Below are positions 1 to 64,000 of a stretch of 64,000 nt of DNA, in pieces. Source of the DNA: Owenia fusiformis (Eukaryota). The notes beneath the pieces are model-generated. The model saw only the letters and a list, made by a program, of their open reading frames with translations, did not search any database and had not been told where the DNA came from. Each line of letters opens with the position of its first letter. Positions within the stretch are counted from its first letter, which is position 1. The stretch lies in assembly GCA_903813345.2 (NCBI GenBank), contig CAIIXF020000001.1, positions 12,524,001-12,588,000 of the forward strand, given 5' to 3'. The translations under genes and the position numbers were made by a program.

Positions 1-950
1 ATCTAAGATAATGTAAGAATGGTTGTCTTTAAAATCCAGGCTCATAGCTAATTGGGGGATGGGGAGTTCGGGGGCCAAAGTTCGTTTCACAATCATGCAG
101 TTTCCACCATTCTGAATACCATTTTGATTTTGGGCCAAAATGATCAAATTTGAACCCCTGTCTGAATTTTTTAATGAATGAACCCTCTGATGAACCTCGG
201 CAAAGGCTGACTTTGGGCCTGAATTCCAATCTCTGGTTGTTTGAAAACCATATTACTTGGGTTTTAACATTTTGATATATCAGAGTTTATTTAATGCTTG
301 AGAGAGACTCTAGAGATAGTACAGCTAGGTTATGGATGCCACAATTTGGATTTAATGAAATGTGTTAGTTTGTGTTGCGCCTGTCTGCTCTTTAACCCAT
401 GTTCAGATATTTCAAAGATAAACTAAGCTGATAAAACATGTTAAGGCACCTTGACTTTTTGAAGCACAGCTTTTAGTAGCTGGTAATGCAAACATACAAG
501 ATGATGTATTTCAAGATGAGGTCGAAGGTATGAGTCTCCAAAACATAAGGTATAAAAGCTTCCAAAATCATACCTCTGTAAGGTATGACAATTTGTTACC
601 TTCCTACAAAAAATGTTGTTGTACAGCTATGAGTATCCATTTTTGGCCTCTGTTCAAAAGTGTTAATGTTTAGATACGGTATGCTTAGAGTAAAAGTACC
701 AGTGGTAGTATCTTACTATATTGTATAAAAATATGTGGTATTTCTCCAATTACGGAAATAGAGAAAATGTTTTTTTAAACACATATTTCTTCCAGAACCC
801 AATCTCAATCTACCTTACAAACATGTATACATCCTGTATGTCAAAATTGATATGTGTTGTTTATAGACAAGAAATTGAACATACTGAATATATTTAATGT
901 TATAAAACCTCCTTAAAAATAAATCTTTGTAATTTATATGGGAGGCTTGA

Positions 951-1688
951 AAAGGAGTGGTATCGATATGGAGAACTTTTTGAACACACGTTTCTCTTAA
1001 ACCAGTTATAAAAAAATCTAAAAATTTAACACATCATCAATTTAATGGTCATCTTTTGAATGGTAACAATATAATTTGAAATATATATACGAGAACTTTC
1101 ATCTATATTGTTTTATCAAACACATCAAACACTTGTTTTGTTCTTGGTATCATGTTTCCAGGGTGAAATGAAACATCTTTCCGAACCTCATTGGAACAAA
1201 ACGACATAAACACAACATGTTTAGGTCTCTCAATATTGTAATTGTGCAAAGGAAATTTTGGTTGATTTTAAAAAAGTATCTTGTTAATGAAATAAAAGGT
1301 TTATCATGATTTTTATCTATTTTGGGGGTATTTTGCTTTAATTTTTTGAATACTTTTTTAAAATCAACCAAAAATTCCTTTGTATAACAATAATATTGAG
1401 AGGTCTAGAAACATGTTGTATATGCTATTTTGTTCCAACAAGGTTCGGAAAGACATTTTATTTCATTCTCAAGAATTAGTAGAAAGGAGCAAAAACAATA
1501 GCACTAAAAAACAAAAAATGTTAACAAAAACAGTTATATAAAATATTTCTAAATACTTTTCGCATTAAATTGTTGTCAATCAGTCAACATTACATAAAAT
1601 ACCTTCCTCTTTTACAGAATGTTTTCAATGATTGGTTTAAGAGAAAAACATTGTTGAATTCAGTTCTCCATATCGATACCAATCCTTT
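951..1688. repeat. Long imperfect foldback (palindromic/MITE-like element)
   Basis: Nested inverted arms: aaaggagtggtatcgatatggagaac (951-) vs gttctccatatcgataccaatccttt (-1688); ccgaacct..ggaacaaa (~1181-1200) vs tttgttccaacaaggttcgg (~1428-1447); ttggttgattttaaaaaagtat (~1258) vs atacttttttaaaatcaaccaa (~1350); centre ~1315. Confidence 0.7.
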
Positions 1689-2713
1689 ATTGCTTTTTTT
1701 TGATGTATTATATTTGAATGAAAAAAGAACTATGTATTCCAAATAATTTATTTTCTTTATGTCATTACACTGTTAAACATTAAAAACAGACCATGTATAT
1801 CCATGTTACATCAATTATTGCCAATGCAATAACAAGGGACATAAATAAATATACTTTGTTTTTTCATGTCAACACTATTTGTTATGTATTTTATTCATAA
1901 AAGCCAGTGCAGAAAGGTAATGAGTTTTTAGATAATGCAAAGTAAAATTCATAATTTTTGTATGAAAAGGAAAATACATCGATCAAGATTAATGAGGATG
2001 TATATTATATTTTATTCAACACCTCCATTTTCATCAAAATCACCATAATTATCTTTTATTCATCCAAAATTTAAAATTCAATAGTACTGTTAAAATACAC
2101 TACTCTTACTACATGTACCCGAAAAGTTGGAGCACCAATCATTTGCTCTGTCGTAAGTCAAATTATTAATTCAATATATTTATTTTATTGTAACTTTTTA
2201 TTTCCAAGTTTTATTGACATATACTGCTTTTGATACTAATAAGCCAAATTAATTGGGATTAATTAATATTAAAATGAGTTCCAATCGAGACAGATGTGAT
2301 CAAAATTAATTTTTCATTATGTAAACAGTGACCATGTTACAGAAAATCCTTAAAACTCCTTGGCTTTACTTTTGAAAGTCAGCAAAGATGAAATGTGCCT
2401 GGGTATTTAGGTAAATGTTAACTCCAATGGGCGTTAACCATACTTTTAGTTAACAACGCAATTTCTACATTATCCACCGACATTTAGAGGTATTTCCCTT
2501 TTATTACTCAATTGATTTATCTCCATTACAATTCAATACACTTGTTATCATCTCCCTGGTGATAATTCACAATTTTTAGCATTTATTTGCCATATTTTGA
2601 TCAGTTTAATCCAAAAATATGGCAACATAACTTTTTACTTGTGACTGTTGTTCATTGCAATACCTATGCATATTGAATGTCAAAGTGGATGGTTGAAAGG
2701 TTGAAGCGTTTGA

Positions 2714-2738
2714 CCAATCAGAGCACTGAATGACGTCA
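2714..2738 (+). promoter_or_regulatory. Putative SPEN proximal promoter: CCAAT box plus full CRE
   Basis: CCAAT at 2714-2718 and palindromic TGACGTCA at 2731-2738, ~120 bp upstream of the SPEN ATG in a locally CpG-richer stretch; YY1-like GCCATTTT just inside intron 1 (~2963). Confidence 0.5.
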
Positions 2739-2854
2739 CTTCTACTACACAAGGAAGATTACGAATTTGTGAAGAAGTGCACGAAAAGCAGTTGGAAATA
2801 TGGCTGTTTACACCTAAATGCAATGATTGCTCTGCAACAGACTTGTTTAGGACC

Positions 2855-2937
2855 ATGGTACGAGAAACTAGGTATCTGTTGGTTGGCAATTTACCGGAGA
2901 ATATCGCCGAGGAACGGATTACAGAACACTTTAAACG
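2855..2937 (+). CDS. SPEN: SPEN/split ends (SHARP/MINT) coding exon 1, start of RRM1
   Basis: Encodes MVRETRYLLVGNLPENIAEERITEHFK(R), matching the characteristic SPEN N-terminus MVRETRHLWVGNLPE; ACCATGG start context; phase-2 donor GTGGGT at 2938. Confidence 0.93.
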
Positions 2938-5900
2938 GTGGGTTTTCGTTGAATTTCTGGCGGCCATTTTTCTTGGCCATGAGTTTTCCTATTGCACAAA
3001 GAACACGATTCTGTGTAAAATCTGGAATATTTTACATTATAAACTTATGGATTTACATCACCTAATGTCATTGCAGTTGAACTGGTGTAACTATTTTAAC
3101 AATAAAAAGCACGGTTGTGTGTAAAACGTGCAGTTTGTACTCGTATAAATTATGCCGTTTAACCATTAGATGCTCATAAGATATCAGTTGACGGTGAGAT
3201 TTACTGAAAGAACTTGCCACTGGATTGTTTATCTGTATAAGGATTATCTCATAGAGCTATATGTCATTTTAGGGGACAAAAGTACTGTTATTCATTTGAT
3301 ATTTATTTTACACAAATTGTCTATTCAATGGAATGTCATGAAAACATGGTAATGAAAGATGTTGGAAAGTTCGAAGTTCAGCGAGCAAGCTAAAAAGTAT
3401 GAAAGTCTTATAGATGAGTGTTGGGATATCTTTACTTCACTCACATTGTTTTAAAAGTAGCTTGTACATCCCCATAATGCGTCAATAACAAATGAATAGG
3501 ACTGAAAACTTTGCTATCATGTATTATATCCGTTATGAAATGAATAACCACATGCAAGTAATTGTGGTTTACCATTATGAAATATGACTTGGCTTTGACA
3601 CACCAACATATATAAACAATCCCTTTTCCCTATGTAATACATTCACAAAGAATTTATTTTGTATTTCTATAGTCATATATGGAATTGTTTATCACTACCA
3701 CAATCCATATGGACACTAGGATGGTATTACTCATCTTAGGGAGTCAAAAGATCTACCAATATCTGAGTGGAAACGTCACTTAGTTATGCCTCTGACCCAT
3801 TCATTCATTCCCCATTTAACACTTCACTTACAAAATGTTTAAAGGTAACAATTGTCTAAAGCTGATCAATAGGCATTTATTGCATCTATATCCACTTTTC
3901 AAATTATTTCTTATATAAGACAAGCTTGTAACTTTTTTAAACATTTTGTTCTACACGGTATACATCTGTGGGTACTGGGGGGGTTGGGGGGGTGGGGGTA
4001 GGTAACACAATGACTCGAAGCAGTACTCATTTTTTGGAATTCTTTTGTATCATTCTCCCTCCTTATCTGATCTGACATTGATTTTTGATGGCTTCCCTAA
4101 ATCATCATGACCAAACGTAACATCTTAACAAGTAGATACAACATAATATATTTAGAAGTGTCTATTTCTGACTCAATGTTATACATAGTATATAGATAAA
4201 TAAGCTATATGCTGGATACTGGGATGAATAACCTGTAATCTTGTTGTTTATCGGTTTATTTTTGTTTTTAATATTCTGATTTGTGGCTGTTTTACATTCA
4301 TTACATTTCTAATATAATCAGATATTCCTAAATATTAAATATTCTTCATTTTTTTGAATTACTGGTTATTTAACATCATTATAAAGCCTTTGGCAGTTTA
4401 TGTGTTTTATTGTATATACCTGTATGTGAATGGTGAATGTAATCAGTTCCATTATAATTGTAATTAACTCCATCTGGATATACTAATTATTACCTGTGGA
4501 GTTTGACCCAAGTTTATCACCAGTCTATGACTATAATTAGGACCCAAATATATACTTTTTCATGTAACAGTGTCACATAACATAAAATCAAACTTTCCAT
4601 ATTTATAATATTGAAGTTAAAGCTATTAAGTCTGTTACTTATTATGTGGAGTTTTGCGTCATACCTAGGGCACTGTGGTGATAAATTACATCGTAGCCAT
4701 GACGATTTATCATTGAAATTAAAATAAGTAGATTCTTGAGAACAATACACATGTTACCTCGATCATTCTCTAGGCTATTCAATACTACCTATTATCCGAG
4801 CCTAGGACTGGGTATTAATAATATATCATAGTAAATTGATGGTTACCAACAATGGTTGTTTATCGGGTTTGGGTAAGGCCATTATAAAAAAGAGCCATTA
4901 AGGGATGGTTATTTAGCAGTAAATGTCCATTAGTGTTCTCAGGTACATGATGTTTTTAAATGTTCACCCATTGGTGTTATATTTCTCTTAGCAATAAAAG
5001 AATTGTATACCTAGTTTATAACTACCAATATAAAATCCTTTAGTCAACAATGAATCTAGGGAATGAAAGAAATCTCAAAGGTAAAACCTCCAACTTTTAT
5101 TGGTTTTCAGTTAGAGTCTATTGATTCGAGTTGTGTTGTTTACTGGCTTATATATCATTCTAGTGCTTGAATATACCACTAGGATTACATATTTCCTTCA
5201 ATGCGTTTATTGTATGATTTGGCTCACATAAAACTTTTGGTCTTTTCACTTTCCATTCTGCTTTGTAATTACACGTTACAGTTCACAAACTGTAATAGAG
5301 TTACGAGTTAAATTTGGCAAAGTTTTGAATACGTACTGCCAAAATGGCGAAAATGAACTGTCAACATTATGTTGATACTGCCTTAGAGCTATAACAGTTA
5401 AGTTGTTAACTCTTACCATGTTATCTTGTTAACTCTTAGCATACAATTTGGAAATTTTATTTGTTTGAAAATAGCATGAGATTAAACCAGTAATTGCTCA
5501 TGAAGTAATAAAGCTGAAAGTAGGAACTGCTGATTATTGCTGTTAATGTACATAGAGCTCTAATTTAGCTTAATAAACACTCTTATGACGTCAATCATGG
5601 CATTTCAAATTGGAAGCCGCAATTTGATTTGGGACTAGGCGACCTGCAGAATATAGGCTATATTAGGGGTGTTGGGTTAGTCTATCAGAGAAGGGGTGTT
5701 TTCGACTAATTTCTCGCCATATGTTATGTACCTGCCTACCATTAAATCTTGACCAGAATATTTGTTATATTTTTTGAGATGTCAAAAAGGAAAGTTTCAT
5801 AAATCTTAATATTCCATATATGTTGACATTGTTGATACAATTGTTTTGCTCTTATGTCCTTTTACAGAAATTTCATAACAATGGGTTTCTCAGAACACAA

Positions 5901-7125
5901 GTTACATTTCTTAATGTATGAGTGATACTTTAAAGCATAAATGTGATCAATCTAATACTTCAAACTGTTATCTTGTCCACTTGTTCAGATATATGGATAC
6001 TGTTGGTTCTTTTGTTTATCTTTTAGTTCCAAAGTTCAGGAGGCAAAATGCCAGTATGATAAGGCTCATAATCACATACAATACATTAGCCATGTTCAAT
6101 GTTCATTCTTATGATGCTAGTAAAATACGTATGAACCTGTAAAGATGTTAACACAGTTCTATTAAAGTTGTTTACGAAGCCTCTGTGGTATTGCATGTGA
6201 AAGCAAAAGTACTGAACATATTTAAGTGTGTAGCATATGTTCATGAGTTTTGCATGTAAAGATAAATTAGATATACTAGTAAACAGGTTTTAAGTGAAAA
6301 GGCCAGGTTAAACTATTCCATATGCTCAGCCTAGTCTTTACTTCCACATCATCACTAAACCAATATGGCTGCCACTTACAACACAACCCATTCTCAACAG
6401 TTTCCGTTATCTGTAACATTAAAGCATCTTATCATGTTGTAGATTATGTTAATAGTCTCGACTGATTGGGCTTCAGGTAAGACAAAGTGAACATATATCC
6501 ATATTGAATTTCAATGAAATCTATGTGTATTAACACGAAATAATGATGCCTCGTGTTTATATGGTACATGTATACACGTTTAGAGTTCAGCTAGAAGCTC
6601 TAGCTCTGGTGTGATCAATACTGATGTATAAAGGCTCCAAGCTACAATCAATAATCATGTGACTGTTATCGTGTTTTCATGTAAAGGTTAGCTGTCTCTA
6701 TAACCAGATAGTTAGCTCTTGGCACGTAGCCAGCATAAATCAATACAGGCTTTTATTACAGGCCTGTTATATTAACAGACTCAACCTAAATTGCCTGCTT
6801 GCGATATTGCCTGTTTTAATAAAAGTCGGCCATCTTGATTTTATTTCGACGTGTATACTACTAAGGACTGCATTGAAAGTTAAACGGTTTAGAGATAAGC
6901 CTCTCAAATCTTGTAACAACTGGCAATAATAAGAAACAATCCATCTTAAGCTGTTGCATAATTGTAATCTAAATCTGGATTACAATATACGAGTTTAGAA
7001 ATGTATATTTATTGGGTTTAGGGTGGCCTATCTATGTTACCCCCATTGGTGTATGTGTGTGTAAGAATGAGATATAGCTGCATGTGTTTTCAGACTTCAA
7101 TATATCGGGTTATGATGAACAGTAA

Positions 7126-7329
7126 TGTACCAATCCATCATATACGTAAACATATATTTCGGTATATGTACCAATCCATCATATACGTAAACATATATTT
7201 CGGTATATGTACCAATCCATCATATACGTAAACATATATTTCGGTATATGTACCAATCCATCATATACGTAAACATATATTTCGGTATATGTACCAATCC
7301 ATCATATACGTAAACATATATTTCGGTAT
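7126..7329. repeat. 41-bp minisatellite, ~5 copies
   Basis: Unit tgtaccaatccatcatatacgtaaacatatatttcggtata repeated head-to-tail in SPEN intron 1. Confidence 0.95.
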
Positions 7330-8042
7330 GTTATAATGCTATGAGAATCTTTGTTGCTGGGAAAGTGAACTAGGTTCTAATTTAGGCTAGAGGTGAAAGC
7401 TTGAGGTTATAGCAGCTGTATTGTATCATACATAAATAACTACCCTATTATAAATTGATAATCATTACCTACATATATACAGAGGGTCTCAATTAGTGGT
7501 AAACACCTGGGAATATGAGATGTTAACATTTTATGAGTTTTTCAGTATGTTACCTCTTTGGCCTTTGTCTCAAATTAACATAGGGCACCAGAGGGCCCCA
7601 ATGAGAACAAAGCCTAGACATGATGAATAATGTAAAATACTCCATGCAATATTGTAATTAGCACAACTCATTAGTATGCATGAACATCCTACTGTTACAT
7701 CATTATTTACTGAATGGCAGTGAATATTTAAGTTGCTTGTGTTAATTGCGATTCAGTTGAAATATACATTTGTTGCTGACCAAATCTTTTCATTTTTCAT
7801 ATCGTCATCTATTTTTTCTCCTTGTGAAAGACTGAATTAGTAAATTTTCCTGTTAGATTGAAAATAGAAATATTATGTTTGAAAATGAATATCATGTTAT
7901 AGGCCTAAATGTTTAAGTATTTCTCTTGGTATTTCTGTCTTATGATTGTAATATATAGAGTACATGCATCATGTACATGTATGTTTTAATTACAATTATA
8001 TATAATGTCTTATTTTTATGTTTCGCCCCTTGTTTGTTACAG

Positions 8043-8381
8043 ATATGGAAAGATTCACTTTGTCAAGCTTCAACCCAAGAGGGATGACATGCACCTTGCT
8101 ATTATTGCATTCATGGATATCAAATGCGCTGCAAAGGCATATAGTTCTGACAATGAGATTGATGGAACAAAGGTTGTGACTGATTACAATGACTCTGGAA
8201 CAACTGTCAGTAGCACAGCAAACTTGGTGGCAAAAGCTAAAGAAGTTGCAGCCAGTATTCCTGTAACTAAAGACCGAGAGATATCTCCTAAAGCTGAACC
8301 CAGACGTGATGGTGATTCACAACAAAAAGGAGCACATTATGGAACTCAACGATCTAGTGGCTTCTCAAGCCGCTCAGAGGG
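8043..8381 (+). CDS. SPEN: SPEN coding exon 2 (rest of RRM1 and linker)
   Basis: Acceptor ttacAG; CG|A joins exon 1 in frame to give HFKRYGKIHFVKLQPKR..AIIAFMDIKCAAKAY (RRM); donor GG|GTAAGT, phase 2. Confidence 0.92.
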
Positions 8382-11300
8382 GTAAGTTTGAAGGGATTGT
8401 TACAGTAACGAAACATAACACGGTAGTCGGGAAGTGCATGGATAGCACGTCCCCAGTCTAAAAGGGTAGTGGATTATATGCTGTTATGTTAATGGTATGG
8501 TGTATCAAGTAGCATAGAACAGAGGTAACTTTTAACATACATTAACTTGAGTTTTCAGGGTTCTTTCTTTGATATCATAGATACATGTAAGTACAAGTAT
8601 GAGTGATTGTGTTTGCTTAACTGCTGACTCTACAAGCTTTTTCAGTGGAGTAGCTAACATAGTTTTAGCCATAGAACACAAGGGATACATACATTGGGGG
8701 CCCTCTTTTACGAGGATTTCCTTCCTCCACGTACTTGACTCATTTTTACCCATTGGGATTTCATAGCTGCAAAATCGAACATGTTCTCAAATCGTTAAAT
8801 GGATTACATTAAGACACCATGTTCGGATTACCTTGATTTCTTTATCCTACCTCTACATCCACTCACTGTTGTTGTGTATTGTAATGTTGTCATTGTACAG
8901 TGTGGCCTGGACCACCATCTTTACATGGCCAGGTAGCACTTCCCATTTTATATTTGGATTAATAAAATATAATTTAAAAACAAACATGTTGACTTAGTTT
9001 TATTTGGATTATGATTTACTTCGCATCAATTTGGATTAACCACAATGGGAGATGGATTTACAGCAAACATTTTAAGTTCACTACTGGCTTTTATTTTGGG
9101 ATTACATTTTGGGAATTCATCTATATGTGTGGTAGATACTCGGATTTTACTTCAACGGCGTCATGTGGATTATTTAAAGCTACCTTACAATTACCTTGGA
9201 TGTTGACAAGCGACGCTGGTATACTTGGATTAACTAAATCACACATGGATTTTGGATTACCTGTATAATAGTGATGTGAACATCCTTCATGTGGATTTAC
9301 ACCAGATGGACACCATATAGCCGTCTGCTTGCCAATTTTTGTTAATTTCAGGACTATTATTTTCATTAATATATATTTTCATAATACAGAAAATCATATT
9401 AAACTAATGCTGATTTGATGATTATGTCCTTCATTGACTTTTCACCTTTGAAATTTGTGTTCAGCGTGTTGGGTTTTTGAGGTAACGGCAATGTGGATAT
9501 TTATACAACACTTGAGAAGTGAAGGCCTTGATGCAAGATGTGAAGCACTCTTTAACATATGGAACCTGAACCAAACCATGCTGATAATGCACAAGTACCT
9601 GATACACTATCAGTAGAACTGTAGAAGTCTTCTACCAGAGATCCCTAGGCATGTGGAGCTGCCAAAAATAGCCCTACTAATCGAACTGCCTGCCTGGGTT
9701 GTTTACCATGCAACTCTTAGGAATTTTACTCTAAGTCTGGTATATGGGCGATTTTGGAAGTTGGCCAGATGCCCTGCTATCTTACTGCAGTACTTCCTAT
9801 AGGGCTTGTCAGATTTCTAGCACAAACATCTTTATGTCTAACAGGGCAGGGATAGGCAATCTGATTATGTTATAGGATTTCAGAAACAAAAAATAGAGCA
9901 GAGGATCTGACACTTAGTCATTTTCAGTTTAACAAGCAGCGGCTTCTGCAGGAGATTGTTTTAACCTTTAGTAACGCCTTTTTGAATTGTGAATATTGTT
10001 AGTAATGTTTGGTCTGTCTGCCTATTCAAATATTATATTATGATATATTATAATCATGAAACTTTGGTTCATTAGGTTTTAATAATGTAAGAATTTTATA
10101 AAATAAACTTTAATTCATATCTTTGATTTCCAAGGGTGAAATCAGGTTTGATAAGGCTGTGAAATTCTGTATGTTAATGTGGACTTATAAGCAAAATGAT
10201 AATGAATGGGGAACTTGACAAAACAATAGATATACAAACATAACTCATTAATAAACTTGAATATTGGCATTTTATATTGTGAAATGACGATCGATCGATG
10301 CAGCTATAATTAGTAAAAACATGATATCATCAGAATATGAAGGTGCCCTTCATGTATCAGTTGGCTAAAGGAAAGGCATTTATGTATGAACGTGAATATA
10401 TGCTAGTAAAACTGAATAGTGGAATGGTATTCTCGGCTCATATGTCAACATTATAGTCCTTGATAGCTTCAGATTATATTACAACATATAGGGTTCCTTT
10501 ATGTCATTGTCTTGATTTGATCACGTTCATTCTCAGAATAGTCTTCTTAATTTACATAAGGTACTATTTTTTTAACCTGAGACGATTGTTTTTTTGAATT
10601 AGATCATGGACAAGTTATTTTATGAAATGTCAGAGTTTGTCTCGATTATCTGCTGGCAATATCCATTGACAATTGCAATTATAGAAAAGATTTCAGTTCT
10701 GTATAGATTAACATTGCTATGGAAACTAGCATAATTAGTTGGGTTCAATGGTAGAGATAGGGTGGATATTAAACCTTGTGATACAATGGTAGCTACGAGC
10801 TACTTGAGACTGTCTATGTCAGTTGTTTGTTACAGCAGCCATTTTGTTTTTATATTATTAACCTGTTGTATTTTCATATTGTTCTGTTATTTTTTATTAT
10901 GACTATTTAAATGTTAATCAGATACTTGATGTTTATTTTGAGATATTTAATTTTTGAAATATATTTCATCAAACAACACAAATGTTATGTACTTCAGTAT
11001 ATTTTATAGATTTTCAATAAAATGACATGTTTTATAACCATATTGACTTTTACATTATTTATGTATAAGGTAACATTCTCGTGCAATTTAACGGCTAAAT
11101 GTATTGATTAATGATCGCAGCTCATAATGCGACTTATGGCAGTATTTGGGTTAAAAATGAGTCATATTTAGTCCCTGGTGTTTAAACCACAAGGTAAACA
11201 TACCCAGTGCTTCTATGGTTAAAGCAAACATTTCAATCTGACAGTACCAGACTTGATGGATCAGAAAATAGCAACACCATACCATTTCTAGCTTAAAAAG

Positions 11301-14277
11301 TTCAGTTTACAATCAGCTGATATATGAACCACATTCAGGCTAACAGTATGGGTGGACTAAAAATTTGACATAACACAGAGTACATTGTATACTTGGTTGA
11401 AATTAACGAGGTGGTCTTATAAACAAAAGACAATCTATTTCAGTTCAGTGTCACTACATAAATTAAACTCACTGAATAATATCAGTATAAAGGATATGAA
11501 TTCATAAACTGATAGATTGAACCTGGTCTTTGTTTCAAATTCACCTGTCTCCTGTTAAAGCCATTGTGTCGCGTGTTTGTGGGTTAAAATGAAACCGGGC
11601 TCGTTTCATCATCTGTTAGTACAAAGAATCCTGTTAGGTGAAATGTGAACTGAAAAATGGAAGTGGAAATGATACTTAGTTCATGGCGTACCCTGTTATT
11701 TATCATCATCATCATCATCGCCTTACTTCATTCACTACCTCAAGCTATTTCATATTCACAATGTTTTTTCCTTTATATTCCTGAGTTAACATTTAATGGC
11801 GGATTTTATGGCTTGCCTGCCTTGCCAAGGTTTGATGTTAATAAATCATTGGGAATATTCATGTCAAGTTATTCATTGCTGTTCTGTATGGAGGTAGTCA
11901 ACCAAAATATAGTATGTAAAAACCCGCCTATTTTATATTCATCAGTGTAGTAAATGACTGAATGCTAGCTTTTGGTCCCTTTATAGAGCACATAGAGAGA
12001 AAATATGGAGTTTCGCCAGTGGTTTAATGGTTTGAAAGCCTATTATATTTGTTAATGGGTCATTATTGGTATGATTGCAGTGGTCTGGATAAAACGTGAT
12101 ATTGGTTGAAAGTGGATGTGTCATACAGTGCAAAAAAGTCTTTCATAATTCATTCTTCCATCAAATATTTGATCATCAGTGTTTCGGCTTTATGTATAGG
12201 TTTTTGTGGACTAAAATTTCCCTGGATCATAACCCTGGTGGTGTCTATTGATCAGTGTCTTGAAAAATAAGACCCATTCAATGGATTAAATGCTTCTTGT
12301 ACATATTGAATAGGGAATAACACAGACCATTTTGTGGCGTGATATTTCTAGACTGTATGTTAAAAAGGCAATATTGAGCGAGTGTTTCATAGTTATAAGC
12401 TGAAGTGAATAACGGACTGAATATCGATTGCCTGTGTTATTATAAAAGTGTTTACCAGCTTGAGGCTATGTCAGACAAAAACAACTATGGTTTGACTTGA
12501 CTAACTTATTAATTTTTTGCCATTTTTTATTCTGGTCATATGTTTCATGTTTTCATCATAAACCTTAGAACCTTGTCTTGGTATAAAATATACACCTAAT
12601 GATATATTCTAAGAAGCCATTGTATTAAGGCGAATGAATAAGCTAATATAGTATATTTGTCTCTCATTTTCATCAATGATTTCAGCGAAATGTGGTACAA
12701 AAATTATTTTGTAATATGAATCTAGGATTACAACATGCAGTTATATACACCATAGGTTTCTGGTAAACCTTGATATTGCACAACTTCCCCTGTTGCATAT
12801 ATTATTACCTCAGCACTATAACCATATGTTAATTGCGATTGATGCCATATTGGAATTGTATGTAATTATATATGGTTGCTACATAACAGCAGGGATAACT
12901 TGGGCCCTTTAGTTGAACATCACAAGTTGAACATCCTGAACTCGTGTGATCTGAATTCATCCAATAATAAATTAACAAAGGATATAAGGTTAGACTCCCA
13001 TTTTCCATAAACTTTTCCTATTTGTGGTGGTTACAGTTATTATTTACGTAGCAATGTCTATTAGATAAAACATGATATCATCATCACCATTTTATATAAG
13101 GAAGCGACTAAGATGTACTTGAAGTTGTTCATTGATTCATTGACAAGTAAAATACAGAAAATAAAAAAATGTATATCACACGGATCCTTTTGACCTGGGA
13201 TGGTGGCTGGGTTTTATAGACTGGATAAAACAATTTGTTAAGCTATTGAGAAATACGAGCATTGTTGTTTTCACAAACATATAACAAAACAATAACATTG
13301 TTTTTGCCATATAAATACAAAACCAAGACAACTAAATTAGGTCCTCTCAAATTGTGAACAACACCGTCTTAATAATACATCTGGCAGAATAACAACATGC
13401 ATGCAAAAACAGAGTTGCATGGTTGCGAGTTTGTTGGCAGTCTGTTGCATATTTGGTGTCTGCCACGTCTGCAGTACATTATGACAATGGCTTTAATGAA
13501 TTAAACATTATTGCTATCAATGGAAACATAACATATCAATAATGCATGAGGATTTCTTGAAATTACTTTTGTCAATATCCCAATATTTAGTCCTACAGTA
13601 AAACCTTTGAACATATGGTTGATTGAAATATTAAGGTGGGCAAAAAAGAATGAATAATCTGACTTTGACCATATTTAAATTCTTAAGGTATCTTACAAGG
13701 ATGTGCATCTACAACTACTATCATAGGCTTGAGATTTATAAATATCAACTATCTACGTAAATACATATATCTTCAGCCATTATCATGAGCTTTCAATATG
13801 TAATTTGTCTACCATTATAAATTGAACATATAGAAAACAGATGATATAAACATGAATCAAAAACATTAAAGTATCAGCTACAATTGATTTAGCCATATGT
13901 GTGTAAAACAAATTGCACTATGAATTGTATTCTTGTTCAAATAATACCACACTTTATAGAACATTAACTTCATACAGCTGTTACAAATACCACTGACATC
14001 AGCTATATTTTTACATATCGCTACGTATTTCCTGATTATTCAGAATTTCAGTATGTACACCATTTGGTTACAGTAACCTTGAGTTAAAGGGGATTGTCAT
14101 CAGAATTTCACGAAAATCCTCCTTCTTTGCAGCATGTCCTTCTTGAATTATAGATTGTATGCCCTTTGTTACTGTGATACCTCCATTCCAAACCCCAGGG
14201 GGTGATATTATACGACCTTTATAAATAACATTAACTTTTTCTTATGCCGGTTTTTAAGATTCTGTAAATAACCGTCA

Positions 14278-14475
14278 CAGTGAAATCTGAGTATAGCAAA
14301 CACCGAGAGAGCTGTAAGTGTTAGCTACATATATTTTAAGATTTCAAGTTTGGAAACACGGGTGTCCAGTAATCAATAGACAAATGTATATTGTAATTCC
14401 TTTTGGGATTCAGAAAATATATAAGAAGTTTACAGTAGAGTACAGTAGAGGTGTTCACTATGACTGGTTTCACTG
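14278..14475. mobile_element. Degenerate Tc1/mariner(pogo)-type MITE
   Basis: Termini CAGTGAAA...TTTCACTG followed by TA; resembles the element at 60973-61130. Confidence 0.5.
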
Positions 14476-15300
14476 TACTAGGAAAATGCCAAGGAGAAAG
14501 TGGTTTCCAGTGTTAGCTTAAATCTCCATCTATTTCCATTAGTAATAGGCAATTATTTTCCTGATAATCTGAGACTTCTGTTGATGGAATATTGACATTG
14601 GCTTCATTATAATACTGCCTAGATTGGCTTTTAATGCCATGTGGGGGCGTGCCTGGCTGGTCTGATTGTACTCAATGGAGGATGTCTTGTATATTCTGAG
14701 AAATGGTAATGTGTGGGTCTATTACATGTTAATTATGATATCTCATTTTATTAAAGTACAAATGGGTGGCATTACACTTCATATTTTAGGTATATAATAT
14801 GATATATTTTTAAACTGATTAATGATTTTTATTTTAACTTATGATAAATGTATGAACTAGTTCAATGGTTGACATGTCATGTTGATGCATGAAAGATATT
14901 TCATTAAAGTCGATTATTACATGTTGTTGATAAATGTCAAACATATATTTTATAAGCTAACGGGAACTATTGATTATATTCATCATATCTTATGTTTCAT
15001 AATTGCAATTATATGAAACAATTACTTGAAGCTATGCTGTTGTTTCCTTCTTCAAAAAAAATTATTGAAAAATCATTTAGTAAAGCTTTTGTATTTGATA
15101 AATATAAAAGTGATAAATCGTTAATAATATTTCAAGCGCAGTTTACTTAACATCATTCAAACATTTCTCTGACAGTAATAAAATGTATGCTGCACTATTG
15201 GCGAGTATAATATGAAGTGGTTAGTAGGTTAGTTGAATGTAAAGAGTAGATGATAGAGATGAGTCATAGGTGCCTGATATCATGGTATTTGTGGTTGCAG

Positions 15301-15423
15301 AACTGAGGAAACAAGGGCCGACTACCGTTATGCTGAGAGAGATCGAGAGTTTGATCGAAGCAAGTCAAGAAAAACTACCCCAAGTCGAAGCAGCGCCGCG
15401 TCTCATGAGCCAACTTTCAATCG
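15301..15423 (+). CDS. SPEN: SPEN coding exon 3 (R/D/S-rich region)
   Basis: Acceptor ttgcAG, donor CG|GTAAGT; phase 2-2, in frame with exon 2; encodes GTEETRADYRYAERDREFDRSKSRKTTPSRSSAASHEPTFN(R). Confidence 0.8.
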
Positions 15424-15914
15424 GTAAGTTTTAATCGTGTTATGTATTACAAGGTACCAGACCTGAAGTTGTAATTTAAGAGTCTTAATTTTGAGAATAC
15501 CAGAAATTCTACCTAGACTACTTGATACTACATACTTAAGTTGCCATTGGATATAGGTGAGATTTCATTTGAGGTATTCTTGAGATTAGAATTGTAGAAT
15601 TACATTCTTAATATGGAAATGTTTTATGGTTCCCATGTATACAGTACATTATATAAAGGTACCTGATCAGATGATGTGGATTCTGTCCCTAATGACCCTA
15701 GCTCCTCCCTCCATTGCATGATGATGTCTGAAAATGTTTTTTTTTATTTGGTATTATAAGGAAGGAGATTACATGTTTTATTGTTGGCTTGTAAAGTATG
15801 GGATCACGTAGAATGCATGATATTGTATTTAGAGTATCATTGCATGTCAAGACACAAAGAGGGGGTTTGTCTTTACTCTGAACTATGCTGTACATCTCTT
15901 TTCTTGTACATGTA

Positions 15915-16414
15915 NNNNNNNNNNNNNNNNNNNNNNNNNNNNNNNNNNNNNNNNNNNNNNNNNNNNNNNNNNNNNNNNNNNNNNNNNNNNNNNNNNNNNN
16001 NNNNNNNNNNNNNNNNNNNNNNNNNNNNNNNNNNNNNNNNNNNNNNNNNNNNNNNNNNNNNNNNNNNNNNNNNNNNNNNNNNNNNNNNNNNNNNNNNNNN
16101 NNNNNNNNNNNNNNNNNNNNNNNNNNNNNNNNNNNNNNNNNNNNNNNNNNNNNNNNNNNNNNNNNNNNNNNNNNNNNNNNNNNNNNNNNNNNNNNNNNNN
16201 NNNNNNNNNNNNNNNNNNNNNNNNNNNNNNNNNNNNNNNNNNNNNNNNNNNNNNNNNNNNNNNNNNNNNNNNNNNNNNNNNNNNNNNNNNNNNNNNNNNN
16301 NNNNNNNNNNNNNNNNNNNNNNNNNNNNNNNNNNNNNNNNNNNNNNNNNNNNNNNNNNNNNNNNNNNNNNNNNNNNNNNNNNNNNNNNNNNNNNNNNNNN
16401 NNNNNNNNNNNNNN
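15915..16414. other. Assembly gap (500 N)
   Basis: Run of exactly 500 N, a fixed-size scaffolding gap. Confidence 1.
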
Positions 16415-16460
16415 TCACATTTGGATGATTGTAAAGTATAATGCAACATTATAACATTAG

Positions 16461-16640
16461 GTTGTGTATGGAGTGGATGGGGTCCTTGGCAAAATGGAAA
16501 ATGCTCAACAATATGCGGCCCTGGAAAGAAGTACAAAACTAGAGTACGAAGGAAACTCACGGTTCCGAGAGGTCCACCGACATGCACCGGTGAATCCAGT
16601 GAGACTGAATCCTTGATCTGTGATCAGCCACCTTGTTTCG
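16461..16640 (+). CDS. Thrombospondin type-1 repeat (TSP1) exon of an unidentified gene
   Basis: 180-bp phase 1-1 exon (ttAG / G|GTAAGG) encoding CVWSGWGPWQNGKCSTICGPGKKYKTRVRRKLTVPRGPPTCTGESSETESLICDQPPCF: WxxWxxW, CSxxCGxG, RxR and terminal C..C motifs of TSP1. Not in the supplied ORF track. Confidence 0.85.
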
Positions 16641-17536
16641 GTAAGGAAGACCTGTTAAAGTAAAGTCTTAATTTCAGTCTTTCATCATTGTCTGTTCAAT
16701 ATAGCAATAACCTCATTTCGAAGGGCAGCATAGTGATAGGGTCTAATTTTAATTCAAAGGTTACCCTCCAAAGGACGAGTGGCTTTAAGACCCTATATTA
16801 GCCCCCAAGATATTTAGAAAAAATTGTACAGGATATCAAAGAAGAGACTTTGTTTGATAACCAGATCCAAAAATTAGGTCATTCTGACATTTATATTTCA
16901 AAATATAGGTCATTCTATTAACGCGTATAAAATGACCTTTTCAAGGAAAAATCACTTTTTTCACATCATTATTGTCAATGTTTCTATTTATTATCAAAGT
17001 AATCATTATTTTCAGTCATTAAAGACTTTTTAATTGATCCTGTTGCTTTTATCTTACATAATAGTGACAAAGCATATTGGGCAACATTCGAAAACATAAA
17101 ATATAACAAGTCAAAAATACAAACAAAATATTGAATAGTGATCTTCTTTAGACTTCATTTAGAACAATTGTCTTACAAAAAAAGTTTGCGAAACTATGTC
17201 AGAAAAGAATATTGAGTTTTTTTAATTTACATCACAATGAGAAAGAACAAGGGGCAACATTTAAAAACACATGAAGTAATTAACAAGTCAAAAATGCATA
17301 TCAATCAATTATATATTGATCTGCTTCTTTGAGATAATTTGCACATATGCAGTTTGTGGCAGTAAAATACTGAATTTATTATTTCACATCACAGTGAGGA
17401 AGCACAGAGAGCAACATTTGAAAACACATGGACTTTACATAACTGTTGATTCATGTGTTTGTTCGTTTTAATGAGAGATTTTCTGAGCTATCATCATCTT
17501 CTTCAGATGACAACATTTCATACATATCTTTTGATT

Positions 17537-17770
17537 TTAAAATGTCAAACTTCGTGCATTTCTTTTTGCTTTTATACCCATTGTGCCTACAACCCTACTC
17601 GCAACAAGGCATATGCAACACCATCCAGTGATTGCATCAATACTATTACATACATCTGAATCTGGGTTATACTCCACCCATGTATAATGAGATTTAGAGG
17701 ACACAAACCGATTACTGGACTTAATTAGGCCATATGTATCTTTTTTGAACAATGATGGTATATTTTCCAT
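17537..17770 (-). pseudogene. Degraded transposase-like remnant (SWIM-type C-terminus, ISL2EU/Harbinger-like)
   Basis: ORF fragment ...SNRFVSSKSHYTWVEY...ITGWCCICLVASRVVG resembles the 'SRH..SK.Y..WI.Y...GWYC.C..G.R.VG' SWIM segment of ISL2EU/PIF-Harbinger-related proteins; flanks are full of stops. Confidence 0.4.
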
Positions 17771-19414
17771 CTACTTGAAGATGGTCATCTGTGTATCGTT
17801 TAAATTGGTTGGCTTGATCTCAAGAGTGTCTACTATGATTTAGATGTAACCCTCTTGTCTCCATACAGGGGGTACTGGGAGATTGCAGTTCACTCATGCA
17901 GTTCCCTTTCCTTTGTGCATTTTATTAGCAAATGTCGTTTTTCCGCCTACTGATTGTGACTTACAATATATTTCTTCTGTACAATAAAGTTGAGCTGGAT
18001 TTCTAAATATGAACATTGGTATGATCAGCCAGTGAGCTGTGATAATATAAATAAAAATAAAAAATCATTCATACAAAAAACATCAAGATAAAATGATTGT
18101 ACAACAATCATCTCATATGAATGTATTGAAAGGAATTGCATGTTATTATGTTGCTTAGAGCCATGGTAAAGATATATGCTTCTCAAAAGGTCATGCTCCT
18201 GTGCAAGCATACATATTATTTTATGAAAAGATCATATGAATAAAGAAAATATACTCAAATGTATAAAACACAACTGTCACAATCATTCTAAGGATTTTCA
18301 AAATGGCTGACATCATTTTATTTCATGCTGAAAATTGCAGAAAAGTTCCATTTTTGCACAACGCTTGGTCCTTACCTAGATTTTTACATATCTCAATTCA
18401 TATAACTTTCTAGGTAAGAACCAAGCGTTATATGAACAAAGCAAGAGTTCATCATGACCTTCCTCTATCTAAAAAGAAGTAGGTCAACACAATTACAAAC
18501 ATAACTAATCCCTCCTCAATGACTATTGAAATATGACTATTTATATGTACAAAATATTAATCCAATGAGTGTATAGAGTGACACAATCAAACAATGGGAC
18601 ATCTGCCAAGTTGGGTTTATACATTCTGGAGACATTTTCTGAGACTGATAAAAAAAATCACATTTTCACAGGAAGTGATACATACCTCCCAAATCAACCA
18701 AAATATAATTATATCAGTAATCTTGAATGCCTTTTATTGCTATTTCTTGAAAATATACATATTGATCTACAAATTGATCCTACATATCAAGGATATTAAC
18801 GACATTGCATTTTTCAAAAAATGTTAAGTGACCCCAGGGGTGTCTATAGCCATTCGTTCTTTTCATCGTATACAGGGCGTTCAATAAGTATTGCTAATTT
18901 TGTTATAACTTTTGTAATGTTGCATATTTCTCCATGAAACTTTTACAACATAAGCAACACATATCTGACCTTATTCTATCCAAATCTCTGAACAACCGAC
19001 TTAGAATTGACAAAGTTATGGTTACTAGGGTAACCATTGTCACGGATACGCGGGGCAATCTTAAGGGTTTACATAATGAATTATTGTTATACATCAAATA
19101 AACACTTTGATGAATAAAAACTGTTGATATGGTCAAATCTTGATGTTGTCAGTTTGAATTATATGTATTATCTAACAGCGGTGAAAAGAGATTTGAGAGG
19201 AATATTGCACTAGAGTCTAGAATCTCAATCAGCGGATGTCTGCAGTGAACACTGCACATCCCTAGCCACACCTCAACGTCCTCGAAGAGCAATATCAACA
19301 TATACGGTCCACCAGGATAACGCCCCTGCTCACAGATCCTCTACTCTCCTATATAAATACAATAACAGAGCTTAGCGTGGAAGCATTGCCCCACGTAGCA
19401 TATTTTTTAGATAA

Positions 19415-19914
19415 NNNNNNNNNNNNNNNNNNNNNNNNNNNNNNNNNNNNNNNNNNNNNNNNNNNNNNNNNNNNNNNNNNNNNNNNNNNNNNNNNNNNNN
19501 NNNNNNNNNNNNNNNNNNNNNNNNNNNNNNNNNNNNNNNNNNNNNNNNNNNNNNNNNNNNNNNNNNNNNNNNNNNNNNNNNNNNNNNNNNNNNNNNNNNN
19601 NNNNNNNNNNNNNNNNNNNNNNNNNNNNNNNNNNNNNNNNNNNNNNNNNNNNNNNNNNNNNNNNNNNNNNNNNNNNNNNNNNNNNNNNNNNNNNNNNNNN
19701 NNNNNNNNNNNNNNNNNNNNNNNNNNNNNNNNNNNNNNNNNNNNNNNNNNNNNNNNNNNNNNNNNNNNNNNNNNNNNNNNNNNNNNNNNNNNNNNNNNNN
19801 NNNNNNNNNNNNNNNNNNNNNNNNNNNNNNNNNNNNNNNNNNNNNNNNNNNNNNNNNNNNNNNNNNNNNNNNNNNNNNNNNNNNNNNNNNNNNNNNNNNN
19901 NNNNNNNNNNNNNN
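19415..19914. other. Assembly gap (500 N)
   Basis: Run of exactly 500 N. Confidence 1.
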
Positions 19915-21553
19915 AGTTAATTTTTCATTTAAGTTACCCGTAACTAGCTTAATATCTACTTTTTCGTGCCAAATTTGAAAAAGATGATATCTTGGATTGT
20001 TATGAAGCTCACCAAAGTTTTTAGAGATGTTTAGTAAATTTTCAAAAATCTTGGGAACTTCGAAACATTCCAAGATATAATTGATTTCAAATTTGACACC
20101 AATAGAGGATATTAAGCCATTTATGGGTAATTTGCATTCCAAAATAACCACTATACCGCACCAGTCGAGCTGTTTTATTAGACAAGTCATTATTTTGCTG
20201 CGTATACCAAGGGTGTTTATGGATGTAGAAATATCATATGGCACATGTTAAAAGTGGATTCATTTTCAGTGAATTCTCAACATGTGCTCATGGGCTATTT
20301 TTATATCAACTCAGTCTGATGCATATCTCCAAAATCACTTGTGCCAACATTCACATGGGCCAATTGCTAATTATTAAACATTTTGGGGCTATGGATGAGA
20401 CTGAACTATGAATGTGTAAGTGTATACACGAAAAACGTTGTGCCACTTAACTTTTTGCAGTCCGTATGTACAGTTTGCTTGTATGTAAAGATCAGAACTA
20501 ATATATAGAAAAACAGTGTATATATTGTAAATATAGACACCTGGGTTTAGATGTCAAAACTAAACTAATGTGAAGTATTTCACAAGAACTTTATTTTAAA
20601 TTGTACTCATGTAGAATCATACATACATACATACATCATTGACTTTGGCTTACTGTTTATTTGCTTTTGATTTCTTCTTGAATTTCATTTCATAACTGGG
20701 TTTGGTGTTTTGGATTATTAATTTTAAATTGGGCCATACAGGACCAATAGAACTATCTGTACTTTAAAACTAGAATTTTATACTTCAATTTTTGAATTTT
20801 AAGAGCCAATTCCTAGGTGTAGTTTGTCTAATTTTGCTCAATGTTCTTGATTAAAGCGAGTAGAATCAAGCTGTGTAAATGTATATGTAATCAGGTATTA
20901 CGTAGTCTATTTTTGAGAAGGCATGGATTTGTATGTAAAATAGAGCTGTAAATATTGTAAGTCTTGTAATAAAGACTTGTAACATAAGGGAAATAAAAGA
21001 CAACACTGTGTATAAAAATTAATTTCATATTTTGTGTTCTTTTTGTGAAGTGAGATTCTGGAATAAATTGACCACTAAAGTACTTGGGACTATTTTCTCA
21101 GCTGCAGTATATTGAGATAAAACCTTACACCAAGGTACTTCTATTCTAGTGGTAGTTTCATTATAAAAACTCCAGCTCAAAACCAATAAAAGCTCTTTGC
21201 CAATTGTCATGCTGTCCAGCATATGGTTTCTACATACCAGAGAAATGTTTTTTTTCAGTGCTTTGTCCCTTACCTTTTGTACCTTTTCCTACCTAAAATA
21301 TGAAGGAATTATGGAGTATGGCTAATAAGATGCTATGTTCATATTACTTTAATCACTTGATACTTCCCACACACCAACTTAACTTTACTTATCAAAATCG
21401 CTCAATACACTCTTGATTTATCAGTCATGCCTGCCCCAAAAATGATATATTCCAGAGGGTGTGAATTAATATTCATTTATTTTCAGTGTAGTACAATACT
21501 CCTATTGACAGTTTCCTAGTTTATGTAGAACAGCTGTTTTCAAAATCAATTAT

Positions 21554-22800
21554 AACCAGAACAACGGCAACGCCAAAGCATAGCGAATCCCATCGAACAG
21601 AAATGGCTGGCATTTTTACAAACGAATAGCAAATATCATAAAACAACACACATAAGAAAGGCCACCATTTTCAAAATGGTTGCTCACTAGCCAAGTTGTC
21701 ATCAGAAGAAATAATATGCTTTCAGTAGCCACCTCTAAAATTTTTGAAAAATCGCACACGTACTTGTAAAATAACACACATAAAAATGGTGGCCATTTTT
21801 CAAAATCGCCGACTACTCCCCAAAGTTTTATTAGAAAATTTGCCATTCTTAAAGTATTCACATATCAAATATGAACAAAATCGCTCCACTACTTTTTGAG
21901 TTATAGTAAAATACGTTAAAATGGCGGCCATTTTTCAAAATGGCCACCTTCTACCAAAAGTGTCATTAGAAATAGACAGTGTGCCATGCTTATAGTATTC
22001 ACATACCAAATATGAACAAAATTGCTCCACTACTTTTCGATAATAATAGTAAAATACGTTAAAATGGCGGTCATTTTTCAAATTTTTTTTCAAAATGGCC
22101 GCCTTCTACCAAAAGTGTCATAGGACAGTGTGCCATGCTTATAGTATTCACATACCAAATATTAATGCCTTCTACCAAAAGTGTCATAGGGCAGTGTGCC
22201 GTGCTTATAGTATTCACATACCAAATATGAAAAATTGCTCCACTACTTTTCGAGTTATAGTAAAATACGTTAAAATGGCGGCCATTTTTCAAAATGGCCG
22301 CCTTCTACCAAAAGTGTCTCAAGACAGTGTACAATGCTTATAGTATTCACATACCAAATATGAACAAAATCGCTCCACTATTTTTTGAGTTATAGCAAAA
22401 ATCGTAAAATGACGAGTAAAGGCCACCGTTTTTCAAGATGGCTGCCATGTGCTTCTTTAATATCTACATTTGTAGCATTATTAATGTCCTTTATAACTTT
22501 TTACATTTAAAACATATTGCTATAACAGTTTTACATATTGCACCTAAATTACTGTAAAATCCGCACTAAAATGGCTGCCATTTTGAAATGAGCGGCCATT
22601 TTGAAAATCGGCTCTCGAGCAGAACTTCTACCCCCATAAGGTATATGTGTACAAAATATGAACAAAATCGGGCCAACGGTACTTGAGTCATTGCCCGGAC
22701 GGACGGACGTACGTACGGGCAGACGTACGTACGGATGTACGTACGGACGGACGGAGGCGTTCCCTATATCCCTCCGAACTTCGTTCGATGGGATAATAAA
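21554..22800 (+). mobile_element. Non-autonomous Helentron-associated (HINE-like) element with internal tandem repeats
   Basis: Internal ~130-150 bp repeats containing aaaatggcggccattttt and tagtattcacataccaaatatgaacaaaat; GGAC/GTAC microsatellite at ~22697-22755; short 3' stem-loop (atccc...gggata) and A tail; no ORF. Confidence 0.65.
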
Positions 22801-24199
22801 AACATTGGAGTGTCAATCAGTTTTACTCCACTTGCTATTCTTTGATAATGCCAAATAGAAATATTACGAATTGGAAAGTTACAACTAGATTTCTGACATC
22901 ATAAAGCTTGTATACCTAGGCTGTGGTAATCATGGTGGTATTGTTCAGATCACCAAGGTTTATTCACTCTACTATACCTAACCCCTAGAAATGCATAAGA
23001 TACTCTGTTTGTCCAATTGTATTGTTTAGTATAATTTTGAAAGTACCTTATTAACATCTAACATCATCCGATAAACCATTCATAAGGAACAGACACATAA
23101 AAACAAATAACATAATCATTACTAATAAGCCAAAAAGGGTTGCTCATGAACACCAAATGCAAGGTATAGCAGTGTTATTGTATCATATGGATTTAGTTTC
23201 TATTTTTAATTTTATTTATAAGTTGCTCATTGTGTTTTTAAGCTCTATGGTGGCTGTAGTGGCTGTATGGCAGCTGTAGCTTCACAAAATTGATTTAGAA
23301 AATCTACATCATACTGCTTATTCCTATATTTTATGCATATTTTCCAATTTTGAAAGGTACAGCTGATATAGGGTTGCCGTTGATCAAATGTGACTGAGGC
23401 ATTAATGATGATTTGGCAAATCTATTCATAAATCTAAGTCTAACATACATGTTCATCTGCAATAATGGTATATAATATGCATGGCTTTGTAGAGTTAACC
23501 TTAAATGCATTGAATGACTAGCTTTAATCCCAATGACCTAATTTCATTTTACATATGTTCATAATTCAATTGATTAATTCCATATTTTTCAAACTTTTAT
23601 GGGGAATAGGGACTTCTGGGTAGGGCCAGTTCCTTTGTAAAGGATATTGATTTAAAGATTCTAGTTTGCCTGAACAACAGTATACTAGATATACTCGTTC
23701 ATGTAGTAAATTAATTTTAGTTCTAGGTAATAAAAGATAAATAAATTGGTGGGAAAGGATGGCTGTCAGAAAAAATTGGATATACAGTACTTCGATATTC
23801 ATATTCATTTTAAGCCATGGGCATAACTGTAATTTTGAACAACTGGAGTAAAATATATCTGCGTGGATTTCATGAATAACATACCAACATGTTTTTACAA
23901 ATATCCTGAGTTTTTCTGTACGAAGCTTTTATATATCTCTAAAATATGCCCTTTCAAAGATAAAGACGATTGCAAAATGGGATCTACTGAAAGGATTTCT
24001 AATCTACCCCATTAAGACTATATGAAAGGCTGTTAGTCACCAATTCATAATCAACAAAATATTGAATTATTTTCACATATTCATTTATTTGCAAAATATT
24101 CGACCTGATCTACTGTGGAGATACTTATAAAAGGGTAACTCCTCTACAGCAAATACTACTTATTGATACATAATAGTTGTGTCATATAATAAAACCTAT

Positions 24200-24625
24200 T
24201 ATTATATCACTATCTAGCTAGCGACAGTATGATTGGTCAAAACCGGGTCACATATCGTGGGATATCTGGCGATATTCAATGGCAATGCTAATCAGATAAG
24301 ACAACCGTGAGATATCTAGCGATATCCCACGCTCCCGGGAATTTTCAAAGAATTTGTTTTCGTTCAGTGTAAATAATTTAGTTCAGTGTAAGTCAAAATG
24401 GCAGACGAACCGAGTAGATTCAATGTATTTCAATGTTAACCTATGACTTAATAATATTAGGGATGTTTAGCTAGACAGTGATATAATAAAACAAATATTT
24501 CACTCTATTTTCGGTGAATACCTGTAGCACTTTCACAAGGTGATATTCCACTTGCCCTTCGGGCTTCGTGGAATATCACTTGTGAAAGATGTACAGGTAT
24601 TCACCTCAATAGAGTGAAATATTTG
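24200..24625. mobile_element. Non-autonomous element with an inverted repeat and a ~134-bp terminal hairpin
   Basis: tatatcactatctagcta (~24203) vs tagctagacagtgatata (~24468-24485), then a hairpin at 24492-24625 with apex gcccTTCGggc. Confidence 0.6.
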
Positions 24626-25361
24626 ACCAATATTGCTATGATATTACCAGCTGCTTTTCACTCTGTCCTTTTATAACAAACAAGCATTCTATTCTGATTT
24701 AAAGTTGCAAATGGCTGTCATATCATATACACTTAAAAATAGACTGAATACTCCAGAATTACAATGTCCTTAAAATGGTATATTATAAAGTCAGTTTTGC
24801 TGTAGAGAGGATGCCATTGTACTTGACACCCTGTATATAATAACCATCATACATCTGAATTGCAAGTAACATTACAAAGATATTGTTTCAATAGTGCATA
24901 TATAAGTTATCAAAATGATTCAGAAAAAATGGTATGTATAGTACAATGTTGTGCTCTATTTTCAAACCCTTCAAACACACAAAAATCAAAGCGCCGAGAA
25001 ATCATAATTCTAATGAGGGCATATAAGGCCCTTTACTGCACTTCAAAAACAACCTTCATACAAAACTAGCAATGTACAACAATATTGTGATCATATGTTA
25101 GTATTTGGGCTAAAATGATTGGTAAATTCTCAAACAGAATATTTGGCAGGCTAATCCTTCTTTAATATGAAGTATTCAAAGATGACGTGACACTAAAGAT
25201 GTTTCCATAAGAAGAGTAATTAAATGTTGTTTCGATTGGCAGGGCATATTTTTGCAAGTGACTAAATACTGACTATGGGATATGCAAATGATATATAACT
25301 TCTTTTAATGTTTTGATATATATCTTTAAGCCATTCGTCAACTGCAGAAATTATCAGGGAT

Positions 25362-25482
25362 AGACAAGGCATTAACATGCAAAATGTCACCACCTGACAT
25401 TTGTTACAGACAATAAACACCATCCACAAAAAAGTTGGAGACCATAACAATGTATAACCACTTGTGGTGGTGACATAAAAAA
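25362..25482 (+). repeat. Short interspersed repeat family (representative copy)
   Basis: acaaggcattaacatgcaaaatgtcaccacctg...ccacttgtggtggtgacataaaaa; related copies at ~39396-39545, 41169-41292, 47209-47295, 52690-52800, 63275-63430. Confidence 0.75.
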
Positions 25483-26883
25483 TTATGATAATTGTGCACT
25501 TTATGGTCACTAGATTTGAATGTCAATTTTTTATTCAAATATTACTTCAAACTTATTTGCTACAGAGTGAGTAGACTATTTGTTTCACCCATAGTCTTAA
25601 TCAAGCTTGTCATAGTAAACAATATAAAATATGAGCCCTATGAAATACATTTGAATTTATAAACTATAATTGATGCTTACACAATGAAAACATTTCTCAT
25701 TAAGGCATTACATTACATGGCAAGTAAATATAAATACATTATGCATTATTATTGGATTTTCACCCTGTCTTATACAAGAACAATGCTATTTCAATAAAGT
25801 AAAATACTAAAATTTACTAAGGGATTCAGTGCTCTTATTGAGGTACAATAACAATCACATTGTATTGAGGTATTTTCCCCTATTTGTTGAAAAATCTTTG
25901 GCGACTGCAGTCTCATTGCATGTGTTTACTCATTACATGTTTGCGTCTATTCTGATGCTATTGTCATCTTCAAATCGCTATTATCCATTCATAATCCATG
26001 AATGCAATGAACTGAAAAAATTTATGTTTATATAAATGTATATCTACATGTTTGTCATTAAAATTGCTTTCTGGTGCTTGTATCATTAAGTTCAGTGACT
26101 ATAAAGCTCAATTATTTACACTGTTGAAATAGTACGAGATAGTCACAAGCATTTGCTGACATCTTTTTTATTCAAAGCAGACTTTATGACTTTATGACTT
26201 TGCTGCATTTCAACTGTCACAATGAATATCCATATGTTACTTTAAGTATGAGTGTGCCACTTTAATCAAAAAAAATATCAGTGTGTCACTTCAAGTACCA
26301 GTGTGTCACTTCAGCCATGTCCATCAATGTGTCTTTGTGACTATATAATTACATCTCAACTTACAGCTTTCAAATGTTAAATATTTTTACTGTAATTTTT
26401 TTTATTGTTGGATGTACGTTTGGCCCTAGTAGGGCTCCAGTACAAATAAATCCTATTATAAAACATAATGTACATATCTATGTGTCTCTGTTTCTATAGC
26501 AACCTGGATCTCCATGCAATAACATAATTTGCTCTGAATTAACATGTGATTCCATGTATACACATGTAGCTGCATGTATGAGCATGAAATTGTATATGTT
26601 ATTGTGTAACTCCATCTATTGTCATGAAGCTCCATGAATTAACATGTAGCTCAAAATATCAAAATTATGACTCCATGTATTTATTATTAACATTGTGTCA
26701 TGTGATCATGTATTGACATGTGACTCCATGTATTAACATGTAACACAATACATTTACATAGACACCTGTAATCTATGCATCCATATTCCATTATTGGTCC
26801 ATAATGGAACAGACTGGCCATCCTGTACAACTAAGGGGCTACCTTAAATAAGTGCTGGACCTTCAATCGAGTTGACTTGGAGC

Positions 26884-27065
26884 TCAGACTATCTTGTGCT
26901 CACTGAAAGGACTGTGTGTAGATTCATAGTCTAAATGTACAAAGGCACGTTCTACTTCTGGAAGACGTTCTATCTTGTGTTGTAAAGCTTCGCCAATGTC
27001 ATGTGCCATTCTAAGTCCCATAAACTCTGATAACACAATGTCCACTTCTGCTAAGAAATTATTGC
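26884..27065 (-). CDS. Cation diffusion facilitator (Mn-CDF/MTP-like) last coding exon, C-terminal dimerisation domain
   Basis: Acceptor tttcAG; (G)[59 protein letters not shown], with the MTP8-11-type motifs AHDIGE and [11 protein letters not shown]. Not in the ORF track. Confidence 0.92.
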
Positions 27066-28659
27066 CTGAAAATGTAAATGGGGACTATCAAACAACGATA
27101 ATACAGAGCTGACTTGTAAATGAGAATGATATACCATGTGATTTTACCCATGAGGTTCGAAGAAAAAATGTTATGGTACAAAAATTGTATATAACACTTT
27201 TTAGTCCTGTCCCTAGCCTCTCTGAGCTTACTCGGATTTAGAATGAAATAACTTTTGATTTTCTTTTAGTAGATACCCTGAAGTGTAGGAATCCATAAGT
27301 TATTTTTCCAGGTTTGGGTAAAATCAATTTTTATGGCAGGTTATAGTGGCGCCATCTAGTGATTTTAAAGTTGCAGGGTGATAATCTTAATTAATTTTTT
27401 TTTCAGCCAAACCTAATTTCATATTTATTTTTTTGCTTTTTCCTTAGAGACTACTTCCTAAACTATGCATTTGAATTTTTAGGTGATCCTGGAAGGTTAT
27501 TTGATGGGTCATTTTGCCTCAAAAATACAGAAGCGCCACCTATAATCAAGGGTCTACCTTATAAAGTTTATTATTCTGAGGCTGTTATGGTAGATAAATT
27601 TGTTATTATTGGTGTAATAATTAGAACCATAAAGGGGACATATGATGCAGTATCAAATTAATATATGTGGGACATGGGAACTTTAGAAAAATTTTTTTTT
27701 GTAAAAGTGGAAGAAATTTGACAAAATATCAGTTTTTACATATTACCAAATACATATGCTTTTTTTTATTTCTAAGGTAATCCTTATATGATGTAACAAG
27801 TACAAACAAATACATTTTGATTTTTGAGAATATGAATGAAGTAATTGTAGGGCTGAATTTTGGTTTTGGCCCATTATTATTATTTAATTATTCTGTGTTT
27901 GATATACACCCCTTATTATATCAAAGACTCAACTTCTGGAAATACAACATGGTACTTAATGAATGTATGAAATGCTTTTCCTGAGTTTCTTTGTATTAAT
28001 AGAGTATAACATCTATTAATCATATCATTTCCATAAGTGTGCACTTTTAGAATAAATTATATTTTATTTTACAGGTAATTTTTGCCAGAAACATTTTGTA
28101 TAAAATTAGAGCTTCTCAAAAGATGTTTCTACACTTTTCAAATAAAAAATGATCCTTCAATCTATCCCACCCAAATGGAGTTAGATCTAATTTTATATTA
28201 TATTTATACCATCATAAGTTAATATCAAACTCAAAACTGAAACTCCTGTTAAAAGCCATGGCAGCTAATTTTGGGGTAATTTACATCTTATAAGCATGAA
28301 GGTTGTTTAAAACAGTAATCCTCTATAATTGACTTATTGATTAACCTCTGTTTTTGTATTTAGTATATATTTGAGACTACAGATGAACATGTATTGAATT
28401 GGTGGAAACAAAATTATTAAAATGTGATTAAAGTAAGTAAGCTTAAGGTTTATTTAAGATATAAAGATTCCTCATCTTCGACAAAATAGAAGAATTAAAA
28501 TTATGATCACTTAGAATGATTCAAATTATTTCTAATATAGAATGTAAGTTGGTGTCTAGGAAAATAAAATCTGTGATGCTTCCAAGTACTTAGAAACACT
28601 CGATTTTTGAAAGATTTTTGAACGAAGCAAAACTTTCTTTTACGTGCTATTTTACAATT

Positions 28660-29005
28660 TTTGCAATTACTTGAAAAGTAGTCGAGCGATTTTGTTCATA
28701 TTTGGTATGTGACTACTTATTAGCATGACACACTGTTTTATGACACTTTGGCTTTTGAAAATGGCCGCCATTTTTAAACGTGTTATTTTATGTCCTTTAC
28801 TATAACTCAAAAAGTAATAGAGCGATTTTGTTCATATTTGATATGTGAATACTCATAAGCATAGTTCACTGTCTAATGACAATTTGGCCGCCATTTTGAC
28901 ACGTGTTATTTTACGTTCTGAGCATGGCACACTGTTTTATGACACTTTGGCAGCCATGGCTGTTCGATGGGATTTGCTACACTTTGGCGTTGCTGTTGTC
29001 TAGTT
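28660..29005 (-). mobile_element. 5' fragment of the 21554-22800 HINE-like family nested in the Academ element
   Basis: Reverse complement of aactagacaacagcaacgccaaag...cccatcgaacag and of the internal repeat unit seen at 21554-22400. Confidence 0.7.
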
Positions 29006-29019
29006 ATATAATAATCTTA

Positions 29020-29655
29020 AATTGATTAATTTTTAGACATTCTTGGTAAATGTTGAGGTGGCCAATTTTGATTTTGCCTAAAATCTTGTCTGTAAAGTTT
29101 TGTCTATATGCATTTCCTGGCCAACTGATAAGCTTTTGGGCATTCTTGATAAGGGGTAAGGTGGCCATTTTGGATTTTTTGGTGTCCCGAATAATCTTGT
29201 ATACAGGTTTCCAGCCAAACAATTTGAGGGATTCATTTGAAATTTTCAGGGATGTTTCTACTTATGAAAGTTCAGAACTGATTAGTTTTTCGGCATTCTT
29301 GGTAAATGTTAAGGTGGCCATTTTGGATTTTACGTCCTAAAATCTTGTGTCTCAAGGCTTGTCTACAGGTTTCCACTCCAACCGTTTGAGGGATTCATTT
29401 GAAATTTTCAGGGATGTTTCTACCTATGAAAGTTTAGAACTGATTAGTTTTTTGGCATTCTGGGTAAAAGTTAAGGCAGCAATTTTGGATTTTGTGTTCT
29501 TAAATCTTGTCTGTCAAGGCTTGTCTTCAGGTTTCCAGCCAAACCATTTGATGAATTCTTTGGAAATTTTAAGGAATGTTTCTACCTATGAAAGTTTAGA
29601 ACTGATTAGTTTTTTAGGCAGTCTGGGTAAAGGTTAGGGTGGCCATTTTGGATGT
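29020..29655. repeat. Degenerate tandem repeats (~145-180 bp units) nested in the Academ element
   Basis: Recurrent ggtggccattttggattt and gaaattttcagggatgtttctac.tatgaaagtt.agaactgattagtttt blocks, about 4 units. Confidence 0.7.
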
Positions 29656-29876
29656 TCCGTTACAAAAACTGTATTCTATTCAAGGGTGCGATTCTGTTCA
29701 CACTGTGCCTTGTTAAATTTTCTATCAAAAATGGGCTGATTCCCCTCCGTTCATTATGTTCCATCACCAGGCATATAAATCACTTTATAGAAAATTATAT
29801 CATTTTGAAAAAGGTATATCATATACTTATATATTTTATGTGTGCGATAGACTGTATTGGCACAATTTAAAAATGA

Positions 29877-30497
29877 GTTGATGAGAATATAAGCAAAGCT
29901 TTACCTGCAATTCACTTCCTTACTGGTTCAGATGTTACAAGTAAAGTTGGTACAAAACCTGCAGCATTGAAAGTAAAACCAGAATACATTCAAGGTTTAG
30001 CAACCTTTGGGGAGAACCTAAGTGATGAAAATTGCAGTAAAGCTGAAGTGTTTCTTGTACAAGTTTTGAAATCTGGGTCAAAATGTATGACCATGAATAA
30101 ATTTAGGAACTGGATGTACCATCACTCAAAATCAGCTCAAATAAGCTCATTGCCACCCACATCACACCTACTAACAGACCACATAAAACGAGCTCACTTA
30201 GCCACATATCAAGTCCAGCATGTTCTAGATGAAGAAGCTGTAACACTTGATCCCCTACAATATGGCTACATGAAGGACCCCACAAATGATTCTCTTATCC
30301 CAAAGCAGGACATAAGGATTTGGCCTGAAGATTTGATAAAGCAATGTACATGCAAAACTTGCAGCCAGGCATCATGTGGATGCAAACAGAGTGGGCAACA
30401 CTGCATATCATTCTGCAAATGCACAAGTTTACAAACAAATAAATGTAAAAATCCCTTTTTAAAAGAGAGTGAACTTTTGGAGGCAATGCTTAATTAA
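29877..30497 (+). pseudogene. C-terminal remnant of an Academ-type transposon protein (XPG/H3TH-like segment plus Cys-rich finger)
   Basis: Open frame extends 5' of the listed ORF: ..ALPAIHFLTGSDVTSKVGTK..LPPTSHLLTDHIKRAHLATY..CTCKTCSQASCGCKQSGQHCISFCKC; N-terminal transposase part absent (stop at 29874). Confidence 0.75.
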
Positions 30498-31760
30498 TGT
30501 TTTATGCTGATAAAATGAACTGTTTTAATCAAATATAACAAAACAAATTGAATGTAACAGTTGTTTTCTAGTCTCTTATTTTACAATGAATTGGAATTTA
30601 GGTAGAATCAGATCAGGGAGCAGTTTTCAAAAATATTGATGTCATATTCGTAATCACATCTATTTTCTAGAAATTCAAAGCAGTGCATTCTTTATTAAAA
30701 AATAGAGGTATATCTGTTAATACGTTCAAGTGTTTTGCTGTGGATATATATACTTTGAATCTGAAATATGGTTATATTATTTCATAAAATAGCATGTATC
30801 TATTAGGAGGTACAATATTTGAAATGGTCAGGAAGACTTGGGGAGGCTAAAAGCGCATTTTGCTTTCAATTTTGTCATTGTTCTCTATGTTTCTTACTTT
30901 GCCTTCAAAAATCATACATGATTTACAAACAAATGAAACTTATAGAAAAATATATTTTCTATAGATGGCGCCTTTTATGCATGGTTTCATTCTGTCTATA
31001 ATGTATTCATTGATAACCGTAATTGTCAACCATAAGCTTAACTTGTCTAAATATATATTTTTCTACTTGTTACATCATGTTAGGTTTACCTTAGAAATAA
31101 AAAGCATATGTATTTGGTAATATGTAAAAACTGATATTTTGTCAAATTTCTTCCACTTTTACAAAAAAAAATTTTTCTAAGTTCCCATGTCCCACATATA
31201 TTAATTTGATACTGCATCATATGTCCCCTTTATGGTTCTAATTATTACACCAATAAAAACAATTTTATCTACCATAACAGCCTCAGAATAATAAACTTTA
31301 TAAGGTAGACCCTTGATTATAGGTGGCGCTTCTGTATATTTGAGGCAAAATGACCCATCAAATGACCTTCCAGGATCACCTAAAAATTCAAATGCATAGT
31401 TTAGGAAGTAGTCTCTAAGGAAACAGCAAAAAAATAAATATGAAATTAGGTTTGGCTGAAAAAAAAATTAATTAAGATTATCACCCTGCAACTTTAAAAT
31501 CACTAGATGGCGCCACTATAACCTGCCATAAAAATTGATTTTACCCAAACCTGAAAAAATAACTTATGGATTCCTACACTTCAGGGTATCTTCTAAAAGA
31601 AAATCAAAAGTTATTTCATTCTAAATCCGAGTAAGCTCAGAGAGGCTAGGGACAGGATCATTTACAATCTGATCATATTCCCACTGACTATGTAGCCCTG
31701 GCTGTGTTGAACTCTACATACCCCCTTAAATACTAAGGTTCCCACGGTTAATAAGAACCT

Positions 31761-34700
31761 CACATTCACACCTTTGGCACAATGAAAGATTCTTCCCAAA
31801 ATGATATGCCCTGACTGTATCTTCCTCTACAGCCCATCCCTTCACTAGCCATCATTCACACCTTTGGCACAATGAAAGATTCTTCCCAAAATGATATGCC
31901 CTGACTTTATCTACCTCTACAGCCCATTCCTTCACTAGCCATCATTCACACCTTTGGCACAATGAAAGATTCTTCCCAAAATGATATGCCCTGACTTTAT
32001 CTTCCTCTACAGCCCATCCCTTCACTAGCCATCATTCACACCTTTGGCACAATGAAAGATTCTTCCCAAAATGATATGCCCTGACTTTATCTACCTCTAC
32101 AGCCCATTCCTTCACTAGCCATCATTCACACCTTTGGCACAATGAAAGATTCTTCCCAAAATGATATGCCCTGACTTTATCTACCTCTACAGCCCATCCC
32201 TTCACTAGCCATCATTCACACCTTTGGCACAATGAAAGATTCTTCCCAAAATGATATGCCCTGACTTTATCTACCTCTACAGCCCATCCCTTCACTAGCC
32301 ATCATTCACACCTTTGGCACAATGAAAGATTCTTCCCAAAATGATATGCCCTGACTGTATCTTCCTCTACAGCCCATCCCTTCACTAGCCATCATTCACA
32401 CCTTTGGCACAATGAAAGATTCTTCCCAAAATGATATGCCCTGACTGTATCTACCTCTACAGCCCATCCCTTCACTAGCCATCATTCACACCTTTGGCAC
32501 AATGAAAGATTATTACCAAAATGATATGCCCTGACTTTATCTACCTCTTCAGCCCATCCCTTCACTAGCCATCATTCACACCTTTGGCACAATGAAAGAT
32601 TCTTCCCAAAATGATATGCCCTGACTGTGTCTACCTCTAAAGCCCATCCCTTCACTAGCCATCATTCACACCTTTGGCACAATGAAAGATTCTTCCCAAA
32701 ATGATATGCCCTGACTTTATCTACCTCTACAGCCCATCCCTTCACTAGCCATCATTCACACCTTTGGCACAATGAAAGATTCTTCCCAAGTCAACATTCA
32801 TGCCTTTGGCACAATGAAAGATTCTTCCCAAAATGATATGCTCTGACTTTATCTACCTCTACAGCACATCCCTTCACTTGCCAACATTCACACCTTTGGC
32901 ACAATGAAAGATTCTTCCCAAAATGATATGCCCTGACTGTGTCTACCTCTACAGCCCATCCCTTCACTAGCCATCATTCACACCTTTGGCACAATGAAAG
33001 ATTCTTCCCAAGTCAACATTCACGCCTTTGGCACAATGAAAGATTCTTACCAAAATGATATGTCCCTACCTCTACAGCCCATCCCTTCACTAGCCATCAT
33101 TCACACCTTTGGCACAATGAAAGATTCTTCCCAAAATGATATGCTCTGACTTTATCTACCTCTACAGCACATCCCTTCACTTGCCAACATTCACACCTTT
33201 GGCACAATGAAAGATTCTTCCCAAAATGATATGCCCTGACTGTGTCTACCTCTACAGCCCATCCCTTCACTAGCCATCATTCACACCTTTGGCACAATGA
33301 AAGATTCTTCCCAAAATGATATGCCCTGACTGTGTCTACCTCTACAGCCCATCCCTTCACTAGCCAACATTCACACCTTTGGCACAATGAAAGATTTTTC
33401 CCAAAATGATATGCCCTGACTGTGTCTACCTCTACAGCCCATCCCTTCACTAGCCAACATTCACACCTTTGGCACAATGAAAGATTCTTACCAAAATGAT
33501 ATGCTCTGACTTTATCTACCTCTACAGCCCATTCCTTCACTAGCCAACATTCACGCCTTTGGCACAATGAAAGATTATTACCAAAAAGATATGCCCTGAC
33601 TTTATCTACCTCTACAGCCCATCCCTTCACTAGCCATCATTCACACCTTTGGCACAATGAAAGATTCTTACCAAAATGATATGCTCTGACTTTATCTACC
33701 TCTACAGCACATCCCTTCACTTGCCAACATTCACACCTTTGGCACAATGAAAGATTCTTCCCAAAATGATATGCTCTGACTGTGTCTACCTCTACAGCCC
33801 ATCCCTTCCCTAGCCAACATTCACGCCTTTGGCACAATGAAAGATTATTACCAAAATGATATGCCGTGACTTTATCTACCTCTACAGCCCATCCCTTCAC
33901 TAGCCATCATTCACACCTTTGGCACAATGAAAGATTCTTCCCAAAATGATATGCCCTGACTTTATCTACCTCTACAGCCCATCCCTTCACTAGCCATCAT
34001 TCACACCTTTGGCACAATGAAAGATTCTTCCCAAAATGATATGCCCTGATTGTGTCTACCTCTACAGCCCATCCCTTCACTAGCCAACATTCACGCCGTT
34101 GGCACAATGAAAGATTCTTACCAAAATGACATGCCCTGACTGTATCTACCTCTACAGCCCATCATTCACAAGCAAACATTCATGCTTTGGCACAATGAAA
34201 GATTCTTCCCAAAATGATATGCCCTGACTGTATCTACCTCTACAGCCCATCCCTTCACTAGCTATCATTCACACCTTTGGCACAATGAAAGATTCTTCAC
34301 TAGCCATCATTCACACCTTTGGCACAATGAAAGATTCTTCCCAAAATGATATGCCCTGACTGTATCTACCTCTACAGCCCATCATTCAAAAGCAAACATT
34401 CATGCTTTGGCACAATGAAAGATTCTTCCCAAAATGATATGCCCTGACTTTATCTACCTCTACAGCCCATCCCTTCACTTGCCAACATTTACGCCTTTGG
34501 CACAATGAAAGATTCTTACCAAAATGATATGCTCTGACTTTATCTACCTCTACAGCCAATTCCTTCACTAGCCATCATTCACACCTTTGGCACAATGAAA
34601 GATTCTTCCCAAAATGATATGCCCTGACTTTATCTACCTCTACAGCCCATTCCTTCACTAGCCATCATTCACACCTTTGGCACAATGAAAGATTCTTCCC

Positions 34701-34913
34701 AAAATGATATGCCCTGACTGTATCTACCTCTACAGCCCATCCCTTCACTAGCCATCATTCACGCTTTTGGCACAATGAAAGATTCTTCCCAAAATGATAT
34801 GCCCTGACTTTATCTACCTCTACAGCCCATCCCTTCACTAGCCAACATTTACGCCTTTGGCACAATGAAAGATTCTTACCAAAATGATATGCCCTGACTG
34901 TGTCTACCTCCAC
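31761..34913. repeat. 90-bp satellite, ~35 copies, derived from the CDF exon/intron junction
   Basis: Unit cattcacacctttggcacaatgaaagattcttcccaaaatgatatgccctgactttatctacctctacagcccatcccttcactagccat; the last unit overlaps the CDF exon end (VEVDTVRAYHFG) and its donor. Confidence 0.97.
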
Positions 34914-35002
34914 AACCTTTTGATGATGATTGAGACAGATCCATGTGATTTTCTTCAGTAGGTCTGGCCTTGCAGTGTGCCCAGTCAGCAGCTTGATTTG
35001 TT
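34880..35002 (-). CDS. Mn-CDF/MTP-like transporter exon
   Basis: 123 bp, phase 1-1; (E)QIKLLTGHTARPDLLKKITWICLNHHQKVVEVDTVRAYHF(G) with the MTP DTVRAY motif; donor GTAAGA. Confidence 0.9.
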
Positions 35003-35326
35003 CTGAAAAATACAAGTTCAATGTTATTGTATTTTATATCAACCCCTTCCCTCAATATCATGTATAAGGCATGCCACAAACACATTTTTGTACTGAAGTA
35101 AACTATTTTTAAAATTTCATTTTATGAATTAAACAAATGCTGACTGAATTGTTGGAATATTTGCCATTATATGGGAACACATTTTATATTACCACCTCAC
35201 ACTGGCATTATCAGACTAAGCACTCTGTAAAATGACTATACAGAGAGAGGCTATAAACCTGGTGTAAAGACAACATTGAAAATGACCACTATGGTGCTTT
35301 ATTACAGTTGAAGAAGTTTCCCTTAC

Positions 35327-35413
35327 CCCAACCAGTGACAATCCAGCTGCCAATGATGTAAATACTAATGAGTATAGCTCCAATGGGGTCGGCAAATGGC
35401 CACCATTTATACC
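35327..35413 (-). CDS. Mn-CDF/MTP-like transporter exon (TM6)
   Basis: 87 bp, phase 1-1; (G)YKWWPFADPIGAILISIYIIGSWIVTGW with the CDF DPIGA motif; acceptor ttacAG, donor GTAAGG. Confidence 0.9.
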
Positions 35414-35791
35414 CTGTAAAAGCAAATTGTTAGTTAAAGGAATATGTCCAAGATGGAATGCTCCATACTTCATTCTTTTGTCAAGGGTGTTCATTTTCAG
35501 ATGTCTATATTGATATCTACTAAGATTTTTATTTTAGTTGCGTTATTTCAATTTAATGTGTGCTTGTCGTAATTGTAAATGTGTAACTGTCAAACCCAAC
35601 TGTCATAAGAGGTAACAGGGATGTACTGAGGTAATTTACATAAATCTTTCTAATTTTGTTCGAGTTTAGATAAATAACATACAGTAACATACATATGTAC
35701 ATACATGTAATTTGTAACATATTTTATTTGCAACAAAAATTGGATAAATTAATACACGTTGGTCAATAACTACAGCATATGTTCTACTCAC

Positions 35792-35914
35792 CTACAAAAC
35801 CTGCTGCCAAGGCTATAATGTTTGATAAGACATCATTCCTATGGTCCTGAGCAAGTGCTTGTATACTTGGATTAGCCAATCTCCTACACATCATAAACAG
35901 CACAAATTTGATGA
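35792..35914 (-). CDS. Mn-CDF/MTP-like transporter exon (TM4-5, DHRND)
   Basis: 123 bp, phase 1-1; (V)IKFVLFMMCRRLANPSIQALAQDHRNDVLSNIIALAAGFV; donor GTGAGT. Confidence 0.92.
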
Positions 35915-37557
35915 CTGAAAAGACACACAAATACAAACATTTAACACTTTGAAATTAAACGTTTGATCTCTTGTCATTGTATACATGATGGTTATATTAG
36001 TCACAGACAAGACTTAAATACTTAATGAGCAAAAAATTCATATCTTTGAATTCTTGTTTTTCTCAAACTTAAACGTGTGATTACGAACACCCCTCTTGAG
36101 TAAACACATCACAATATGAACACTTATAATGTATAAATTGTAAATGTCCATGATTGAATTTCTACAAGGTTGCCATAACAATTCAAGCAGATAGATGCTG
36201 CCATCTATAAAGGTCTTTTTGAAATGGTTCTCAATTTTAGTGTATTTTTCGTTTTATCACCCAAATCTTATCAGAAACAGGACAACCTTTGAATCTTTAA
36301 TTCATTTTTGACAAAAAAAAAATTACAGAGGGTATGATGTCTTTAATTCAATTGATATAGCACTACAGACTTAGATAAGGTATTCACATAAGTGTTTCCA
36401 TTTGTCAAATATGTCAAAGAGGAAAGCCAAATCCTGAATATGAATAAGGTCTGGAATAAATGTACATCATTCCTGGGAAATAAATTCTGAAGTACAATGT
36501 CGATTTTTATGCCTGAATAAATATTATATCAGTTACAGCTTTTATTCGAAGAGTACTCAAGCTTGACAGATCACATCATATTGCGATACCATCAACCTGG
36601 GTCACGCTACCTTTTGATGTATTAGAAAAATCTTGAGAGAATATTCAATTACAAATGTTTGCTTCTCAGCGAAACACTCGTATCATTTTCAAAAGATCCA
36701 GACTTATTATTAATAGGCCATTTCCAGGTAATATCTCAACTTCACTCAATTCATCTTCCACTTTAGTTTTTTCCCTTTTTATTTAGTTGAAATGGAATGA
36801 TATGATCCAATGATATTGATTAACAAAGCAATAATACAGGCACTTTCTGAAACTATGAAATGCACATTGAGTTGGTAACTAACGAACTGATGTAAAATTA
36901 AAGTCTAATCAATGAGCCATGGAATGAGTTCAGTAAGATTACTGGGGACATGGGTAGCTTGTGTAAACACTTATTGCATTAACAATCTCCGTTCACTCAG
37001 CTCTCGTCGGTCGATGAACGCAGTGAAGACTGGAGCGTGCGAAGATACATTTTCATCGACCTTTAAGAAAATTTACTGATTTTTGAAGCCAGAATTGAAT
37101 TTTTATTTGACATGAATATAGTGAATACCGTATTTTGCTTATGTTTAAGTTTTCTTAAATACATATATTTTAAAGTTTTAAACTACATGTACTTGAATGG
37201 CTGTGTAAAATACCCTGACATTATCCTTGACCATTGCAGCCATTTTCTTGCAGTTTTAAAATTCCCAGTCTCCCTTCACTAGGAAAATTATTTGTCTTTT
37301 TTCTATTCATTTTGGTATTTTACACTCTAATTAGAGTGAATCGCAAGCACAGTCCTTTTTCATTTAGCACATCATTTTACTTTTCTTTTGACCATTACAG
37401 CCAAAAATGTGATAATGACCTTCGGTAATATCAAAACATATGGAATTTGGATAAATTAACCCCAGCAGGACTAGTTTTGACAATTCAACATTTAACAAGC
37501 TGAAGTTCAACAAAAGATAGGATTTAAAGTATGGCAATAGTTGGGATTTCTACATAC

Positions 37558-37728
37558 CTATAGTACTGACAAGTATGACAATAGTTGGGATTTCTACAAC
37601 TGGACCTGCAGAATTTGTTGTAGCATAAGTGATTATATGCTCTATGGACTCCTTTACAAGCTGTACTGACGCCAGCGCCATGATAACTGACAGCACCACT
37701 ATAGCTATAGGTTCTAGTTTTGTACGAC
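37558..37728 (-). CDS. Mn-CDF/MTP-like transporter exon (TM3-4)
   Basis: 171 bp, phase 1-1; (G)RTKLEPIAIVVLSVIMALASVQLVKESIEHII...PTIVILVSTI, continuing YPQG|RTKLEP; donor GTATGT. Confidence 0.9.
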
Positions 37729-38009
37729 CTGCAAATAGAGTGAAACACATTTGTGGTAGATATTCCTGAATCATCACATGTAGAGACTAGTGGGATTGTA
37801 TCAGTGGCATTACACAAATGATTCTATAGCATCACACCTATTATTCTATAGCATCACTTGAATGATTCTATAGTATCACTCCTATATATGATTCTATATA
37901 TCAGTACAGTATCATACCGATTATTCTATAGCATCACTAAAATCACACCTCTGGCTCTACAGTATCACAACAATGACTCTAAAGCCTGTCACATCAATAG
38001 TCTCTATAG

Positions 38010-39070
38010 TTTCACATATATGCCTTAATAGCATCAAACTTATGACTACATAGTATCACATATATGCCTTAATAGCATCAAACTTATGACTACATAGTAT
38101 CACATATATGCCTTAATAGCATCAAACTTATGACTACATGGTATCACATATATGCCTGAATAGCATCAAACTTATGACTACATAGTACCACATATATGCC
38201 TTAATAGCATCAAACTTATGACTACATAGTATCACATATATGCCTTAATAGCATCAAACTTATGACTACATTGTATCACATATATGCCTTAATAGGATCA
38301 AACTTATGACTACATAGTATCACATATATACCTTAATAGCATCAAACTTATGACTACATAGTATCACATATATGCCTTAATAGCATCAAACTTATGACTA
38401 CATAGTATCATATATATGCCTCAATAGCATCAAACTTATGACTACATAGTATCACATATATGCCTCAATAGCATCAAACTTATGACTACATAGTATCACA
38501 TATATGCCTCAATAGCATCAAACTTATGACTACATAGTATCACATATATGCCTCAATAGCATCAAACGTATGACTACATAGTATCACATATATGCCTCAA
38601 TAGCATCAAACTTATGACTACATAGTATCACATATATGCCTTAATAGCATCAATTTTATGACTACATTGTATCACATATATGCCTTAATAGGATCAAACT
38701 TATGACTACATAGTATCACATATATACCTTAATAGCATCAAACTTATGACTACATAGTATCACATATATGCCTTAATAGCATCAAACTTATGACTACATA
38801 GTATCACATATATGCCTCAATAGCATCAAACTTATGACTACATAGTATCACATATATGCCTCAATAGCATCAAACTTATGACTACATAGTATCACATATA
38901 TGCCTCAATAGCATCAAACTTATGACTACATAGTATCACATATATGCCTCAATAGCATCAAACTTATGACTACATAGTATCACATATATGCCTCAATAGC
39001 ATCAAACTTATGACTACATAGTATCACATATATGCCTTAATAGCATCAAACTTATGACTACATGGTATCA
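38010..39070. repeat. 44-bp minisatellite, ~24 copies
   Basis: Unit tagcatcaaacttatgactacatagtatcacatatatgcc(t/c)aa; preceded by degenerate shorter tctatagcatcac repeats at ~37820-38010. Confidence 0.96.
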
Positions 39071-42000
39071 CCAGTGGTCTTACCTTGCATTTCAAACATT
39101 GTTTTACATGTCTGTCTAAATAATATCCACAATAATTTCACACTTTGGACTGGATGTAAATGGATTCAAAACAGAGTGTTATTTAAGTCTGTCTTAATGC
39201 TTGGACTTAAAAGGGTACCACATCCTAAATCAGAATGTGGAATTAGACAGACAGAACAGAGCCAGTATATGACAATGTGATGCATATTAGTAGAAAGCAT
39301 AAAGTTGTGCTGTGGTAGTTTTGAGAATTGAGAATCATGTAACTCTTATTTATTCATGCTATATGAACCCTAAAAGATATAAATATTCATATTGGAGACA
39401 TAGGCATCAATATGCAAAATGTCACCACCTGCCATTTGTTACAGACATTGATCGCTGAACACCAACCGCCGAATGCTGACCACCAACTGCCAAACACCGC
39501 CACAAGAAAGTTGAAGACAATAACAATCTATCATCACTTCCGGTGTTTCTTAGCCTTCTTATATCAACCCTAATCTAGCCTAACCATGTTTTTCCATCTC
39601 CTGGGAAATTAAAAAATTACATAATGTGAGACGTGAGATCACTTCAATTAATTGAGTTTATTGAATAATCTAGCGATCTTATGTAGTAAATGTAGATATA
39701 ATGCTCAAACGATACAAATAACCATATCAGGTAATAAATTAATAATGCAGAGTAAAAACTGAAAGGAGCTGTATATTATATATGATAGCACTTTTCCCCA
39801 ATAAAGCAATGACTTGCCATCAAATGAGCCATGATAGCTGAAGGCACCTGAAGCCACCGAACCCTGTGTTGCATTCTTATGCATTGGAACGCCAAAAATA
39901 AAGTGCCTAAAAGTGGTAAGTGTGTTAACTTTAAATTAAGCCAGTCCTGGAAAAACACGATAAGATTCTAATCAATATTATACTAATAGGCAATTGTATC
40001 AGCTCCCCATAAACCATCACCTAACCAAACAAAGATTTTTCTAAATAATAATAAAAAGCAAACATTAACAAAAATCAATAGCTGGCGATAGTTGCGTATT
40101 CTACTTAGGAACGAGGAGGGGAAATTACATTTGGCTTTATGAAAGAAGAAGGTAGATCGTGAAGCACTATAGACTTTTCATCGATAGAAAGACCGGAGAC
40201 AATTTACAGAAAATAAAAGACTTTTCATAATTCTACTTTGGCTTGTTATCTCACAAGGAAAAGTCCTATAACTTCAACAATGGGCTTTCGTGATAAACAA
40301 AGAACTTATTTCCCAGGAAAAATATGAGTTAGACACGTACTGTCAATAATTCCAATTATGTAATATGCAAATTGAGAAAGGACTTAAGACTGATTTAATA
40401 ATGAACAATCACAAAGACATTTACCTTCATAAAATGTATTAACAAGAATTATGTCATCATTAATTGCTTGGTTTTACATAAAATAACTAAGAACAATAAA
40501 ATTAAGACATAAAGCTTCATGAAGAGATTGCCGAGGTAGAAAAGTTTTATTGAAGGTAGGTTAGTTTTGTTATATCTACGTGTATGCTTTAGAATCTTTA
40601 TGATTAGTTGATTAAACTGTATAAAATGGCTGTATTATTCAGCTTATCAAACATTTATATTATATAGGATATTTTTCCAAATCAAATAATTTTAACCAGA
40701 AAATGGCAAATCCATTGAGTAGTAAATTCCAACGGACAAAATATTAATAAATCTAATTTATTTCAAAAGATAATCGAAATGTGTGTAATACAATGTTCAG
40801 AATCCCTTAATTTGCATTAAAAAAAGCACAGACTTGGGAGACATCAGATTTCCTTTAAATTCAAGCATTTTGGTGGCTATTTTGGATTTTCAAAGGCACA
40901 AATTAAATAAAAGAGAAAATTCTCTTCAAATGAGAACCTCAAAATAAGACAGAAATTCTCATTTTCTCTACCCTCCTGGAGGTCTGGCAAAAACAACTGG
41001 AGAATATTTAATAGATACAATGAATGTATTTACTCCCAAAACTTCAAACAGTAATACTTTGCAATTTGACTAAAATAGGTAAACTTGGAATTCATGAAAA
41101 ATGCCTAGGCCTGTCTATATATTTTCAAAGCAGTCAGACATTTCGATGGGTGGATGAGTTCAATATAAGAGACAAGGCATTAATATATAAAATGGCATCA
41201 CCTGCCATTTGTTACAGACACTGAACGCTGAACACCAAACATAAAAAACTGGAGACTATAACAATATGTCACCACTTGTGTTGGTGACATAATGATGTAC
41301 TAGTGTCAATGGTTATCAAATAATAAGGCAAATCTAATATTATTAAGAGTAAAAGATGATTTCATTTGTGAGAGACAAATCAACATTCTAAAATTGAACA
41401 TTTGGACACAACCACTAAACAATTCAATACTAAAGACAAACTGACCGTATGTCTTCATACTTAGAATATAAATGGGAAAGAAGAAATAGAGGCTTAGAAG
41501 CAAATTAGTATCATTAAAAAATAATGCATGAATAAAAAGATAATAATTACAATCTATGCATTAATAGTGACCTGTTCAATGATAGGTAATTTATCTTACA
41601 GATATTTCTATTGTTCAGTGAACTATGACTTAATATGAGATACATCTTCATCCATCAGCAACCTGCCCCAAGAGACAAGGCATTGCTCTATCTTATTCCG
41701 GTGCGTCAATCTCACTTAAGATGGCAACTTTTTATGATTTTATTGCTTTAAATTAATCTCTTCAATTCTAACGAGGGTACATGTGATAACAAAAACAGGT
41801 TTAATTGTGTCATTTACTTAAAACAATATTTTACATTCGTTTTGAATGTTAAAAGTTCATACTTGAAAATTTAGCAATGGGACTGCAGCTTAAAACATAA
41901 TTATGATTCTCTGTTGCAATCCAGGAGAGATCCACTCAGACTACACAAATTATCAGAAGATTATCTAAATATAAACATACCAATAAAGGTTTAAAAAGAT

Positions 42001-45000
42001 TTTCAGTGTAGGAGTTGGATAAGTCTGACTAACTAGATTAAATACAAGAATTGGTAAACACTTACTGATACTACTGTAAAACTTCTCATATAATAGGAAA
42101 GCATTGACATTTACACAGTTGAATTATAGATTCCAGAACATCAAGACAATGGGGTGGATTAGTCCTTAGTTGACTGAACATGATCACAGTCCATAAACCT
42201 TGGCTCGTAATTAAATAAATCATTTGCTAATGAGAATTATATTAACTAATTACTTCCTCTAAACACTAACAAATGTCACACATTGGAAATTCTTAGATTT
42301 ATTGTTGAGGCAATAACTAATACAGGGTAACCAAAAATCAGAGATTGCTTCTGTAATTCAAAGGGGTTTCATCATTTCCTCCTTATGCTGTTATAAACAC
42401 ATTTGGAGCCTATGTCACAACACTTGCGCCAATAATTTACCCAGGTAAATTTACTCAGATTCATGAAAATGTCTTGGAGTTTAAGATAGTGGTAACTGCT
42501 AATTCTACTAATTCTAAGTTACACTGTACCAGTCTAAATATTTAGAGGACACTCTGTATTTTATAAGATAAGTCACATTACTCATTTTGAGACATGATGA
42601 ATTCTCAAGAAAGAACACCATCAAAGGACAACTGAAATAGCTTTTCTCAACTTGCAGCTACAAAAATGCGGTTTTCTCCATGGTAAGCCCACCGTAGAGT
42701 TCTTGCGATAGCCATTATAAAATAAATGTTAGATAACTGTTAACGGTCATAGATAATGAAATAAAACTAACTGATAAATTAAATTGGCCCCACGTGATTA
42801 GTAACGTCATATACAAAATATAGCTTTGGTTTATTGGTTCCATAGTAATCACAACGTCACGGCAACCATAGGATTGTTGTGTAAACAAATAACAAAAAAA
42901 CATTTTGGCATTATGGCGTCATGATCTAATGGACCAAAATGGGCCACGTGGGGACCAGTGCTGGAGATCACGTAGGGGCCAATAACGTCACAACCAATTC
43001 GAATATTGCTTATTAAGCAGCTATAACGTAGATCGTTAGAGTGAATTAGTTTTCACACTACTGATGAGAAAACATGTCCAAATACATCTATCAAAAAATT
43101 ATATTGATTCCTTTAGGTTAAAAATACCATTTCATATCTGCTTTAATATATCTATAAACCTATCAACATTCAAATATTTGCTAATCTGTTCCAAAATATG
43201 AATTTCTTGTTGCTCTAACAAAGTTCTGGTTTACTACTCGTACATACACATGTATCCTTACCAACTTTGTTGAGATAATTACTGATGTATGAAAATACAA
43301 AGCATAATAAAATTCTTATCAATCAGTTTTTTATCATTCTACTACTTTATGGGATGGTGATCTCCCCCACCATGTACTTCCTCTTAAATGAGTGATTGTC
43401 TTCGAAAAATACAACTGACATAGTGATGACATATCTCAGATAAGCACCCAATATAAAAATGTTTCTTTAAATAATTCTTTAAGTTCTAATTATGAGTAAT
43501 ACGCAGTTAATATAGAGGACATTTTCAATTTGTATGGTTGCCATGGCAGCAAATGTTCCCCATTCATCAAGATCGTTAGGTGATTTAGACTAATTCATAA
43601 GAATCAGGTAGAAAAAACGACAAGATATCCAGACTTGTCAGAATCCTTGCAATTAAGCTGAGAGATTAGAGGATGTGTTTTTCAGCTGAATAGCCAGAGT
43701 TAATGTAATAAATGGTGTTAAGGTCACATTTATATCATTATTGGATAAGAATGATTCCCTGTGCATGTTATATCAATATCATTTAGTGTTGACGGATATC
43801 CTTATTTTATAAGTTGACGATCTGAATCAAACTTCAGTTTATAGAGTAGAAACTGCTCAGTAGAACACCTCTGTAAGTAGAACCTGACAAGTGGAATGGG
43901 TTTTTAAAGTACTACAGCCTATGACTCTATGCTAATGAACCTTTGTAAGTGGAACACCTTGAAAGTGGAATATTCCGGACATTTTCTTTTGTCAATATAT
44001 TCTTATAAAAATCAGAGACATTGTAAAACATCAGCAATCTATTGTTAAAACTCACTTATCTTCTAATACAATATAATAAAAATATGTTCCAGAAATCAGA
44101 CAAGTATCCATCATCAATCTATTTCACAACTCAGGTGCAATTTCTGCAATATCAGAAAGAGAAGTTTTTCAAAAAGAAAGAGTAGTTTTTCACAATATGT
44201 TAAAATAATGATTTGAAATCTCAATCTTATTGCACAATACAATGGATATAATTTAATGGATATAAGCATTAATTCAGATGAATGCCAGTTTTGTTGACAG
44301 ATGGACAGACAGATGAACAGACAGCTGGACAGACGAAAGAGATAGTGATTCTATGGGCTTACATATGAAAAGCTGATTCCTCCAAAAATGAGGAAAATTA
44401 AATAGAAGTTTAATCAATAAAAGTACATCACAAAAATTCTCAAACGCACGACTTTAACTTATCCACTACTTATTAATTGTCTAGTAACATCCAAGAAAAC
44501 TATACATTTTCTAGTAATTCAAACATTTTACGAGCTCATTATCAGTGAAATGAAAGACATAGAGACAGCTAAATTGTCATTATTATTTTCTACTAAGGGA
44601 TGTTTTTCAGCTAAATTATCATCATTATCTTGCGGTTTGGGTGAAACAAGGGGAGAATATCATCACTTATGGTAAAGTATCATTTTCATCAAAATAACTA
44701 TAAGGTTATACAGCCACTCAAAACTGTTATTTAGTCCAAGGGCAACCCCAGGATTTTTTCGAGAGGATTGTGTCCACATGTAAAAAAGAAAAAAACTAGC
44801 TTGCACTTGAATCCTAGATTTCCACCTCTTTGCCAGAGCACATAGTTCTTTCATTCGAGTCTCCTTTTCCTCAACACCATAAACAAATTCCCGGAGAATG
44901 TTAAAATCATTTTGTGACTTTAATGTTATTTAATGTAGATAAGGAATTCATTTTGTACTTCTGAAACTGAAAAAGAATAAGATGATGATGCTGCCCCAGT

Positions 45001-45654
45001 GGGTCAAAATCATTGAAGAATGCACTCTGTAGGAATATTTCTTCAAATAAACTGTTTTTTGAATATAACTTATCTCAACTATATTCAACAGAAATGATAA
45101 TTTGTGTTATAAATCAACTTAGAAACGGTCCCTTATTGATGAACATATTAAGTACAATGGTATTCATTAAAATGTTATCTCATAAATTGCAGTAAAGCCT
45201 ATTGTTATCTGACATGAATATTTCTTTATAAATGGGCAAGGTAACTTCAGAATGTATATAATTATCATGAAATAATTCATCAACTGTTATTGTGACATTA
45301 CCTGAAAGATGGGTCTTCTGTATCTGTAAATACTGGCATGTACCTCTAAATATTAACATTTATTTGAAAATACAGTGCCTCTAAATATTGGCATTCAGCT
45401 GTAGATATTTACCACACCTAACAGTGTTCTCAGATCTACAAGATACGATTCAGAAACAGTAATAGAGAAATTCTAGATCTAATCATAGAAACCTTATAAA
45501 GAAGATGTCAACCTGAACTAAGCCACATGATAAAGCTTGTTGTTGTTTGTAATTATCTTTATTTTGAATGAATTGTAGGATATTAATATAGTGTAACATA
45601 TTGATTCTTGTAGTCATTTATTCTATTTTTGTTACATTAAGCAAAGATTATGGT

Positions 45655-47180
45655 TTCTACAAAAATGGCGGCCATTTTGAAATTAAGTGGCCTTCTTGAA
45701 AATGTTTCCTTGAGCAGAGCTCCTTTCTGTCTATACATCAGCATATAAAATTTTAACCAAATCTGTGAACTGGTATTTGAGTTATCAAAGATTACGTTTT
45801 TTAGGAAAAATGGTGGCCATTTTGAAATTCAGCTGCCATCTTGAATATTCCTTCTGATCAGAACTCTTATGTCCCAAGGCATCATCATATAAAATTTGAA
45901 CAAAGTCTGTCTACTAGTATTTGAGTTATCAAAGATTACATTTTTTACGAAAAATAGCAGCCATTTTAAAATACAGCAGCCATCTTGAAAATGTCTTCTT
46001 GAGAAGAGCTCCTTTGTCCCTAGGCATCGGCATATAAAATTTGAAAGAAATTCGTCGTCTGGTATTTGAGTTATTAAAGATTACGTTCTTTTACGAAAAA
46101 TGGTAGCCATTTTGAAATCCAGCTGCCATCTTGAAAATGTCTTACTGAGCAAAGCTCCTGTGTACCTAGGCATCAGTATATAAAGTTTGAACGTAATCTG
46201 TCTATTTGTATTTGAGTTATCAAAGATTATGCTTTTTTACAAAATTGGTAGCCATTTTGAAAAATAAAAGCCATTTTGAAAATGTCTTCTTGAGCAAAGC
46301 TCCTTTGTCCCTAGGCATCAGCATATAAAATTTGAAAGATAAAATACGAAAAATGGCTGCCCAGAAGTTATTCGGCCCTAGAACTTGATATCCTTTATCA
46401 TGTGTTCAAATTTGGAGACAATCCGACACGCGGTTTTCCTGAAATGGCGATAACAAGAATTTCCGAAAAACCTTTAAAATGGCCACCAGAAAACAAGATG
46501 GCCACCCAAAAGTTAATCAGCTCTAGAACTTGATATCCTCTATCATGTGTGCAAATTTGAAAAAAATCCGATGGGCGGTTTTCCTGAAATGGTGATGACA
46601 ACATTTATCCAAAAACTTTCAAAATGGCCACCAGAAAACAAGATGGCCACTCAAAAGTTAATCAGCTCTAGAACTTGATATCCTCTATCAAGTGTGCAAA
46701 TTTGCAGAAAATCTGATGAGCTGGCCACCAGAAAACTAATTTGGAGAAAATCTGATGAGTGGTTTTCCTGAAATGAAGATGACAAAAAAAGCAGGACGAT
46801 CAGGATAACGATCACGATCATGATCACGACGGCTATATCCCACCGATGGTGTGATAAAAAATGGCACCATTTTGAAAAACAGCAGCCATCTTGAAAAGGT
46901 CTTCTTGAGAAAAGCTCCTTTGTTCTTAGGCATCAGCATATAAAATTTTAACCAAATCCGTCAACTCATATTTGAGTTATCAAAGATTACATTTTTTACG
47001 AAAAATGGCAGCCATTTTGAATTGAGTGGCCATATTCCCGAGCAGAGGTTCTACCACAATAAGGCATAAGCCTATAAAATTTGAATCAATTTCGCCAACC
47101 GGTATTTGAGTTATCGCCTGGACGAATGGACTGACGGACGGCTTTCCTATTCCCCTCGGTCTTCGTTTGGTGAGATAATG
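45655..47180 (+). mobile_element. Composite HINE-like element(s) with internal tandem repeats
   Basis: ~145-bp repeats (aaaaatgg..gccattttgaaa...catataaaattt...tatttgagttatcaaagattac), a different repeat block inserted at ~46350-46860, and a GGAC-type microsatellite plus 3' stem-loop at ~47120-47180. Confidence 0.6.
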
Positions 47181-50100
47181 GCGCAATCATTTTGTAGCAA
47201 TAAAGTAGAAACAAGGCATTAACATGCAAAATGTCACCACCTGCCAATTGGTCAGACGACAACTGCCAAATAATTGTTGTAGTGACATAAAAATTATTTA
47301 TAAAACACCATGGGTTAATACTTAAATCACGCAGTCTTGATTCATATTTTGTAAGTCTTGGTTTCTGACATCTTATTATATCAAGATTATTGATGTGAAC
47401 CATGGTTCAAAGGTATTATTTTACAATAAACTTTAATTTTTAATGGTAAGTTGTATCACTTGTCTCCTGGGTATTTACCAGAACTTGTTCTTAGTCATGT
47501 TTCACCATGACAACAAAAACACACACCTAAGGAAACATCGTCCGATTCTGTAAATCAATAAATTCTGTATGATTAAAAAACAATGGTGAAATTTAATTAT
47601 GACGAACGAGTGTAGTATCACTTATAATATGATCCCTGTCTGTATATCAATTCAATGTAACTCATTCGGGAAAGATCCAAGTACAAAAACAAACATTGGA
47701 AAGGTTAAAATATACAATAATTCATAGAAGATAATATAAATAATTCAAACATATTAATGTTATTTACATTTATGCCAGGGTATGCATAACAGTTTTTATA
47801 GTAATATTATTGAAAAGTGTCAGTTTGATCCTGTAACTAAGGATGGAAGGAATTATGATCGATGCAGATTGTGGCTAAGTATGTCTCCAGGGTCAGGGTT
47901 CCGAGGCCTTTTTTTGTAGAGGGGATCAGCTCTCGTTTAGTCCCTAGTTGTTGATATGTAGCTTTATTGACTATATAAATCAAACAACCCCAAGAATCTA
48001 CTTTTATTCGTTTTTGTGTTGATTTGTCTCTGTGGTTATGAGATTCCAAATGGTTTTATTGGAAGGCCTAGATATTTAAGAATCAAGGTAAAAATAATCA
48101 ATATGGAAATTACATTTCATTATTGACAGTTGCATTTAAAACTATGAAAACCTTTTAAATTCTACCTATGGGAACCAAGTATCAAAGCATTGTCTATCAA
48201 AAAGAGGCCGGGTTCTTATAGTTAGAAACCTCTAGAAATGAAGCAGCTTTTAGTGCCTCTTTGTGAATTTATTGGTATTCTTAGGTAATATTCCGTTATA
48301 ATTCTGACAAAGACCATAAAGATGATATCTTCAATGCCATATCCTCCCGACTAAATGTATCCCTGATATTACCATGGTAACCATGAACAAAATCCCCACC
48401 AAACAAACACCATGACATCAAAAATGTTATTGCCATACCTTATGAACATTATTCAACCACGATCAAGTTACTTCATATTTTAGCTAGCAATTTCCTGATA
48501 TTGGCTTCATCAGCGCATGGACGCATAGAACGCTCTCTTGCTTAATAAACTGTGTAATCAAAGCAAAAGTGTAAATATGAATAAATTCTAGTTGCCGCAG
48601 AAGAGTGGGAACACGCTACTACAGTCTGGTACTCTATATCCTTGAGATAGTAATTTGATTCTGTGACACGAATTTGCATGTAAATATAAATTGCTGTATG
48701 ATATTTGTTTCTTTTTCAGAATTATTAAAGTAGAACGCGTATGCTGCAACAGCATAAGATTTCGTCAACTACTTACAAAAGAGGGAAGAGATACAATATG
48801 GCCACATTTCAATACTGTAAATTACAATAACCCTAAAAACTGATGTGAAGTTAGGAAAATATATTTGACTTAAAACTTACACAAGAAATCAATCAAAAAT
48901 GGATAAAAACAAGTATATCTAAACTGGGTTCTTAAACGCATCTAAAAGTTTTGAACTGAGCTGAAGCCTATGACAACACAATGCTATGCCCTGCAGCATG
49001 TTTCTGCCCAATAGAGGGCACTGAAGTCATCACTAACTGCAGTAATAAGGGCCTGGCTACAGTACCAACCATGATTGACACAAATACAACAATTCTGTAA
49101 GTATAGTTAAACACCATTGTGGGATACAGTCTCTGTTCCTTGGAATAGAGAGCTTTAGATAAAGAGAAAATCAGAATAGAAAAACATATCTCTAAGAAGA
49201 GCATACACACTGCTGTAATCAGGAAGACTTTTATCCTGGCTTTTTAATGTTTTAATTTACAAATACTGAAGAGCTCATTCAAATAAAATATAACAACTTA
49301 GCTTCCAATTATATAAAGTGTATTTTCCACTAATTGAAATGTATTGTTTTTTTAATTTAGAGCCCAAGGTGATTAAATTGTACAGAGATTGAAATATATA
49401 TTATTTAGAATTGAAATGTAAATATTACGGATCGAATTTGTCTGTTCAAGGTAAAGCAAAAATGGTTAAGTGTAAAATGTAAAAATAAGTATAATTTTAA
49501 TTAATTATGATAAAATGAGAGTATTCAATGTATAAAACAATGATATACTTAAATAACATGAATGACTTTGCAAAAGAGATATGGCATTTTCCATTGAAGT
49601 AGGCTCTTATACCAAATCAATAGATCATTTAATTTTTAGTTCAAACACTCAAGTATATCAGAAAATCACTATACAATATTTCATCAATCTCTTTTTTGAA
49701 AATAATATATTAGATATTCTTAATCTGACGGCAGTATCACATATGATAGAAAGTAATTACACTTTGTAAACAATATACATTTTGAGCATGACTTATTGAG
49801 GTTTAAAAGCTATTACACTTTGACAAATAGCTTGCTTTGGTACATGCATTATTCAGACCTAATTCATCTGCACTCAAAATAAATAACAAACCAGAATTGA
49901 ATAATGAATGTTTCACAATAATGAAGATCTACCTTTGATCAGATAAAAATGATGCCATGAGATTGTAATTTTTTATTATCGTAAGCCGTGACTTTATTAG
50001 TTTCTCCGCAAATCTTATGAACTAAATTATAGTATCTCAAAAGAAGATTACAATCTAAAATTTCAATAGAGCATGGCTCGTATCTAATAATCTGCTCACA

Positions 50101-51658
50101 GCATGTATATTTACAATTTTATTAATCAATGGGAGTCATGATTCAGCTCATATTCATTTGACACAATAGGAAAAAAAAGTTTATTCTACGTACTAAGATT
50201 CAATGAGGCAGCTACAAATAGAATTTTTGTTTAGTGCTTCCTTCATGGTTATTCTTAACCTCATTGGTAAAACATTCCATCCATTTTTTCAGAAACGCTT
50301 TCACGGATGTTGACCCTTTGAATTGCCTATGGACTTCGAGACTGGATTTTATCTATCCCACATCATTTGAGACTGAATACTCTATCTTTTATGAGTACTA
50401 GTATCTACAACTATTTTTGATGTTATGAGTATTCTCTATCAATTTTTTCAATTTTTCTTCAACATGTATTGTAATGACTTCAGTATGAATGAAATGTCCC
50501 TTGGTGTTCTGGTCCTGGATTGTGATATTGGTTCTCGATTGGAGGAGGGAGGGGGATGTTAGACATTGTTTCTTTTCATGTTAGATCATGGTTTTGGGAT
50601 ATATAGGGTCTACTTTTCTTATGACAGATTTACACTTACAGTTTGCTTTTCTTGTTGGGTTTCTTTAAAGTTTTTAGTCACCCTTCCCTTTGGCATTTGT
50701 GCTTATATATTCTATTTTTAACAATTTCTGCATTTTTGGAATCAAAACATCAAATTAAAACTCTAGCCACATGGTTCGAATTTTACAAAATATTTCCCAT
50801 TAACTGACAAGTAAAGCCCATATAGAATATTAGCTATTCCACAGTTAATGAAATATGTTGATTTTACGATAATGGAAAATCTGATTCAATGCTTAATGCA
50901 CCATTAGTTATGAGATAATTGGACTGCTACTCTTCAGAGCATGCCCAAAGAGAGGTTACATAAACTTTAATACCACGTATGATGTAAAATCAATGAAACA
51001 ATAGATATTCTGAATTCAAATAAGCAATCACGCTAACAACAACTTCCTTGTGTAATAAACTAGGTTCTATTATTAACGACTATTAATAAAACTGAATGAC
51101 TGATTCTAATCACAAAAGAAATATGATATTTCATGACCAGGAGAAATATGATATTTCATGACCAGGAGAATGTGCTTAAAATACAAATCCCTGATTGAAA
51201 AGTGAAGATAAAGTGACAATAATATGACAATGTGATACCTTTATCATATACATTCCAATTAATGAATGACTCTATCACAAGTATATGGGAATATGTCCCA
51301 GAAAATAGCAATACTATTAATGGTAGATAAAAGAAATTCTTTGTTTGACACCAATGCAAATTTTGAATGGATAAATATCCATGATTGTTTTTTCAATTTT
51401 TTAGAGTTCTAAGTAAAAATCAACATTCTAAAATTGGTTAAATGTTTACATAATTCTCATTTTGAAGTGAATAATTTGATATAAAAGAAACAATTTAGTC
51501 CTTTCTAGCTTATAAGAATCCCTTTTTATCTTAAGTTTTTTTAAACTCTTCCTTGAAATAGTAGAGGCTATAACCCACTATGAGTTCAGTGTCATTTAAT
51601 CAAAACTATGGAGAGAAATTAAATATGAAAAAATTGATAACATTTCTATGTTTTGCAG

Positions 51659-51927
51659 TGATTTGAGTGGGAATAATTTGGAGACATTGGGTACATCCTT
51701 AGATGACATCACAAGTCTAGTATCCCTGGATGTACGCAGAAATCCACTATTAAACAACCTGCCGAATATTTACCATCTGAACAACCTCAACGCCATCTAT
51801 ACTGACTATGGTGCCTCCTGCTGTATTTTAGAAATGACAATAAAAGCATTAAAAGGCGAGTATGATATGTGTGATATAGAGGTTATCAGACGCCCATTTG
51901 GAAATAATTCTATTCTTGATGAGTCAG
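51659..51927 (+). CDS. LRR-containing GPCR (LGR/RXFP/GRL101-like) exon: last LRRs and hinge
   Basis: Acceptor tttgcAG, phase 2; DLSGNNLETL..LVSLDVRRNPL (LRR consensus) then YGASCC (hinge, cf. YPSHCC); phase-1 donor at 51928 matches the next exon. Confidence 0.8.
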
Positions 51928-52881
51928 GTTATAGTACTTCTTGTTACATATAACCAGTTTGTCAAGTCTGGCCAAATAACTTGGCAAAATGTCCAAGAAG
52001 TTGTATTTTTCTCCATGGCTTGCAAGTACCTACCTTTATTGTATCAGTCATAAAAAGTAAAGAAATAAAACACGAGACAATAGGATATAAAGGTCAGATG
52101 TATCTTACCGCAATAAAACCTAGACCCATAAAGTCATTTAACTAATTCGCTACAATTTTAATAAAGCTGATAAATCCTCATACAACTTCAGCTGAATGTC
52201 TTCTTATTCTAGAATTGTTAGATGTAGAATGAGTTCATAGACATAAATAACTACTTCATTCTACAGATCTACTCTTTACTCTCAGAAATCATCTCTAAAT
52301 TACATATAATGATACAATAAAACGTGAATGCTTAAAGAATGCTGCGGTAAAAATGACCCATTCATTCTTAGACTATTGATTCTAACAGGAAAGATCATTT
52401 TTCACCTTACCTAAGGTAAACTAGACTTTCCAAGAAAAAGGTGAAGCTAATGTTGAGGTAAAAGTACAATTCTGTGTGGCAAACATGTTGTTATGATGCC
52501 ATGTGAACGTAAAGGTTAAAAACAGTTCAAGTTGTCCTTTTTCATATTGAAAAACTATTCTTGTAATACTACTCTAACCCTTAATATTTGAATCGCACTA
52601 AATAATAGAAGAATCAACATTGTCTCAAGTGTAATTCTTTATCTCCCATTGTAATGAATATAGCATATTCAATTCAAAGAAAAAAAAGATATTAACATGC
52701 AGAATGTCACCATCTGCCATTTGTTGGACACCCAACGCTAAACCTAAACAACAACTGCCAAACATCATCTACAAAAAGGCTGAAGACCATAACAATATGG
52801 GCAGAGAAATTCAATGAACACTTATTTTTCAAATGACATCCAAAATCATTTTCAATCTCATTTTCATACATATTCTTACAG

Positions 52882-53027
52882 GTATAAATGGGCAACAATG
52901 GGCCAAAGAGATCTGTAAAGCCACTGATCCTTATAGTAAAGGGGAGTGCAGGGAACACCTGTTAGATGTTGGCACCATTGGTCTGTATGGTTTAGTGATC
53001 ATCATTTCCATCATTCTAAACACTTGG
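52882..53027 (+). CDS. LRR-containing GPCR exon: hinge end and TM1
   Basis: Acceptor ttacAG, donor GTAAGT; (G)INGQQWAKEICKATDPYSKGECREHLLDVGTIGLYGLVIIISIILNTW. Confidence 0.85.
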
Positions 53028-53433
53028 GTAAGTGAGCTGAGACATGCCAACATATATGTCTTCTTATCAAATAATTAAATATTAAAATATATGTTGATAC
53101 TGATAATCTTCTACAAAACAGACTTAAAGATTATAAGGAATAAAGATTTGGCATATAAAAAACATTGATTGAAGAGCCTTTTGAAAGTTGTTTTCTAAAT
53201 AGAGTGAGTTCCATCACAGATGAGTATCCTAGACTGTGATAATAAAACTTGAATGCTGGGGGACATTGTTTCTTTTCACATTGGATTATGATTTGGAATA
53301 GTTGGGGTTTGTTTCCTTATGACTGGTGTAGACTTAAATGTTTGCTTTTGCTTGCTGGGTTCCGTAACAATTTCAGTGCTTTCCCAGTGGCCCTTGTGCA
53401 CACATATCTATGTTTTGTATATTTTACCTGCAG

Positions 53434-54360
53434 GTTGCATTTGTGATCTATGGTATCAGAGAGAGGAGGGCAGACCCTGCCACATTCATCCTGGGCCAGT
53501 TCCCATTCTCCAACCTACTGATGACCATCTATGCCACCACTATGTTCATCCACAGTATCATGTACTATGGCAATTATCACCACCACATAGACCACTGGCT
53601 CAACAACAGCCTTTGTACATTCATAGGCTACTTATTTATCACATCAAACTTAATGTCGACGTTTGTGTACTTTTTGATCATACTGGACATGTTTTTGAAG
53701 ATTGCCTTCCCGTTATATGAGCACCGGCACCTGACTGGGAAGAACTTGTACATAGCTGTAGGAATGTCTTGGGTCTTGGCACTAGGTATAGCTAGTATGC
53801 CACTCATGGGACTGGCTGAGTACAATGCCATCAGTATGTGCATCCCTATATATGCAGGCCGTCAACTAGGGATCAAAGACAACGACTACGTAGCATTCCA
53901 TGTGGCTGTGATATGCACAGCATTTGTATTAATAGTACTTCTGCTTGTTTTGATGCTACGTTCTGTTAAACGTAGCCAGACATCTCAGACGATCTCATCG
54001 GAGAATCAGAAACTGAGCCGTAATGTTACATACCTTATAACAGGGTATATCATCCTCTGGTGTACGATTATAACATGTATGATTATGAGTGTTATCGGAG
54101 GAGGGACTGGTTACACAGGGAGGGTGGCATTCTCCAGGGTCTGTGTTTTCGATACATTTACTAATGTGTTCCTGTATATTGCAACCAAGAAACAGTTTAA
54201 AGTGGACAGTAAAAAGTTATGCAATCAGTTGAGTCAGATATGTGGCTACAGATCACGCAAGGTTGCCCCTGGACATAATATGACTATCATTACAATAACG
54301 GCATCTACTCCACAGCATCACAACCCTACTGCGGGTACTAATAAAAATGCAAATTCATGA
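53434..54360 (+). CDS. LRR-containing GPCR terminal exon: TM1 end to TM7 and C-tail
   Basis: Acceptor ctgcAG, phase 0; successive hydrophobic helices with W...C(TFIGYL) in ECL1/TM3, IAFP, TM4 SW, ECL2 SMCIP and N.FLY, as in the class A LGR subfamily. Confidence 0.9.
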   Translation, partial: VAFVIYGIRERRADPATFILGQFPFSNLLMTIYATTMFIHSIMYYGNYHHHIDHWLNNSLCTFIGYLFITSNLMSTFVYFLIILDMFLKIAFPLYEHRHLTGKNLYIAVGMSWVLALGIASMPLMGLAEYNAISMCIPIYAGRQLGIKDNDYVAFHVAVICTAFVLIVLLLVLMLRSVKRSQTSQTISSENQKLSRNVTYLITGYIILWCTIITCMIMSVIGGGTGYTGRVAFSRVCVFDTFTNVFLYIATKKQFKVDSKKLCNQLSQICGYRSRKVAPGHNMTIITITASTPQHHNPTAGTNKNANS

Positions 54361-55880
54361 GGACTTTACCCTTTCGTGTCTCTGATCAGAGTTCTATTAA
54401 AAAGAAACATTTGGGTGTTTTGTAAAGGTGACACAGACCTATTTCAATATGGTGGACAATAAAGTAACATTTTCATTTCATCAAGTGGAGTAATGCTTGT
54501 AGGATAATTTTGACTCCAGTTTTTTGAAGGCAAAATTAAAATAGGTCATAAGAGATTTGACAATTTGAGCAAATCATGGCTTCTACTCCATTGAAAGAGT
54601 TCACCTTATTAAAATGGTACAACATTACATTTTTACCCCAGAACCTGAAAGACGTGGCTAGACACTGTAAAGTCAACATGGTATATCAATAAACTATTAT
54701 ACAGTATTACAGAAAGCAGTTAAAATTGACTTTTTGGTTGATGATATCCATATTCTGAGATTTATAACATATTCCCTTTTATATTCAAGAGTGTAAAGTG
54801 GATTAATGGAATAATTTTTCTCTGATCAGGTATTAACCTTAAGTAAAACCAACCATGTTTACTATAATAAGTAATAATTACCTTCATAATGTGGGTGGTA
54901 CCATAGAAACTGAACAACAAAGATAGAAATAATAGTACTTCAGCGACCATCAACTTACGCTGTATACATATTTGTGTAAAACGGATGTCCGTTAACCGCT
55001 ATCGAACAAAATTAGCCCTAATCTATATCTTTATATATACCTCGATATGCTTCAATTACATAATGATTTTCAGAGATGAGAGAGTATATACATTAAAAGC
55101 CACTATGGGAATGAAAGAAAAACAATGGTTATAGGGCACTATTAGTAGCCACAATATTACAATACAACACTGACCTATGAGGATTTTATAAGATAAATAT
55201 CTGCCAGTCTATGGTTGGAGACATACATGTAATGTGCTGATGGTGGAAACATTGATTCATATTCTTTGTCTCCGTGGACAAACAGTAACTTCCAGTCAGG
55301 TACATTAGCAGTTTCTTACAACACTCACTTAGACTAAGAAATCAATAAAATGGAAAAAATAATTAACTCTTATGAATTGGGATATCAAATGTCCAATTTT
55401 CTTCCTAAAATTAAAATGGAAATAAAATATTTATCAAGTATAGAGATTTTGTTTTGTTGACATTATGCGTTCTTTGCTTCTTGTTGTAAACTTTAATTTG
55501 TTAATTAATATGATGAATTTAATGAAGCAAACATGGAGTAAAAGGTGTTTCTAAAAGCACATAAAGTGCAGAATAATTTTATCATATTCTATATGAAATG
55601 AAAATGAATAAGAACAAACAGCTAGGGAAACCTAGCACAGTAGTGCCATCTTTTTTTCTATATTGTAGAAAAAAAAATCATGTCATCAAATTCATTGAAA
55701 AAGAAGTCAACTTCAGAAAAGCACTCAACTGTCGTCCAAGCAACTCATAGTATTCAACTTACAGAGAAATTCAACAAAGTATTTGAATTACAGAAATGAT
55801 TGGATAACATACAAGTTTTGTATGTTAAAATACTGTCATTAAATTACTGTTTCATATGTAATTTGAAATCTCATGCTTAC

Positions 55881-56037
55881 CTTGTGGATATAGGAAAGGG
55901 TCTCTCTTCTTCATGGCTCGACTTGTCCACCAAATAATTATTCCTGAGACAAGGTCTACCCCACTGTCAATGACACTAGATATGATAGCAAGAGAACCCG
56001 ACAAACCAGCAGCAATTGCTTTTCCAATAAACAATGT
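55881..56037 (-). CDS. Mn-CDF/MTP-like transporter exon (TM1 end, TM2, DSGVD); most 5' exon identified
   Basis: 157 bp; TLFIGKAIAAGLSGSLAIISSVIDSGVDLVSGIIIWWTSRAMKKRDPFLYPQ(G): CDF signature SGSLA..S..DS..D and YP.G; acceptor tttcAG, donor GTAAGC. Confidence 0.92.
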
Positions 56038-56558
56038 CTGAAAATAGAAATGTATTGAAATTGTTAAATGTATGTTAACATTTCTAGGACCAAAAATCAA
56101 CAAAAATGCAGTTTTATGATATTCCAAGCATGAACAAACCAAACCAGTTATAGATTTACATTTGAAGAAAATCACTGAAAATTTCCAATCAATCCATCAA
56201 GCAGTTTGGGCAGACATAAAAAGCCAACATTTGTGTGCTAAAAAGATGAGAAAATTGTACCTTTTTGAGGTACTGTACAATAAAAAAATGAATGCTCATA
56301 AAAGACAATAAGTAAATACAAAATATAGCAACATAACATACATATATTTTCAATTGGTTGTGATTATAATGACACAATTAGTTCTACATATACATGGACA
56401 TGATACTTTAAAATAGATTTATGTTGATGAATACTCTGAAGTGGTTAATGTAAGCTTACTCTTCACTTTTTATCAATTTAAATTTATGATACACCATTCA
56501 TTATTCAAATGTCTATGAGCAAAAACACTGAACATATTAATTTAAAATCTATAACAGT

Positions 56559-56640
56559 ATGAAGCTATTAGGATTTATTGGAATATTCTTGCTGCTGACT
56601 GTTGATTTTTCAGTCATGCACAGCCAGCACAATGATACAC
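56559..56640 (+). CDS. Uncharacterised type I membrane receptor, copy A, exon 1 (signal peptide)
   Basis: MKLLGFIGIFLLLTVDFSVMHSQHNDT; phase-1 donor GTAAGT; paralogous to 61412-61493. Confidence 0.8.
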
Positions 56641-56843
56641 GTAAGTCTTTTGAAGTATAGAGAATGAAATATTATTTCAATGTTCATAGTGAGAGGTCAC
56701 AGCCTAGAATCTATCAATTCCTTTCTAGTAACCGTATATACTTTGAGAGGTATAAATGGTCTGGAAGGAAAAGGTCAATGATTAAGCCGTAGTAAAATTG
56801 AGTTGTTAAAATTGAAGATGGTAAAACCTCATATTTATTTCAG

Positions 56844-57125
56844 CTGACACTTGCATCCCAGATCAGAGCTTCCATTTAATTAGAAATGAATATGATGGAA
56901 AACGAAGTGACTGCCAACCAGTAGATATAAGTCATAATATAGGCTTGGAAGAATGCAAACATAGAGCATGTCTGAGTGGTGGCAATGTTATCAACTGGGG
57001 CAGGCATATCTTTCCTGGAAGGCATTACTGTGAAGTTAGGCAATGCTGTAAAAGAGATGATGAGGAGGACTGGGATTTTAAGATGGTAGATGATACGCTT
57101 GGATTTAATGTCTACACCATTCCAT
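56844..57125 (+). CDS. Receptor copy A exon 2, Cys-rich PAN/apple-like domain 1
   Basis: 282 bp, phase 1-1; DTCIPDQSFHLIRNEYDGKRSDC...LEECKHRACLSGGNVINW...YCEVRQCC...FNVYTIP; tttcAG / GTGAGT. Confidence 0.85.
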
Positions 57126-57423
57126 GTGAGTTACAAGTGTTACTTATAAATAATCTCAAAACATATAAATTCAAAGAGACATCTGCTATTAGACTGGTAT
57201 AACATAATGATAAGTGACCACATTTGATATCATAACAATTTTTAAGTTATAAGCAATATAAAAAACTACCCATACTAAATAATCTCAGTGTTCATAATAT
57301 TATAAGAGACAAGGCATAATTCTAACTGGCTCATCTACAGAACAAGATGTGAAATAATACTAATGTATATACGAGCACATTGTACCGACTGAATAAAACA
57401 AATATAAATCTTTTTTATTTCAG

Positions 57424-57714
57424 ACCCAAATTCACCTGTATGTAGAACAGGAAGCAATCTGAAACAGTTTGTGAATAGATACAACATGGATGCACAAGTG
57501 TCCTGTGAGTGTGAACATATAGCATCACATAAAAATATTGCATCACTTGCTGAGTGTATGGAGCAAGCATGCAAAGATAATGCAAACGTCTTCAATTATA
57601 GGAATGTAACACCTCACAGTGGCTGCTATACAAAATTGTGTCATAAGAGATTTAGAGATTATGATTTTGAATTAATCAAACAAAATGGTCCTTATTTCGT
57701 TTATGCTTTAACAT
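57424..57714 (+). CDS. Receptor copy A exon 3, Cys-rich PAN/apple-like domain 2
   Basis: 291 bp, phase 1-1; PVCRTG...SLAECMEQACKDNANVFNY...GCYTKLC...YFVYALT; tttcAG / GTGAGT. Confidence 0.85.
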
Positions 57715-58357
57715 GTGAGTTAACACTTAATATTGTATTAGATTATAAAGGTCAAAATACATGTATATAAAAATATATCTGCTGATTTCAATTAATAAAT
57801 ATGTCTATTATTAACTACATGTATAATGCAGTTATACACGATTAACAATATAGAAGTACTGTATGTATCAGGCCCGGAGCCAGCTTTTGCCAAGGGGGAG
57901 ATTCACTTTTCAGAAAAATTCCAGGGGGGTTCACCTTGACAAAGGAGGAGGGAAAGAACAGATGTCGTACAGTCATATGTTGGATTTTGGCTATTTTCTG
58001 AGGATTTAAACAGGTGCATATGTTAGACAAATGCATTACCTCCAGCACTCATAGAGATGATAAAACAATTTAGACTTTGAGACAGGGAAGATGCAAACAA
58101 CCAACCCACATGTTTTTTCTGAAATCTTTTCCTGATTTTCAACCTCTTCCATCCCTGCTTTTTTAATTTTTCTATCACATGACTGTCCGAAATCTGTAAA
58201 ATCAGCACTAAAATGGTGGCCATTTTTAAACAAGCGACCATTTTGAATTTTGACCATTTTTGACGATCAGTCCGTCCTTATGGATGGAGGCGTTCCTTAT
58301 ATCCCTCCAAATTTTGTTTGATGGGATGACAATCTCTTGTGCATACTTTGGTATATA

Positions 58358-58807
58358 CAGGGTGAGCTGAAAAAGGTAACCCAAGCAAATATATGTCAAT
58401 AACTCAGTCATTCAGCATGGGTCTAAAATCATATTTAGCAGGATTAATGTTTATGTTCAAATTCCATAGGTCACAATTTTATTGCCAATTATAAAACATG
58501 TTCAAATGCTGAAATGTGGCACACTCACTGGACATAAATTCCCCGGGGCCTTTATCTGTGATGCAAATGTCTTCACTAAACAGCCTTGAATTGAAACATT
58601 TGAAGCAAGAGATAAGAATGAAGATGACGGCCATTACTCAATATGCCTGTGCTTTTCTAGTGAACAACCTTGCCCGAAATGTTAAATTTTCCTCCAAATA
58701 TGAAAGAGCATTGGACAAGGTATTAATTGTTTCAAATATGATCTTAATTATATGCTAAATGATTGAGTTATTAACACTTGTTTGGGTTACCTTTTTGGCT
58801 CACTCTG
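58358..58807. mobile_element. Tc1/mariner-type MITE in an intron of receptor copy A
   Basis: TA|CAGGGTGAGCTGAAAAAGGTAACCCAA...TTGGGTTACCTTTTTGGCTCACTCTG|TA; imperfect TIRs ~90 bp; TA target duplication; absent from copy B. Confidence 0.8.
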
Positions 58808-58876
58808 TACATATTTTATGGTGATATGACATGTAATATTTCATTTGTAATTGAATAAGGGTATTTTATATTCAAG

Positions 58877-59023
58877 TGGATGATATAGCAGATACTGGTT
58901 TCAAGCCACCAATACCGGAATGCAGAGTACCAACAAGTATATCAACTAAAGCTCTCACATCTGCAACCCCAACTAAATCAGAAGTGACATCTCCTCCAGA
59001 TCCAGATCTTACTACAACTAAAA
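58877..59023 (+). CDS. Receptor copy A exon 4, Ser/Thr/Pro-rich stalk (3' boundary uncertain)
   Basis: (L)DDIADTGFKPPIPECRVPTSISTKALTSATPTKSEVTSPPDPDLTTTK; phase-1 acceptor; only a weak donor (GTAGAA) gives an in-frame join. Confidence 0.6.
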
Positions 59024-59368
59024 GTAGAAATAATCTTAAAATTAACACCTTGCCTCAGCTAGAGAGATTACAGTTCACTCAGAAACAATGAATAATCAAC
59101 ATTCATCATTTCCTCATATATGCACATGCACAGTTTGCATTATACATTTTCCTACAGTATAAAGTATTGCTTAATGAAGGTTCACAATAACAGGGGAACC
59201 TCTGCTACAAGAGATGTAAAACTTTTGATCTAAATGTTTTTTCTTTGTAACTTCCAGACACTAACTTGTATAATTCTGGTGTTAATTTTACATTTGTAAA
59301 CCAACAATTATCTTACATTGAGTTATAAAAAGGTATGTGCCAAGCTATATTGATTCTATGTATTGCAG

Positions 59369-59444
59369 GTTTTATTAGTGTGGTGTCTGGGGTGTTAGGG
59401 TTGATTATCATCATTGTTGTTCTGGTCATCATCTTCATGTACAG
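59369..59444 (+). CDS. Receptor copy A exon 5, transmembrane helix
   Basis: ttgcAG / AG|GTCAGT; FISVVSGVLGLIIIIVVLVIIFMY(R). Confidence 0.8.
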
Positions 59445-59613
59445 GTCAGTATCAAACCCCATACATGGAAATTCATAAAACATTCCCTTGGTAAACAATT
59501 TACTTTTTATATCTTTTGCTTGTATAATATCTTTATTGTTATCACAAAATCAGACAGTGTAAATAACCGTCATACTTTACGCATGTATGAACATATCTTT
59601 ATAATGATTGCAG

Positions 59614-59872
59614 GAGGAAAAAAGGAGGAAAAGGCCCCAGAAGGAGAACAGAGCAAAATACTGATAGCTCATCTCAAGTTGAGCATACTTATCAAAATGA
59701 GGTGAATCAAACAGAACATGTCAAAGAAGACCTGGCTATTTCTTCTCCAATCTATGAGGAATTAGCTATGAACATGAGAAGAACAGATCAATCAGAAGAT
59801 GAGCATATATATACAGTGACCAATGGTCCAAGTGTTCATCAGAATAATGATGTGATACAGTCCATGGGCTGA
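59614..59872 (+). CDS. Receptor copy A exon 6, cytoplasmic tail with tyrosine motifs
   Basis: ttgcAG, phase 2; RRKKGGKGPRRR stop-transfer, then HTYQNE, SPIYEEL, EHIYTV; TGA at 59870-59872; AATAAA at ~60011 and ~60094. This frame is not in the ORF track. Confidence 0.78.
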
Positions 59873-60817
59873 AGCCTTCGGATTGACCTATTTGAGTCTA
59901 ATTGTTGAAGATTAGAATCATTTGGGGTCTTAATACCAGTAAAGTTTACCTATATCCACATTTCTTTATTACATTGGTTGGCACCCATTGGTTTCTGATA
60001 TTCACACGCCAATAAATGTGGTCAGATGATAAAGTTGAGATACCTCAACTTGTCCAAATGTTATGAAGTAATGTAAGATGTATGTATTTATGAAATAAAA
60101 TACAAATAATAAAAGTAATGCAGGTTTTTAGTTGTTACAAATATACAAATAATAATAAAACAATTGCTGTTCTTTTTTCCTATGAATTATTATCTATTTT
60201 CACTTTGTATTTCTTTATTTGCTTAGCCCTATCTGGATTTATGAAACACATATGATCATTACACATAATTTTAACAACAATTTTAATTTAAGAAAGTGTG
60301 AAATAGAAATAATACAAATATGATTTTTTGATATAAAATCAAAATATTCTCAGAAACATTGAACTCCTTTCCTATCTTTAAAAATATCCTGAGAAGAAAT
60401 GTTCTTTTTTTCTCATAAAATGATTTTCACTTTCTGTTTATTTCAAATATTCAGACAGAAACTGTTATCTTAAAGGCCATTAGAATTACTATAGTATAAA
60501 GCATTGTCTTCTGTTTATTGTAATTTTGGGTTTAGTGAGTCTGTTTCAATCACAAGAGGAAGAATATCAGTTTCCCACGAGCAATTAATGAGCATTATTA
60601 CCACCTTGCCGAGCCAGTTCTAGGGGTTTTCGTGCTACTTTAGAAGGCATTCATTTCACTATATCGACCTGAGCAAAATGTGACGTCATAGTGGCGGGCA
60701 AGACCGGTCCAGAATGCATTTAACAACCGGCAATTTTCCCCGGGAAATCAGATATCGATCAGTGCTTAAAATTTTCTTGCTGTTTCAGTCCTGGTCATTA
60801 ACGGTAGTAATAATACT

Positions 60818-60918
60818 AATAACGTCATTTCTGCGGGCAATATAGTGAAATATTGATCCTTGGGCCTTCGGCCCTCGGTCCAATATTTCACTATATAACC
60901 CTTTGAAATGACGTTATT
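60818..60918. repeat. ~100-bp hairpin with a TTCG apex (part of a non-autonomous element)
   Basis: aataacgtcatttc..tatagtgaaatattg..gggccTTCGgccc..caatatttcactata..gaaatgacgttatt. Confidence 0.75.
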
Positions 60919-60972
60919 GTACTATTCCTCCCTTGTCCGTGATGATTCAATCGTTTCATAGTTTTATAAGTT

Positions 60973-61130
60973 CAGTGAAACCCGTGCAGTGAAAACCTAT
61001 GGAGCCACGAAAATGTGTTCACTACAGGTAGGTGTTCACTACATAGAGGCAATTTTATACAGATCAGTGAAGTATGTGCTGAGAAGAGTTGTTCACTGGA
61101 CAGGGGCGTTCACTAAGACAGGTCTTACTG
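60973..61130. mobile_element. Degenerate Tc1/mariner(pogo)-type MITE
   Basis: CAGTGAAACC...GGTCTTACTG|TA with internal gtgttcacta subrepeats. Confidence 0.55.
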
Positions 61131-61411
61131 TACTTAATTTTGGTTGGGAGTCAATGTCAAAATGTTCAAAACATTTTCGGAATCAAATATCAAAATTGTT
61201 GCAAATAAGTTAATCTAGCAATATCACTTGCATATATTTTTAATTAGATTTTGATTAAGTTTGGAGTGTTTTTAATCATGAAAACTTTGAAGTGGTTAAT
61301 ATGTAAACTTACTCTTCACTTTTTATCAATTTAAATTTATGATACACAATTCATTATTCAAATGTCTATGACCAAGAACACTGAACACATTAATTTAGAA
61401 TCCACAACAGT

Positions 61412-61493
61412 ATGAAGCTATTTGGATTTATTGGAATATTCTTGCTGTTGACTGTTGATTGTTCAGTGATGTACAACAAACACAATGATACAC
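61412..61493 (+). CDS. Receptor copy B exon 1 (signal peptide)
   Basis: MKLFGFIGIFLLLTVDCSVMYNKHNDT; donor GTAAGT; ~130 bp of upstream sequence is also duplicated from copy A. Confidence 0.8.
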
Positions 61494-61685
61494 GTAAGTC
61501 TTTTCGGGGTATGAAATATTATATAAAAGTTCAGTTAAGGTTCATTGTGAGAGCCTGCTATCAATTCATTTCTACTACAGCATATATTCTTTCAATTTCA
61601 GAAAGGTAGAGGTCTATGATTTACATGAGTCACAGTGAATTGAGTTGTTCAAATTGAAAATGTTAAAACCTCAATTTTATTTCAG

Positions 61686-61964
61686 CCAATTTTTGCATCC
61701 CAGATCAGAGCTTCCATTTAATACGAAATGAATATGATGGAAAACGAAGTGACTGCCAAATGATAGATAGAAGATATAATACGGACTTGGAAATGTGCAA
61801 ACATTTAGCATGTCTGAGAGGTGGCAATGTTATCAACTGGAGCCACATCTTTTTTGGAAGGGGAGACTGTGAAATTAGGCAATGTTGTAAAAGAGATGAT
61901 GAGGAAGACTGGAATTTTAAGATGGTAGATAATACGCTTGGATTTAGTGTCTACACCATTCCAT
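61686..61964 (+). CDS. Receptor copy B exon 2, PAN/apple-like domain 1
   Basis: 279 bp, phase 1-1 (one codon shorter than copy A); NFCIPDQSFHLIRNEYDGKRSDCQMIDRRYNTDLEMCKHLAC... Confidence 0.85.
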
Positions 61965-62371
61965 GTGAGTTATAAGTGTTACTTATAATAATCTCAAAAC
62001 TTATAAATTAAAACAGATGTCTGCTATTTGATTGATGTAACATATTAATAAGTGACAATATTATATGTAAGAACCATTGAAAACAACCAATACAAGACTC
62101 TCAGTGTTCATGTAATATAATACGAGACTAGGTATATTTCAAATGGCTCACCTACACAAGAGGAAGTTAATTGTCATTCTGATCCTCATAGCATCTTTCT
62201 GTTTCACCTGAAACATCTCAGGGCTGAGAAGAAATGAGATGTCATGGTATATCATGATGGTTAATTGTACTAATATACATTTATTCAATTATGTGTAATT
62301 GTTCAACTGAATTAAAAATAATCATATCCTTATTGCATAAAATAATAAATAGGGGTTATGCACTGGGAGGT

Positions 62372-62480
62372 TTTGGATACAGGGAATATCCCGAGGGATA
62401 TACAATATATCTTCCCGAGGGACCGAAGGGACCAAGGGAAGATATATTGTATATCCCAAGGGATATTTCCTGTATCCAAA
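62372..62480. repeat. ~110-bp hairpin with a TTCG apex on the minus strand
   Basis: tttggatacagggaatatccc..gggatatacaatatatcttccc..CGAA..gggaagatatattgtatatccc..gggatatttcctgtatccaaa; in copy B intron 2, absent from copy A. Confidence 0.8.
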
Positions 62481-62778
62481 CCGACCGTGGATAAAAAAAC
62501 TTTTTTTTTTCACATTTTTTGCAGAATTTTTTTTTAGAATTTTTTTTAGAATTTTTTTTCAAAATTTAAAAAAAAATTTACATAATTTTTTTCCCAAAAT
62601 TTATTTTTACATTTTTTTCAAAATTTTTGTTTTGAGCGGGACATACGATTTATATGTCCCGGAGCTCCGTTGGAGCGGAAGATACGAAAAATATTTGCCC
62701 GGATATGGAATATATTCCCGGTTGATATGTCCCTGAAACCTCATCAGGTATGGAATACATATAAATCTATTATTTCAG

Positions 62779-63069
62779 ATACAGGTTCACCTGTATGTAG
62801 TACAGGAAACAATTTGAAACAGTTTGTGAATAGATACAACATGGGTGCACAAGGATCCTCTGATTGTGAACATATAGCATCACATAAAAATATTAGATCA
62901 CTTGCTGAGTGTATGGTACAAGCATGCAGTGACTGTGCAAATGTCTTCAATTATCGGAATGTAACACCTCACAGTGGATGCTTTACAAAATGGTGTTGTA
63001 TGAGAGATGGAGATTATGATTTTGAATTAATCAAACAAAATGGTCCCTATTTCGTTTATGCTTTAACAT
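62779..63069 (+). CDS. Receptor copy B exon 3, PAN/apple-like domain 2
   Basis: 291 bp, phase 1-1; PVCSTG...SLAECMVQACSDCANVFNY...GCFTKWCC...YFVYALT. Confidence 0.85.
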
Positions 63070-63513
63070 GTGAGTTAATCACTTTACAATATATTTGAAT
63101 GTATAAATCAAACTATTAATATACAGGTATACATATAATTATCTATCATTATCATGCTGTTTGATAAAAAATCTCTAATCCTCAGTATTAATTCGTTGAA
63201 TAATAACTTTGTCTTATTCTTTCAACTCTACACACGGACATATAATCATCAATTGTGAAGGCAATAAACCTATATACAAGGCAATAACAAACAAAATGTC
63301 ATCACCTGCCATTTGGTACATTTGTTACTGGCGCCGAACTCTGGATGCTGACTGCTGGATGCTAAACAAAGTCCACAAAAAGTAGTAAATAAAACAATGT
63401 CTAAAACATAATGGCGATATGACCATAGAAGATAAGTGGGCAAGTGGTTTATGTGTAATAATCTATAATTCATTTGTTATCTAATAATTGAATATGGTTC
63501 TTTTACATTCTAG

Positions 63514-63651
63514 TGGATGATATAGTGGACAATGGTTTCAAACCACCTATACCAGAGTGCAGAGTAACCACCATTGCAACAACAGAAGCTCTCACATCTG
63601 CAATACCAACTGAACAAGATGTTACAACTGAACCAACTACAACTGACTTGG
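63514..63651 (+). CDS. Receptor copy B exon 4, Thr-rich stalk (3' boundary uncertain, may extend to ~63726); rest of gene beyond window
   Basis: (L)DDIVDNGFKPPIPECRVTTIATTEALTSAIPTEQDVTTEPTTTDL; acceptor ttctAG; paralogous to 58877 onward. Confidence 0.65.
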
Positions 63652-64000
63652 GTACAATCAATATAACTATAGTAGACACCTCAGCACCTTCAGAGGCAAC
63701 AAACACTCCACATACACATTTTTATAGTATGAACACAGATTGCAATTCAAATCAAAATATAAGTTTAATGCATGTAATCCACAATCTATGATTACTTTAA
63801 CATTTGTGGCACCTTGAAATATTTTTGCAATAACAATTTATTTACTTAGTAACAATGAACTTATTCAGGAACTTCGTGTCCCCAACTTATGCATTTCTGA
63901 TATCAATTTTACTATAAAGCCTGGTTGTTCAACTGTAAAAGTTATCTTATAGTGATTTAATATGTAGCAATACTACTTGTACTTAAGTATATGCAATTTA

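Follow-up and report, generated by a model that had tools for sequence, protein, structure and literature searches.

Tandem genes in Owenia fusiformis encode an unnamed family of single-pass membrane proteins with predicted PAN/apple-fold modules

Two neighboring genes, here called copy A and copy B, in a 64,000-nt stretch of the Owenia fusiformis genome (the window) belong to a family of PAN-fold proteins that span the membrane once; this family is real, unnamed and lineage-restricted. Both are very likely real genes that specify a signal peptide, a module pair, a stalk, a transmembrane (TM) helix and a tail with tyrosines. The best explanation, which we hold with moderate confidence, is that copies A and B are members of an Owenia tandem array of PAN-fold receptors, including proposed ligand binding and a relay through the tail tyrosines.

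The sequence-only reading had proposed that six exons of copy A splice in frame into about 378 aa. The gene model agrees with this: canonical AG acceptors and GT donors were found at all six exons (Table 1), and the exon total of 1137 nt corresponds to 378 codons plus stop, with no internal stop. For exon 4, a second in-phase donor lies at 58936. For exon 5, other acceptors lie at 59333 and 59345, and use of either acceptor would simply extend the hydrophobic stretch. These sites are a minor uncertainty in the model.

Table 1 Features of the two gene copies within the window.
Feature	Position	Strand	Details
Copy A, duplicated 5′ flank (promoter-proximal region or 5′UTR)	56427-56558	+	likeness to copy B flank
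Copy A, whole gene	56559-59872	+	6 exons
Copy A exon 1, start codon (ATG) plus signal peptide (MKLLGFIGIFLLLTV...)	56559-56640	+	82 nt, donor gtaagt, ends in phase 1
Copy A exon 2, PAN/apple-fold module 1 (predicted)	56844-57125	+	282 nt, acceptor tttcag, donor gtgagt, phase 1-1
Copy A exon 3, module 2, homologous to module 1	57424-57714	+	291 nt, phase 1-1
Copy A exon 4, S/T/P-rich stalk	58877-59023	+	147 nt, donor gtagaa, phase 1-1
Copy A exon 5, transmembrane helix	59369-59444	+	76 nt, encodes FISVVSGVLGLIIIIVVLVIIFMY, phase 1 to 2
Copy A exon 6, basic stop-transfer and cytoplasmic tail of 86 aa (YQN, YEEL, YTV)	59614-59872	+	259 nt, stop TGA
Copy B exon 1, signal peptide	61412-61493	+	82 nt, shares 90% of nucleotides with copy A exon 1
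Copy B exon 2, module 1	61686-61964	+	279 nt, protein 78% identical to that of copy A; inside P0001
Copy B exon 3, module 2	62779-63069	+	291 nt, protein 81% identical to that of copy A
Copy B exon 4, stalk	63514-63651	+	donor uncertain; 65% amino-acid identity to copy A stalk

Copy B starts, as had been noted before, about 4.85 kb downstream with equal exon phases, its ATG lying 4853 bp after that of copy A. The donor of its exon 4 is ambiguous, with in-phase GT dinucleotides at 63651, 63726 and 63762, and the remainder of the gene lies past the window end. The exons of both copies share 86–90% nucleotide identity, whereas introns 1 and 2 align only partially (72–73% identity) and intron 3 does not align. 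The public partial protein CAH1773080.1 (in the following called P0001) matches letter-for-letter within the model of copy B exons 1–3 and ends 9 residues short of the exon 3 end. Because the exons are conserved above the introns and P0001 lies letter-for-letter inside copy B, the two copies are real beyond chance. The dN/dS between A and B is 0.5–0.6 (0.5 over 263 codons), below 1, with a dS of 0.275.

Modules 1 and 2 are mutually homologous, as previously suggested (BLASTP E-value 7e-8, 31% identity over 72 aa). All four modules of A and B share six invariant Cys residues, and individual modules contain seven. In a PAN/apple fold, which takes up about 80–100 aa, a single alpha-helix packs against a curved antiparallel beta-sheet, and core disulfides link this helix with central strands. 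AlphaFold2 (AF2) modeled module 1 with a pLDDT of 85.1 and a pTM of 0.78, as one long helix (residues 34–44) with strands on either side; the invariant C37 and C42 lie in the predicted helix, and C62 and C67 in or beside the strand at residues 60–66. The structural comparison of the module models by VIA covered 48,161 chains and yielded 19 rows with Z ≥ 5 for module 1, among which chains of MANEC, apple and PAN domains predominated. The best of these were the HAI-1 MANEC domain, plasminogen (Z 8.1), a kallikrein apple domain (7.5) and the HGF N domain (7.2), although best Z values of 7–8 are common even for models without a true match. Further matches with Z ≥ 5 included a WSC cell-wall sensor (Z 6.0), an FXI apple domain and an Eimeria PAN module, together with SML-2 and a TgMIC4 apple domain. 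With Foldseek, the apple domains of FXI and prekallikrein ranked first for module 1 (probability 0.99, TMq 0.56) and MANEC reached a TMq of 0.62; the Foldseek E-values were weak (0.07 and 0.011). A two-domain model of copy B again had MANEC as the best match of module 1, and apple domains again ranked first in Foldseek. For the module 2 half of the two-domain model, which was built from P0001 and so lacks the last 9 residues of this module, the only matches were small alpha/beta folds of a generic kind (Z ~5). Language-model features placed module 2 alone near PAN_1 clusters (0.93, 0.91 and 0.90) and P0001 near PAN clusters (0.91).

At the sequence level, searches against the Pfam PAN, apple and MANEC families (including MANEC, PF07502) gave no match for the four modules in the window at E-values up to 10, nor among 37 relatives at E-values up to 0.01, and a profile search against the PDB sequences gave none at E-values up to 10. 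Of the earlier description of the modules as PAN/apple-like, the predicted fold of module 1 thus stands, as MANEC, apple and PAN structures came first among the matches of the AF2 model, while membership in a Pfam PAN family does not, as the exon 2 and 3 modules had no significant Pfam match. We therefore use “PAN/apple-like” for the fold and not for family membership. For module 1, a PAN/apple (MANEC-like) fold is predicted with good confidence, and overall we regard the PAN/apple fold as likely. Assignment to MANEC/MANSC itself was rejected: the name MANEC refers to eight conserved cysteines and the modules have six invariant ones, with Pfam MANEC unmatched. The family would illustrate that the PAN/apple fold in animal surface proteins can go below sequence detection.

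Among known proteins, none matched module 1 better in structure, in either model, than the PAN/apple-type MANEC/MANSC domain of HAI-1 (SPINT1; PDB 2msx, 5h7v), with Z 8.2 over 84 aa at 3.3 Å for copy A and Z 8.4 over 94 aa at 3.1 Å for copy B. This domain is likewise N-terminal in a single-pass type I membrane protein. However, the identity is only 15–17%, and the Owenia proteins have two tandem modules and lack Kunitz, LDLa and PKD domains. We know of no counterpart of the Owenia tail motifs in HAI-1. The apple domains of FXI and plasma prekallikrein (Pfam PAN_1), which led the Foldseek results in both models (probability 0.98–0.99; VIA Z 7.1–7.5), are tandem repeats of ~90 aa encoded by one exon per module, as in Owenia. 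They differ in belonging to protease zymogens that are secreted, carry four apples and lack a TM helix and a tail, at 8–15% identity, and in a C1–C6 disulfide that spans the apple domain, whereas the sixth invariant Cys in Owenia lies ~25 residues before the module end.

Apicomplexan microneme PAN adhesins (Sarcocystis SML-2, TgMIC4 apples, Eimeria PAN, AMA1; Z 7.6, 7.2, 6.7, 5.2 and 5.1) also carry tandem PAN-fold modules, which bind host glycans or proteins, and some are type I membrane proteins. They belong to an unrelated lineage and to parasite invasion, with undetectable sequence relationship, and lack the mucin stalk and the YE.[LIVM] tail. In the plant S-domain receptor kinases (SRK; PDB 5gyy, Z 6.3–7.1) a PAN domain takes part in self/non-self recognition; it is the membrane-adjacent domain of receptors that cross the membrane once, and these receptors form large, tandemly expanded, polymorphic families. 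In contrast to the Owenia proteins, they carry lectin and EGF-like domains plus a kinase domain of their own. The Owenia proteins, lacking a kinase, would have to recruit one, and dN/dS between A and B gives no hint of diversifying selection.

A profile search of 1.84 billion protein representatives identified 38 relatives at E ≤ 0.001. We looked up 30 of these, and 26 were unnamed Owenia fusiformis proteins encoded on 10 contigs, in line with the earlier view of a lineage-restricted family. Judging from these sequences, the family, a small one made up of type I membrane glycoproteins, appears to be nearly confined to Owenia so far. Its members have two or three modules each, and most full-length ones have a TM helix. 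Two relatives, P0002 and P0019, are encoded on the same 62.2-Mb contig as copies A and B, with near-consecutive accession numbers (2 and 4 above that of copy B), which, with the two copies in the window, bears out the tandem arrangement. No named gene had been recognized in the sequence-only reading, and every public relative is indeed an “unnamed protein product” or “uncharacterized”. Uncharacterized lineage-restricted families of this kind are common in invertebrate genomes. Owenia fusiformis serves as a slow-evolving reference annelid, and because at least 26 annotated family genes are nameless, without a Pfam domain and almost without outside relatives, there is a real annotation gap in this species.

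Copy A has the type I single-pass layout, with a hydrophobic N-terminus as putative signal peptide, a stalk in which S, T and P make up 47%, and one 24-residue hydrophobic TM segment followed by the basic RRKKGGKGPRRR. A hydropathy scan showed an equal layout in the relatives. The tyrosines of the copy A tail lie in the contexts EHTYQNEV, SPIYEELA and EHIYTVTN. YxN is a Grb2-type and YEE[IL] a Src-type SH2-docking pattern, and by sequence SH2-type contexts (YxN, YEE[ILV]) are present as YQN and YEEL. YE.[LIVM] reappears in relatives whose tails are otherwise unlike, occurring in 6 of 16 family tails compared with 0.45 in shuffles (0 of 5000 shuffles reached 6), although the 16 tails come from related proteins and are not independent events. 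YxxPhi was likewise enriched (10 of 16 compared with 5.25, P 0.003), YxN not significantly (6 of 16 compared with 3.63, P 0.09), and canonical ITIM motifs were at chance level (2 of 16 compared with 1.29). Collinear similarity between the tails of copy A and P0002 is marginal (E 0.072). At the aligned Tyr of copy A, P0002 and P0019 the +3 position is hydrophobic (YEEL, YSNV, YAIV), while +1 and +2 vary. The proposed phosphotyrosine tail is thus supported in part, by the enrichment of YE.[LIVM] and not by a clear enrichment of YxN, and the enriched motif also fits a YxxPhi sorting signal. An ITIM/ITAM immunoreceptor was rejected as a class. ITIM is defined as [SIVL]xYxx[ILV] and ITAM as two YxxL/I 6–12 residues apart; copy A has no ITIM, and its sole YxxL (YEEL) is followed by YTVT instead of a second YxxL/I.

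We consider a role as surface receptor with ligand binding, or in adhesion, somewhat more probable than not. The stalk, probably O-glycosylated, would keep the PAN-fold pair at a distance from the membrane; by analogy with PAN/apple modules elsewhere, this pair may bind an extracellular protein or glycan ligand, whose occupancy would be signaled to the cell interior via the tail tyrosines. In our preferred reading, a Src-type kinase would phosphorylate these tyrosines and create SH2-docking sites, Src-type at YEEL and Grb2-type at YQN; the YxxPhi motif may provide an additional or alternative route through AP-2 endocytosis. Phosphotyrosine/SH2 signaling in particular is put forward only tentatively. 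The family is a compact candidate for the coupling of a kinase-less apple-type ectodomain to tyrosine-based signaling or sorting.

If the tyrosines act unphosphorylated, as YxxPhi signals for AP-2/clathrin uptake or lysosomal targeting instead of SH2 docking, the proteins would be endocytic or scavenger-type receptors taking up ligand through the PAN-fold ectodomain. The YxxPhi enrichment and the hydrophobic +3 kept while +1 and +2 vary agree with this, as do HAI-1 and LRP11, membrane proteins with the best-matching domain, MANEC, which to our knowledge are not tyrosine-signaling receptors. The recurrent motif is, however, narrower than YxxPhi, with Glu at +1 in the 6 of 16 tails counted above, and we know of no requirement for this Glu in sorting signals; moreover, YQN and YTV of copy A lack a bulky hydrophobic residue at +3. 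We regard this explanation as unlikely. Still less probable is a membrane-anchored component of adhesion or of the apical matrix (for example of epidermis, cuticle or tube-secreting glands), in which the PAN modules would bind matrix glycans or proteins above a non-signaling tail. Many animal PAN modules belong to apical extracellular-matrix proteins, PAN lectins that bind glycans (SML-2, Z 7.6; TgMIC4, Z 7.2) and the WSC sensor are among the fold matches, the stalk is mucin-like, and the tails of several relatives are short or contain no Tyr (none in P0006, P0011 and P0026). But neither ZP, EGF nor any other matrix domain was found among 37 relatives at E-values up to 0.01, and the recurring tail motif argues for some cytoplasmic function in this subfamily.

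The analogy with immune or allorecognition receptors drawn in the sequence-only reading gained no support from any test, as a dN/dS of 0.5–0.6 is not diversifying and ITIMs are at chance, and nothing so far links the Owenia family to immunity or allorecognition. An oweniid invention of tandemly expanding, kinase-less receptors sensing non-self or the environment, in which a highly diverged PAN/apple ectodomain replaces Ig, LRR or lectin domains and a conserved YE.[LIVM]/YxN tail recruits Src- and Grb2-type SH2 proteins, is a long shot. If true, the oweniid PAN-fold receptors would be a class of invertebrate recognition receptors not described before.

From the protein sequences, copy A seems to be absent from the public set and copy B present there only in part: copy A exon 3 was in no public protein of 169 aa or longer among those searched, and exon 6 in none of 150 aa or longer. 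Splicing support for copy A is limited to the exon 2–3 join. One contig (run X3, record 21) links 56916-57108 to 57424-57635 with intron 2 left out, and the exact match of another (run X4, record 25) starts at 57424, the predicted exon 3 acceptor. No contig linking exons 3, 4, 5 and 6 was found among the contigs of the sequencing runs, which may be DNA or unspliced RNA because their other contigs cover introns. Intron 3 contains high-copy repeats, with a contig depth of 10^3 to 10^4 at 57869-58936. These gaps and repeats, together with the fairly relaxed dN/dS, could point to copy A being a decaying or unexpressed duplicate, with functional genes only elsewhere in the array. We consider this very improbable, since all six exons are open with canonical splice sites and dN/dS is nevertheless below 1. 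According to the Owenia genome paper, 5,779 repeat-overlapping gene models were removed (PMC9977687), which could explain the annotation gap without decay. With copy A apparently missing and copy B partial in the public set, the locus exemplifies how gene models near repeats drop out or are cut short. Decay is also at odds with the ~134 nt before the copy A ATG, which share 91% identity with the stretch in front of copy B (61278-61411), a likeness that exceeds that of the synonymous sites.

The six exons of copy A join into 1137 nt, corresponding to 378 codons and a TGA, with 0 internal stops. Their borders show AG acceptors and GT donors throughout, and the in-frame gene proposed in the sequence-only reading is confirmed. 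The predicted product begins with a hydrophobic signal peptide, followed by two Cys-rich modules of ~95 aa each, a stalk consisting to 47% of S/T/P, a hydrophobic segment of 24 residues with RRKKGGKGPRRR coming next, and a tail of 86 aa whose tyrosines lie within EHTYQNEV, SPIYEELA and EHIYTVTN. Homology between the two modules, already noticed from the sequence, was borne out by BLASTP (E 7e-8, 31% over 72 aa). An alternative donor of exon 4 at 58936 and alternative acceptors of exon 5 at 59333 and 59345 leave this architecture unchanged.

The ATG of copy B lies at 61412, 4853 bp 3′ of the copy A start, consistent with the duplicate of equal exon phases described ~4.85 kb downstream. The donor of its stalk exon is ambiguous, and the window stops beyond this exon. 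When the copy A product was searched against the window by tBLASTn, copies A and B were the sole matches.

Features of copies A and B and of their surroundings
Feature	Position	Strand	Details
Rhodopsin-type GPCR frame	53368-54360	+	330 codons; 7tm_1 E 7e-12, 45.8 bits, above cut-off
Cation_efflux (zinc-transporter type) stretch	55852-56196	-	114 open codons; E 4.2e-7, 30.4 bits
Copy A exon 1	56559-56640	+	signal peptide
Copy A exon 2	56844-57125	+	phase 1-1, module 1
Copy A exon 3	57424-57714	+	phase 1-1, module 2
Copy A exon 4	58877-59023	+	phase 1-1, stalk
Copy A exon 5	59369-59444	+	TM helix
Copy A exon 6	59614-59872	+	stop-transfer stretch and tail
Copy B exons		+	82, 279, 291 nt, then stalk exon; phases as copy A
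Hairpin	60818-60918		49-nt arms, 82% complementary, 3 nt apart
Hairpin	62372-62480		45-nt arms, 93% complementary, 19 nt apart

The exons of the two copies share 86–90% nucleotide identity; introns 1 and 2 align partially at 72–73%, intron 3 is unalignable, and the ~134 nt preceding each ATG are 91% identical. Over 263 aligned codons we obtained a dN/dS of 0.50 at a dS of 0.275, with 0.62 in module 1 and 0.61 in module 2. Values of 0.50–0.62 between the copies indicate constraint, albeit loose. The contigs aligned to the window, which may mix alleles and paralogues, yielded 21 listed differences inside the copy A exons, 15 nonsynonymous and 6 synonymous, a ratio roughly similar to the dN/dS. 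Diversifying selection is supported neither by the dN/dS of 0.5 nor by these 15:6 differences.

The modules had been called PAN/apple-like, and the predicted fold of module 1 supports this, while no sequence match in Pfam or PDB does. A Pfam search with the four window pieces at E values up to 10 gave no significant match; Trefoil (E 0.22), HMGL-like (E 0.1) and DUF6342 (E 0.0078) stayed below their cut-offs and were judged to be chance. Neither PAN nor apple nor MANEC domains were detected by Pfam in 37 relatives (E up to 0.01), and the family profile found 0 matches among PDB sequences at E values up to 10. By sequence, the modules hence fall outside every Pfam PAN family.

The AlphaFold2 model of copy A module 1 (13-row alignment; pLDDT 85.1, pTM 0.78) has one long helix between strands. 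A structural scan of it against 48,161 chains returned 19 rows with Z of at least 5. The leading rows were the MANEC domain of HAI-1 (Z 8.2, 84 aa, 3.3 Å), plasminogen residues 1–78 (8.1), the HAI-1 ectodomain (8.0), the SML-2 lectin (7.6), plasma kallikrein (7.5), HGF NK1 and N domain (7.2, 7.1), the TgMIC4 apple (7.2, 6.7) and the FXI/kallikrein apple (7.1); lower rows held a plant S-receptor (6.3), WSC-type domains (6.0–6.2), the leech antiplatelet protein (5.4) and an Eimeria PAN module (5.2). In Foldseek, the top rows represented the families of the structural scan (MANEC, TMq 0.62; FXI apple, E 0.07, prob 0.99, TMq 0.56). Because best Z values of 7–8 are common even for models without a true match, the case for the fold lies in one superfamily topping two independent rankings and not in Z. 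We consider it likely on these models that the modules adopt a PAN/apple-type fold.

A model of both modules was obtained with P0001 (CAH1773080.1), a partial public Owenia protein covering exons 1–3 of copy B (21-row alignment; pLDDT 81.9, pTM 0.75). Its module 1 again retrieved MANEC (Z 8.4). Foldseek aligned the whole model to the tandem apples of FXI and prekallikrein over 136–192 columns at an rmsd of 12–14 Å, and the module 2 half, which lacks the last 9 residues, matched generic folds alone (Z about 5). Language-model similarity of module 2 to PAN_1 clusters reached 0.93, 0.91 and 0.90, and the scores of P0001 agreed with these; we treat both as leads only. The putative assignment of module 2 to PAN/apple comes from its homology to module 1 together with these leads.

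To delineate the family, a profile built from the four window modules was searched against 1.84 billion representative proteins, yielding 38 relatives at E ≤0.001 and 18 at ≤1e-10. We looked up 30 of the 38, the other 8 being short matches. Twenty-six of them are from Owenia fusiformis, labeled only “unnamed” or “uncharacterized”, and 4 are unnamed ENA or JGI records. The Owenia relatives are distributed over 10 contigs, nine of 32–62 Mb and one of 108 kb. Each relative has two or three modules, to which most full-length ones add a TM helix at the C-terminus. Copies A and B form a two-module subgroup with P0002 (44% identity to P0001) and P0019 (33%). P0001, P0002 and P0019 share one contig of 62.2 Mb, their accession numbers differing in steps of two, and from this order the array probably extends past the window; near-adjacent accessions elsewhere suggest more tandem pairs. 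In the three-module relatives, found among P0003–P0018 on other Owenia contigs, a conserved Cys stretch, C..G.N...C..N.EGT.W, lies between modules 2 and 3; it is unscored by the module profile and may be a fourth, degenerate module.

In the literature searched, no paper tied Owenia to PAN or apple domains, and PAN domains were not linked with immunoreceptor tyrosine motifs in invertebrates. Judged by title and abstract, the papers listed contained nothing on the family, and the 10 listed of 29 on MANSC domains, transmembrane proteins and PAN apple were irrelevant. The tandem, lineage-restricted and unnamed family suspected from the sequence is real: its members, largely restricted to Owenia, cross the membrane once and combine a diverged PAN/apple ectodomain with a tyrosine motif conserved in the tail.

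P0001 is deposited as “unnamed protein product, partial [Owenia fusiformis]” and is identical letter for letter to residues 16–208 of the 217-residue copy B model, ending 9 residues short of the end of exon 3. An independent annotation thus has the same exon 1–2 and 2–3 joins. The annotation passages of PMC9977687 describe RNA-seq evidence combined with Augustus and PASA, and 5,779 repeat-overlapping gene models that were dropped. Copy A appears to be unannotated and to lack a public protein entry, since its exons 3 and 6 are absent from public proteins of the lengths searched: exon 3 had P0001, hence copy B, as its sole match among proteins of at least 169 aa, and for exon 6 a word-index search of proteins of at least 150 aa passed 0 of 234 candidates. 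A further word-index search with an alignment as query passed 0 of 3147 candidates, but it overlooked even P0002 and carries no weight.

For the exon joins we aligned contigs from four of six sequencing runs, each only guessed to be RNA; these contigs are of low depth and cover exons and introns alike. One 434-nt contig (X3 record 21) matches 56916–57108 and then 57424–57635, skipping intron 2, and its second block begins exactly at the predicted acceptor, as does the match of a contig from another run (X4 record 25). With 29 of 405 aligned bases differing from copy A and 26 letters where 17 are expected, the former contig derives from an allele or a closer paralogue. Contigs that retain intron sequence also occur, for instance X1 record 1 at 56448–56858. 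The intron 2 join is seen in a single contig of possible RNA origin; introns 3, 4 and 5 are spanned by no listed contig of the four runs. In copy A the predicted link between ectodomain and tail draws on the reading frame, the splice sites and the layout of paralogues; P0002 (446 aa), for example, has two modules, stalk, TM helix and tail within one public model.

The product is best read as a receptor or adhesion molecule of the cell surface, in which paired PAN-fold modules on a mucin-like stalk would bind an extracellular protein or glycan and the tail would then couple to tyrosine-based machinery. YEEI-like motifs match the Src-type SH2 consensus, and YxN is the Grb2 consensus. We counted tail motifs in the 16 family tails of at least 15 aa against composition-preserving shuffles. 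YE.[LIVM] occurs in 6 of 16 tails (copy A, P0002, P0003, P0017, P0018 and P0019; shuffle mean 0.45, with 0 of 5000 shuffles reaching 6), although these tails are related and may represent perhaps 3 independent lineages, not 6. Otherwise the tails hardly align (E 0.072 between copy A and P0002), and two Tyr positions are common to copy A, P0002 and P0019 in a three-way alignment. On these counts the conserved tyrosine motif of the predicted tails is real.

It may act either as a phosphotyrosine site or as a YxxPhi sorting signal. SH2 signaling via the tail is our preferred, tentative reading: the YE.[LIVM] excess speaks for the phosphotyrosine motifs originally proposed, but YxN shows no clear excess (6/16 against 3.63, P 0.09) and the motif also fits YxxPhi sorting. 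YxxPhi itself is found in 10 tails against 5.25 in shuffles (P 0.003), and endocytic sorting, ranked next, is somewhat less likely than SH2 signaling; NPxY occurs in 0 of 16 tails. A matrix-anchoring role comes third and seems improbable. Last is a silent copy A, which we regard as more doubtful still, and on expression the unspanned introns are uninformative. ITIM motifs were counted in 2 of 16 tails (1.29 in shuffles). The analogy to immune or allorecognition receptors drawn earlier has no support, with neither diversifying selection nor an ITIM or ITAM to back it.

The region is AT-rich (GC 32–35%) and intron-bearing, and its neighbors are unrelated to copies A and B. The GPCR frame is probably an intronless gene ~2 kb upstream of copy A, and the Cation_efflux stretch is likely to be one exon of a gene on the minus strand that ends just before it. 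Farther upstream, 32001–36000 is anomalous in composition, with a GC of 0.43 and a skew of -0.49 at 32–34 kb (GC ~0.32 elsewhere) and a skew of -0.25 at 34–36 kb; a tRNase Z match within it (33277–33636, minus strand, 119 codons; E 1.9e-5, 24.7 bits) is below the cut-off of 27. Long “ORFs” at 15915–16414 and 19415–19914 result from assembly gaps of 500 N each.

In all four runs, contig depth rises to 10^3 to 10^5 at 57869–58936, 60539–61339, 62141–62941 and 63209–63475, in contrast to single or double digits over exons. These deep stretches are high-copy repeats in copy A intron 3, between the copies, and in copy B introns 2 and 3. Those in copy A intron 3 may be a reason for its missing annotation. 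Two near-perfect hairpins within the high-copy stretches look like MITE-type elements.
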